From NCBI GenBank assembly GCA_964016885.1, contig OZ024753.1, positions 3,100,001-3,164,000 of the forward strand: a DNA stretch of 64,000 bases, given 5' to 3'. A program made the position numbers and the translations under genes. Below are positions 1 through 64,000 of this stretch, piece after piece; within the stretch, counting starts at the first letter, position 1, and each line of letters starts with the position of its first letter. Origin of the DNA: Eledone cirrhosa (lineage: Eukaryota). Under the pieces are notes generated by a model. The model saw only the letters and a program-made list of their open reading frames with translations. It ran no database searches and was not told the DNA's origin.

Positions 1-968
1 CAAAAGATTGGTTGTTTCTATAAAAAATAAAAACTCTGTCCAGATGAATTGGTAAAGAAAAAATATGACGTGTTATTAAATTTTGTATTTAAGATCAAAT
101 GAGATTTAAATAGAGGAAACATTGAGAACCAGACAGAAAAACAACCATCAAAGCTTACTGATAATATCTTGTTTGTATGATGGTGTTGTTTTGCTAATTT
201 TCTGAGAATATTTCTAATTTTTCTTTCCTACATTTCTCATTACATATTTACATAAGAAAAATGTTCTCAAATAGGTGCATGTGTGGCTGTGTGGTACAAC
301 CACATGGTTTGGGGTTTAGTTTCAGAGTGTAGCACCTTGTTCAAATGTCATCTACTACAGCCAGGGGTTCTTTAATGCTGTCATCTACTACAGCCAAGGG
401 TTCTTTAATGCTATCATCATCCCTATTTTACGCACATTTTCCATACTGGCATGGGTTGTATAGGTTGTCATGTTCTGAGCTCATGATAGGTCAGATAACC
501 ATTTCATGCTGATGTATTCTATTTTGGCATGCTTTCTATAGCTAGATGCCCCTCCTAACACCAACAACTTCCCACAGTTTACTGGGTGCATTCTATTTGT
601 GACACCAGCACTAGGGCAATTGTTTTGTCCTCCGAGTGAAATTTGGTGGACATAAGTTATATGTGTGTGTAGAAGGGTGGGCTTGTTTGATATATAGCTC
701 GATAGATATATAGCTCGATAAATATATATGGTGAGAGATATTAACCCTTGCATTACCATATTTCTAATGAAATACACTGCTTATGATTTTGAAATAATCA
801 AGAATTTCAAGGGCTTTAGTAATAAAGCTAACTTTCTCATTATCAAGATGGAGTAGAGAAGTGGATTTGCAAGGTTTCTAGATTGTTATATAAAATACTT
901 CATAATATTCATTCTAAAGGTCAGAAAGATAAATAGAGATTTTATTGTGCAACTTCAGACACCTAAAT

Positions 969-1172
969 TTAATCCTTTAGCATTTACATTTTTCTATATT
1001 TACTATTGTATTTTCACAGAAAAGGTTTTATCTCACAAATGAGATTTTTCTATTATTTATTTTGAAAATAATACCTTAACATCGGTATGAGTCGCTGGTT
1101 ACGATTGGTTTGAACAGAAAGAGGTGAGAGAATTCTGGTCAAAAATTGCCAGTTTAAATGCTAAAGAGTTAA
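969..1172 (+). mobile_element. piggyBac-type MITE (~200 bp), copy 1
   Basis: Begins TTAA-TCCTTTAGCATTTA and ends TAAATGCTAAAGAG-TTAA. The interior is similar to copies at 2641, 7478, 13274 and 39383. Confidence 0.8.
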
Positions 1173-2294
1173 ACATAGTTGGTCAAGCAAGTGATTTCCT
1201 GAGAAACACTGAAACAAATGAATAAATCTGTTCTAGACAAAACTGAATAACAATATTCGATAAGTGTTTATTTCAGTTTGACAATGACGAATACAACAAC
1301 AAAACTGATGATTACAAACAGATACAATATTATTATACAGGAATTTTTACAACTGCAGAAGGTATTGACTTCATATAATCACTTAGATGTTCAGAAAATA
1401 ATTTTGGGAGATAAATATGGCCCAACCTTTGCTACATGGAAAGTGGACATGAAAACAATGATGATGATGAAATAAATAAATAAAATATTAAAGAATAGTT
1501 TTCCAGGGAGAAAGTTAAAATTTGGGAACATTTGCTGTTGACAATAAAAAGCTGGCTGTAATCTGTAAAAATCAAACTTGACAGTAACGAGGCAACAGAG
1601 AAATCAGCATTCACTTTTAATACACACCTAGAATATATATTCACTTTCGAAGAAGAAATCCATCAAATGATATTTCCAAAACTATCCATAAACAATTTGG
1701 AATGTTGAAGCTGAACATCATGCTTGTCAGTTTTTCCACCCATATTAACAGAATTTGTTTTGATTAATGAAGTATAAATCGGTTTCCATGGTCCATCACC
1801 ATGCTAAACTCACTTCAAAACCCCTACCCATTAAGACAACACTATTAAGACAAATGCTCAATCATTCATTTTATTTCATTGTAAGACATATTGTTTTAAA
1901 ATTCTGTGTGATTTTTCGATAACCATAGGAACAACAATAATAAGAAAAATAAGAAAAACACTAGCAAATAAATGAATAAATAAAAAGACCTAGATATATA
2001 GATTAAAAAGATGTGGCACTGTAAAATGAAAGCAGTCCCATCATCATAATACTCTTATGTATTATAAGAAAAAGATGTGAGAAATATCTTAGCAAGATCC
2101 CAGGTGAAGCATCTCTTCAGGAAACGAAAAAAAAGAGTATTGGCTTGTGCTGTACACATACTACAAATAGCTCTCTCAATCTGAATGTAAATTACATCTA
2201 ATCTAAATCATGTTTTATATCTCTATACTGCCATGTGTTTCACAAAACAAAAGAGTTCTCTGTGTAATTCCACTGATACTGCCAATTATAAACA

Positions 2295-2640
2295 TAAGGA
2301 GACAAGGAAGGTGATGACAATATACAGAGACTTACATCCATATGTAGATATAAACTGACTATATTTCAGGATAAAACAAGGAAGATAAGTACTGATAAGC
2401 ATAAGAGATTGTATAAAGATAGAGGAAGATAATCTCAGAAAGTGTGTTACTAATAACCCAGAGATGCAGTATATGGAAAGGAGATGGTCCATGAAGGAAA
2501 GGAAAGTCCTCATAGTAGAAAGCAATGATATGAGCTAAAAAGCTTACATCAAATGCGTTTCCAAAATACTCAGGGGCACCAAGAGGAAATGCCATTCCAG
2601 TGGCTATAAAACGGAGGTCTGAAGAGAGAAAACAGAGGGC
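2295..2640 (+). pseudogene. R4/Dong-like (RLE-clade) LINE fragment, post-RT region
   Basis: Manual translation gives ETRKVMTIYRDLHPYVDIN*LYFRIKQGR*VLISIRDC and WL*NGGLKRETEG. These resemble R4/Dong motifs KTRK.MT....LHP....RLY..R..GGRGLIS..DC and WL..G.LKRETE. The fragment ends at the MITE TTAA. Confidence 0.75.
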
Positions 2641-2869
2641 TTAACCCTTTAGCATTTAAATTACTCTATATATACTATTATATTTTTATGGTAAAGGCTT
2701 TACCTCACATAATTATCTAACATAATATCGAATCTATGAGATTGTGATGATATTTATTTTCAGAACAATATCTTAACATAAGTATGAGCAGTCAGTTACG
2801 GTTAGTTTGAATAGAAAGAGATGAAAGAATTTTGGCTAGATATGGCCGGTTTAAATGCTAAAGGGATTC
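2641..2869 (+). mobile_element. piggyBac-type MITE, copy 2
   Basis: TTAA-CCCTTTAGCATTTAAA ... TTTAAATGCTAAAGGG terminal inverted repeats. The right-hand TTAA is degenerate. Confidence 0.8.
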
Positions 2870-3829
2870 TGTGCTTTGATACATTTACAAACATCTAGCT
2901 ATACTTACCTATGAAGATAAGCGGAGTTACTGTGGAGGACACTATCATTACTACTTCTCCAATTTTAGATGCATTGATCACAATCTCTATGCAGTAGATT
3001 TTCCCAAACTATGTGAATATATTTGCTCCATCTAACAAAATACACATAGTGATATAAATCAGATAAATTACCACCTGCGGATTGTCTAGTTTGTCTCTTA
3101 ATATGTCTCCCTTCAAATTATATAAATTTCTTATTTTTTCTCATTTCTCCTCTGATCTACCCATCAGCCATTTATGAACAGTATGAAACCTAACAAGAGA
3201 ATATATAATGTAGTGTAGTTACATTATTACATAATATTACATAATATTATGTATATATATAAGCCAGAATCAGTTCCCATCCCACCCTAGCAAGCAGGGA
3301 AAAGCGGATGTAAAATGATGATGATGACATATATATATACATACATATAAATATTACAAACACACACATATATGTGTGTGTGTGTATGTATATATATATC
3401 CAGAGAGAGAGGGAAAGATATAAAGGAAGCAAGAGGGGAAGATTCTGGATTTACTTAGGTTGTTTTTGTAGCTATCAGGTTAGGAAATTTTCACCATATG
3501 CTAAATGCTAGGCACATAAGGAATTTGATTTATGCAACAAGGCATCTTATGAATTCTGCCAACTGTAAGACACTTTGAGAAAGCAATGATATCCTTTTTT
3601 TTTCTATTTGCTTGATGTGTGAATGATACTTACAAATGATTTACATTTTTACTCTGCTTTGGTCTACAACGATAATTAACACTTCTGCTTCCAAATTATG
3701 TGATAGACATAGCCAAGTTTGGTTACTAGCTGTGTGAAGTAAGAGTGTTTTTTTATTAGTTTTTCTCTATTTCATGTTAAGATTGATAGTTAAAACAGTT
3801 TACTCATTTACTCTATTTCCTGTTAGATC

Positions 3830-4050
3830 CTCTAGGGTGAGGACATGCTGGAGTAACATTAACCTTTGAAGATTCCTGTGTAGTTGTTGGTGATAGAAAG
3901 GGCATCCAGCAATAGAAAACTTGTCAAATAAATCCTCAGGAGGACTTTTCAGCTGTGTCAAGACACTAAACCTCCTTAGTGTTGGTGATCTCCTGATAAA
4001 CACACCCAGTACACTCTGTAAAATGGTTGTTGATAAGAAAGGTATCCAGG
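3830..4050 (+). mobile_element. degenerate RTE-type 3' UTR/tail fragments
   Basis: Two diverged copies of the GGTTGGTGTTAGGAAGGGCATCCAGC motif, plus CACCCAGTACACTCTGTAAA. Confidence 0.5.
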
Positions 4051-5804
4051 TTATATTATTAAGAATGAACATTTTAAATGGTCAGTTTTGTATCATAAAA
4101 CTAGGGTGATTTTGGCTGGGTTGTTATCAAAAGGGTTAATATGAGTATGAACAGAATAAACAGGCAATTTTGTATCATTGAAGTGTGTCAGGTATCTTGG
4201 TATCAAAAGGGTTAACTGTTGAAATTAGTTATGAGAGAATTCTAAAAATGTTCAGTCTTTGATTTCATTTCACGTATTGTCTTCATCTGCCTAGTTATTG
4301 AAACTAAACATTGGCTCTGGTTACAGGAATCATGGGATAGCTTGTCTGCAACCAACCATTCTACATTAAACATTTATTACATAGATATCTTCCTCTAGCA
4401 CACACACAAAAAATATTACTTCAATAATTTCAACATAGTTTATATTTGATGTATGCAACACATTGGGTGGCGCCATGATTTATATAACAGAAATGAAGAT
4501 TTATATTGCTGCTCTGTCAAATATATGCATGTCAAGTAATGGTAAAGCAGTATTGTTGCTGCCAATGAAATCTCCAGATCTGTTGCCAGTGCTGCTATTT
4601 AGGGTGCATTTATCTGCAGCATATAAATCAATTTTAATTTAAGAGCAGTTATGCAATAAGTAGATTGAAAATTATTGGGAAAAGCTGTGCAAGATGAGAT
4701 AGCACAGAAACGTCACTATTCTCCCAGCAGTTTGTACTATCTAAATGTGCACACTTCTTAAAAGCCTATTTCTACTGAATATACATATATAAGCATCCTT
4801 TATATTTCTATATTGCACTTGAGATATCGCAGTGGTTGGTGAATAAGTAAACTCTGAACTAGAGGTAAAAGTGTTGTATTACTGGATAATTTACAATATC
4901 TTTCATTGGTGTATGATGTTCTGAATGTAAAACTTTCTGATATTGAGGAAATAATGAAATATGAAACCAGAAGCATCGATTGTAAATCATAAAATTAAGC
5001 ACATATACAGCAATCCTGAGGAATCAATGCATGTGTGCTTTGATGAACAATGAGAGAGAGAGAGGGAGAGAGAGATTCAATCCAAGTACTGAACAATATT
5101 TTGGGGGGGAGAGAGAAAGAAAGAGATAAATAGAGATATATATATATAGATAGCAAACATCATATTTTAGTGTATACAAGCAAAAGGAAGAAAGTTCTTG
5201 ATACTAGAAACACAGCCATATATAATTTATTGGAAGATGAGATTTCCTGAATTGATATTTAGAGTATATATAATCATATACAATTTGCCAAAGAGAAACT
5301 TGGTTTGACTTGTAATTTGTAAATTTTAGCTTCCAATAATTTTTCAATATATGTATGTGTTTATGAGTATATCTATATATATCATCATCATCCTTAAACG
5401 CTCATTTTCCTAGCTAGCAAGGGTTGGACAGGTCTTCACAGACTGAGTCAGTACTCAAGCAGGGCTGCTAACCTACCAGACAGGCCAGGGATCTGCATTT
5501 CATTTACATACACTCCCATGTTCTACCAAGTGCATTTTTTTCATGACACCAGCTGCTAGAGCCTCCCGTCAGCTACAGTTTAGTAACTTTATTTGACAAC
5601 TACTTCCAAATGTAGAGCTAATGTGATAACTTTTGCATGGTTGATTAACCTTTTAATAGCAACAGACAAATCTTTTTTAAATACCTGACTACACTATTCC
5701 AAAAAAAATACCAAATATTCTGGACTGGAACACTAGTCAAGCAACACCAAATATATGTCACCATATCATACTATACTATACTATACAATATGGATGGGAA
5801 AGCA

Positions 5805-6150
5805 ACGCTATACTGGGATTTCGATTTTCAAACTGATAGAGTAATTGAGCATCAATGACCAGACATTGTAGTTTTGATCAACAAAGACAAATACTATCAG
5901 ATCATAGTCATAGCCATAAATATTGCAAGTAAAGAGATTGAAATAAATCACCAAATACTTCGAGTTGGAAATGCAGCAGGAAAGACTTTTGAATAGATGA
6001 GGGTAATGTGAAAGTGATACCAGTTGTAATCGGTGCCTTGAAACTCTAAGACTTCCCATTGAAACTCTAAGACTTTTAATAAGATTGGTGTCATACAAAG
6101 TGGCCTTGCTTGTCATTGCACGCATGTTAAGGAAAGTATTCTCTCTCTGA
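5805..6150 (+). pseudogene. R4/Dong-like LINE C-terminal restriction-like endonuclease remnant
   Basis: Translation across frameshifts gives LYWDFDFQTDRVIEHQ*PDIVV ... VKVIPVVIGAL ... KVALLVIARMLRKVFSL*, the typical RLE C-terminus (RPD motif, VIPVVIGALG). Confidence 0.8.
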
Positions 6151-6226
6151 GATCCTTGTGATTTGACAGATGAGTAAATATTCTGGTACATTTTCCATCT
6201 ACACTGCATGACAAAGTAGTAATAAT

Positions 6227-6451
6227 CGTTTCTACTTTAGGTACAAGGGCAGTAATTTGAACGGGGGGGGGGGGGGGCGATTAAATCAACCCCAGTGCAC
6301 TGCTGGTACTTTATTTTATTGACCCCGTAAGGATGAAATGTAAAGCTAACATTGGCAGGATTTGAACTCAGAACATAAAGGGCCATAACTATCTATGCTG
6401 CAAATCATGTTGTCCGATACTCTACTGATTCTATCAATCCATCAGCAGTCA
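6227..6451 (-). mobile_element. tRNA-headed SINE (Meta-domain-like type)
   Basis: Similar to 31758-31950. Flanked by the direct repeat ACAAAGTAGTAATAAT at 6211-6226 and 6452-6467. Confidence 0.8.
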
Positions 6452-7104
6452 ACAAAGTAGTAATAATAATAACAGTGGTGGTTTCTAATTTTGGCACATT
6501 ACCAGTAAATTTGGAGGAGGGGTTATTCGATTAAGATAACCCCACAATAATTGAGTGGTACTCTATTTTACCAATCCAGGATATATGCTGGGATTTTGGC
6601 AACACACATTATCTAAAAAACACATAGAAACTGCTTCATACATATTCTTACATATATACATACATTTTTAGAAAATCTAGAAAACTACAATCCCAGAAGA
6701 GAAATAAATGTAATCCTTCCTGCCCTGGACTTACACACACATTCAAATACACAAAGTATATAAACAAACACATTTGAAATAAACATAAAAATAGATGTGC
6801 ACACACATACACATAGAGAATTTTCCTTAGAAAAAGAGGTTTATTTCCAAATCAGTAACTGTATGATGTATCTGCGTACATCTGTGTATGTGACAGAATG
6901 TGGTATACAAATTAGAAGCGCTCTCATAATTACATGATCATGTAATTGTCATAATATGCATTAAATGCTATTAATCAAGGCTTGTATTTAATGAGAGGAA
7001 TTAAGATTAAAACTCATATAATCAATAAACACAGGCACAAAATAAAAGACAGAAATTATATAGTAAATAATATTCACACACAAATAAAATTCTGTAATCA
7101 CGGG

Positions 7105-7435
7105 CCATTAAAAATGCCTTTATATGGTCACTAGCCCTGTTAGAAATAGCAACTAAATCTCTCTGAAATCACACTTAAACATTAAGAAAAAGGAATGACA
7201 CACTCCTAAGTACATTGTTCGAATAAAAGGCAGAAGCCAATGAAAATGTTTTCATGTGATTGCTAGATCTGCTAGAAATAGCATCCACATCTCCCTGAAA
7301 TCACACACTTAACAAAAATGGAATGACGTACTACACCCCTTAATACATCATGTGAATAAAGAGTTGGATAGTAATAACCATAATAGCATTGGTCATAGGT
7401 CTGCCGGATGTTGATGACTTAGAGCTGACCAGAAA
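7105..7435 (+). mobile_element. interspersed repeat (probable SINE body/tail) with internal duplication
   Basis: TAGAAATAGCA...ATCTC(T/C)CTGAAATCACAC occurs twice. Related pieces lie at about 36900-36990 (-) and 61130-61245 (+). Confidence 0.5.
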
Positions 7436-7477
7436 ATCAATCGAATATATAAGATTATAAAAATACACAGACTCTTC

Positions 7478-7687
7478 TTAACCCTTTAAACTGGCCATAT
7501 CCAGCCACAATTTTCTTACCTCTTTCTGCTCAAACTGGCAGTAACTGGTTGCTCATACTGACATTAATCAAAATAAATAATACCAAATTTCTCATAGATT
7601 CGATATTATGTGAGATAATTATGTGAGGTAAAGCCTTTACTGTAAAAATACAATATATGTAACATAATGTAAATGGTAAAGGGTTAA
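7478..7687 (-). mobile_element. piggyBac-type MITE, copy 3 (reverse orientation)
   Basis: TTAA-CCCTTTA ... TAAAGGG-TTAA. The interior is reverse-complementary to copies 1 and 2. Confidence 0.8.
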
Positions 7688-8199
7688 TTTGGATCTATGA
7701 TTCTATCAAGAGGGTTTGATATTATATTCAGTTTGGAAATATATTTTCTCAGCTAGAGTCAAGAAACTTTGATGTTTTTTATGATTAAAAGTTGCACGTG
7801 TTATTGATAAATATCGGATACATATCTTAATATACTACACATATCATATTTGGTGATATGTTAATCTTGCAGCAATAAGTAGCTAAATAAATGTTCAAAT
7901 ATATTTCTAAAATCCCAGAAATTATTGGTAAATTATATTTTTTAGCTTGTGGTGTTTGTGGTGCTGGGCCACTGACAACAAGGTTATTGTTATTGATGGT
8001 GGCTTACCAACATATCAGGTGATGCCCACAAGAGTTGCTTGGTCTTTCCCATGCCTTAGCTTTGCAATTATCTGAGGCAATGTTAGAAATGTGTTGCCTC
8101 ATCTAAAAAATCCCACTTTTTTATTTTCCCTCAGTTTTATATGTAAATAAAAATTAATTATGAATTAAAAATCAAAATTATATCTGTATATATACAGAG

Positions 8200-8460
8200 T
8201 CGGTAACCAAGACTGCACCAATGTGTATATAAATATCTAATCTAAGATTTAAAGTCTGTCTGTGAAGTGACTGCGAGTACAAGAGCCCTCTCTGGACAGG
8301 ATGCCACCTATTGTTGGTACTCATTTTCAGCTGAGTATACTGGAGCAATGTGAAATGAAGTGTTTTGCTCAAGAACACAACATGCAAACCGGCCCAGAAA
8401 TCAAAACTTCAACATTATGATTGTACGTCCATCCCCCTTACCACTAGGCCATGCGCCTCC
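8200..8460 (-). mobile_element. tRNA-headed CORE-like SINE
   Basis: The minus strand starts GGAGGCGCATGGCCTAGTGG (A box) and contains TGTTCTTGAGCAAAACACTTCATTTCACATTGCTCCAGT..ACTCAGCTG, which is MIR/CORE-like. The left boundary is approximate. Confidence 0.75.
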
Positions 8461-8579
8461 ACATACAAATATACATATTTTATATATGTAGACATGTAAT
8501 CCTACCAGAAAATACAAAAAACAAATTTAATCAATTTTCATACCTAGTTGGATCCTTATTAGAAGGCATATCATCCAAA

Positions 8580-8765
8580 TAATTGTTTCTACTTTTGGCA
8601 CAGGGCCACAAATTATCCCACTGCATTACTGGTACTTTATTTTATCGACCCTGTAAGGATGAAAGGCAAAGTTAACCTCGGCGGGATTTGAACTCAGTCC
8701 ATAAAGGAACATAACTCTATGCTGCAAACATGGCATCCGACCCTCTACTGATACTGCCTATCCAG
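8580..8765 (-). mobile_element. tRNA-headed SINE (Meta-domain-like type)
   Basis: Closely similar to the reverse complement of 63620-63806. Confidence 0.85.
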
Positions 8766-10829
8766 GAAACATCTATTTGATAGGTTTATATACACACTTG
8801 ATCTTAGTAGTGTTTTAAAATGGATGTACTAATTTGCACTTAATTAGTGCTAGTGTTGGTAGTTATTTCAGATATATATTAAAAAGCATGCTAAGCAGAT
8901 AATGTATATAATAAAGTTGTGTTTGTATATATACACAAAGTGGATAATCTATACTGTGCCAATATGCATACAATATTGTATAATTATTACAACATACTAA
9001 TCAGAGTTACATTAAATCCCAAGAGACACATTTCTTTTTCAAACATTACTTTCTCTGCAAATAATAGTTTGTACTGTATTAGAAATAGAGTTAATTAATC
9101 CCCTTTCCATTAAAATCTTCAATAAGCACTCTGAAATCTTTAGGATATTCCAATGAAATTGGAATCCCAACTGAAGACATTCATTTTTCATATCTAATTT
9201 ATTTTCTCTACACATGGTGCAATATTGTCTAGTGGTGATAAAGATAAAGTGATGAAATTGAACTGAATGAATATACTTTACCTAGCAGTGATTTTGGTAT
9301 AGATTAATATAGTCTCATCGAGACTTATGATAGACACAGACATATATCAAATAGTTCAAATAAATATGCTGTTACTGTACAGAGCATACATTTTGCTAAT
9401 CTATCTCCAGCGAAATTTTATTTTAATTTTCTTTATATATTAAAAAAGACATTATTCATGACAAAAAAGTACATTAATAAAAATCCTATATGTTATAAAA
9501 TAAATAGGATTGGTTGGGGATCTCAATATATAAACTAAACGACTAATACTTGTTTTGTAAAAAATCAACAGAGACAACCAAAGAAAATTACCAATTTTCC
9601 AAACCAACCTCCACACTTATTCCAACTCCTCTGCTTGTTCCAACCCTCACTATTATTGGGACCCGAGAGTACATGTATATAGAAAACTGTTTCAAATAAT
9701 ACATGGACTACAAACATACACAATGACATTTAAAAATATGTGGAAACAGACAGACATAATACTAACATGACATAACTATCAACAAGAATGAATGTATACC
9801 ATACAATTGAAATGCTATGAAAGAAGAGATTTATCACCATTTGTATTTGAAGAAGCAACACATAAAAGTGGAATATGAAACATTACTTGAAGAAACACAA
9901 TATGGTGAAACTAATAGTAGTAATATAAAGAACAGAAAAAAAAAAAATATATATATATATATAGAGAGAGAGAGAACAGATCTATTAATCTGTGCATTTA
10001 TATATATATATAGAGAGAGAGGGAGAGAGAGAGAGAGAGAGAGAGAGAACAGATCTATTAATCTGTGCATTTATATATATATATACACACACACACACAT
10101 GCAGAGAGAGAGATATATAGACATGTATATACAAACATTACAGAAGCACATAGATTAATAGACCAATTTTTTTGATAAATATAAACATGTATAAGTATCT
10201 ATATATGTAGCCTATTTCTCTATAAAACACAAAGGCCAATATATAATACTTTTAAAATATAGGCGGTCTACAAAAACATAAAAAAACTAAATCTCTGTAT
10301 ATGTCAGTAGCTGTCATTACTTGTCAGAATACATATGTTTGTATTTTTTCTTTTGATAGCTAATGTTTATCGGCTTTTCATTATTCTTTTTTCAAATTCA
10401 TTGTTCAAAGTAACAATTTCAGCATTTAGTCATATTATGTATAAGAAAATAAGAAAACCAAGAAGAATATTGCATTTACCCTTCTCACTAACCAACAGAG
10501 ATCTATCTCTCTTCTCTTTCCTTCACTAATACAATCTCATCTCTGTGAGAGAATGTCTGTTATCAACTTATTACCACTGCCACTGCAAGTCTTTCACTTG
10601 ATTTGCTACGAAACATTGAATATTTCAGTACATTAACAAAGTCAGCAGCACTACATGCAAACTGTCTTACACTAGCATTCTTTGAGAATTGTCAATGGTG
10701 ATGTGGGTGGTAGGTGCGGTTTTGTAAACTGTCAGCTTCTTTTAGTCTATTATTCTATGCATTGACTTTATCTATCACTAGATTTCTTTCTTTCTCTGAA
10801 ATCTATAGCACTCAGTTTTATGTATGTGT

Positions 10830-11646
10830 GAAAGTTTATATACATTATATATATATATATAAACACATGTATATATATGCATACACATACATTATATATA
10901 TATACAAATTATATATATATATATATATATATACACATACAAATACACATACATACATATATATATATAAATACTTACATATATATATATATAAATCCAT
11001 ATACATACATATATAAATCCATATACATACATATATAAATCCATATACATACATATATAAATCCATATACATACATATATATATATATAAATACAAATAC
11101 ATATAAGTATGTACACGTACATACATATATGTATACAGACGTACAGTAGTATGCATATATATATACATACATGCACACATATATATATGTACATATGGAT
11201 TCACCGAACATTTATTATAATGCTCGGTGTATTTATAATAAATGTTCGGTGAATCCATACGTACATATATATATGTGTGCATGTATGTATATATATATAC
11301 ATACTACTGTATGTCTGAATACATATATGTATGTACGTGTACATACTTATATTTAAGTAACAGCCGTACTAAGAGTGGGAAATGAAATTTCGTTTCATTT
11401 TTTTCTGTTTAATACATATACATATATATATAAATACATATACATATAAATACATATATATATAAATACATATATATACATATACTTACATATACATATA
11501 TAAATACATATATATACATATACTTACATATACATATATAAATACTTAGATATATATATATATATAAATACTTACATATATATATATATATAAATACTTA
11601 CATATATATATATATATAAATACTTATATATATATATATAAATACT

Positions 11647-11686
<40 letters not shown>

Positions 11687-11789
11687 CTTACATATACATA
11701 TATATATATATATAAATACTTACATATACATATATATATATATACTTACATATATATATATATATATATATATAGATATATATATATAT
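10830..11789. repeat. compound TA/TACA microsatellite-minisatellite tract enclosing a foldback element
   Basis: (TA)n, about four 20-bp ATATAAATCCATATACATAC units, and AAATACTTACATATA units. Confidence 0.9.
11101..11408 (+). mobile_element. foldback mini-element (~120-bp inverted arms plus tail), probable Penelope-like derivative
   Basis: Arms at 11101-11220 and 11233-11352 with few mismatches. The unique tail 11353-11408 ends in a sequence that recurs at 38753-38778. Confidence 0.6.
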
Positions 11790-12177
11790 GGAGGCACATG
11801 GCTTAGTGGTTAGATCATTGGTCTTGCAATCGAAAGGTTGTGATTGTGAGTTCAATTCTCGGACCGGGTGATGTGTTGTGTCCTTGAGCAAGACACTTTA
11901 TTTCACATTGCTCCAGTTTACTCAGCTGTAGAAATGAGATGATAGGACTGAGATCCCTATCATTCCACTGCAAAGTGGTCGTGCCACGGCAAACAAAAAG
12001 CACCCAGCCCACACTGTAAAGTGGATGTGTAGGCGCCATAGAAAAAAAACACCCACCACTCACTGTAAATGAGGTTGGTGTTAGGAAGGGCATCCAGCTG
12101 TAGAAATCAAGCCAGAATGAGTTCCCGTCCCACCCTTGCAAGCAGGGAAAGGCGGACGTAAAATGATGATGATGATG
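11790..12177 (+). mobile_element. full-length tRNA-headed CORE-like SINE with RTE-type tail
   Basis: A box TGGCTTAGTGG, B box GTTCAATTC, a CORE-like segment, a 3' part shared with the LINE at 17380-17646, and a (GAT)n tail. Confidence 0.85.
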
Positions 12178-13273
12178 AGTGTGTGTGGGTGTGTGCGTGT
12201 GTGTGTGTGTGCTTGTGTGCGTGTGTCAATAGAATATTTCACTGTCTTCTCCAGACTGAACTATATCAGATAATATTGAACGAACATCTGCCAATGAAGG
12301 ATTTTCCACTCACATCGCTAGGTGGCTCTATAACTTGCATATGCATTGTGTAAATCATGGTGCACCTTCCTGTAGTCCCAGAAACCTTTCGAAGATTTCT
12401 ATCGATTCTTGTCTATTCGAGATGCTCAAAGTCTTCTATATGTTTGCATATATCGTTGTTGTGATATAAACTATGGCCGTATATATTTTGTCGTTTTGTT
12501 CTTGGTGTCACACTCTCTTAACTTTGTGTTTACTCTGGACGAAAATGTATTAACATTTTACATCACTGAGTGCTTTGTGACTGCCTTAAACAAATTGATT
12601 GGTTCCAGTTTACCCTAACTGCCAAGGCAGCATCTGTTAGTCTGTGGAGCAGCATCCTTATTTATGCTGTATAGAGAGAGGAAGTGGGGTATTTGGGCTA
12701 AAACATGTGTGTTGCTTGGTGCATATATGAGCAAATGAGATCTAAATATAGTGTGTTTATGTTGATGCAGCCATGTGCTTATGTGACCTATTCATTATCA
12801 GTAGTATGCAAAGGTACATGTGAGCTACAGATCACAGGCAAGTGCACACACGTTGGCAGACTTGAAACTCCTACCTGCTATGCAAACATACATATATATG
12901 TGTTTCCACGTAAGTGGAGGGAAGAAAATGAAGAAAGTAAAGATAAAAAATTTATGAAGAGTCAAAGGAACTATCCAAGGGAAGAGGAGGGCCCAGAGCT
13001 CCAAAGGATAAATAAATCAGTGTATTTATACAACAGCATACTATAGGTTTGTGAAGTGATTCAATATTTGTGTCATTTATATGTTGATGAGAATAGACAA
13101 GCAGGGGAGCATGACACTATAGTCAATGCTTAAAACCACACACCTATATGAGGAAAAATCCTCTATGGGTAGCTGACTTATGCACAACACGGGCTGTGAA
13201 AATTATAGAGTTGGGGCTACACATAATAAATAAACACCCTGATTTTTTAAAATACAAGTAGACACAGAATTGT

Positions 13274-13502
13274 TTAATCCTTTAGCATTTTCATTAATCT
13301 ATATTTATTATTGTATTTTCATGGTAAAAGCTTTATCTCACATAATTATCTAGCATTATGTTGAATTTATGAGATTTGGATATTACTTATTTTGAAAACA
13401 ATACCATAACATCGGAATGGGTTGCCAGTTACAGTTTGTTTAAATAGAAAGAAGTGAGAGAGTTCTGGCCTGATACAGCTAGTTTAAATGCTAAAGGATT
13501 AA
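13274..13502 (+). mobile_element. piggyBac-type MITE, copy 4
   Basis: TTAA-TCCTTTAGCATTT ... AAATGCTAAAGGA-TTAA. Confidence 0.8.
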
Positions 13503-13609
13503 AGCTTCTTTAAATGCTTTAGTTAGAATATATATTGTCGGCTATAGAACTCTCCCACCTCATAAAAACTGTGAGGAATCCTGTGGTATATGTGTGCTTG
13601 TGTGTCTGT

Positions 13610-14365
13610 GTGAGTCTATATGAAGGTGTTTGTTGTACTGCCATTGCAATATTGGTGTATTCTAATGATTGAAGCAAGTGGGCGTTGTGTGCTGAAGATT
13701 TGCGTAGATTAGAAAGAAATGAAGCTTGCATGCTCTGATGGATGTTTAAAAGTAACGTGCGTGAACAGCGAAGCATAAACGAATTGAGAGAGAAATTAAG
13801 CACAAGAGGTATCAAATGTCTGGAGAGGAGATTACATTGGTATGGCCATGTGATGCATATGAAGGATGACAGCTGTATAAAAAAAGTGCAGACCAATGAA
13901 AATTGATGGAAGCTACAGAGTGTGTAGACAAGAAAAATCTTGCTCACTTGCACCTCTCCAAGACAATGACACTGGATCGAGATCTTTGGCACCATGCAGT
14001 TGTACAGAAGTCCTGCCTTCCCTTGCATACAAACCTACAGTCAGTAGGCACCTCTTAACCCAATATACACACCACCCCACATACCCTACACCATCCTCCC
14101 ATTTCCATCCATTGTGTCGATAACATAACAAAAAGCACCCGGTCCACACTGTAAGGTGGTCATCTAGGAAACATGGTAAAAAGGCTCCCAGTCCACACTG
14201 TAGAGGTGGTTGGTGTTAGGAAGGACATCCAGCCATAAAAAACCTGCCATAGACACTTCCGTACGAGCAAGACACGGTCTCCCAACCATTCCCACATCAA
14301 ATGGAACAAAACTGTCTAACCCTTGCTAGAGTGGAAGATGGATGTTAAACGATGATGATGATCAT
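13610..14365 (+). mobile_element. 5'-truncated, decayed RTE-clade LINE
   Basis: Similar to 16897-17646 (…AEDLRRLERNEACML…RLHWYGHVM) with stops, then a 3' UTR and (GAT)n tail. Confidence 0.85.
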
Positions 14366-15092
14366 GATATATATATATATACTCATGTACATAGATTAAT
14401 ACCTATATACACCCACCTACATATGTATGAATATATATCATCATCATAGGGATAATGATATATATATGTTTGTGTGTGTGTATCAGCTTCTTTTCATTTG
14501 ACAATGATTTCAAGTGAACATGTTACTTAAGATATATGGAAAATTTAGAGGTTACATTACTAAGAATTTCCCACTTTGTATGGCCAACATCTTATCAAAG
14601 ATTAACAATACGGTAGCACAATGAACAGTATTGGCTTTGTATGCTAAATTATAATTGCTTTACACATATCTTGACTAACAGACGGATTTTTTGTGGTAAA
14701 GATAATAAATAAATAAAATCAAAACTAATTTCTACAGTAAACCTCAGTTTAGAAGGAATGGATTCATCTTGCCCTCAAACTGAAGAAGAGAACAAAGATT
14801 TAATCTTTTGCCAAAAAAGCAGTCTTTTTACTCTTGATTCTATACATTTCTTAAGTTTTCTACTACAAAACTTACAATAGAGACAGAGTGAAAATCACAT
14901 AAGTGGTGGAAACTTGTGAGATAAGTCATCTGTTTCTCCAGTAAACAAAAGTAAAAAAATAAATAAATAAATAAAGAGAGAGAGATCTGTGTAAAACAGC
15001 TCATTCTGAATTGGTTCAATCTTTATAAATTGAAGCTTGAAGCTCAAATAGATAAACCAAAGAGAAATTTCAAAGCAATTCTTTGGTTATCC

Positions 15093-15094
<2 letters not shown>

Positions 15095-15123
<29 letters not shown>

Positions 15124-15235
15124 TGTATGTATGTATGTATGTATGTATGTATGTATGTATGTATGTATGTATGTATGTATGTATGTATGTATGTATGTAT
15201 GTATGTATGTATGTATGTATGTATGTATGTATGTA
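15095..15235. repeat. perfect (ATGT)n microsatellite
   Basis: About 35 uninterrupted units. A decaying ATGT/GT tract continues at 15845-16045. Confidence 0.95.
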
Positions 15236-15844
15236 TGTCAGGTCACCAGTTGGTGCTACTGGTAACATGTATCCCAGTACAACCTGTCCCATGGTCGGGT
15301 CGTTGGCGACTAAACTGGCAACCCCACCAAGGTTTCTCGGTGAGGAGGGTGACTTTGGACATCCTGCAGGACTAAAAACAAAACCTGTCAAAGGGCAAAG
15401 GAGCTCTTAAGAGTCAATGGCCATCCAAAATCACCAGGAGAGATGACCCCTTAGCCTTTGTCAAGGCAGAATTCTAGGAGAAGGAAAACTCTGATATAAC
15501 ACCTGCAACCCTGATGGTTTCCAATGATGTTGACTTGTTCTTCTTTTTGGTAAATATCATCTTGGTTAAGAGAGTGGGACTGGCCTTGTGCAGTGCCTTT
15601 GCTCACTATAAAAGCTTCACGGCACAGGCATTGCTTTATATCTGGAGATCTCTCTGCACTTGTCATCACATGGTACCATGGGCCCAGCACTATGTGTCAA
15701 TAATGGTCACAAGTGTAGTCTTTGTACCAGAGTTTTCAAGTCGCTGGCTGGACTAAAAAGTCACATTCGTTCAGCGCATCGGTAGGGGTTCTCCTACATG
15801 GATATAAAGTAGTGGCCGTACTCGAAAACGAGTTGGCAGCCACC
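15236..15844 (+). mobile_element. bipartite non-autonomous RTE-like element (5' module plus 3' end with C2H2 finger)
   Basis: 15236-15430 matches 22307-22500. 15714-15785 encodes CSLCTRVFKSLAGLKSHIRSAHR*. A terminal stem-loop GTGGCCGTACTCGAAAACGAGTTGGCAGCCAC precedes (ATGT)n. Confidence 0.7.
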
Positions 15845-16257
15845 ATGTATGTATGTATGTATGTATGTATGTATGTATGTATGTATGTATGTATGTATGT
15901 ATGTATGTGTGTATGTGTTTATATGTGTGTATGTGTGTGTATGTATGTATGTGTGTATGTATGTATGTATGTGTGTATGTGTTTATATGTGTGTATGTAT
16001 GTGTATGTATGTGTATGTATGTGTGTGTATGTGTGTGTGTGTATGCATATATGTAGCATTTATTTTCCATGCTTTTCATGGGTTAGTCGAGTTGTCATGT
16101 GATGAGGCTATTCAGCTCACCTGACCATGTCTTGCTCATACAGATCTATTTTTAGCTTGGTTTCTATGGTTGGATGCCCTTCCTAAAGCTAACTACATTA
16201 CATCATGTAATGGGATCTTTTGTGATGGCATGATCACCCACCACCACTTTAGAGGGT

Positions 16258-16570
16258 TGACTGGATGGTTTTTGTCATGGCACCAGCATGCTTACTTTTC
16301 AGATGAACTGGGTGCTTTTTGTCATGGCACCAGCATGCTTACTTTTCAGATGAACTGGGTGCTTTTTGTCATGGCACCAGCATGCTTACTTTTCAGATGA
16401 ACTGGGTGCTTTTTGTCATGGCACCAGCATGCTTACTTTTCAGATGAACTGGGTGCTTTTTGTCATGGCACCAGCATGCTTACTTTTCAGATGAACTGGG
16501 TGCTTTTTGTCATGGCACCAGCATGCTTACTTTTCAGATGAACTGGGTGCTTTTTGTCATGGCACCAGCA
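16258..16570 (-). repeat. 47-bp minisatellite (~6.5 copies) inside an RTE-type tail (about 16060-16570)
   Basis: Unit GAACTGGGTGCTTTTTGTCATGGCACCAGCATGCTTACTTTTCAGAT, with starts at 16305, 16352, 16399, 16446, 16493 and 16540. Confidence 0.95.
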
Positions 16571-16896
16571 CTGTGGGGAGCAGATGTAGTGCATGTCCAT
16601 CTTTACATGCATGCATAAGTTGGACAGTAAAGTGCACCGGGGTTGTGGACGGTGTGACAGAGGGTATATCCTCATTGTTGTATATAAAGTTACTTGAGAG
16701 TGTTTTTGTATTATGTAAGCTTGAGTTCTTGATATGTAAACATAGAAGGAATGTATATATCTTATATATATATATTTTATATATATATATTTTATATATA
16801 TATATTTTATATATATATATATATATTTTATATATATTTTATATATATATATATATATTTTATATATATTTTATATATATATATTTTATATATATA

Positions 16897-17646
16897 AAGG
16901 CAGACTGTATGATGCGTGTATCCGAACAGCAATGTTACATGGTAGTGAGACCTGGGCGCTGAAGGTGGAAGACCTACGTAGATTAGAGAGAAACGAAGCC
17001 TGCATGCTCCGATGGATGTGTAACAGTAATATACGTGAACGACAAAGCATAAATGAATTGAGAGAGAGACTGAGCATAAGAGGAATCAAATGCTGCGTGC
17101 AGGAGAGGCGGTTACGCTGGTATGGACATGTGATGCGTATGAAGGATGACAGCTGCATAAAAAGGTGCAGAGCACTAGAAGTTGATGGAAACCGCGGAGT
17201 GGGGAGACCCAAGATGACTTGGGATGAGGTGATAAAAGCCGACCTTACCCAACTACACCTCTCAAAGTCAATGACACACGACCGTGACTTCTGGCGTCAC
17301 GCAGTAATACAGGGTACCCGACCTCCCATGGGTACATGCTGAAGCATATAAACAATATGCCCCCCCCCCCCCACCGCAAGGTGGTCGTGGAGGTGCCACG
17401 GCAAAAAAGCACCCAGCCCACACTGTAAAGTGGACGTGTAGGCGCCACGAAAAAGCACCCAGCACTCACTGTAAATGAGGTTGGTGTTAGGAAGGGCATC
17501 CAGCTGTAGAAATCAAGCCAGATCAGTTCCTGTATGAGCAAGGCATGGTCAGCCGACCAGACACTGCCCACAACAGGACAACCCGTCTAACCCATGCTAG
17601 CGTGGAAGAACGGACGTAAAACGGTGATGATGATGATGATGATGAT
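16897..17646 (+). mobile_element. 5'-truncated RTE-clade LINE (ORF C-terminus 16932-17342 plus 3' UTR)
   Basis: The ORF has HGSETW, RRLRWYGHVMRM, GRPKMTW and DRDFWR, all RTE C-terminal motifs, followed by a (GAT)n tail. Both flanks are a TATATATATTT-type repeat. Confidence 0.9.
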
Positions 17647-18035
17647 ATTTTATATATATATATATTTTATATATATATATTTTATATATATATATTTTAT
17701 ATATATATATTTTATATATATATATTTTATATATATATATTTTATATATATATATTTTATATATATATATTTTATATATATATATATTTTATATATATAT
17801 ATTTTATATATATATATTTTATATATGTAATCCTAAGAAGAACTCATGATCAGACTTGACAAGATGCATTTTCTGATAATGAAAAACATGTGATTTCTAG
17901 AAATACCTATAAACCAAGGATGTTTTTTGATGTAATACTAATACCATGTATTAATGTTTATAAAGATAGATTCTTAAGTAAGTAACTCATTACAATCTCT
18001 TTTTCTCTTTCTCTCTCTCTCTCTATATATATAAG

Positions 18036-18360
18036 TTTATCCTGGGTTCAATCAGGGGTAACCACAGTAAGTAACGTACTCAATACACAGCAGAGTATAA
18101 ATATTTAATATAGAAATGGCTTCTACAAGACTAGAACTGTTTCATTCGGGAGAAATCATCAGGAAGCCAACTGATCAAGTCGAGATCGAGTTTGGTCAGC
18201 ATAGTTTCTTGGTGATGGTTTTGAGGGGCACAGTAAGTGCTAAAAGATAAATTTATCCTGGGTTCAATTGGGGGTAACCACAGTAAGTAAGGTAGTCAAT
18301 ACATAGCAGAGTATAAATATTTAATATAGAAATGGCTTCTACAGGACTAGAATTGTTTCA
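18036..18360 (-). mobile_element. 1.5-mer tandem mini-element (216-bp period) with a hammerhead; Penelope pLTR/retrozyme-like
   Basis: 18036-18144 is repeated at 18252-18360, with (TA)n on both sides. Confidence 0.75.
18117..18169 (-). ncRNA. type I hammerhead ribozyme motif
   Basis: The minus strand reads TGGCTTC-CTGATGA-TTTCTCCCGAAT-GAAAC-AGTTCTAGTCTT-GTA-GAAGCCA: a perfect 7-bp stem I, an intact core and a GUA cleavage triplet. Confidence 0.8.
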
Positions 18361-18882
18361 ATATATATATATATATATAAGTATTGTATATTGAATAATA
18401 CAAACATATATAATATATATGTGTGTGTGTGTGTGTGTATATTTGAGGAACTACTGACTGCAGTTTGCTTAAATTATTGTGTATATGAAAAGTGGGTACA
18501 TTTTAGATGCAGTTACAATAAGAATAGCGTTGTAAATATTGTGGCATTAAACTTGGATGAGAAAGGGAAGGAAAAGGGAAAAACGTGGGGAACCAAAGAT
18601 AATGTTAACTTGGTAATATATATTATTTCCAATATTTTTCAAGTATACCTTCTATTTTCAAGGGATCTGTTGAGGACCTTGAAGAGTAACAGAGAGGCCC
18701 CTGTGTGGCTTGTGTTAAAGTTACAACTTCATTGTAGCAACTTCTGAATTCTATTTACACACACAGACACATATATGTGCGTGCATGTATGTATGTATAT
18801 ATACATGTATATATGCATACATATTTACACATAGATATATACGCACACACAGACACACACATACACACACATATGTATATAG

Positions 18883-18915
<33 letters not shown>

Positions 18916-20375
18916 CACTCAAATTGACATCAGAAATTTCCCACAGCAGCTCTTAGGAAATGTGTATCAGTACTTCAGTAAATATTTATATTCTACAATC
19001 CTCGCCTTCTATACATTAAGTAATACCTTCTAAATCACAAAAACAATGCAGAAATCATCTCTCTGAAGGCTATCTGATACTGCATTTCATTTTTTTCTGA
19101 ATGCGATCTTCTATCTTGAAGTAGTGACCCTTTAAATTCAATGTTTTATGGTGATATATAATAGTTTCACAGAAAGGAGGAGGATAGGGTAAGAAAATAC
19201 AGAAATATAAGAATGTTCACTAATTTTTCTGTCAAAAATTGTGATGAATGTTCAAATATAAAGTGATTATCTTCTGGTGGCATAAGTGATTTGTATTGAT
19301 TACAGTATATAGAATCAAATTTCATATACATTATGTCTTAAATTGTAAATAAATATGAAGACTGTGAGGTTTGAAAGCCACTACAATGCAGTTGCAGTGA
19401 AAATATCCAGGTATCAAGATTGAGAGGAGAGAAGTAATTCTGTGTTATGTGATGAATAAAATGAAGAACAAGAGAAACCAGAGATGATGTTACCTTTCAA
19501 TTTATTGTACCTATATTTCAAACATTTCGTCTTTTATCAGGGTTATGTCAAAGAAACTCTGGCAGAAATGTTTGTTAGGCTGGTGTTTGTTTCGCCTTTG
19601 CTATTTAACAGTCAGAAGTAAACATATTTGGAAATAAATGTGTGTGTATGCTTAAATAAGCATGGATTTAACCTAACTGTACAAATATACCTCTGGAATC
19701 TTTCTGAAGAAATGAAGAGCAACTCAACTAGATTCTGTAGTCTGCCATGATAAAATTTGTTTTTCATCGCTTCAGTTTCATTAAAATTGCCTCCAGTTCA
19801 AGACTGGGGGTAATTTTTCTACCTTTTCTTAGGAAATACTGTGCTGTGTTCAAACCTGGAATGAGATAGACTCTCCCAGATTTAAACTACCCAAGACATT
19901 CTGTCTATTATTACTCTGTCACTAACTCCACAAGGAGTTGAGACCCCATGGCATTGGCAATTAGATTCACCTGGTGACTACTATCTCTTTAAGAAAGTTC
20001 CTTTCATTCAAGCTACATTACAAGATAGTAGTTGGCAACAACTTAAGAAAAAGTCTGACGAGTAACAGACATTTCTTTTGCCAATTTTCATATCAGTACA
20101 TTCATTTCATTTTCATATAAATTAACTAATGTGCCAGTAAGTAAACTGTTTGTGAATGAGTTGCAAATATACAAATACCTAATCTTGCTGTACACACAGA
20201 CACTTATTCATAAATATATATAATACTATGTGTGTTTGATGTAAATACCATGTGTGTTTGATGTAAATATATATTTCCAGATTGTAAGAAATTACAAAAT
20301 AGTTAGTATCAGGAGTACATCTATTTGTCTCTAAAACATTGCATCAAAATGTCCAGCCCATGAATGATAATGATG

Positions 20376-20426
<51 letters not shown>

Positions 20427-20553
20427 AACATATTCCCATATATATATATATACACACACAAACATATTCCCATATATATACACACAAACATATTCCCATA
20501 TATATACATACACACAAACATATTCCCATATATATATATATATTATATATATA

Positions 20554-20892
20554 GAGTTATAAACTCAAATAGTCTTTTACAATTAAATAGCTCAAAGAAA
20601 GGAATATTTGTGAGCCGTGTAATACAAATGAATACATGATAGGGATAAACACTGATACAACTATACATGTGTTCGCATTGCAAATGACTAAGTTAGCTAG
20701 ATTGAAAAATACTAATTAAAATAATACGGTTTGCCTGTCTTGATTTAAAATATTGATTTATTATTTTAAATCGAGACAGACAAACCGTATTATTTTAATT
20801 AGTATTTTTCAATCTAGCTAACTTGGTCATTTGCAATGCGAACACATGTATAGTTGTATCAGTGTTTATCCCTATCATATATTCATTTGTAT
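20554..20892 (-). mobile_element. foldback mini-element (131-bp inverted arms plus hairpin tail)
   Basis: Arms at 20622-20752 and 20762-20892 with about 4 mismatches. The tail 20554-20621 is similar to 26478-26550. (TA)n flanks. Confidence 0.75.
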
Positions 20893-20893
20893 A

Positions 20894-20931
<38 letters not shown>

Positions 20932-21271
20932 CAACATCATCATCACATATATAGATATATATACAGTTTTAATATTAATGTTAATTGAATGTCAGTGTTA
21001 TCACTGTGATCAACAAAGTATGGAGCAAGCAGGCTTAAGTACTCCACGTCAATTTTACCTATGTAAGACCTGGTATCACATCGACTAGTATCTCATAGAG
21101 TTTAAGGATAAGTATGTAAATAAATATGAAGACATGGTTCCACATTTCCAAACATCAATTTATTTTATAAAGACTTAAGTACATTTCAAGCCAGGCAAGA
21201 TGATCACAACTTGCTCTTGCAGAACTGATTCTGGCTTGGTTTTTATGGCTGGATGCCCTTCCTATCATAAT

Positions 21272-21465
21272 GTTGTGGGTTTGATTCCTGGGTTGTGTGT
21301 TGTGTTCTTGAGAAAAACACTTCATTTCACGTTGCTCTAGTACACTCAGCTGAAAATGAATACCAGCAGTAGCTGGGGGTTTCTGCGATGGACTGCGCCC
21401 TGTCCAGTGGGAGTCTTGTACTCCCAGTCGCTTCACGCAATGAAACTGGGATAAGCACTGGCCAA
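21272..21465 (+). mobile_element. partial CORE-like SINE
   Basis: B-box remnant GTTTGATTCC followed by GTGTTCTTGAGAAAAACACTTCATTTCACGTTGCTC. Confidence 0.7.
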
Positions 21466-21537
21466 CTTTATTTTAGATATATATATATATATAATTGTAA
21501 AAGACTATTTTGAGTTTATAACTCGATATATATATAT

Positions 21538-21866
21538 ATATCAACTAGAAATAGATTGACATATATATATATATATATATAAAATAAACATATGAAACAA
21601 TCATAGGGAATAATTTGTAATGTTTAATCATTTTAAAAGGTATCTATATTTGAAGTTCTAGTTAAACTTTAATTGGTTACCTACCTAGCTATGTGTGCTT
21701 ACATTCTTTATAAATTATTCCCTGTGATTGTTTCATATGTTTATTTTATATATATATATATGTCAATCTATTTCTAGTTGATATGTAATGCTCAAATCTA
21801 TTCATTGGAATCGTTGAGCTTATTCTACAGTGGATATGGCGCATGTCTCTCAGACATGACAACCCT
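21538..21866 (+). mobile_element. foldback mini-element (~80-bp arms, ~90-bp spacer, hairpin tail)
   Basis: Arms at 21538-21620 and 21708-21784. The tail has GCTCAA...TTGAGC and CATGTCT-CTC-AGACATG hairpins. Confidence 0.65.
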
Positions 21867-21923
21867 TAATTTTAATTTTGAATATATATATTTGAATATA
21901 TATATATATATATATAATTATAA

Positions 21924-22112
21924 ATGTTTCTACTTTTGGCACAAGGCCAGCAATTATCCCAGTGTATTACTGGTACTTTATTTTATCGACCCCGTAAGGA
22001 TGAAAGGCAAAGTTAACCTCGGCGGGATTTGAACTCAGTCCGTAAAGAGACGTAACTGTGCTGCTAAGCATGGCGTCCGACCCTCTACCGATACTGCCAA
22101 TATCTGGCTATA

Positions 22113-22156
<44 letters not shown>

Positions 22157-22218
22157 TAATTGTTTCTACTTTAGGCACAAGGCCAGCAATTACCCAGAGT
22201 GCATTACTGGTACTTTAT
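21924..22218 (-). mobile_element. Meta-domain-like SINE plus an adjacent 3' fragment in tandem
   Basis: A full copy at 21924-22105 and a tail fragment at 22158-22218, each next to TATATAATTATA. Confidence 0.85.
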
Positions 22219-22303
22219 TATATATATATAATTATAATGATAAGGAACGAGGATTCAGTGTTGCATCATACCATATTTAATAACATATTACATATGTTTC
22301 TCT

Positions 22304-24811
22304 TTTTGTCAGGTCACTCTTGAGTGCTACTCGTAACATGTAAACCAGTACAACCTGTCACATGGTCAGGTCGTCGGCGACTAAACTGGCAACCCCACTA
22401 AGTTTACTTGGTGAGGAACAGGATTTTGGACACCCTGCAAGACAAAAAACAAAACCTGACAAAGGGCGGAAGAACTGATAAGAGTCAAAGGCCATCCAAA
22501 AATGCGTAAATATGTATATACACATGTACATATGTATGTGTATGTATAAACGTGTGTATATATGCCTGGGGTGTCAGGGAGGGGCATGTACCTCTGTAGG
22601 TGGGGATAGCCATGCCCTTTTCAGGACGGTTCATCCTGCATTGGGTCCCACCTGACACTCAGCTTTCACCTGTGGCCCCAAGAAGCTGTAGCATGCGACA
22701 GCGGCCACACCCTGGTAAACCGCCTTGGCTGGCGGGCCCAACCAGGCTGAGGGTAGCCGGACGGGTCTGAAACCCCCGGTAAGTTAGATAGGGGGTGCCT
22801 GCCCCTGCATGAGAAGACTGGACCTGGCGGAGTGAGTGGAGGAGGACAACATCATCCCAACAGTCACGAAGGCGGCGACAGCAAATGGTGTGGAGCGCTA
22901 GGGCACAGCAAGGCACTACAGATGTCGTGACCATCCACTGTAGCCAAGGAAGTCCCTGGTCGTGACGGTCCTCCATACCACCGGATTCTGGCTTCTGCGG
23001 CCGAGTGAGTGGGACCGTCACTGTGCACTGGCCCTCACACTATAAATCTTTCCAGCACTCCCAAAGCCCTGCAGCAATGGGGGAGAGGCGGAGGTAACAG
23101 GTGGAAGTAACCTCTGGGAGTTGCCAGTCCCAAACACACACATGGGTGGTCTGGATACGCAAGTCGTTCTCCTCCTGACCCTGGGATGACAGAGAAGATC
23201 AGGCATTCCACCAGGCGACTAAGTAGCTCTTTTCAGGGGAGCACTGCTCACCCTCACACGAGGGGAGGGGCGATAAAAGGAGCCTTAACCAAATGCTCAT
23301 CCTGCACAAAGCCGGCCAGTCTACCACGGCTGGCGGTTTTACCCTTGCAAGCGGTCGAAACCAACATAAGAGAGAGAAGAACTTGATTCTTGGCGCACGG
23401 AATGTGCGCACCCTCATGGATAGGGAAACCTTGAGGCCAGAGAGAAGAACTGCCCTCATAGCAAGGGAATTAGATCGCTACCGGATTGACATAGCCGCCC
23501 TCAGCGAGACTAGACTCGCTGAAGAAGAATCAGTAACAGAACCGAAAGGAGGCTACACCTTCTTCTGGAAGGGCAATGCAAAGGACAAGGACAGAATCCA
23601 CGGGGTAGGCCTGGCCATCAGGACTTCACTCTGCAAGCAGCTACCAGACCTCCCAACACCTGTGAGTGAACGGCTGATGAAGCCCCGCTTCCCCCTCGAC
23701 CCATCTTGGCATGTCACAGTCATCAGCGCATACGCCCACACTCTGACCAGCAACGATGAAGCAAAGGATGCTTTCTACGGGGAACTCAACGCACTCGTGA
23801 AGGGCGTCGCCCCAAGCGATGAACTCATCCTACCGGGGGACTTCAACACAAGAGTCGGCTCTGACAACAACAACTGGTGAGGCATGCTGGGACCTCATGG
23901 CACAGGGAAGCTGAACTCTAACCGCCACATACTGTTGAGTTTCTGCGCCGAGAATGACCGCACCATCACCAGCACACTGTTCCGCCAGGCAGACACGTTC
24001 AAGATAACATGGATGCACCCCATATCCAAACAGTGGCATCTGATTGACCTTGCCATATGCTGCAGGAGGGACATCCGTGATGTCAGAATCACCAGGGCCA
24101 TGCGTGGTGCAGAGTATTGGACCGATCATCGCCTTGTCAGGACCATCCTGTCACTGCACATCACCCCGACGCCGCATCGCAAGACCCCGAAAGTCTGTAG
24201 GCCAGCCTTCGACATCGCACGACTCAAGCAGCCAGAGCATCGTGATGTGTTTTCGGAAGACCTGGACGGTCGGCTGACTGCCCATGGACCACTGACTGGA
24301 CCCCCAACTCAACAGTGGGACCAGTTCATGGCTGGAATAACCAGCGAAGCTATGATACTGAAGAGTTGACTTTGATGGGTGGGACATGTCATCCGGATGG
24401 ACGATCACAGGCTTCCGAAGCAACTGATGTATAGGGAACTCTGTTCGAGGAAACAAAAGCGGGGCAGGCCTCTCAAGAGGTTCAGAGACTGCGTGAAGTC
24501 CAGTATCAACAACACTGGAATCGCACCAAAACAACTCGAGTCCCATGCTCAGGACAGGACTGAGTGGCGAGCCCTTACCAGACGCGCCAAAGACTCTTTT
24601 GAAGAGAAGAGACGGGCAGAGGTCACTGAGGCCAGTGAAAGGAGGAGAAAGGCATCAACAGTTGCCCCAAGCGACTCCGGTCTCTTCCCCTGCCCCCACT
24701 GTCCCCGGACCTGCAAGTCAAGGATCGGCCTCCACAGCCACCTTCGTGCCCATGGCAGACGGGAACTAAAATAAAAAGGATGTCATCATCGTTTACGATG
24801 GACAACCAAGG
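22304..24811 (+). mobile_element. TSD-flanked chimeric RTE-clade element with the RT domain deleted
   Basis: A 14-bp direct repeat ACATATGTTTCTCT lies at 22290-22303 and 24812-24825. The body is GC-rich, with a 3' stem-loop GTCATCATCGTTTACGATGGAC. Confidence 0.9.
23293..24774 (+). pseudogene. RTE ORF remnant: APE endonuclease fused in frame to the C-terminal region with a CCHH zinc finger
   Basis: ORFs 23293, 23884 and 24379 share one frame. Motifs: NVRTL, IDIAALSETR, HGVGLAI, GDFN, TDH (APE), then WVGHVIRMDDHRLPK, GRPLKRFRD and CPHCPRTCKSRIGLHSHLRAH. Stops at 23878, 24367 and 24373. No YADD. The deletion junction is near 24327. Confidence 0.92.
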
Positions 24812-24895
24812 ACATATGTTTCTCTATCGATCAGCTCAAGGCAAGATCTATTATAAATCGAACCTGACTTTAATCGAAAGTTTGTCAGATATGTT
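24812..24895 (-). ncRNA. hammerhead motif split by the RTE insertion (3' remainder at 22282-22303)
   Basis: The rejoined minus strand reads AACATAT-CTGACAA-[long stem II]-GAAAC-ATAT-GTA-ATATGTT, with a palindromic stem III (ACATATGT) and one core substitution. Confidence 0.7.
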
Positions 24896-26107
24896 TGGTA
24901 TATGTATTCCATGTGTGCATGTGATTGAGCTGCATGTGTGTTTTTAGTGTAGAATGTGAAAGTTCAAGAGTATTAATATCTAATGCAATAGTGTGTGTGT
25001 AATGACGACATAGGTATAGCAACTTGATATGGGGATCAGATGGATTTGTTTTATATTCTCTTTGTGTAGAAATGATTGTATTATCTTAACAATATACTCA
25101 TTTGTTTATAGTAAATATGCAACAAAATACCCCCCCCCCCACACACACACGAAGTGACTATTTGCTATGAGTTATATAATTGAAATATGAACTATTCCAT
25201 AGTATAAACCATTTCCCCCCTTTCTATTTAGTGTAAACCCCGCTCTTCCTGCACCATCTTCCATTTTATGAAAATGCAATGAAACTTGCAGGAACTCTTT
25301 CGTCTCTGCCAAAACTGATTATAGCCTAACAGAATGTTCTAGATTTAGTTGAGAAATGTACTGATACTTCAGTATTGTAGAAGAACCCATCATTCTATTA
25401 AGCAATTTCTTTCAAGACATCATTTTGTTTATTGTATATGTATGTCTGTATCTGCATATCGGCATGTGTATAAGAGCATTTGTAGTCGTAGATGATTGCT
25501 GAAATAGTACACAACAACAACAACAATAAGTAAATAAGTAAATATATAATTAAACAATTTCCAATAAAGAAGTTGGAAATCAGTGGTAGAGGTTGTTACC
25601 TGATTGTGTAATTTAATATTTAATGATGAGTGTGAAAGCACATAGATCTCACAAAGCTAGAAATTCTTACTTTTTTGTTTATTTATTTATCTTTGTTTCT
25701 CTTTCACTGGCTCCACAAATAATGTAGGAGACTATTGACTTTCAGATATAAGAGGGTTATGTCGGGGGAAATGAATGCATATAGTTTCACAATTGTGTAA
25801 ACTTAACAGGAAATGGTAAGCAAGATTTTAGCATAAATAAATAAAAGCATATGCATACTCTTGCATTTATGTATGCAATTTCCATATGGAAAACAAACAC
25901 ATATATATACTATATATGTATGAGAACATGAGTGTGTGTTACTGATTATAACATCATGCCTATATGTATATGTAGAACAAACCAAATATATAAAGATAAA
26001 TATTGTAATTTTCTTTCAATATAGAGTGGTATATATGTGTAAGAACTCACACACACACACACAATCATCATCATCATCATCGTTTAACGTCCATATTCCA
26101 CGCTTGC

Positions 26108-26550
26108 AATAGAATATAAAAGAAAAGCGAACACAGATATATAGATATATGTGTTTAAATCGTAAGGGAGCTGATTCGCTTTTATTTTTTTATATATAGC
26201 ATACATGGATGTGTCTAGGATACTAATTTATCTCCCACTGATGAGCTTGGATTAGTATTTCTATTCACAATTAACTTTGCAAAACAACAAGTTGTCTGGG
26301 TGATTGGTAGTTACCACAATTCCGGTTTGTATTTATTTTTTTTATTTTTTCTTAACTTGAGACAAGCGAACCCTATTGTCTATAGTTAGTATTCTTTTCA
26401 TCTTAGCGAATCAGGTCCCTTACGATTTAAACACATATATCTATATATCTGTGTTCGCTTTTCTTTTATATTCTATTATAATATACAGCTCAGAAACATC
26501 TCTTTCTTAGAGCTATTTTGTTGTAAGAGACTATTTTGAGTTCCTAACTC
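26108..26550 (+). mobile_element. foldback mini-element with internal hammerhead and hairpin tail
   Basis: Arms at 26108-26180 and 26405-26477 (one mismatch seen), then a tail at 26478-26550 followed by (TA)n. Confidence 0.75.
26231..26303 (+). ncRNA. degenerate type I hammerhead motif
   Basis: TCTCCCA-CTGATGA-GC...GC-AAAAC-AACAAGTT-GTC-TGGGTGA. GAAA is mutated to AAAA at a CpG position. Confidence 0.6.
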
Positions 26551-27069
26551 ATATAATATATATATATGTATATATATATATATTCAATGCGATTTTAGTT
26601 TACCAAGGCAAAGTATATATTTTGTGACACAGAGTGCACAATAACTCAAGAAGGTAGTCGGTGCTATGATTTTAAGTCTATATGAATTGAACCAATGCGA
26701 AGAATGGACTTCAAATATATCACTATCACAGAGATATATAGAATAGTGTCCATGATTTGCCTTATAGGATACCTAAATATTTTGGTAACTATGTGTATGA
26801 GTACACAACTAATTAAAAAATATGGGGTTCCCTGAAAGAATTTGTCAAATCATATTTAGGTAGATTTGGCTATAGCTCAAGCTCCCTACATACAAGGGAG
26901 AAATTCTTGATTTTGTCATCGTTACTTTGTTGAGCACAAGAAAAGAACTGGTCTCAAAATGTCATCACCAACAAAAGTTTAAGCCTTCCCTCAGTGTGAA
27001 CACTTCAAATGGGAGTTCTTTTGTTGGAATTGCATGGAAAATCTCAATTGATTAAAAGTTTTCTACTAG

Positions 27070-28030
27070 CCATCATCATCCATTTATACATTAATCTTTA
27101 ACATCAATCTTCCAGTTAGACGGTTTTGTTCCATTTGATGCAGGAATAGTTGAGAGACGTGTCTTGCTTGTACAGAAGTGTCCCTGGCAGGTTTTCTACG
27201 GTTGAATGCTCTTCCTAAACACCAACCACCTTTACGGTGTGAACTGGGAGCCTTTTTACCGTGTCTCCTACATGACCACCTTGCAGTGTGGACGGTGCTT
27301 TTTTACCGTGTCTCCTACATGACCACCTTGCAGTGTGGACTGGGTGCCTTTTTACCGTGTCTCCTACATGACCACCTTGCAGTGTGGACGGTGCTTTTTT
27401 ACCGTGTCTCCTACATGACCACCTTGCAGTGTGGACTGGGTGCCTTTTTACCGTGTCTCCTACATGACCACCTTGCAGTGTGGACTGGGTGCTTTTTACC
27501 GTGTCTCCTACATGACCACCTTGCAGTGTGGACTGGGTGCCTTTTTACCGTGTCTCCTACATGACCACCTTGCAGTGTGGACTGGGTGCTTTTTACCGTG
27601 TCTCCTACATGACCACCTTGCAGTGTGGACTGGGTGCTTTTTTACCGTGTCTCCTACATGACCACCTTGCAGTGTGGACTGGGTGCCTTTTTACCGTGTC
27701 TCCTACATGACCACCTTGCAGTGTGGACTGGGTGCCTTTTTACCGTGTCTCCTACATGACCACCTTGCAGTGTGGACTGGGTGCCTTTTTACCGTGTCTC
27801 CTACATGACCACCTTGCAGTGTGGACTGGGAGCCTTTTTACCGTGTCTCCTACATGACCACCTTGCAGTGTGGACTGGGTGCTTTTTTACCGTGTCTCCT
27901 ACATGACCACCTTGCAGTGTGGACTGGGTGCTTTTTGTTGTCTCATCGACACAGTGGACGGAAATGGAAGGATGGGGTAGCAGGTGTGTGGGGTGGTGTG
28001 TATATTGGGTTAAGAGGTGCCTACTGACTG
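27070..28030 (-). mobile_element. RTE-type 3' UTR copy with an expanded internal minisatellite
   Basis: 27938-28030 is reverse-complementary to about 14036-14130. (CAT)n tail at 27070. Confidence 0.8.
27237..27937 (-). repeat. 48-49-bp minisatellite, ~14 copies
   Basis: Unit GTGTGGACTGGGTGCCTTTTTACCGTGTCTCCTACATGACCACCTTGCA. Confidence 0.95.
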
Positions 28031-28342
28031 TGTATGTGTGTGTATGTATATACAATGACCCAAAGAGTAGCAAGAATAACAAAATTTACAATTTAGCTTT
28101 AATAAAATTAATATAGAAATATCTCTATATATATTTTAGGTATGCCTGTGTGTTGTGAAGGGGTTCACTTCATGAGCATGTGGTTTTGGGTTTGGGCAAC
28201 TGTTATCTATACATACATATCATCATCATCATCATCATCATTTAATGTCTATTTTACTACATTTGTATGGGTTAGACAAGTTGTCATGTAATCAGATGAT
28301 GGGTTGGTTTCTACAGCTGGATGCCCTTCCACATTACACAGT

Positions 28343-28382
<40 letters not shown>

Positions 28383-29626
28383 CAGCGATTCTTTGCTTAA
28401 ACTTTAATCTGTTATTTTAATAAATATATATATATATATATATAGGGAGATAGAGATTGTGTGTGTGTGTTCATCCTGGTTCAATAAAAAGAGTTGGATA
28501 AAATAGCTAACAGACTTGAAAAAATATGTACTGGAGTGGATATGGTAGATCAAATCATAAAAGAAAAGAATGTGTATATACATATTGAAAATTAAAGGAG
28601 AAAAATTGAAAACAAAAAGAAAAAAAATCACCAAGAAATCTTTTAGGAATGTCTTCAAAAGATTGTTTGAATTTAATGCTGGGCTTTCATTGCGAGCTGA
28701 GAGAGAACTTTATCATCTTGTATTTTGCAAGCCTGAATAAACTAGATGGGAACAGGAACACTGCGGATGTATATGTAACTCTCACTTTATAATGAGAAGA
28801 CACAGAAAAATATAAAATGTAAAATATTCTCATAAAAAGGTTCCATGAACACAGTTTATCAGGTAAATAGCTTTTCCAAGAAGGAGTCCTATGATGTGGT
28901 TATATAATAAAATCAATTAATATTATATTAATAAGGACGTTATGATAATGTCAATCGATAATATATTAATATGGAAAATATCATAAAAAATTTCAGGAAC
29001 AGATTTTGTTGCGGGAAATAATTTTCTGGAGAAAATTGTATGATGTTCTGATTATAGGATAAAGTTACTTGATATGTTATACATAGTTGAGAGTATGAGA
29101 ACAGAGAAGGACAGAGTACTTAGAAAAGGACTTTGATTTTTTAGGAAAATTTAAGCCATAAGATAACAGTTCAAAGGAGATAAGGGCTTTTTCTTATGTT
29201 TGTAACCTTTACCATTTTTGTTGCATGCATGTATGTGTACACATAGTTGTATGGTTTATATGTTCCAATGTGCACATGTGTTCATGAATATACATTTGCA
29301 CCAGATTTGCACATACAGGCATATACTCATATAAAAATACCTGCATACACACTCATGCATATATGTTAGCTTAAATATACCTTTAATACACCTACATACC
29401 GCTTTGCAACATCCTCACTAACAGTTATGCACAAATACTGTCATGTAGAATAAAATTCAATGTACATACACACACGAATATATATATACTCATATAATGC
29501 TAGTGCTTACCTACATGTACATATATGCATATCCATGCAATCCATATTCATGTGCATGCATAATAGTGCCTGATCAAAGCTGCATGAATATCTGTATGCT
29601 TACATCATCACACATGCGCATATATA

Positions 29627-29960
29627 TCATCATCATTTAATGTATGTGTTTCAGGCTTTCATGGGTTAGTTGGACTGTCATATACTGAGGCCAGTCTGGT
29701 CAGCTGATTAAGTTCTGTTCATATGCTCTATTTTGGGCTTGGTTTATATGCCTCGATGTCTTTCCTGATGTCAACAACTTCTCAGTGTGTAATGCGAGAA
29801 TTTTATTGTGACTCCAGCACTACCAATTTACTGGGTGGACTGGGTGATTTTTAACAAGATACATGCACTACCAATTTGCAGGGTGGACTGGGTGCTTTTT
29901 AACGATACCTGGACTACCACCTTATAAGTTGAAGTGGAAGCTTTTCATCATGGAACCAGC
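29627..29960 (-). mobile_element. decayed RTE-type tail
   Basis: (CAT)n followed by GGACTGGGTGCTTTTT repeats. Confidence 0.55.
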
Positions 29961-30544
29961 TCAATGTTCATGCCTTTTTGCATGGATGCATGCACACATA
30001 CACATGCACACAGACTAGCAGACATGCATGTTCATTCTTATAAATAATTATTCAAATGTAAGTTCATGATAAAATGCAACATAAATGAGTTAACTTAGAT
30101 GGGTGATGAATAAGTAAATGAGGTAAATGAGATAGGAGGCCTGAGATGAAATCTATCTAATGGTGATGAATGGTAAATAAGTGATGAAAAATTAAAATAG
30201 AAAAAATTGGTGTTAAAAATTTCATTGAAACAGAAAGAATAAAAAAAGCAAAACAAAATGAAAGAGAACTGGCAAAACAAAAAGGTGGTATTGGGATAAA
30301 TTATGTATTGAGGAATGTGTGAAGGAATTGGTGGAAGTGAGAACACTTTGAAAAAAAATTAGGAAAAGCCGACAAAACTATCTACAATATCCCACAATTG
30401 CATTGATACATATATTCACCATTTTATAATTTTTTTCTGGAAAAGGTGTTTCCCTGACTCTTCATATTAAAATAATAAAGACTACTTTTTATCATAGTTT
30501 CCATATTAATATGATATTGATTGACTTTATTGCATAAACATATC

Positions 30545-30990
30545 ACAGAGGAAGCATCCAACATTGCCAAAGCCCAAACCATCATACTGGTGGGAGAACA
30601 AAATCAAGGTAATGCGGACTGTTTTCCTCAGCTACCAAGACATTTTTCATCAGGAATATGCACTAGAAGGACAGAGTTACAGAGGAATATAGTCAGAAAT
30701 GCACCCACATTTTTGTGATGTAGGTCAATGCAGGAAACTGGGAGAACAAAAACTGGCAGCTGCATCATAACAACCCCCCTACCCCCATGTTCATTTATCC
30801 CAGCTGATCCAAGTTTTCTTGGAATAGAAAGGCATTTTGTTCATTCCCGTGCTCCCAACTTGCCAGGCATGTCGCTTTCAGACTTCTTTGTGAGCTAAGG
30901 AGACACTATGTGGACTATGAGAGTAGAGATAGGGAGCTATTCTGGAAGAAGTATTCTAGACATGATTCAAACAGCAAAAGAATAAGTGTG
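30545..30990 (+). pseudogene. decayed mariner transposase fragment
   Basis: Translation across frameshifts gives PKPKP, KIKVMRTVF, FHQEYALEGQ, WENKNWQLHHNNP (HDNAP-like) and a YSPDLAPSDF-like remnant. Confidence 0.7.
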
Positions 30991-31187
30991 TGGAGGCACA
31001 AGGAGATTAGCAATTGAAACACAATGGTTGTAATATTTTCTTCTTATCCTAAAGTTTATATATACATTTGTAGATTCCCAAGTTGTGTTGTGTTGGGGGT
31101 GGGGGGTGGGGGTGGGGGGTGGGGGTAACCAGTTAAAAAAAGGTACTCAATAGAGTATAGGCATCTTTTATATATAGATAGATAGAT

Positions 31188-31243
31188 GGAATTTCCTGAT
31201 GATTTCATACAAATGAAACACATCTAGTCCTCTAGAAGTCATT
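31188..31243 (+). ncRNA. decayed hammerhead motif related to 18117-18169
   Basis: TTC-CTGATGA-TTTCATACAAAT-GAAAC-ACATCTAGTCCT-CTA-GAAGTCA. It lies between TA-rich microsatellites. Confidence 0.55.
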
Positions 31244-31466
31244 TAGTTTTTTCTTTCTATCTCAACGAAACTTGAGTACCTGTGTATGTCACTGTTGTAA
31301 TTATTTATATATATATATATATATATATATCACCATAGTTTAACATCCATTTTCTATGCTAGGATGGGTTAGACGGGTTATTCTGTCGTGGGCAATGCCA
31401 GGTGAGGTGACCATATCTTGCTCATACAGAATGATTTGGGCTTGATTACAGTTGGATGCCCTTCCT

Positions 31467-31506
<40 letters not shown>

Positions 31507-31757
31507 TCAACAACTACCCCTCTGATTGTCTTCAAGTAAACATTTTTTTTCTCTGCTTTCTCTCCTTATAGCCTCTTGGATTGTGTTTACCATTATTCCC
31601 AGACCTGATGATGTCACCCGTATCCGACATAACCTGGCCACTAAAATGTATATAGTGTTCGCAGAAATAAAACTTTGAAGGAATTTTGCCAGTCCAGCCT
31701 TCTGTCATTTTACTCAATAATATATATATGCATTATTATTATTATTATTATTACTAA

Positions 31758-31950
31758 AGGGCGGTGGATTGGCAGTATCGGTGGAGAGTCGGACGCCATG
31801 CTTTCCAGCATAGTTACGTCCCTTTACGGTCTGAGTTCAAATCTCGCCGAGGTTGACTTTGCCTTTCACCCTTACGGGGTCGATAAAATAAAGTACCAGT
31901 AATGTACTGGGTAATTGCTGGCCTTGTGCCAAAAATAGAAACAATTATTA
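31758..31950 (+). mobile_element. full-length tRNA-headed SINE (Meta-domain-like)
   Basis: A box TGGCAGTATCGG, B box GAGTTCAAATC, core GACTTTGCCTTTCACCCTTACGGGGTCGATAAAATAAAGTACCAG and an (ATT)n tail. Inserted in (ATT)n. Confidence 0.85.
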
Positions 31951-32574
31951 TTATTATTAAAATAAATGTGATTAGTGTAAAGTCAGAATGATTTCTATTG
32001 TCTTGTTTGCCAGTTATCATTTATCACTTTACTGTGTGATATATTTAGATATCAAATTTTTGCAAAGTGTGATACTTCAAAATTTTGTCAGAGATAGGAA
32101 AAGAAAGTTATTTTTTTTATTTTATTTTATTTAAGTTTTGTTTGTGAACAAATAAATACAATGTAACAATTTTAGAAACAAACTAACTGCCATGCTTTCT
32201 ATTATGTATAATAGAACTGTGTTGCATTATTTATGATGTAAATAATTCTCTCTCTACATGCACACAAGTATGTACATATATTTTATATGTGATAAAGTAA
32301 AGTAAGAAGTAGAAATGACAAGGAGATTGGTGGTGGTGAGAGGAGTGGGGGAATGTGGAATGTAGAGATGATGACAGGGAGATTGGTGGTGGTGTGGGGA
32401 GTGGGGGACTGTGGAATGTAGAGATGATGACAGGGATATTGATGGTGGCAGTGGGGAGTGGAAGAGTTGACATATAAAGTTTAAGACAGGGAGATTGGAA
32501 TGGTGATATGCCTAAAGAAAAGGTTGAAATACATCAGAAATCAGTATTAAATTGTATAGTTCTAATGGAGGATA

Positions 32575-33790
32575 AATGAGAGTTCACCAAGACTGTTGCT
32601 GTATGGAGATAATCTGATGTTAATAGTGGAGGTTATGGCTGGATTGGAGCTGATGAATAAATAGAAGGGATGTATGGAGGCAAAAATTAGGAAGGGGAAT
32701 ATTTTAAACATGAAGGTGATGGCATGAAGTAAAACATGCAGTAATATGGAAAGCAGAGTAAAGTAACCATATGTATTTTGTTGGAAGAGAAATGAAGTGG
32801 AGATGAGATGAGATGGGATGGGATGGTCCCATAACTCCTGAGGAAGGTATAGGGCCGGCATATTGACCATCAACATTTCTAGGGCATTTTTAAACTTGGC
32901 AGAGCCCAACTCCTCTTCAGGTCTGAATACAGCAGATTTCTTCCAGCGAAGGATGGAAAGTAAAACAATGAAAATAAGAAAGTGATATAGAGGAATAATC
33001 AACCCCAGTACTTGACTGGTAATTTGTTTTATCAACTTCAATGGATGGAAAGCAATGTTGACCTCAGTGGGATTTGAACTCAAAGAACAGAGAGCCAAAA
33101 CAAATACCACAAAGCATTCTTTCCGCCGTTCTAACGACTTTGCCAATTCACTACCATAGTGATAGAGTAAATGTCATTAAATGTACAATATATGCTGGGT
33201 TCATAAAAAAATGTAATGGTGTGACATTGTTAACAAATGTAACAACTACATCTAAGTTTCAGATAAGTGTGAAAGGAGCTGGAAATTGAGGGAATGTTGA
33301 ACTGGGTCTTAGAAATGGCATGAAGATGATAATTGTGAAATATGTTTGTTATCTGAGAGACATGTTAAATGGAAAGGGTGGATCAGACTTGGCAACAGTG
33401 ACTGAAGTGATATGTTCATGGAAAAGGTTTTGTGAACTGAATAATGTACTAACAAGAAAATGAGTGTCACTGAAAAGTGGAAGGAATAAGGAAGACAAAC
33501 AATGAATTATGGATGATGATGAGAAAAGAGCTTGTGAAGGATGTTGTAAAGAGAAATGAGATAAGATTGCTGAGTTATGTGCAGAGGAAAAAAATGAAAG
33601 TAACTGAAAGGCATTGATGGAAATGAATGAGAAAGGAAGTAGGAGAGCTGAAACAGAGAATGACATGATTAAAGATGATGGAAGAGGAATTGAGGGCAAG
33701 AAGGTTAGTGAAGCAAAATGTAGAAGATAGGGTAATATGGAGAAGACTGTCATGACACTCCCTAACCTAGCCTGAAGGACTTACCTAAGA
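32575..33790 (+). pseudogene. ancient RTE LINE remnant interrupted by a SINE
   Basis: LLLYGDNLML (YADD-like) at about 32593 and VKYVCYLRDMLNGKGGSDLATVTEVICSWKRFCEL at about 33335-33440. Confidence 0.6.
32870..33155 (-). mobile_element. diverged Meta-domain-like SINE with an alternative tail
   Basis: SINE body at 32995-33155. The segment at 32870-32945 resembles 53983-54045, which also adjoins a SINE body. Confidence 0.6.
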
Positions 33791-36700
33791 TTTAGCAGGG
33801 AAAAGTATATTAAAATGCTTGTTCTGTTGTTGTTGATAAATAGAATAGACATAAAGAGCCATCAAAAGTGTTTGCACTACTGTAAATATTTGTTCACATA
33901 CAAAGTTTTGAGTAAACAGTCACTATAACATGCAAGATATTTCAGATGAAAACAATTCCCAACACAGCATCTAAAGATATGCTACTGATACAATAAACTA
34001 AAGCAGAAAATAAAAGCAAAAAAAAAATAAAAAGCAGGAAGAAAAATGTCCGCCATCTTAATCGATAATGACGAAAGTAAGTTATCTGAGAAGTTCCAGT
34101 AAAACAGTAGTGATTACCAGCTAGTCCATGTAGTTACTGAAGGGAAGTAATTTTATCACAACCGCAGATAAATTAAAGAGCAAATCGAACTCACCTGCAA
34201 AAGAGAGAAGATAAAAATCATGATAGAAGCAGTTTTTAACCAAATTGTCTTATAAGAAAGTCTAACATGTAATTGTATTACTCTAACAATATTTTTATTT
34301 CCATTCTTATGTATTTATTTTTATTTATTTATTTTCTAATAGCTTCAAGGATTATTGGAAATATATGTAAGTAAATACAATAGGTAGGTATATACAATAA
34401 GATAAATAGTTCTGTAACTTATTCAAGTAATTCAGTTTACTTTGTGGAAACTAAATTTGCAATAAATATATTTAAATTTATGTGATAGTGGTTTGGGGAA
34501 ATCTCTGTTGTTTGAATTGTATTGGCCAAAATCAATCTTGACCAAATAGATTGAAAAGAAGAAGTAAGCATTATTTTCTTTTCTGTTTATTCCTTTGAGG
34601 TATTTAGGAATAATATTTGTTGTTCTATTTCTTTTTCAGTGCAACAATCAGTTGGGAAATACCAAATTAATCTCTGAACAGATCGAACTGAAATTAGAAA
34701 AAAATAAAAAAACAAATATTCGTTTTTTTTTCTTCACGAATAGTTTCTCTGCAAATTTTTTTAGCTGCAGTTTTAAAATGACAAAAGCTTATAACGATTC
34801 TTTGTTGGAACGTTTCTAATTCACAAAGGTAGAAATAAATAAATAGAAATAATTATTTTGTTTTCAGAAAGTAATTTGTTCCCCCTTTTTATCAAGCTTA
34901 AAAATATATCTGCTAATAGCAGATCTAAGAAAGTTTTGTTCAGTTTTGTGAACTTTGTTTAAAATTGTCAAGCAGTCTTCAGCTGATTGAAAAAGGATTT
35001 GTAAAATTAAATTAAGTTGGCTAAAGAAACTGCTGTTTAGTGACAATCTATAAAGAGCCTTGTATCAATGCCAAAATGCAACATAGAAGTGGTTTCTTTT
35101 CAATTGATTTATTGACCTTAATTATTGATTTCTGTCAAAATATCACAATCAACTATAGGTTTTCTTCTGAGGCAATCAGACTAAGTGGTATTAGTGATGA
35201 ATTTCTACCATTACTTGGACTACATCAACATTATTTTTCAAGACAAATATCTATTGACTTGTTTGGCAATGAATCGTTTTTATTTCACAATGATTATTAA
35301 ATCAAAATTCAATTTACACACACATACACACACATTTAATTTTTCAGATTTCATAAAAATTATGTGATTATAGAAAACTGTTGTTGATATTCTTTAATAA
35401 ACTCATATAGTTGACTTTAACTGGTCTAGTTTTTGTTTATTCAACATAGCACAGTGTATTATTCTAAAGCTTAACACAAAATTTAACTGCTTTTGGATAA
35501 TTTTGTCTCATTGTTTACTGCTTTATAAAAAAAAAATAGTGATGTTTATGAAAGACATACACAATATGTTTATGTATAATAAACATCCATAAGTTTACTT
35601 ATTGGTGTTTTTTTATGCTGTGACCATATCATAGTAAGCGTCATTGATGATGGATAAAATATCTTGAAACACTAGTGTCTGGTATTCTTAGTTGGCTACT
35701 GAGGTAGCTGTATCATAATAACAGCTTAAAACACCAAAGCCTTTCAACTACTGCTCTTTGGTATTTCTATGGCCAGAGTAATCCCTTTTAAGGGTGTAAG
35801 AACTTGATATATGACACCCCACATATATAGATTTTGCAAAATGTTAATGCCATTTAATTTGAATAAAATGGTGTTCTGCTTTCCTTGATGCCGTAAACTT
35901 ATGGTTACTTTGCTTAATGTTTAATCTAACCATGAGTGTTCCCTTCCTATTAACCTCAGACTGTGAGAGTAGCAGTGAAACACCAACTACTTTTATCTCA
36001 CCAGTTCATGCTAGCAGTTATTACTCTTCCCTTTCTCCTCTGACTAATTAGAAGAAAAACAAAACAACTAGATACATGTTAACTAGTACTGCACAATAGA
36101 TAAATAGCAAATACTTTGTAGGAAGAAACATTATCACTAATTCCCTTCAGAAGCCAGATAAAAGGGTTATTTGTCTATATTCAGTGGTGATTTAGCAACT
36201 AGAATTTGTGAAAGCTATTCCTTTGATACATTAATTAAGAAGCCCTATGTATTACATGATAATTCTTAATGTTATGTTAATCTCCAGTGGAGCTGATAAC
36301 CCTACAAACATCTTCAGTTTTCTATTTAAGATAACCTTCCAACTAACATTAATCTGCACTGTGGACCAGCCAGTGTATCAAATTCTAGTTCCGATAGATA
36401 ACAGCAGTTAAGTACATTTCCTCATACTTCAAATATGAATATTGACTCCACAATTTTAATGGATGTTCTCTTTGATTCTACAAATATCAGCATAGTTGTA
36501 ATATAATTAGTACATTATTTATTTCAAAAGAAGAATGATAAATTATCATCAAAGACTAGGAAATATTAAACCAAAGCAAAAGGAATTCAAATCAATCAGC
36601 ATTATTTCTAAACATTTAAACATAAATTTACATCTCACTCTATACTCAGTACATACATCCAAATCACTCACTGTTAATTATAGAGAATATACTAGGTAGA

Positions 36701-37526
36701 CTTAATCAAAGAGGATATGTCATGTTCTGTCAGCCTTCCTTATTATATTCCTAAACATATGTTCACTTTTTCTTTGGGAGAATTGTGTTGCTGGTGTTAG
36801 GTAACCCCTGGCCAGTCATGATTGGGCAGAACTGCTGCCAACTACACCAAACTGTGGCTATCCATCATAATATATCAAAGACTACAAGGACCTATATGTC
36901 CTTCCTTTTGCTTTAAGATGGTAGTGTGGGATTTCAGGGAGATGTGTCTGCTATTTCTAGCAACTTGACCAACTGCATAAAAGTTTGATCATTGTATAGT
37001 AGTAGTAGTAGCTACAAAGATTTTTTTAGCAAGCAAAACAGACAATAAATGATAATCATGATGATGATGATGGTGGTGGAAAACTGGATTGGCTATGCTA
37101 AATTTCAATAGCACTGACATTTTAATAAACGAATATCTATATCACATTTCATTATTATTTATGATAATTAGTTTCATAACAAAATAACTCTAATAGAATT
37201 TACTAGTAATTCAATGTTTATTTATGATATACTCCCAAGGGTTTGCAATAAATTAGGAAGAGTATATCATAGGAAATCAGTCAGAATAATTATAGTAGGT
37301 TTTGATGGCTTCACAAAACTTTTGCTATACTTTAGTTAGTTAATCAATAGCTATAGGTATACAATTCTACATGTATGTCTGGAGGTAGTGTATATAAGTA
37401 ACTGTATCGTGTGAAACACATTTTCATCTCATTTCCTCGTTATTTTTAATAGGTTATCCCCTGATAATAAATATATATAATCTCATAATCATGTTTTTGA
37501 TCAATTTGTACACAACATTTTCTAAT

Positions 37527-37586
<60 letters not shown>

Positions 37587-37783
37587 TTAAGGATACTATT
37601 TATGGTTATGTATATACTAAAACCTTTTATAGTTATATATATTTTAAACCCTAAATAGTGAAAGACAGTAATTTATTACTACCTTATTACCAGTAAGATA
37701 AATAGCTCAATGTAATAACATCAGTTGTTCTACAGAGCAGTTATATAGAAATTACATGAATCAAAGTTCTGTTTAAACCATTT

Positions 37784-37835
37784 ATTCGCTTACAATTGTT
37801 TCTTCCAAACCGAGCTTTGGAGTCTTCAGAGCAAT
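37784..37835 (-). ncRNA. minimal type I hammerhead, intact core
   Basis: ATTGCT-CTGAAGA-CTCCAAAGCTCGGTTTGGAA-GAAAC-AATT-GTA-AGCGAAT, with a palindromic stem III (ACAATTGT). Confidence 0.8.
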
Positions 37836-37853
37836 GTTTCAATTTTTATAATA

Positions 37854-37905
37854 ATTGTTCCGAAGACTCCAAACCTCGGTTTGGAAGAAACAATTGTAAG
37901 CGAAT
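37854..37905 (+). ncRNA. mirror hammerhead copy with core changed to CCGAAGA
   Basis: ATTGTT-CCGAAGA-CTCCAAACCTCGGTTTGGAA-GAAACAATTGTA-AGCGAAT. Confidence 0.65.
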
Positions 37906-37935
37906 AAATGGTTTAAACAGAACTTTGATTCATGT

Positions 37936-38014
<79 letters not shown>

Positions 38015-38703
38015 GATGTCATGACAAAAAGCACCCAGTCTACACAGTAACGTGGTTATGTAGGTGTCACAACAAAAAAATCACCAAGTACTCACTCTAA
38101 ATAAAATTGGCTCTAGGAAGGGCATCCAGCTGTAAAAATCATGTGTGTGTGTGTGTTTTGACAATAGTTTATGTCAGACTCTATAATAAAAGTAAACATC
38201 TATAAGATGACTGTAGCAGGTTGTTCAGGTATTTTAAAGGTGTCAAAATATAAACTGAGATGTTAGCTGTCACATGTTTAGACCATTTACAAATAAGAGC
38301 AAATATCCAGGTGAAACAATATAACTGCTACTATGTGAGTGTTCTTCCTACTCAATTACTTCCAGACACTAGATTTAACAAAAGCAGCAAACCTATGTCA
38401 TCACATTTAATTCCTTCTAATTAATACAAATGTTTACTTCATTAGAAATTAAAATTAATACACCTTTCTTAACAGTCTTTCTGTTTCTTTAGACACAAAT
38501 TAAATACGTAAATTAAATGCATTGTCTATTCATGAAGTACATGCATTATCACATTTTGTGATTGGCAAAGTGAAGTGTTTAGATTAGTTGCAGATATACA
38601 TGCTTGGCTGAATAATTTTGCATTACTTCTGACAAGATTAAATACAGTCATAAATGAACAGTCTCTTATTCTTTACTGGTTTTAGTCATTATATATGCAG
38701 CCA

Positions 38704-38755
<52 letters not shown>

Positions 38756-39382
38756 GGAAAAAATGGAACGAAATTTCAAATATATATATATATATATAAA
38801 CTGGATACACACACCATCACTTTATATCTGATTTTCATGCTGGAAATGTGTGTGTAGGAATTTTAAATGATGATGATAATAGTTATATATATCAAGTTGG
38901 TGTCTGGAGCATAACCAAAACTATTTAAGTTTATGATGATTTAACATATGTATGACCACTTGAAAAACAGGCAGCTTTGTGTCATAGAAACAAAGGCAAT
39001 GTCAGTTGGCTTGGTATCAAGATTTATAGAAAAAGAAAGCATTATAAAGGTATTATTTCTGAAGGATATCAATGACGAATTGACTCTACCAGCACTAAAT
39101 ATACTGAGTTTACTATATTGAAATTTAACAAACTCTTCAGAATTATTCAACAATAATGTTTATAGTATCATTTAACCCTAGGCAAGTGTTGATCAAACAG
39201 ATTTATCACCAAACGTTATTAATGTTTTTGAAGCACATAAAACATGTTGCAATCCCCTATTTGCATGCACATACCTTTATATAAATTCTGAAAATGTTTT
39301 CAGAATGAGAAATATATTTAACTGCAATGAAAGGGTAGCCTTTCTTTTTATTCTCTAAGCATGTGTTTATTTTTCTTAGTGT

Positions 39383-39580
39383 TTAAACCTTTAGCATTTA
39401 AACTGGCTGTATCCAGCCAGAATTCTCTCACCTCTTTCTGTTCAAACTGGCTGTGACCAGACTCTCATACTGATGTTAAGGTATTGTTCTCAAAATATCA
39501 TAGATTTGATATGTGAGATAAAGTGTTTACCATGGAAATACAAAATTTTATTTAGAGTAATGTAAATGCTAAAGGGTTAA
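39383..39580 (-). mobile_element. piggyBac-type MITE, copy 5
   Basis: TTAA-ACCTTTAGCATTTA ... TAAATGCTAAAGGG-TTAA. Confidence 0.8.
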
Positions 39581-39599
39581 TCCAGCCTAGACAATGAAC

Positions 39600-40060
39600 A
39601 ACCAGATATAAGAAAAGTCTTTTGTAATCACACATCCTCAACATAGCACCACAAAGACTGATCTTTGACATCAGATTGAGAACCCACTTCCTTCAGGTTC
39701 CAAACAAATATCAACTCTCTACAAATCTCAGGTGAGAGCCACTGCTTCACATAGAGATACTAGACTGCATGCAGAGAAAGGCTTCTTGACTGATTGGCAT
39801 AAAGTTGCTCATAAACATACTGTAATATATGACCCACAGTCATGCTGTCCCATTTTGCTATATTTTCTACCTCTACTATAGTGGCATATGCTCTTTCCCA
39901 CACCCTCCACACTGGCACTTCACATTCTCTCATCACAAACATTATGTCTGCTAAACTAAAGCCCCGAACTAACCCATTCACCCAGTAATTTCTTCAAAAA
40001 CTTTGACCCTCTGACATTTTTGTCTTATAGTCTTTAGCTTCCAACAACATCAATCTTACT
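39600..40060 (-). pseudogene. highly decayed RTE-like RT fragment
   Basis: ORF 39760-39981 (GLVRGFSLADIMFVMR...AYATIVEVE) resembles the RT segment GF..GRS..D.IF..R...Y.AFVDLE. Confidence 0.45.
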
Positions 40061-41732
40061 AGTATCAAAGAAAGTGTGAAGGTCAAGGATATGAACATAT
40101 CCTATTTCTATACTTGAAAAAACAACAACAAAACTAAATAATCAGTAAGCAAAATTGCTAAAATAGTAGTAATTCAAACATTTATCAATCGAACCAAATT
40201 CGAGAATCGACTTTGTCAGAGGCTTGAGAGCTTCTGGACACATAATTAACCTTTGCATTGCTATATTTCATATAAACTGTATTTGGATTAATTGATGATG
40301 AATTTAAAAGGATTTTACAATAGTATTTCATACATAATTTAGTAAAAGTTTCTTAGATATTATTATGTTGAAATATGTTAATATAAATAGAAACCCTTGA
40401 AAAGTGTGATTCAGTTTCATAGAAATAGAGTCGATTTTGATCAGATTGGTATCAAAATGGTTAAAATATGATAAGTAGTCTAATATAAATAATGTGAAGA
40501 ATATTCTAAACTGGAAAGCATTCTGATTCATGAATTATTTCATTGCTACAAGCATCATGTTGTGCCCACTTAACTCTATTCAGCTAAAGCTTCAGACCAA
40601 CAGGGGAAATCAATATTAATTCCAATATTAATCATATTACTATAGAGATACTTCTATTTCCAAGCTCTTTCTATGAGTCATTACACAATTGTTTTCATTT
40701 ATTCACACCATTACATGCCCATATTGAGTCATAATGCCTTTACAATTTGTCTATCTCACAGATTCACATCATGTGCTTGTTATTTAAGTGACATTGTAGT
40801 GGTTACTAGATTTTCTATTCCTTTTTAAAACCAGAGCTGAGTTAAATCTTCCACGAAGTAGTTCCACCAATTATGGGAAATTCTCAAAGTGGTTTTCAAC
40901 ATAAACATCATTGTGAACTTGACCTCACAAGATTTATTCTACCCATAATCCAAATCTGAAATAACCTTTAAGGAGACTGTGAAACATTGGTTTATTTGAT
41001 ATGACTAAGTACATATACTCTGCAGATTAAGGACCAGAAAGATACGTTGATTATAGGCAGATATTCTTAGTTTATTAATATCTACATTGCCATATATAGT
41101 TAAGAAAATAACTCATTTTAGTCACAATGTGTTTTTCTGGTTTTGGCATATATATTCCAGAGCATATGTTTGTTTTTCCCTTCATATTGTTTCATTAAAT
41201 TATTTATTGTTCATTCAATTATTTATATTCTCCCTGGTATGCATGCCACTTTTATGGTTTATTCTATCACACAAAACTACTACAGAATATGTTTAAATAA
41301 ATATGGATGTATGATTGACATATGCAAACAGAAGTGAAAATATTCGACTTCGCTCATGATTAACGAAGATAAATACTCAGAAAGATCCCTTGAGACAAAT
41401 AAATAGCAAATAATAAAGACAAATGAAACTGAATTGTCATCATAATATTAAATGATAACGTGACTTGGACACTGTAATTAAATTTGAACATTTTAAAACA
41501 TATTGATCAAGAGTTTTCTACAACAGTTTTTACACTTTGTTTTCCTTGTTATCTTTATATATTTAATTTCTTTATTTCATAGTCTGGTTAGAAAGAAACA
41601 AAATAGCATATTCTTAAATTAATGGTTTTTGGCAAATTTACATTTGCTACTTTTACCTCCATCTATCATTGGTATTTTTTTAATTTTTTATTTTACTTCA
41701 AATACACCAAAATAGACGCACATATATATATG

Positions 41733-41789
<57 letters not shown>

Positions 41790-42709
41790 ATGTATGTGTA
41801 TATATATATATATACATATGTATATATATATAGGTGTATGTATGTATATGTTATGTATGCATATATGTATATATATATACATTAATTCAAAATATTAATA
41901 AATATAGACATTCATGTGATCAAATATATTTTATTATACATATTTCAGAGGTACTGTGCTATTTCATCAGTACGTCCTCATCAGATAAAATAAATTGATG
42001 TCTGACATACCTCAACTGTGCTGATGGTTCAAATCCAGTCTATATATATACTTTGCAAAAGTAGACTGATTTCATAATGCTAATGTTATTAATAAGATGT
42101 GTCTAGTAGATTGAATCAGCCTGGAATATTACTGGTGACAACATATGAAAACTCCAATATTTATTAAATCAATTCACATCATATTCTATTTCAATATTTT
42201 CAACTATCTTTTTTTATATCTAACAGCATCTAGACTAATATAAAAATAATTGATATCTACCTAACAAATATGTAAATTTTATTTACAGTTGTATAAATAA
42301 CATTATAACTTGTTCATAATTCTTTCAGAAGGAAAATATAAACAGAAATATAAACACTTATAATAAATACAATTAACTATTGCTAAGAACCTCACACATA
42401 TAATGCACCAAAATATACGAGCAGCATGAGAGAGAAAAAATTGGGAACAGAAACAACCATCCATTCACCACCAAGTATGACAATCGGCCACACTTTGCAC
42501 AGGTCAGCAGAATATTTTGATATTAGAATAGGTATACAAACACTAATAACAAACAAAAAAGTACACCTATGTTATATTAAGTAGGACTGATTTATATATA
42601 TTACTGGTATCTCAGATATTTCAGAGGGTTCAGTTATAATGGTGTGTCACAAAGGTAAAGGGAAAGTATTCACCAAGCAAATCACTAGAATGATACACAG
42701 ACACTTCAG

Positions 42710-42830
42710 TTCTGAGTTCAAATCCCGCCGAGGTTAACTTTGCCTTTCATCCTTACGGGGTCGATAAAATAAAGTACCAGTAATACACTGGGTAATTGCT
42801 GGCCTTGTGCCAAAAGTAGAAACAATTATT
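42710..42830 (+). mobile_element. 5'-truncated Meta-domain-like SINE
   Basis: Runs from the B box CTGAGTTCAAATCCC to GTAGAAACAATTATT. Confidence 0.85.
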
Positions 42831-45282
42831 TTTAGACATTTTGCCTAGTCCACTTTTAACGCAGGGGTGTTCAGGGTTTCTTCCCTATGACAGTTTCAAT
42901 TTGTTGTAAAAGGCAAAGCTAACAAATGTTGCAGAAAATGGTAAAATGAATGGAGGAAAATCTTAACAGAAAATATTGAATTGATTCTAGGAATTCTATC
43001 AGCTTTATTCATTTAGTTTCATTCTCTTACATTATTTTAATTTGTGTTAAATTCTATTTTTCAATGTATATATATATATATATATATACTGTGTATGTCT
43101 GTGTATGTAACTGTAGGTTATTTAAACAAGGAAATATTTAACTAGATTATTACTTAAACAAAATCTGAGAAATAATCCAGGATTGTACAGTTTTATTTCT
43201 AAGTGTATAAATCTTTTTGGGAGAATTTTAAAGTGGTTCTCTATTCTTAATTACTGTAAACAAATGCACTAAACATTTTCTTTAAGAATATGAATCTCAG
43301 CTTCAAATTGAAAATGGAAAAATTAACGTTTTAATTCTTTGAAAACAACCATAGAAATATATTCAGAAAGCTAACATAAATTATTTCACAAAGCAAGGAA
43401 TTCTACACGATTATTGCTTCTGTGATGTTTTTGCTACACATCTGCAGTAAAAAAACAACAACCACAATAAATCACCTAACCACCCACACACTGAGAAAAC
43501 TTTTAAAATATTGGTACATTATAACTTTCTTCTTCATGATATCTATGCTTGAGAAATCATAAGATTTTATCAACAGCTTTTTTTGTTGAAGTAGATATTG
43601 ACCAACAGATTTAAGCTGCATGACTTCTTTTCTTCTTTCCTTTCTTACCTCATCCAAAGAAATTTGAATTCTTTTACATTTAAAATTAACATAGATTTTT
43701 TCTCTCTCTAGATGTGAATCTCTTATTTGTGAAATCTCATTTTCTGAAGTTTCAATGAATATGTTACTGTTATATTTAATGAAAGCATCATTGGCAATAC
43801 AACATTATTACTTCGACTGATGTAAGAAACAATTGCCGATAATCTAATGCAAATTTAGCTCATTTCAAAAGAAATGAAAGAATATTGGAAATCTAAAACT
43901 TTATAAGTAAGAAGAAATGTGTAAATGTCAAGATGATGGATAGTTAGTGTATATTGTGCTGGAGGAAAAGAGAGAAAGAATAATTGCTTATAACTCTGGC
44001 AAAATACTCTCGAAAAGATAAGGTTGGCTTTGAAAGATAAGAAAAGAAAGTAATTGAAGAAATTGTTGATGTTCATGAATAGACACCAAATGATAGCTGC
44101 TTTCCTTGTTGCTTTATTTGGCTTGCTTTATGATTATATATTTTTAGTGAATATATCAAAATTTTGGAAAATAAAGAGAGATAGAGAGACAAAGAGTGAG
44201 AGACACAACAGAAAATAGTGATATTTTAGAATAATCTCTTTCATACATTTTTAGGTGTCATGATTGAGTTAATTTATTGTCATGCACAAGTATAAATTCC
44301 TTTCTTTTAAATATGATTTTATGGTCTAGTAGAAAGAACTACCATATATATTTAAAATGTTTTGTGACAAAATATTTAAATTTATACTTTGATAAATTAG
44401 ATTTCCTCTGCTTACTGTTACTAAACCTTTTGTTAAATATCTTCCTCAATCATTTCCTCTTCAAGAATTTCCTTTCCAATTCATTCCTTAACCACATTTC
44501 CTCCATAAGTCTCAACATACAGAACTTCTAGCTGAACATTTGCTGCATCAATCTTCATAGCCTATTAGTGGACTAGTGCAAAAATGGGTTCTGTCACTGT
44601 CCTCTGACTAATTAATTAAAAACATTAATTATTTTGATAATAAGGCTTGAAGTCTTTAACCTATTCACAATGGATGGAATTGATTAGACATGTCAGTTGT
44701 CAGAATCAAATTGGAAAATGTCAAACCTGAATGATTGTACAAAATTATCACCTAAAATTAAAACAGAAATATTATTATTGTGTAAAGGAATAGTTAAACA
44801 TCAACTAAAATATAAGATACATCAACATTTGAATTGTATGGTCATGGAATTTCCTTTAACACAGTTACTGTCTAAAATTTGTTACACATTAAAGACAGAA
44901 TACAGAGATTCTGGGACTTAAAACATCATGACTTATTCCATGTATATGGGATAGCACAACAGGAAAATAGCCAAGTCTTACTGGTCCATACAAATATTTC
45001 ATATGAATATATTAAATTCAATGTTAAGGAGGAACATAATAATTAACTTCAATAATTAACAACATTACATTATATTCACAGAGGTTGATGTCAAAACATT
45101 CATGTATCAACTACAGCTTCCTTCTAATGAGAATGCCTGTAACTTCTTCATCCAATCATCAACATCCTTATATATCACATGTTCACACTACTCCAGTCCG
45201 CTTTCCTGCATACTACAGTTGATTCCTTTTATAACCATTAAGACTTTTATACCCATGTAGGACTTACAATTATAATGACATG

Positions 45283-45450
45283 TGTTTGATTCCTGGATTG
45301 GGTTTTGTGTTGTGTTCTTGAGCAAAACACTTTATTTCATCTTACCTCAGTAGCTGGGGGCTTAAACCTGTTCTGTCTTGTGTTGAGTATTGTATTCTCG
45401 GTTGCTGAATGCCAAGGAAACTAGGATAAGCACTCACACAATGATTCTGA
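45283..45450 (+). mobile_element. decayed CORE-like SINE fragment
   Basis: GTTTGATTCCTGG ... GTGTTCTTGAGCAAAACACTTTATTTCA. Confidence 0.6.
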
Positions 45451-46054
45451 TAGCATCATTGGGTCCACGTTGTTGACCACTTTGTAGTGGGCCCAGAAAA
45501 CTGATCATTGATCTCTGATCTTGATCAGGAGAGTGACGATAACCTGAGACACCAATGGCCTCATATGCAAAGAGGTGAAAAGAGGGCATCATATCAAATG
45601 TCTAACAACATAATACTAGAGGAACTAAAATGCATATTGATCTACTAACCTCATATATGGCGGTGTTTCTTAGAAGGATTATATTTTATCCCTGTACTCT
45701 ACTTACTAAAGTTAATCTATTTGAGAAAAACCTGTTCTACTCCCAGATACGGCATTTAAAAACTCCAACAAAAAGCAACCTACCCATGCTATCATGAAAA
45801 CTGGATAAGGAAAAGTAATGTACATACCACTGCAACAACTGCAGCATTTGCATACATCTATACATATGTGCATATACATTGAAACCTGTCTTTGTCATTG
45901 TTTTTATTTTGTTTAAATAATATTTTAGAATATCTCTGCTGTTTCTTTAAGTTATGTAAATCAAATGAAAAAAATATATTTGTATCAACAAAACTTCTAA
46001 CAATAATAATAGTCACAAACAATTAAACAAATAATTATATTATTTCTTCAATAA

Positions 46055-46268
46055 GGAGGGTGGAGGATTGGCAGTATAAGTAGTCATTGCATGCTTCGTA
46101 ACATATAGTTACATCTCTTTACATTCTTAGTTCAAATCCTACCATGGTTAGCTTTGCTTTTCATCCTTATGGGGTGAATGAAATAAAATACCAGTAGTAT
46201 CCTGGGGTCGATTTAATTGACTTTGCCCTACTCAAAAATTGTTGGCCTTGTGCCTGAATCAGAAAGCA
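46055..46268 (+). mobile_element. diverged Meta-domain-like SINE
   Basis: Head, core and tail are recognisable. Flanked by the direct repeat TATTTCTTCAATAAG. Confidence 0.75.
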
Positions 46269-46283
46269 ATATTTCTTCAATAA

Positions 46284-46960
46284 GTGTCAGAGCGGTTAAG
46301 GAGTTTTCTCTGCAACCAGTATGTTTTGGGTTCAGCCCCACTGTGAGACACCTTGACCAAGTGTCTTCAACTATGTCCTAGAGTTGATCAATGCCTTATG
46401 AGTGGAATTTGACAGATGGAAGCTGTGGAGGCCTATCACACACACACACATATCAATTTGAAAAAATGTCCCACATGGCTAAGATCATACAAAATAAATA
46501 AAAAGGAGTTGGGTGAAGACAATAGAAAAACAGATAAATCAAATTACACCCCCCTCCTCCTCAGTCAATTTCTGGAGGTCCTTATGGTTTATATATATAT
46601 ATATACAGAGTGTCCCCAAAAATGTATGCACCCTTGAACAGCATTCTGATAAATATTGCCTGTACAGGTAATCAAAGTATGTATACATTTTTTGGGACAC
46701 CCTGTATATATGTGTATGTCTGTGTGCATGTGTGTCCATGTCTGTGTTTATGTTTGTGTCTATCAGTGTGTGTGTGTGTGCGTGTTCATGCCTGTGTGTG
46801 TGTTTGTGTCTATCAGTCTATCAGTGTTTATGTCTCATAACTTAGTAGTTTGAAAAAAGAGACTGATAAAATAATTACAGGAGTCCATATGTTTGATGTA
46901 ATCAAAATGTTCTAGCATGGCTACAATATACTGATTGACACAAGTAAGGATAAAGAATAC
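46284..46960 (+). mobile_element. second tRNA-headed CORE-like SINE type with microsatellite interior and nested insertions
   Basis: Head (GGTTAAG ... GGGTTCAGCCCCACTG ... CACCTTGACCAAGTGTCTTC) at 46284-46432, related to 278-360. Probable tail at 46835-46960. Confidence 0.5.
46606..46704. mobile_element. 99-bp Tc1/mariner-type MITE
   Basis: TA-CAGAGTGTCCCCAAAAATGTAT ... ATACATTTTTTGGGACACCCTG-TA. Confidence 0.8.
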
Positions 46961-46977
46961 TACTAATACATAATAAT

Positions 46978-47164
46978 TGTTTCTACTTTAGGCACAAGGC
47001 CAGCAATTACCCAGTACATTACTGGTACTTTATTTTATCGACCCCGTAAGGATGAAAGGCAAAGTTAACCTCGGCGGGATTTGAACTCAGACTGTAAAGG
47101 GATGTAACTATGCTAGAAAGCATGGCGTCCAACCCTCTACCGATATTGCCAATTCACCGCCCTT
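46978..47164 (-). mobile_element. full-length Meta-domain-like SINE
   Basis: Flanked by ATACATAATAAT at 46966-46977 and 47165-47176. Confidence 0.88.
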
Positions 47165-48197
47165 ATACATAATAATAAGGAGAAGACGATGCTGGAAGGA
47201 CCGAAGATAAATTTGGTCTCAGTAGTATTTGAACATAGAAGGCAAAGGGCTATAACTGATAATGTGACATTTTTTAAAGGTTACTCTTTTTTCTATGAAG
47301 TAAAAGCAGTGATTTGACTGCTCTTAAAGTGGTTCAATGAGTAATGTTTGAAATCTAATGTTGCAGAGAAAAGCCCTCAGGATTCAACTTCCTTGAAAAC
47401 AGAGAAATTAGAGAAAGAAGAGAACAGGGTAAGAGTGTAAAAAAATATTGAAGTTAAATACTATTATTTCTTTTACATTTATTTTTCATATTGGTGGAAA
47501 TATTTTAATCCATAATCTTCAAAGATTAATTCCCAGGCAATTGATGGAATGGAACTTTTCCTAAATGAATTCTTAGATTAAAATATAATTTATACTACTA
47601 CCACTAGGGCTGTGCTGGGTTTTGGTTATAATAATAATAACAGTAACCAAAACAGCAACAACAATAATAATTCAATGACAATAGTGATAATATTAATAAT
47701 AAAAATAATTTTATTTGATATAAATGATACTACTATTGATGATCATTGGAGAAATTGACATTAAATTTTGTTATTGATTCATGTTTTTAAAAATATAGTT
47801 ATTATTGCAGTTGTTATTATTATTATTATTATTATTATTAGCCAAGTGTCATAGAGTAAAGCTTTCATTGAATATGCTTTCAATTATCATTTGAAAATAT
47901 TTCACTTGAATTATAATGCTAATATTGTTGCATATTCATCAATCTTTTTTTCTATTTTATTCATTTTAGTTGAAGAGACTCAAATCTGAGACCAAAACAC
48001 TAAAAAACAGTAAACATAGCAAGAATAAATATGATGATGGTGCTGATGGCGAAAAAGGTGAGAGTAAGAAATAGTGGAGGATACAGCAACAGTAAACCAA
48101 CACCATAGGATATAAATATCATTAATGTTTTAATGCTAAACTATTCCATGCTGGCAAAGGTTTGCTGGGGCATTTTGAGGCAGTGTTTTATGGGTGG

Positions 48198-48622
48198 ATG
48201 TGACGTTAGTCACTACCTTAATATTCATAGCAAATGGCCTTCAAAATGTTTTAAAAGAAACATACAGTATATTATTAAATATACAATACATACATTCATA
48301 TATACATCGCTATTTCAGGGAACCATTACAAATTTCTAATTGATGCTGGGCCAGCACCCACTCTGTATGAAAATGAGTTTCAGCAGTTCATAAATATAAC
48401 TGGAATTCTATAAGAATCCAGCTTCTATAGGTTTCGGCAAAAGCAAAGAGGTATGTAGTCTTGACTACCACTTAAAAGTGAGAAATGGTCACCGTCGATT
48501 GCTCCTCTGTGTTTTTCCCGAAGCTAGATATGTGACGTTAGTCACTAGCTTAAAGTTCATAAGGAATGGCCTTCAAAATATTTTAAAATAAACATACAGT
48601 ATATTGTTAAATATACAATATA
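48198..48622. repeat. partial tandem repeat (332-bp period) ending at (TA)n
   Basis: About 90 bp starting TGTGACGTTAGTCACTA occurs at 48198-48290 and again at 48530-48622. Confidence 0.75.
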
Positions 48623-48679
48623 TATATATATATTATATATATATATATGAAATGTTGACTTATAACTCTTGCTTATATA

Positions 48680-49017
48680 TCATCATCATTTCATTTTATG
48701 TCCGCTTTTTCCCTGCTCGCAAGGGTGGGACGGAAACTGATTCTGGCTTGATTTCTACAGCTGGATGCCCTTCCTAACACCAACCTCATTTACAGTGAGT
48801 GCTGGGTGCTTTTTTGCCGTGGCACCTCCACGACCACTTTGCAGTGGAATGATAGGGACCCCAGTCCCTATCATCTAATTTCTACAGCTGAGTAAACTGG
48901 AGCAATGTGAAATAAAGTGTCTTGCTCAAGGAAACAACACATCACCCGGTCTGAGAATTGAACTCACAACCTTTCGATTGCAAAGCCAATGCTATAACCA
49001 CTAAGCCATGTGTCTCC
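48680..49017 (-). mobile_element. full-length CORE-like SINE with RTE-type tail
   Basis: Reverse complement of 11790-12177, with one fewer internal repeat unit. Confidence 0.88.
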
Positions 49018-49811
49018 ATATAATTTTAATCAGTTTCTGATGATTTGATTAAGCATACATTGTATTTAAAATTGAGTGAAACAACTTCAAGTGATTAGAA
49101 ATTTTAGACAACTTAATCAATGAAACAATTGTTCATACTGTAAATAAGACCCTTTTTGTACTGTTGACCATGTTATTCTTCATTCTTTCACTATTATTAC
49201 TCCAAGATTAACCTGCATAGGAATTCCTGAGAACTCACAAACTCGCTACCTAAGGAAACCTCTTGTTGAGTCAAACAACTCTAACTATCCACATTACGGA
49301 GTATTCACAACCTCTAACTGGATTACCTATAACGATAATTTGTTATCCCATATATATATGTCGCCAGATATACAACTTCACATATTTCATATACAAAGCT
49401 ATGTTAGAGTTAATGCCCCTATTTTATCTCTGGCTGAGCCAGGCGTAGCTCTATATGCAAATTTGGCTGATCAATCACTGCAAATAGGCTTCTAAACTAT
49501 ATGTTTAGGCTTATATTATGTTCCAACAGTAAGTGGTCAGCAGTACCCATTTCATAACGACAAAAGTTAGAAATGATGACGACATCATCACTGGTTGCCT
49601 GTACTTAGCTGCTATTGGAACACACTAGATGGTGCTATGCTGTAAGTTTTCAAATCCATAGCGGAAGGCTTTCAAAATGTTTATTTATAAACATATTGTA
49701 TGTCGCAAGATATAAAATTTCACGTATATATATATATATATATATTTCGTTTCTGAATTTGTTTAGCAAGATTCTTTATCTGAAATCGTGTATAACAATA
49801 TATATATATAC

Positions 49812-50061
49812 TCATTAGTTAAGCAAAACAAGACCACGAATTTCACAAGGAAGATATTAAAAGATTGTCAACAGATCAATTATGATATATAGTTATCTGA
49901 TCCAGAAATATTATATGGAGTAGCGAAACAATTGTAAACGGACATTATTAATATTATTATTATTATTCTCTACATTCCTTACATCAAATTAAAATATGTT
50001 GACAATCTTTTAATAATATCTTCCTTGTGAAATTTGTGGTCTTGTTTTGCTTAACTAATGA
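49812..50061 (+). mobile_element. foldback mini-element with hammerhead 3' half
   Basis: Arms at 49812-49873 and 49997-50061. The spacer contains GCGAAACAATTGTA (49923-49936). Confidence 0.65.
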
Positions 50062-50257
50062 ATATTTCCAGCTCTGTGCAACTTCTGCATGAACCCAGCC
50101 ACGTAGCTGCTTTCTACTGCATATTGCACATTGAGCACATGCCTTTATGCTTTGGCTTCTAACTAATTCACCAATCTCTCCTCTCTTATCTCCTCTCCTA
50201 TCTCCATCTCTCTTTAAGATTGGTTAATCTTGAACCGTGTATATATATATATATTTA

Positions 50258-50305
<48 letters not shown>

Positions 50306-50886
50306 CACATATATATATATATGTAAACATAGATTTTAAAGTAGTTTCACTGTTTACTACAATGACTTTTACATCAATCTTGTATTTATTTATGACTAAG
50401 TACACTAAACAATTGAACATTTAATAGTCATTACCAGTATCATATTACACTATCAGTTTGAACATATGTAACATTTACTTTCTCAGCTTGTTGGTCATTA
50501 ATCTATCATTTCTGACATCTGAAAACAAGCTGAGAATCTAGTGTAAGTGGTCTGACAAGAATATAAAGGTGTGCAAGTATTAGTGCAAACAGTTTCAGAA
50601 TTGATTCTGGAGTGACAACAAAATGTTCTGGCTGTTGTTTAGCCCCAAATCAACTATGTTTCAGCAGAACTGATATGCTGCAGGCCATATTGTCTATACA
50701 CCGATGCCACTGCATGCTTTAAATTGTTACAATATAAAAATGCATGCAGTAGACTTCCATATACACACGCATGTATGTATTTATGTATGTATATACATAC
50801 ATAGAAATATACGCACAAATATATATATAGATTAGTGAAAAGAGCACTTAATACTTAAATAGAGTTTAAATATTCATTTATTACTG

Positions 50887-50965
50887 TTAAGAAGGGAGTC
50901 TTGTTACTCTGAAGATCATGCAAGTACATATGCGAAACCCCAGAGTGACAAGACTCATTACTTAG

Positions 50966-50966
<1 letters not shown>
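50887..50966 (+). mobile_element. tiny foldback with hammerhead core remnant next to (TA)n
   Basis: GAGTCTTGTTACT-CTGAAGA-TCATGCAAGTACATATGC-GAAAC-CCCAG-AGTGACAAGACTC. Confidence 0.5.
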
Positions 50967-51016
<50 letters not shown>

Positions 51017-51872
51017 GTATGTGGTTCATATATTAATATGATCAGCTTTGGATCATTTGGTCATGAGTTTGATTCCCAGATCGGGCAGTGTATTGTGACC
51101 ATAAACTACACTTTCTTTCATGTTGTACTTGTAATTCAAGGGGCCACTCATGTCTTACATTGTGTCATGCCTTATCAGCATCAAGTGGTACATTTGGCTA
51201 ATGAAACAATTGTTCAAAGAATATTATAATAACCATACAATGTTGTTCTATAGACAAGAAACATGGCAAAACCTTCTAGTTACATCTGGAAACTGAAAGA
51301 TGACTTTGCTTCTTCGCAATTGATGTATTTTGCAAAGATTCAAGTCCTATAACAATGGAACCAGACATGCAAGATCTGCAAAGCAGAGAGGTCGCTAATT
51401 TTGAATAAATTATTAGATACTAATGACTGCCTTAATACCTAAAGCGAATTATGCAAACCTGGCCCACAGAGCGCAAAACTCAACCTTTGTTTCTGGCTGC
51501 AATAAAACAAGGAACCTGCAGTTCACTAGGAGCACTCCATTCCATTTTCACCTGATAGCAGCCACAGCACCAGTAGTATGAATAAAGAACACTAACCATA
51601 TAGTAAGGAAAATGGACTGAATATCAAATAAAAAACATTTCATTCTGTGCTTCAAAATGTAATGCAATATCAGAATAAAATAAAATTGAGAAAAGGCAAT
51701 TGTTTTTCTAGGAGTTGCCTCTCTTGGATCAAATATAAATATAATTTGTTTTCCATGTGATTAAATACTGAAGATTGATGGCTGATTTGGGACTAATTTG
51801 ATATGATTAAACTTTTAGCATTGTGAAACTGAATATTCTACAAAACTGTATGTTTAATTACCATATATTATA

Positions 51873-52649
51873 CTAGCAGAGGTACACGGCATTGCCTGGT
51901 TTAAAGAAAATGATGAAATTTCAGTCAAAGCTTTTTCTAGCATATATTTGTATCTTCTACTGTAGCTGTTTCTTTTATGTAACATCTTTTAGTTGAAATA
52001 TTATTACATACTTAGTTTCTTTATTCCTTTCATATCACTGATGAAATACAGTTGTAAATATGTTGGTTCTTCTTCTGAAAGTGGTTGATTTAGTTCAACA
52101 CTTGAATGTAATTCACGTCTTGAATGTGGGTATACAACCACCTTCATGGATGACATTTGTACCAAATGATGTATTGCACTTCTGAATATTTTGAAGAAAG
52201 TGTCTTGATTCAGTAGTTGCTGCCCATGTCTCACTACCATGCAGCCCCGCACATCTCACACTTGCATCATATAACCGACCTTTCAGAATTTCCTTGTACC
52301 AAATTCACTTGAAATGTAATGTGCAAGTCAGAGGTATGAAAATTGAAAGCATGTTTGCAAAATGAAATTTTTAACCCCATTGCTCTCATAAAAAATTGTT
52401 TTATTTGTCTTTAGACACAACATCTTAAAGTTTTAAATATAGAGTTCTTCATTCTATTAAGAAATTGGTTTCATAAATATAATAAGTGTATGGCTAAACA
52501 AGATAAGCTCTGAGGAATTGTTTTGACCAAACAATAGGTCTAAATTCCTGCAGCGAAATGTATTAGTTGCAAATCCTTGGCCAGAAAACTAAAAACTTCC
52601 TAACTTTTATTTCCCATCACATTGAAATCAATAACTATTATAATATAGA
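51873..52649 (-). mobile_element. internally deleted Helitron (777 bp)
   Basis: The minus strand runs A|TCTATATTATAATA ... CCAGGCAATGCCGTG hairpin ... CTAG|T. The interior encodes ESRHFLQNIQKCNTSF..EGGCIPTFK and PLSEEEPTYLQLYFISD, similar to the N-terminal RepHel region. Confidence 0.8.
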
Positions 52650-53982
52650 TAGGTTTGTGTCAATGTGCCTCTGAATGTAATAAAGGAAGATGGGAGAAAG
52701 CAGTGAAAATGAAACAGTGAATTGAATGAAGAGGTGGATGAGCAGAATAAAATATGAGACAGAGCGAGAGAGAGAGATAAAGAGAGGGAGAAAGAATGGA
52801 GAGAATAGAGAACATTATTTACATTCACAGATAGACACACAGCAAATATTACCCATAAAATATCATTTTCAAATTAATAGACTTTTCAGTTAATACAGTA
52901 AATCAATAAATACTTCAGGATATCCATAAAAATATCCATATGATATTATTTACACAAATCTGTTTCAAACAAATGCACTTTTAAACAGAGAAGGAAATTT
53001 TATATGCCATACACTCTGTTTATTATGTCTGCCTATGAAAACAAGACAACTTAGGAAATTATTTGTAGCCAATTCGTACATTTATTGCAGAACTACAAGT
53101 AAAATTGATTTGCTTCCAATAGCCAATAGTCAGTTGAAAGTTGAAGAGGTCTTAATTCCCTATTTCTCCATCTTTATTATGAAGGAGTTTGGCATTCAGC
53201 AACCCATGACATCATATTTTAATAGAGATTTATATCCTAACACACAACTCAGAAACTTCTTTGATAATCACTCACAAGTACTGTTCTCACTTTGTTTATT
53301 TCTCCTCTTAACTTTATTGACCTATATCTATGTTTCTTGACCACATTCAACCAGAACATATCTGTATTCTGTAAAATCAATATCATATATTTAGACTCAG
53401 AAATATATTCTTATAAAATAAAGGTCTATCCCTCTTACTTATTTACTTTTGCTCTTGTCCAATTTTAGGAGAAGTCTCACTAAATCTATTTTGTTTTGTT
53501 TTTACTTAAAGTTAAAACAGGAAAATAAATATCAATTAAAAATATAACATTAATTATCTAGTAATTAATTTTATAAAAATTAAATTTTATATCCATGCCA
53601 TGTGAGGAGTTGAATTTTTTAATTTCAAATTTTGATTGACGTTTATGTTTTAGGATCATATATTTTGCACTGGAGACTTGCCTTCAAGTATAGCTTTTAA
53701 CCACACAATCTTGGAATTGTATTGATTTTTTTACATGGTTTAAGACAATGTTACAGGGCAAGTTCGAACTAATGATAATTTTAATAATTCAGCCATAGCC
53801 TACTTTGTCATCAATGACAGCAACAACAACAGTAACAATGACAATAAAGAGAGAAAAAGAAAGTTAGTTGGTTGCTGCTGAAGATCAAACACTACATACT
53901 TAGTTCAGTGAATAAGGATATTATTCATTGTATTTCTTAAGCAAATAAATGCAAGGAACAACTTCCTGAAACACAGTGTGTC

Positions 53983-54225
53983 TTGGGCATTTTAAACCTG
54001 ACAGAGCCCTTTCTTCTCCAGGTTAGAACTCAACCAATTTCTCCCAAAAAAGAAGACAGAGAAAGAACTGACCTCAGCACTGAACTAGTAATTTATTTAT
54101 CAACCTTGAATGGATGAAAGACAAAGTTGACTGCAGTGGGAATTAAACTCAGGGAACAGTGAGCAGAAACAAATACAGAACCATTTTTAATCCTATACAC
54201 TAATGTTTCTGTCAATTTGCCACCT
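53983..54225 (-). mobile_element. decayed Meta-domain-like SINE with an alternative tail
   Basis: TTTATCAACCTTGAATGGATGAAAGACAAAGTTGAC core remnant. The adjoining segment resembles 32870-32945. Confidence 0.55.
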
Positions 54226-55484
54226 TCTATGGAAAAAATATTGACCATATTGTAACAAGTTGTAAAATATTAGCTGAGGAAGAATACAGGGGATGCCAGG
54301 ATAAGGTCTGTCTTAATTTTCACAGCTCAATTTATGAACAAAAAGAGAATGATATAATACCTCATAGAGAAGGACTGGCAACATATCACAGACAAATTAT
54401 GTTGGTGGAAGTATGCAGGGACTGTAAGTATAATGTCGAGTACAATATTGAACAGGGGAGGACGGGAGCGAGGAGGAGGAGGAGAAGAAGAAGAAGAAGA
54501 CGGCGAAGAAGACAAAGACGAAGACAACAACAAACATGAAGACAAAGAAGATTATGATAATATCAGTTTTAGTAAGAAAGTTTCATGTACTGATTATAGC
54601 AGACTAATTGTCACAACAATGATGATGATGTTGATGGCTGTTGTATGATAATACAAATGTTGGATACTAAGCAGAAATAATTTGAAATGATTGATGATGT
54701 GATTGGTGGTGTGCTGATATAGAGTTAGAAAATGGTGACAGATGGAAAATAGTTGTTAGCTATTGCTAGGTTTGATACAGCTGCTAGCAAGCAATAAGTA
54801 TGTAATTTAAGGTGATTGTTATGATGAGCTATAGAGAATAATGATTGGATTTTGGATAGAGTAATGGTAGGTGTTGAGTATGGAGTGCTTGTGTGTATAT
54901 ATATGTGCTTGTGTATATATATATATATGTTTAAATATATATATATATTTAAATTTATATATATTTATATATATTTAAATTTTATGTATATTTATATATA
55001 TTTAAATTTATATATATATATGTATGTATATAAATATAGGGGAGAATATATTACTTTTATTCTAATCTAATAGAATGATAACAGTAGCTGTGAGAATGTG
55101 TGATTAATGGTAATATTTGTAAGAAAGGGGAAGTTAGCATAGGTATATTACAGCTAAATATATAATATATAGGCTGTATAGAAAGGATGGTGATTTATTT
55201 AGGTAAAGGTCCCTAAACCAATGATGGAGTAATGTAAATGGTAAGGGGTTAATGTCCATTTTCCAGGCTAGCAGGGGTTAGATGAGTTGTCCCATTGTGC
55301 AACAAGTCAGATCAAACAGCCAGGTCTTGCTCATACTGAACTGTTTCTGGTTTGGTTCCTATGACTGGAAGCCCTTCGTAATGCTAACCATATTTACAGG
55401 ATGGATTGCGTGATTTTTATTGTAGCACCAAAATGACTAATTGATAGGTTGGATTGGATACTATTTTACCATGTCACCAATACG

Positions 55485-55765
55485 ACTATTTTACAGTGTG
55501 GACTGGGTGTTTTTTGACATGACACCAACCAACATGACCACTTTACAGTGTGGACTGGGTGTTTTTTGACATGACACCAACCAACATGACCACTTTACAG
55601 TGTGGACTGGGCGTTTTTTGACAGGACACCAACCAACATGACCACTTTACAGTGTGGACTGGGCATTTTTTGTCAGGACACCAACCAACATGACCATTTT
55701 ACAGTGTGGACTGGGCATTTTTTGTCATGACACAAACACAATACAGTGTGGACTAGATGCTTTTT
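55485..55765 (-). repeat. 52-bp minisatellite (~5 copies) within an RTE-type tail (about 55250-55770)
   Basis: CAGTGTGGACTGGG starts at 55494, 55546, 55598, 55650 and 55702. Confidence 0.9.
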
Positions 55766-56799
55766 ATTGTGGTACCAAAATAAGCAGCATGGTGGGATTG
55801 AATGCAGAATATGTGAATGCATAGTAATCCTGAGACATGAAAGGAGTTTAAACAAATATGTTTTCTTTTTTTTCAGTTTTATCAAAGTATTTTACCATTT
55901 TCTTTATTTGTGTTGTTCAGGGCAGCTGGGCCACTGACCACAAGGATTTGCCATTATTGGAAGCTCGACATACTACAGTATTTGCTGATGCTCAAGAGGG
56001 GTTTTGGTAGATTCAGCCCCTTGTTTCAATCACAAATATTAATGCTATGAATATTTTGTGTTGTCTCAAACATATGAAGTACACCAGCAATGTAGGGGTT
56101 TTGGTAGCTTCCGCACCCCTTCTTTGCAATCAGAAATAGTAATGCTGTGAGTATTTTGTGTTGTCTCAAACATTTTACCAACCTCCATTGTTCCATGCAA
56201 TTGAGAGGGTATGTATGTCTTATACTTCCTCTTTGCTTTATGATTCATTTTTTATCTCTTGTATAATTCATAGAAATTTGATTTTGGACATTTTTCCTAG
56301 TGTCTGTTTATGTTTTGGTTAGGTTGAGGTTTCCTATTTGATGAAATCAAATATCTTGTGAAATACTTATTTTCAAAATGACTCTATTGAATAAAACATA
56401 GAATGTATTCAGACATAATCAATACCAAATCTAAAATCTTATAAAAAATTGGAGACTTGAATGGATTTGCTAAAGCAAAAGTTTTAAATATACGATTTAA
56501 AAAAATAAATTGAAGAAACAAAGATTATACAAGACTGGAACATCACCTCACATTTACTCTTGCCTCTTGGTGTGCTTGCATTGAAATTGATTAGTCGAAA
56601 TACTTGTAGACTTGCTTAACCATGCCATCACCATATTTCTAATGAAATACATCGTATTTTAATTAATAAATGAATAAATTTTAGGGGTTTACTAAAATTA
56701 TTTCATTAATTAGATATTAACCTAAGATATATGATTCTTACACAAAATCATGTTGCCAAGTTTTAATTTATATAGGATCCCTTTAAAATTAGTTTTGCA

Positions 56800-57230
56800 T
56801 GTGGCCTTCAAGTGATACCATTAATCTTCCTATTGAACAGTTGCAGTTGATAACTATAAAAAGGAAAAAAAATGTGCAGGGATGGAATTCCAAAGTCAAC
56901 ATTCTAGGGATAATGGGTAGTTCTGGGCCTGATGGTTGTGGAGAAACTATTAGTAACAATAGGAGGAGGGATCAAGTGAATATGGGAGGTAAAACAAGAT
57001 CAGCCTGTACTGAGAAGCAGAGATTCCTGTAGTATTGGGAGAAATTGCAGAAAGAGGAAACAGCCAAGTCCCCTCTCTTTGAGCATAGTTTTTGGGATGT
57101 CTCTGTATTTATAGTTACAATGCTATTTCAAATGTGGCAGCAGAACTTTATTGTGGGTCTTACTTCAGCTTTGTAGTAGGTTAGTAGTAGTTGAGGGATG
57201 AAATATTTTGGGGCTCCAATGATGAATGCT
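56800..57230 (-). pseudogene. decayed CR1/Jockey-group LINE C-terminal fragment
   Basis: Minus-strand translation gives LLTYYKAEVRPTIKFCCHI, AVSSFCNFSQYYRNLC and WNSIP, resembling LYKA.VRP..EYC..W, ASL..FYRYY...C and WNSLP. Confidence 0.5.
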
Positions 57231-58269
57231 ATGTTTTATTATATAACTAATAAGCTTCAGCTAATGGTAAGATTGAATCTAATAAGCTTCAGCTAATGGT
57301 AAGATTGAATTTAAATGTGTGTTTAAGAATATTAAGTTTATAACTAGAAAATTGTCGTTTATCAAAGAATGCAATTATTATGTTATACTTAAGTAATTTC
57401 ATTTTAGAAAAATAGTATTTCATAATATACATATTTAGAAAGTTTTACATTATTATCTATTTTCATGTATAGATGACAACCTCAAAATAAAGAAAAAGCT
57501 TTAACATTTTAAAGGAGGCAAGTATTTTAACAATTTGCAAAATATCTAATTGGTTTTAAGAAAATAGTGTTTTCATTTAGTTAACTCCTAATATACATGA
57601 TATGTCTTAAGGATATTACAATTTTCTTCGCATAAAAATTAGATAATTGAAAAGCTGATCAGAACTAAGAAATTACTGTTTTCCAAAAGTTTCTAGACAA
57701 TGAACATAGAGATTCTCAAATGGATTGTTCTATATTCATTCTTTTTCAAAGTTCCACATAAAATTCTCATATTAGGTTTTTTAAAAAAAACACAAAGATA
57801 AATTAAGTACGCTATCTCTTGCCTTCCCCCTTGTTACCTCACTTTATTTTGGTAAAGTTTAACATAGAATTAACTTCAATCATCTACTAAGAGCTTATGT
57901 TTACAACAGTAACTTTACTACCTTAGGATCAATAGAATGTTAGTTCATCCATGCTGAAATTTAATGTAATTACTAGTTGTGAGGTAGAAATAAATTGATC
58001 ATCTGAGAGATACCAAAATTTAATTGGAAGAAGAATATTTTTAAACAAGGTATTTTTAAACATAGAATAATTTCTTTTTACACTTTTAAATTACTGAAGT
58101 CTGATACTTGAACATGATAGCTAAGCAAACAACTTGAACGTTAGGTTAGAGGCATGATTGTTTGAGACGTTCAGTTAACAACATGGTTCTAGGCTTAATA
58201 TCACTGTGTTGCACTTTAAGAAAGTGCTTTAACCTTATATGACTGAGTTGTATTTAGTATATACATATA

Positions 58270-58548
58270 AGAGGGATAAACTGTAGTGTGCGGGAGAGAA
58301 GACTACATTGGTATGGACATGTGATGCACATGGAAGATGACTACTGGGTGAAGAAGTGCCAAGAAATCTCGATGGAAGGAAGATGCAGAAGAGGAAGACT
58401 ACAAAAACATGGGCTTTGGTGGTGCGAGCTGATCTCAGTTTGCTGAAGTTCACAGAGGAGATGACGAAGGACTGTGAGGAATGGAGAGATGCTGTGCTGA
58501 AAAGAACCCGTCCCACCCTTGCAAGCAAGGAAATGATGATGATGATTA
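58270..58548 (+). mobile_element. RTE LINE 3' fragment
   Basis: VRERRLHWYGHVMHMEDDYWVKKC ... EWRDAVLKRTRPTLAS, then (GAT)n. Confidence 0.85.
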
Positions 58549-58561
58549 TATATATAAATAT

Positions 58562-58830
58562 AATCATCATCGTTTAATGACCATGTTTCCATGCTAGCAT
58601 GGGTTAGATAAGTTGTCCTGTTGTGAGAAATGCTAGGTCAGTAGACCATGTTTTGCTCAGACAGAACTGAATGTGGCTTAGTTTCTACAGCTTAATGCCC
58701 TTTCTAATGCCAACCACATTTGCAGTGAGTACTGGGTGCTATTTGTCTTGACACCTACACCACCACTTTACAATGTGGGTTGAGCACTTTTTGACATGTC
58801 ACACGACTTTACAATGTGGGGTGGGGTCTT
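58562..58830 (-). mobile_element. RTE-type tail, tail-to-tail with 58270-58548
   Basis: CATCATCGTTTAA ... CCATGCTAGCATGGGTTAGA ... ACTGGGTGCT. Confidence 0.7.
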
Positions 58831-59086
58831 CACTAGATGTATGCTTCAGCCTGTCCTCATGGGAGGTGTATGGAAGAGTGGAGTGGGGGTAGAGGTGAGG
58901 GTAGTGCATACTATATGTATGCTTCGGTTTCAGCTTATGCCCATGGGAAGGCAGATCTTCTCTATTACTCAATACCATAGTAGCGATAGTATATTCTTTA
59001 AAAAGGCCAAGAATGAATCTTATTACTCTGGAGTTTCTCACAGGGAAAACTCCTGAGTAATAAATTCCAAGCATAGTCTTAATAAA

Positions 59087-59141
<55 letters not shown>

Positions 59142-59614
59142 TATATATGTGTGTGTGTGTGTGCATATGTACTTTTAATAAATCTATATTAGCAAAATAT
59201 ATAAATATCGTAAAAAGAACATAAAATAAGTAATCATGCTTCAAAAACAAATACTCCTGATAGAATCAAGCTTCACACATTTCAATGACAATCTCCCTAT
59301 CAGAAATGCAATGGATCAGTGATTATTCTATTGGAAATCTGTAACAATGATATATTAATGTGTATACAGCATGACCAAATCTGTGTTATGTTTTCTTTGC
59401 AATCACGAGATCTTGTGTTCATTCTTACAATATGGCATCTTGAGTAAATAGCTTTTTATCACATCCAAGTGTCAGTCCATGCTTTCTGTGTGATTGAAAG
59501 CCCATCAGATGGATTGTGCCTATAAATCAAAGACCCAATCTTGTTATATGTTTTGCCATATTGATTCATTTTAAGAATTATGTTAAAGGTACACAAGTTT
59601 GTGATATATCTCGA

Positions 59615-59787
59615 CATCTACAGATAGAAATATACCCAGACATCTACAGGTAGAAATATACCCAGACACTTACACAGTCACTTAAAGGTAGGGATATACA
59701 CAGTCACTTAAAGGTAAGGATATACCCAGATACTTACAGGTAATGATATACCTAGATACTTACAGGTAATGATATACCCAGATACTT
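59615..59787. repeat. degenerate compound minisatellite
   Basis: Recurring ATATACCCAGA, TACAGGTA and CACAGTCACTTAAAGGTA modules. Confidence 0.7.
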
Positions 59788-60619
59788 CAGTTGATCTTGT
59801 AACTTTTGATAGAGCCGTGAGGGCGCCGTAAGGGCGTTGTATTGACATACAGCATTTCTTGGGCTTTTTAACCTGTTGACTGCCACATGTATTTTACATA
59901 GCGAGAGTTGCTGTGGTGTTTTTTTTTTTCCAGTAAAATGAATATTTTGATTGACAAACGTCACATCAATAAACTAGAAACCCCATCTAGTTTTGAAGTT
60001 ATGAACTGTTGGAAACAAGTTGATAACTTTTAAGTTATGAAATGCTGGAAAAGAGTTCAAACATGTTAGCATGAGTTATCTTGTCTACGGCACTGAAGAG
60101 GTTAATCCTGGCAGAGCCCATACCTTTATAATCATCATATAAACTGACAAAGATCCAATTAGTTGACACATCTAAGAAGACTCTGTTTTCAATTATATAG
60201 AGGAATCCATGAAAATTCTATCAAAGTTTCAGTGGATTTTATCTTGCAGTGAAGTATCTTGCTTTTAGTGTATTCAGGAATTGTTTACTCATCTAAGCAG
60301 CCAGTTAAATGTGATTTCTATTTCTTTCATTTAAGCATTATATTTGTAGTATACCAAAATACTTACTGATATTTTGAATGTGACAGAGTGAAATATAGAA
60401 ATATATAACAAACAAATGCCTATATAATGAGGGAAATTTTTTCAAATGAACCTATATATGACTGAAACATATTGCACAATGTTTATACATATATATATAT
60501 ATGTGTGTGTGTGTGTCTCTCTCTCTCTCTCTATATATATATATACAAAATAGTGAAATAAGAGCAGAAATAAATCTATAACATACAAATAAAAAATTGA
60601 AAAATCGTTAAAATGTGTT

Positions 60620-60672
<53 letters not shown>

Positions 60673-63445
60673 TGCAGAAATGGGTGAGTGAGAATGTATG
60701 CGTGAGTGTGTGTGTGTACACATGCATATATATGTGTAGTTTTCTCAGCAATCTAAGAGAAAACAAGACAAATACAAGCACAGCTGTTAAGATATAAAAT
60801 CTTGATATTGAAGAGAAAGTAGCATCAAAGTGACTAATTTAGAAATATTATTTTCTAAATCAGGAAGAAACATCAAAGAGGATTTTATGACAAAAAATAT
60901 TGTTATTTAAGAGAGAGCTAAGACCTTCCAATTAACTTAATGAAAAATGGAAAAAATAAATGATAAATAAGATATCAACAAATAAGATACACTATAAATG
61001 TGTGTCTGGAAAACTTATAGATTTATTTAAAACCATTGAATAGTGGACACTTGAAGAATGATAAAATACTGATCACCTCCCCTGTATAGTTGCACTTTTT
61101 GGCAGGTGAATAGCCTTCTGAAGAACTAGTCAATGTAAGGGGCCTCTATATACTCAATCAACGTGCTAGATATAGCAGCTATATATTCTCGAAATAGATG
61201 TGGTTGGGATGCCTTTTGACAAAAGCTGACCTGAGGCTAAACAACAATTTACATTCTTTATTCTAAAGATAAAACAAGAAAAGTGAAGAATTTCAAACTA
61301 GGCAAACTAGAGTGAATCATAAAGAAACATTTTCCCAAACAATCTGCAAACATAGTGACTTAACAAAGGATATATTTATATATTCTATTTTCTTCAAATC
61401 TCCCACATCAAAACTTTTCAGAAATCAGGAAAGGTTGGTTAAGCCAAATTTTAAGTATGACCCAAGTGTATAATACAGTCTCACACATACTAAAAATATT
61501 CTTCAATTATTCACCAGATGCATATTTTAAGTTTTAGCTTTTTTTCTTTCTTCCTTTTTCTCTTTAATAATAGTAAAGGAACGAATTTGTTGGAAAGGAA
61601 AATAAATATTGTACAGGTGAATAGCTGAAGGGTAATTACTCATACTTTGTATTCTATGAAATGATGTTACTGTGTTTATATGAAGCTGTGAAGTCTGGTG
61701 GTACTACAGTAGTTTATCTGAATATAGGAAGTGAACTACGACTAATACAGTACAATAGTAGAGCGCTTATCTATAGATGTATAATGAGATACAACCAATG
61801 TGTAGTTTAATATCTTGCTCTGTCTAGAACATGAAGCACAGTTTTTTATTGAACCAATCAATGTGGTTTACTAATACAGATCAAATCTATGAACTCAAAG
61901 TGAAATATATAAACCCAACATAGAAGGCTGTTTACATATCTGTGAATATGGAGTGAGGCACAAGTTATAAAGCCAATTGCATACACACTGGTCATTTTTA
62001 TATATAAAAGTTTAATGATAAAACCAATTTCATTTAATGATGCTGGCATATTACAATCCAAATATTGAAGCACAACCAAAATATTAATATAGGTTTATGA
62101 TACCTAATACATTATAATTTGAAACCTTGCCAATATTTTGTGAATTCAGATATTATAATTGAGTGGAGTTTCAACTTTGGAAAGAGATATGTATATCTTC
62201 TGAGGAAAGGAACCAACAAGAGTATCCAGTCATAAAACACACACTTCTCTATTACTTCATTTTTCTTTATTTGTTACTATTACCAATTGGAATCAGATGC
62301 CTCCAGCCTTCTTATGACTTGTTATATGTCAAATCACAGTTAAGATGCAAGACCTGCTTCATGATAAATACTTCTATAAAATTCTACCTTTTAACAATTT
62401 TGAATAAAAATTCTTCTTTAATTCGAATATTAAAAACTTGTTTGAAATAGTCATACAGAAGTGTATAAATATTGTAACTAGATAAAAGACCAGCTCTTCC
62501 TTTTAGATTTGAGGTAATCCAACTGTTATTACTGGTACTTATTTTATCAGTCTCATAGAGATAAAAGCCAAAGTCAGTGACAATGAACTTGGAATATTAA
62601 CAAAGTATGAACTACCCTAACAATATAAGATATTAATAGTTTTCAGTTGAGAGAATCTTGTATGAAATTAAGTGATGATAAATCTATATTTTAGTGTTAG
62701 GAGAAGTAAACTACTAATATGGAATAGCAATTGTAGTCTAGAGTATATTGTGGAAGATACCTATTATAGGCTGTTTTATAACCTCAGTAAATGGCAATCT
62801 GTCAGATTGAGTCTATTAGGTCATTCATTCCTTAATGTGATTGTCTGTTAGAAAGTTATATCACCAATACTCAAGATGCAATATTAATAGGATATATGTA
62901 TGACAGTTTACGTGAGGATAATTAAATAATATTAGACGAATAAGAAATAAAAAATAAAATTAAATCTGAATTCAGAAAAGAAATAAAAATATTTTAAACT
63001 TTTTTCTAGTAAAGTAAGCATAAAAATCATTTATCAGTTATCATCTATTAGGGCCAGGATATTGCTCCAGTATTTCAAAGCTGGCCTACAGGAAATATTC
63101 TAAAATGAGAATGATTTATGAAACTGTGATACTCATACATTTATTAGGGATATTAAAATGTTAATAAAATGAAATGCTTCTAACTAAGAATTAAACAGAA
63201 GTCAAACCATCAATTTTCTGACAGCATACACCACATACCCAAACTATATGATAACTCTTAATGTCCCATACCACATGAAATCTCATTAGAAAGATATTCA
63301 ACCACCACAAGGCTGCATCATTATCATTTTATGTTCATTGTTCATTACCAAATATTAAGAGATAAAGAACATTTTTAGACACCAAAATTTGATTGATTTG
63401 TTTATTTCTCAACTTCACAAATATCTTCATTATTTTACATTACTC

Positions 63446-63806
63446 CTGAGTTCAAATTTTACATTATTTTACATTATTTTACATTACTCCTGAGTTCAAA
63501 TCCCGCCAAGGTTGACTTTGCCTTTCATCCTTACGGGGTCGATAAAATAAAGTACCAGTAATGCACTGGGTAATTGCTGGCCTTGTGCCAAAAGTAGAAA
63601 CAATTATTTTACATTACTCCAGGCTGTGGATTGGCAGTATCGGTAGAGAGTCGGACGCCATGCTTTCCAGCATAGTTACGGCCCTTTATGGCCTGAGTTC
63701 AAATCCCGCCAAGGTTAACTTTGCCTTTCAGCCTTACAGGGGTCGATAAAATAAAGTACCAGTAATGCACTGGGTAATTGCTGGCCTTGTGCCAACAGTA
63801 GAAACA
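63446..63806 (+). mobile_element. tandem array of Meta-domain-like SINE copies at one target site
   Basis: A 12-bp fragment, a 5'-truncated copy (63490-63602) and a full copy (63620-63806), separated by ATTATTTTACATTACTC. Confidence 0.88.
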
Positions 63807-63884
63807 ATTATTTTACATTACTCGTTGCACCAAGTACATAACCAAAATGGACAACTAATCTGAAGTCTCCTACAACTGACAACA

Positions 63885-64000
63885 ACTTCTTTTTCTTCTT
63901 CTTTGCCCACTTATTCCTGAGAAGGTCATAGGGGTAGAGTCCTCAAACTCTCCATCCAGCAGTTCCTGTCAGAAGCAACCATCTCCAACTGATCTGACTG
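63885..64000 (-). mobile_element. probable RTE 3' end running off the window
   Basis: The minus strand gives QLEMVASDRNCWMESL, then an (AAG)n-like tail. Confidence 0.45.

What the first reader, a model, noticed from the sequence alone, without database searches (positions are those of the whole stretch)
18036..18360. 216-bp-period 1.5-mer with an intact hammerhead: retrozyme-like unit
Seen: 109 bp are repeated 216 bp apart. The minus strand has a complete hammerhead at 18117-18169 (7-bp stem I, GUA site), and the second repeat breaks off inside the hammerhead just at GAAAC. Inference: cleavage at equivalent sites would release a ~216-nt monomer, in the size range described for animal non-LTR retrozymes. 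A rolling or tandem template would explain the partial second copy.
Basis: partly seen in the sequence, partly recalled or inferred. Interest (0 to 1): 0.75.

Follow-up and report, generated by a model that had tools for sequence, protein, structure and literature searches.

The report
Gutted Penelope retrotransposon with one hammerhead
The repeat and the self-cutting RNA motif are real, but they are the two ends of a very common Penelope-type jumping gene joined with about 5 kb missing, likely a one-off copying slip rather than a copy of a circular-RNA element; cutting is untested.

Summary
Observation confirmed: two 114-bp copies 216 bp apart (93% alike), one complete type I hammerhead (minus strand 18169-18117), and an upstream copy that starts at GAAAC. 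The 102 bp between the copies are the 5'UTR and first 23 nt of the ORF of a Penelope-like element (PLE) with Hydra-clade motifs, joined to 17-18 nt of its own end repeat (pLTR); about 5 kb are missing. The family has at least 22,651 hammerhead copies and 139 exact ORF starts. This junction occurs once in 3.0 Gb, and the locus has one complete core, so it fails two retrozyme criteria. Best reading: one insertion in (TA)n whose middle was skipped (RT jump, or later deletion). Side result: 56 of 100 copies stop exactly at the first base of stem I, 30 nt after a TATA box, the likely RNA 5' end. The scan has noted similar gutted PLE dimers in other genomes. Known kind; modest interest.

The parts
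18361..18380 (.). (TA)n target repeat at the 5' side of the insertion
   Evidence: sequence; family copies end in (TA)n
18248..18360 (-). Upstream, 5'-truncated pLTR copy: 3' half of the hammerhead (GAAAC, stem III, GUA with predicted cut after 18340, 3' strand of stem I) and the rest of the pLTR; no catalytic core
18203..18247 (-). 5'UTR of the PLE, including the ~30-35 nt stretch that corresponds in place and size to the PLE 'tail' (inferred)
   Evidence: collinear with intact elements L004, L007, L009, L068; short junctions cluster at its end
18180..18202 (-). Start codon and first 23 nt of the PLE RT-endonuclease ORF
   Evidence: same codons open the 546-aa stop-free frame of L068 and the frames of L044-L060
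18179..18180 (-). Junction: ORF nt +23 joined to the pLTR 17-18 nt before the hammerhead core; one shared base; about 5 kb of the element missing
   Evidence: single-copy in the genome; element period about 5 kb
18117..18169 (-). Complete type I hammerhead motif; core starts at 18162; predicted cut after 18124; stem III loop holds a 4-nt palindrome
18032..18179 (-). Downstream pLTR copy ending at the family's usual 3' terminus (boundary uncertain by a few bases inside TA)
   Evidence: most top hits end at the same place followed by TA
18024..18031 (.). (TA)n target repeat at the 3' side, followed by (GA)n
   Evidence: sequence

Best explanation
This is a single aged insertion of a Penelope-like retrotransposon in a (TA)n repeat, made of the element's two end regions with about 5 kb of the middle missing, likely because the reverse transcriptase jumped while copying. 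Shown: the parts, the junction, its single copy, and the parent family. Inferred: the enzyme was primed at the nicked (TA)n, began at the family's usual 3' terminus in the downstream pLTR of a read-through RNA, copied about 150 nt through the hammerhead, jumped to ORF nt +23, copied 181 nt more and stopped inside the upstream hammerhead. A later DNA deletion from a full-length copy would leave the same sequence and is counted inside this explanation. The hammerhead is a passenger from the pLTR; the locus has lost the family's TATA box and is predicted to be silent unless read through.
For: Query positions 1-181 are collinear with pLTR-5'UTR-ORF of intact elements and 181-330 with the pLTR. Parent ORF has RT and GIY-YIG features and 570 homologues at E<=1e-10 among 7,987 scored. 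Junction found once with up to 2 mismatches. All 17 loci with a junction on the ORF side have different junctions, counting one segmental pair as one locus. In a position-ordered sample of 90 ORF-start loci, ORF-to-pLTR skips of many sizes (+17 to +425, one complex at +1322) and two skips inside the ORF occur. The two copies differ at 8 of 110 sites and share only two non-majority bases, both at sites split about evenly in the 27 relatives, so neither is a late local duplicate of the other. Microhomology-mediated internal deletions of PLEs are described (PMC3846280 passages); PLE RT starts internally and uses uncut RNA in vitro (PMC11167929).
Against: A jump cannot be told from copying 1.5 turns of a 216-nt circle at a single locus. 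Four loci of the family repeat one junction 2 to 5 times, which a random jump would not do. The 216-nt unit as a circle folds somewhat better than shuffles (z -2.2, 100 shuffles). The upstream site could in principle be cut by the downstream core: that fold is 2.0 kcal/mol above the minimum, the own-site fold 5.6. Only one shared base at the junction, so little microhomology. Exact patterns miss decayed copies, so counts are lower bounds.
Confidence: 0.74

Rival explanations
1. The insertion was copied 1.5 times round a 216-nt RNA circle made by double hammerhead cleavage of a deleted master copy, that is, a true retrozyme progeny.
For: Arrays with one repeated junction, a normal PLE 3' end and in two cases an inverted 5' arm: 191 nt x 4 cores at 189-191 of 191 identity (L228), 195 nt x 5 cores (L253), 222 nt x 3 (L072), 261 nt x 2 (L168). 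Circle fold z -2.2. Model proposed in PMC4209133 and PMC7229834.
Against: No master and no sister copy with this junction, nor for the four arrays. In L253, units 2 and 4 share four diagnostic columns against units 1 and 3, a higher-order repeat that points to DNA-level duplication. The inverted arm of that locus carries normal upstream pLTR with the TATA region, which a 195-nt circle would not hold. Eight of nine tested Xenopus dimers did not cleave in vitro (10.64898/2026.07.22.740005).
Confidence: 0.18
2. A solo pLTR with a short ORF-bearing extension was duplicated in place by slippage or unequal crossing-over, or two separate insertions landed head to tail in the same TA repeat.
For: Copies that end at ORF +16 to +20 and +64 against TA exist (7 of 90 loci), so a copy ending near +23 is possible. 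DNA-level duplication is visible at L253 and probably L072.
Against: No TA tract at the junction. The two copies share no private change. A simple duplication would not bring in the 17-18 nt upstream of the core and the 5'UTR from different sides without a pre-existing junction.
Confidence: 0.08

Closest known systems
Hydra-clade EN+ Penelope-like elements (Craig et al. 2021, PMC8557442; sections 6 and 11 and passages read)
   Same: Parent has one ~700-codon ORF with C-terminal GIY-YIG, RWR/RWK, DKT, CxCx5C linker, CxxC and CxH motifs, a hammerhead in the pLTR, (TA)n targets, partial tandems and inverted 5' arms.
   Different: Hammerhead-to-hammerhead period is about 5 kb because of a long microsatellite spacer after the ORF, against 'generally under 3 kb'. 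The window copy keeps only 23 nt of ORF. No tree was built.
Animal non-LTR retrozymes (Cervera and de la Pena 2020, PMC7229834, part 2, passages and Discussion read; Li, Clavereau and Pollet 2026, 10.64898/2026.07.22.740005, parts 1-3 of 5 read)
   Same: Non-coding unit of 150-450 nt, type I hammerhead, GC 38%, derived from a PLE pLTR as the 2026 preprint proposes.
   Different: One complete hammerhead, not two consecutive ones; junction not amplified; no RNA shown. The unit is traceable base by base to one PLE and still carries its start codon.
[quoted passage not shown]
   Same: Type I motif in the pLTR, palindromic loop 3 suited to a dimer, thousands of solo copies.
   Different: Stem II is 3 bp with U-U in place of the conserved G10.1-C11.1 pair; stem I is 6 bp and stem III 4 bp.
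PAc, Poseidon element of Anolis (Frangieh et al. 2024, PMC11167929; parts 1-2 of 4 read)
   Same: Internal RT start, two start sites bounding a tail, AT-rich targets, little sign of cut RNA as template.
   Different: Here the hammerhead lies 175 nt before the start codon rather than overlapping it, and the RT starts are in the pLTR and 5'UTR; these are inferred from genomic ends, not measured.

Membership tests
Non-LTR retrozyme | At least two consecutive units each with a complete type I hammerhead (definition of 10.64898/2026.07.22.740005) | tested here: not met
   One core; the upstream copy starts at GAAAC. Met at four other loci of the family.
Non-LTR retrozyme | The unit is amplified as its own family at many loci | tested here: not met
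   Junction found once in 3.0 Gb with up to 2 mismatches.
Non-LTR retrozyme | Non-coding unit of about 150-450 nt, GC under 50% | tested here: met
   216 nt, GC 38%; only 23 nt of ORF.
Non-LTR retrozyme | Highly self-paired circular monomer | tested here: inconclusive
   54% paired, -32.6 kcal/mol, z -2.2 against 100 shuffles.
Non-LTR retrozyme | Expressed as linear and circular monomer RNA; self-cleaves | not testable with these tools
   Needs RNA and in vitro assays.
Type I hammerhead ribozyme | Core CUGAnGA, GAAA, NUH with stems I-III | tested here: met
   Core intact; six stem I positions 86-94% paired in 144 copies, two of them switching A-U to C-G or G-C between subfamilies; flanking positions 10-44%. 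These are two or three events, not 144. Stems II and III are nearly invariant and partly fixed by the search motif.
Type I hammerhead ribozyme | G10.1-C11.1 pair closing stem II | tested here: not met
   U-U in 158 of 159 copies, a position fixed in part by the search motif; also U-U in the window copy.
Type I hammerhead ribozyme | Match to an Rfam hammerhead model | tested here: not met
   None at E<=10 in 17950-18400 or E<=1 in the window.
EN+ Penelope-like element (parent family) | Single ORF with RT and GIY-YIG endonuclease | tested here: met
   546-aa stop-free frame with a YRDD motif and a downstream GIY-YIG-like region in L068 and L069; Pfam GIY-YIG E 0.0067, below its cut-off, and no Pfam hit for the RT part; 570 homologues, most listed ones ~700 aa.
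EN+ Penelope-like element (parent family) | pLTRs with hammerhead, partial tandems, inverted 5' arms, tail | tested here: met
   6 of 7 long elements followed up have a downstream hammerhead; 32 of the first 100 core hits are head-to-head pairs under 30 nt apart (counted by hand).
Hydra clade of PLEs | RWK, DKT, CxCx5C linker, CxxC and CxH motifs, (TA)n targets | tested here: met
   Read by eye from translations: RWR in most copies, RWK in L055; the rest present in L068/L069.
Hydra clade of PLEs | Generally under 3 kb | tested here: not met
   Period about 5.0 and 5.2 kb in two elements worked out; ORF itself about 2.1 kb.
Hydra clade of PLEs | RT phylogeny; absence of the CCHH motif | not tested
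   No reference sequences of named clades were at hand; the paper's supplements were not read.

The most novel reading that the evidence does not exclude
This family shows retrozymes being born: its RNA starts at the first base of the hammerhead, the enzyme keeps joining the start of the ORF region back to the hammerhead (43 loci found), and some of these 170-260 nt units, possibly this one, are then copied round an RNA circle or by repeated telomerase-like realignment into 3- to 5-unit arrays in one insertion. That would give a base-level route from a named PLE to retrozyme arrays.
Probability: 0.3. Interest if true: 0.6.

Novelty: new member of a known kind. Interest (0 to 1): 0.3.

Why it matters
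The locus alone is ordinary debris of a common retrotransposon. The family is more useful: the origin of animal retrozymes from PLE ends is so far argued from co-occurrence and trees (2026 preprint), and PLE tandem formation is called unexplained in PMC2377424. Here dozens of independent junctions, a few young arrays, and a sharp inferred RNA 5' end at the hammerhead give concrete substrates to test jump against circle with one purified enzyme.

Tried and rejected
Rfam scans found no hammerhead. No RNA holder listed for the stretch; this says nothing about expression. Four contig sets of unknown kind laid on the locus gave very deep family cover, no piece spanning the locus, and several other short joints between 5'UTR and hammerhead; not used as support. 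Test for cut RNA as template: 54 hits for TA joined at the cut site against 64 at a control site 10 nt upstream; the first pattern missed most of the window's subfamily, and about 5 of the 12 loci inspected were fold-back inversions, so there is no clear excess, and either count is small beside 22,651 cores. Back-splicing as source of the junction: rejected, no GT after ORF +23 in intact copies. Clustering of junctions near the start codon: not claimed, since my patterns and 5' truncation both favour it. Arrays occurring only among junctions upstream of the inferred RNA start (0 of 22 against 4 of 19, p 0.04): hand-sorted after the fact, one array is borderline; not relied on. The automatic junction parser parsed 41 of 43 loci and misplaced several, the window's among them; positions quoted for those are read by eye. 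Pfam on four homologues gave one weak GIY-YIG hit. Sequence look-up in earlier findings was empty. No host gene was evident among 29 long frames in the window. The host species was not established; one paper search used 'octopus' on a guess from genome size and repeats and added nothing. Novelty searches were made; none listed a paper on this family, but supplements (PMC8557442, the 2026 preprint) were not read and may hold it.

Full report
Observation. The repeat is there: 18031-18144 and 18247-18360, 114 nt, 93% identical, 216 apart, between TA repeats. On the minus strand 18169-18117 holds a type I hammerhead with core at 18162 and a GUA site cut after 18124; the upstream copy starts at GAAAC and has no core. 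Rfam does not recognise the motif and alone it folds no better than shuffles. Across 159 distinct family copies, six stem I positions are 86-94% paired in the 144 that keep the 5' strand, two of them change on both sides between subfamilies, and the four loop 2 bases vary freely; stem II is 3 bp closed by U-U, and stem III is 4 bp with a palindrome in its loop. The motif is therefore real as a family structure. Cleavage is untested.

What the unit is. A genome search gave 5,150 first-look candidates, 40 scored. Hits cover either query 1-181 or 181-330, breaking at window position 18180. Where 1-181 continues, it runs into a long ORF whose first codons are the window's 18202-18180; where 181-330 continues upstream, it runs into more pLTR with a TATA box. 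The parent ORF has a 546-aa stop-free frame in L068, RT and GIY-YIG features, and the motifs that PMC8557442 (section 11) lists for the Hydra clade; 570 relatives were found among 7,987 scored. Six of seven long elements followed downstream have a second hammerhead, about 5.0 and 5.2 kb from the first in the two I worked out, across a long microsatellite spacer. The window unit is thus pLTR end, 5'UTR, 23 nt of ORF, a junction with one shared base, and pLTR, with about 5 kb missing.

Family counts. The hammerhead core pattern has 22,651 exact hits, control 0; the ORF start has 139. Most copies are short 3' ends. The window's junction has one hit with up to 2 mismatches. Gap patterns and an ordered sample gave 17 loci with a junction on the ORF side, all different, and 26 loci (29 hits) with a junction in the 5'UTR or just past the start codon. 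Of these 26, 22 rejoin within 3-8 nt of the core. Two of them, on different chromosomes (L218, L232), share one junction string; with both ends at hot spots this may be recurrence, but a shared template is not excluded. I examined 90 loci from the first 100 of the 139 ORF-start hits.

Inferred RNA 5' end. A TATA box lies 35-39 nt before the core in six of seven references. Of the first 100 of 544 hits for the window's subfamily, 56 stop exactly at the first G of stem I, 36 of them with an extra G; 40 continue into pLTR and 4 stop 1-3 nt further up (counted by hand; the pattern drops copies with C six places upstream). Some of the Gs come from fold-back arms, but seven follow TA directly. In 30 position-ordered copies of all subfamilies, 16 stopped within 7 nt by script, 14 after correcting by eye for indels and subfamily mismatch. 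I read this as the capped 5' end of the transcript; that RT copies a cap G is recalled knowledge, not from a call. The window copy extends 17-18 nt upstream of the core, beyond that point, so its downstream half was likely copied from the far pLTR of a read-through RNA.

How it likely arose. One priming at (TA)n, start at the usual 3' terminus, about 150 nt of copying, a jump to ORF +23, 181 nt more, and a stop inside the upstream hammerhead. A later deletion from a full-length copy gives the same result. The two copies differ at 8 of 110 sites, sit 6 and 7 differences from the majority of 27 relatives (relatives 1-7), share no private change, and have decayed one CpG in opposite directions: an aged insertion, not a recent local duplication. 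Internal RT start, tails and use of uncut RNA are shown for an Anolis PLE (PMC11167929); internal deletions with microhomology for rotifer PLEs (PMC3846280).

Could it release 216 nt? Only if one core cuts both sites. The upstream copy supplies the substrate strand and the palindrome; the fold that uses it is 2.0 kcal/mol above the minimum and the own-site fold 5.6, with helix probabilities of 0.1 or less in the 330-nt RNA. Not excluded, not favoured. The locus lacks the TATA box.

Four loci repeat one junction: 191 nt with four cores and 189-191 of 191 identity plus an inverted arm (L228), 195 nt with five cores plus an inverted arm (L253), 222 nt with three (L072), 261 nt with two (L168). 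They meet the 2026 preprint's working definition of a retrozyme. None has a sister locus in the pattern searches. L253 shows an alternating pattern in four columns, which points to DNA-level duplication of a dimer, and L072 units 1 and 2 share changes. So circle copying is possible but not needed for all of them.

Comparison and verdict. It works like a dead-on-arrival PLE deletion copy, and resembles a retrozyme monomer in size and make-up; it is not a member of the retrozymes by two tested criteria. That retrozymes derive from pLTRs is already argued in 10.64898/2026.07.22.740005 and suggested in PMC7229834. Earlier notes of this scan describe similar gutted dimers in other genomes; I saw them after forming my reading and did not check them. 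New member of a known kind; interest 0.3.

Noticed in passing
window 41925-41995, minus strand: A second, unrelated hammerhead-like motif (core at 41984, long stem II, AT-rich stem I, z -2.25) upstream of a TA repeat; probably the end of another PLE family.
   Followed up: partly
window 31193-31244, plus strand, with 31095-31160: An older, diverged copy of the same family's hammerhead with a decayed inverted arm before it.
   Followed up: partly
L228 (G000:C4:279228000-279229500 region) and L253 (G000:C9:23835000-23836700 region): Young four-core 191-nt array and five-core 195-nt array of this family, each with normal PLE 3' end and an inverted arm; better retrozyme candidates than the window locus.
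   Followed up: partly
family-wide: Over half of the copies stop at the first base of hammerhead stem I, 30 nt after a conserved TATA box, often with an extra G: likely transcription start and cap signature.
   Followed up: partly
L139, L151, L156, L165, L167 downstream of ORF +2300: Full-length elements carry about 2 kb of mixed TA/TG microsatellite between ORF and pLTR, starting shortly after a GT donor-like motif; possibly a retained intron.
   Followed up: no
window 20622-20892: Inverted repeat with 131-nt arms, 97% complementary, 9 nt apart, next to a TA repeat; MITE-like or a fold-back insertion.
   Followed up: no
window 16260-16570, 27225-27936, 29817-29919, 55476-55737: Related 47-52 nt tandem arrays, likely parts of one common short repeat family.
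   Followed up: no
window 16886-17640: A fragment that by recall reads like an RTE-type LINE end with a short-repeat tail; a near-identical stretch sits inside the spacer of two PLE copies, L069 and L195.
   Followed up: no
window 23227-24774: Broken frames that by recall read like the endonuclease and C-terminus of an RTE-type LINE.
   Followed up: no
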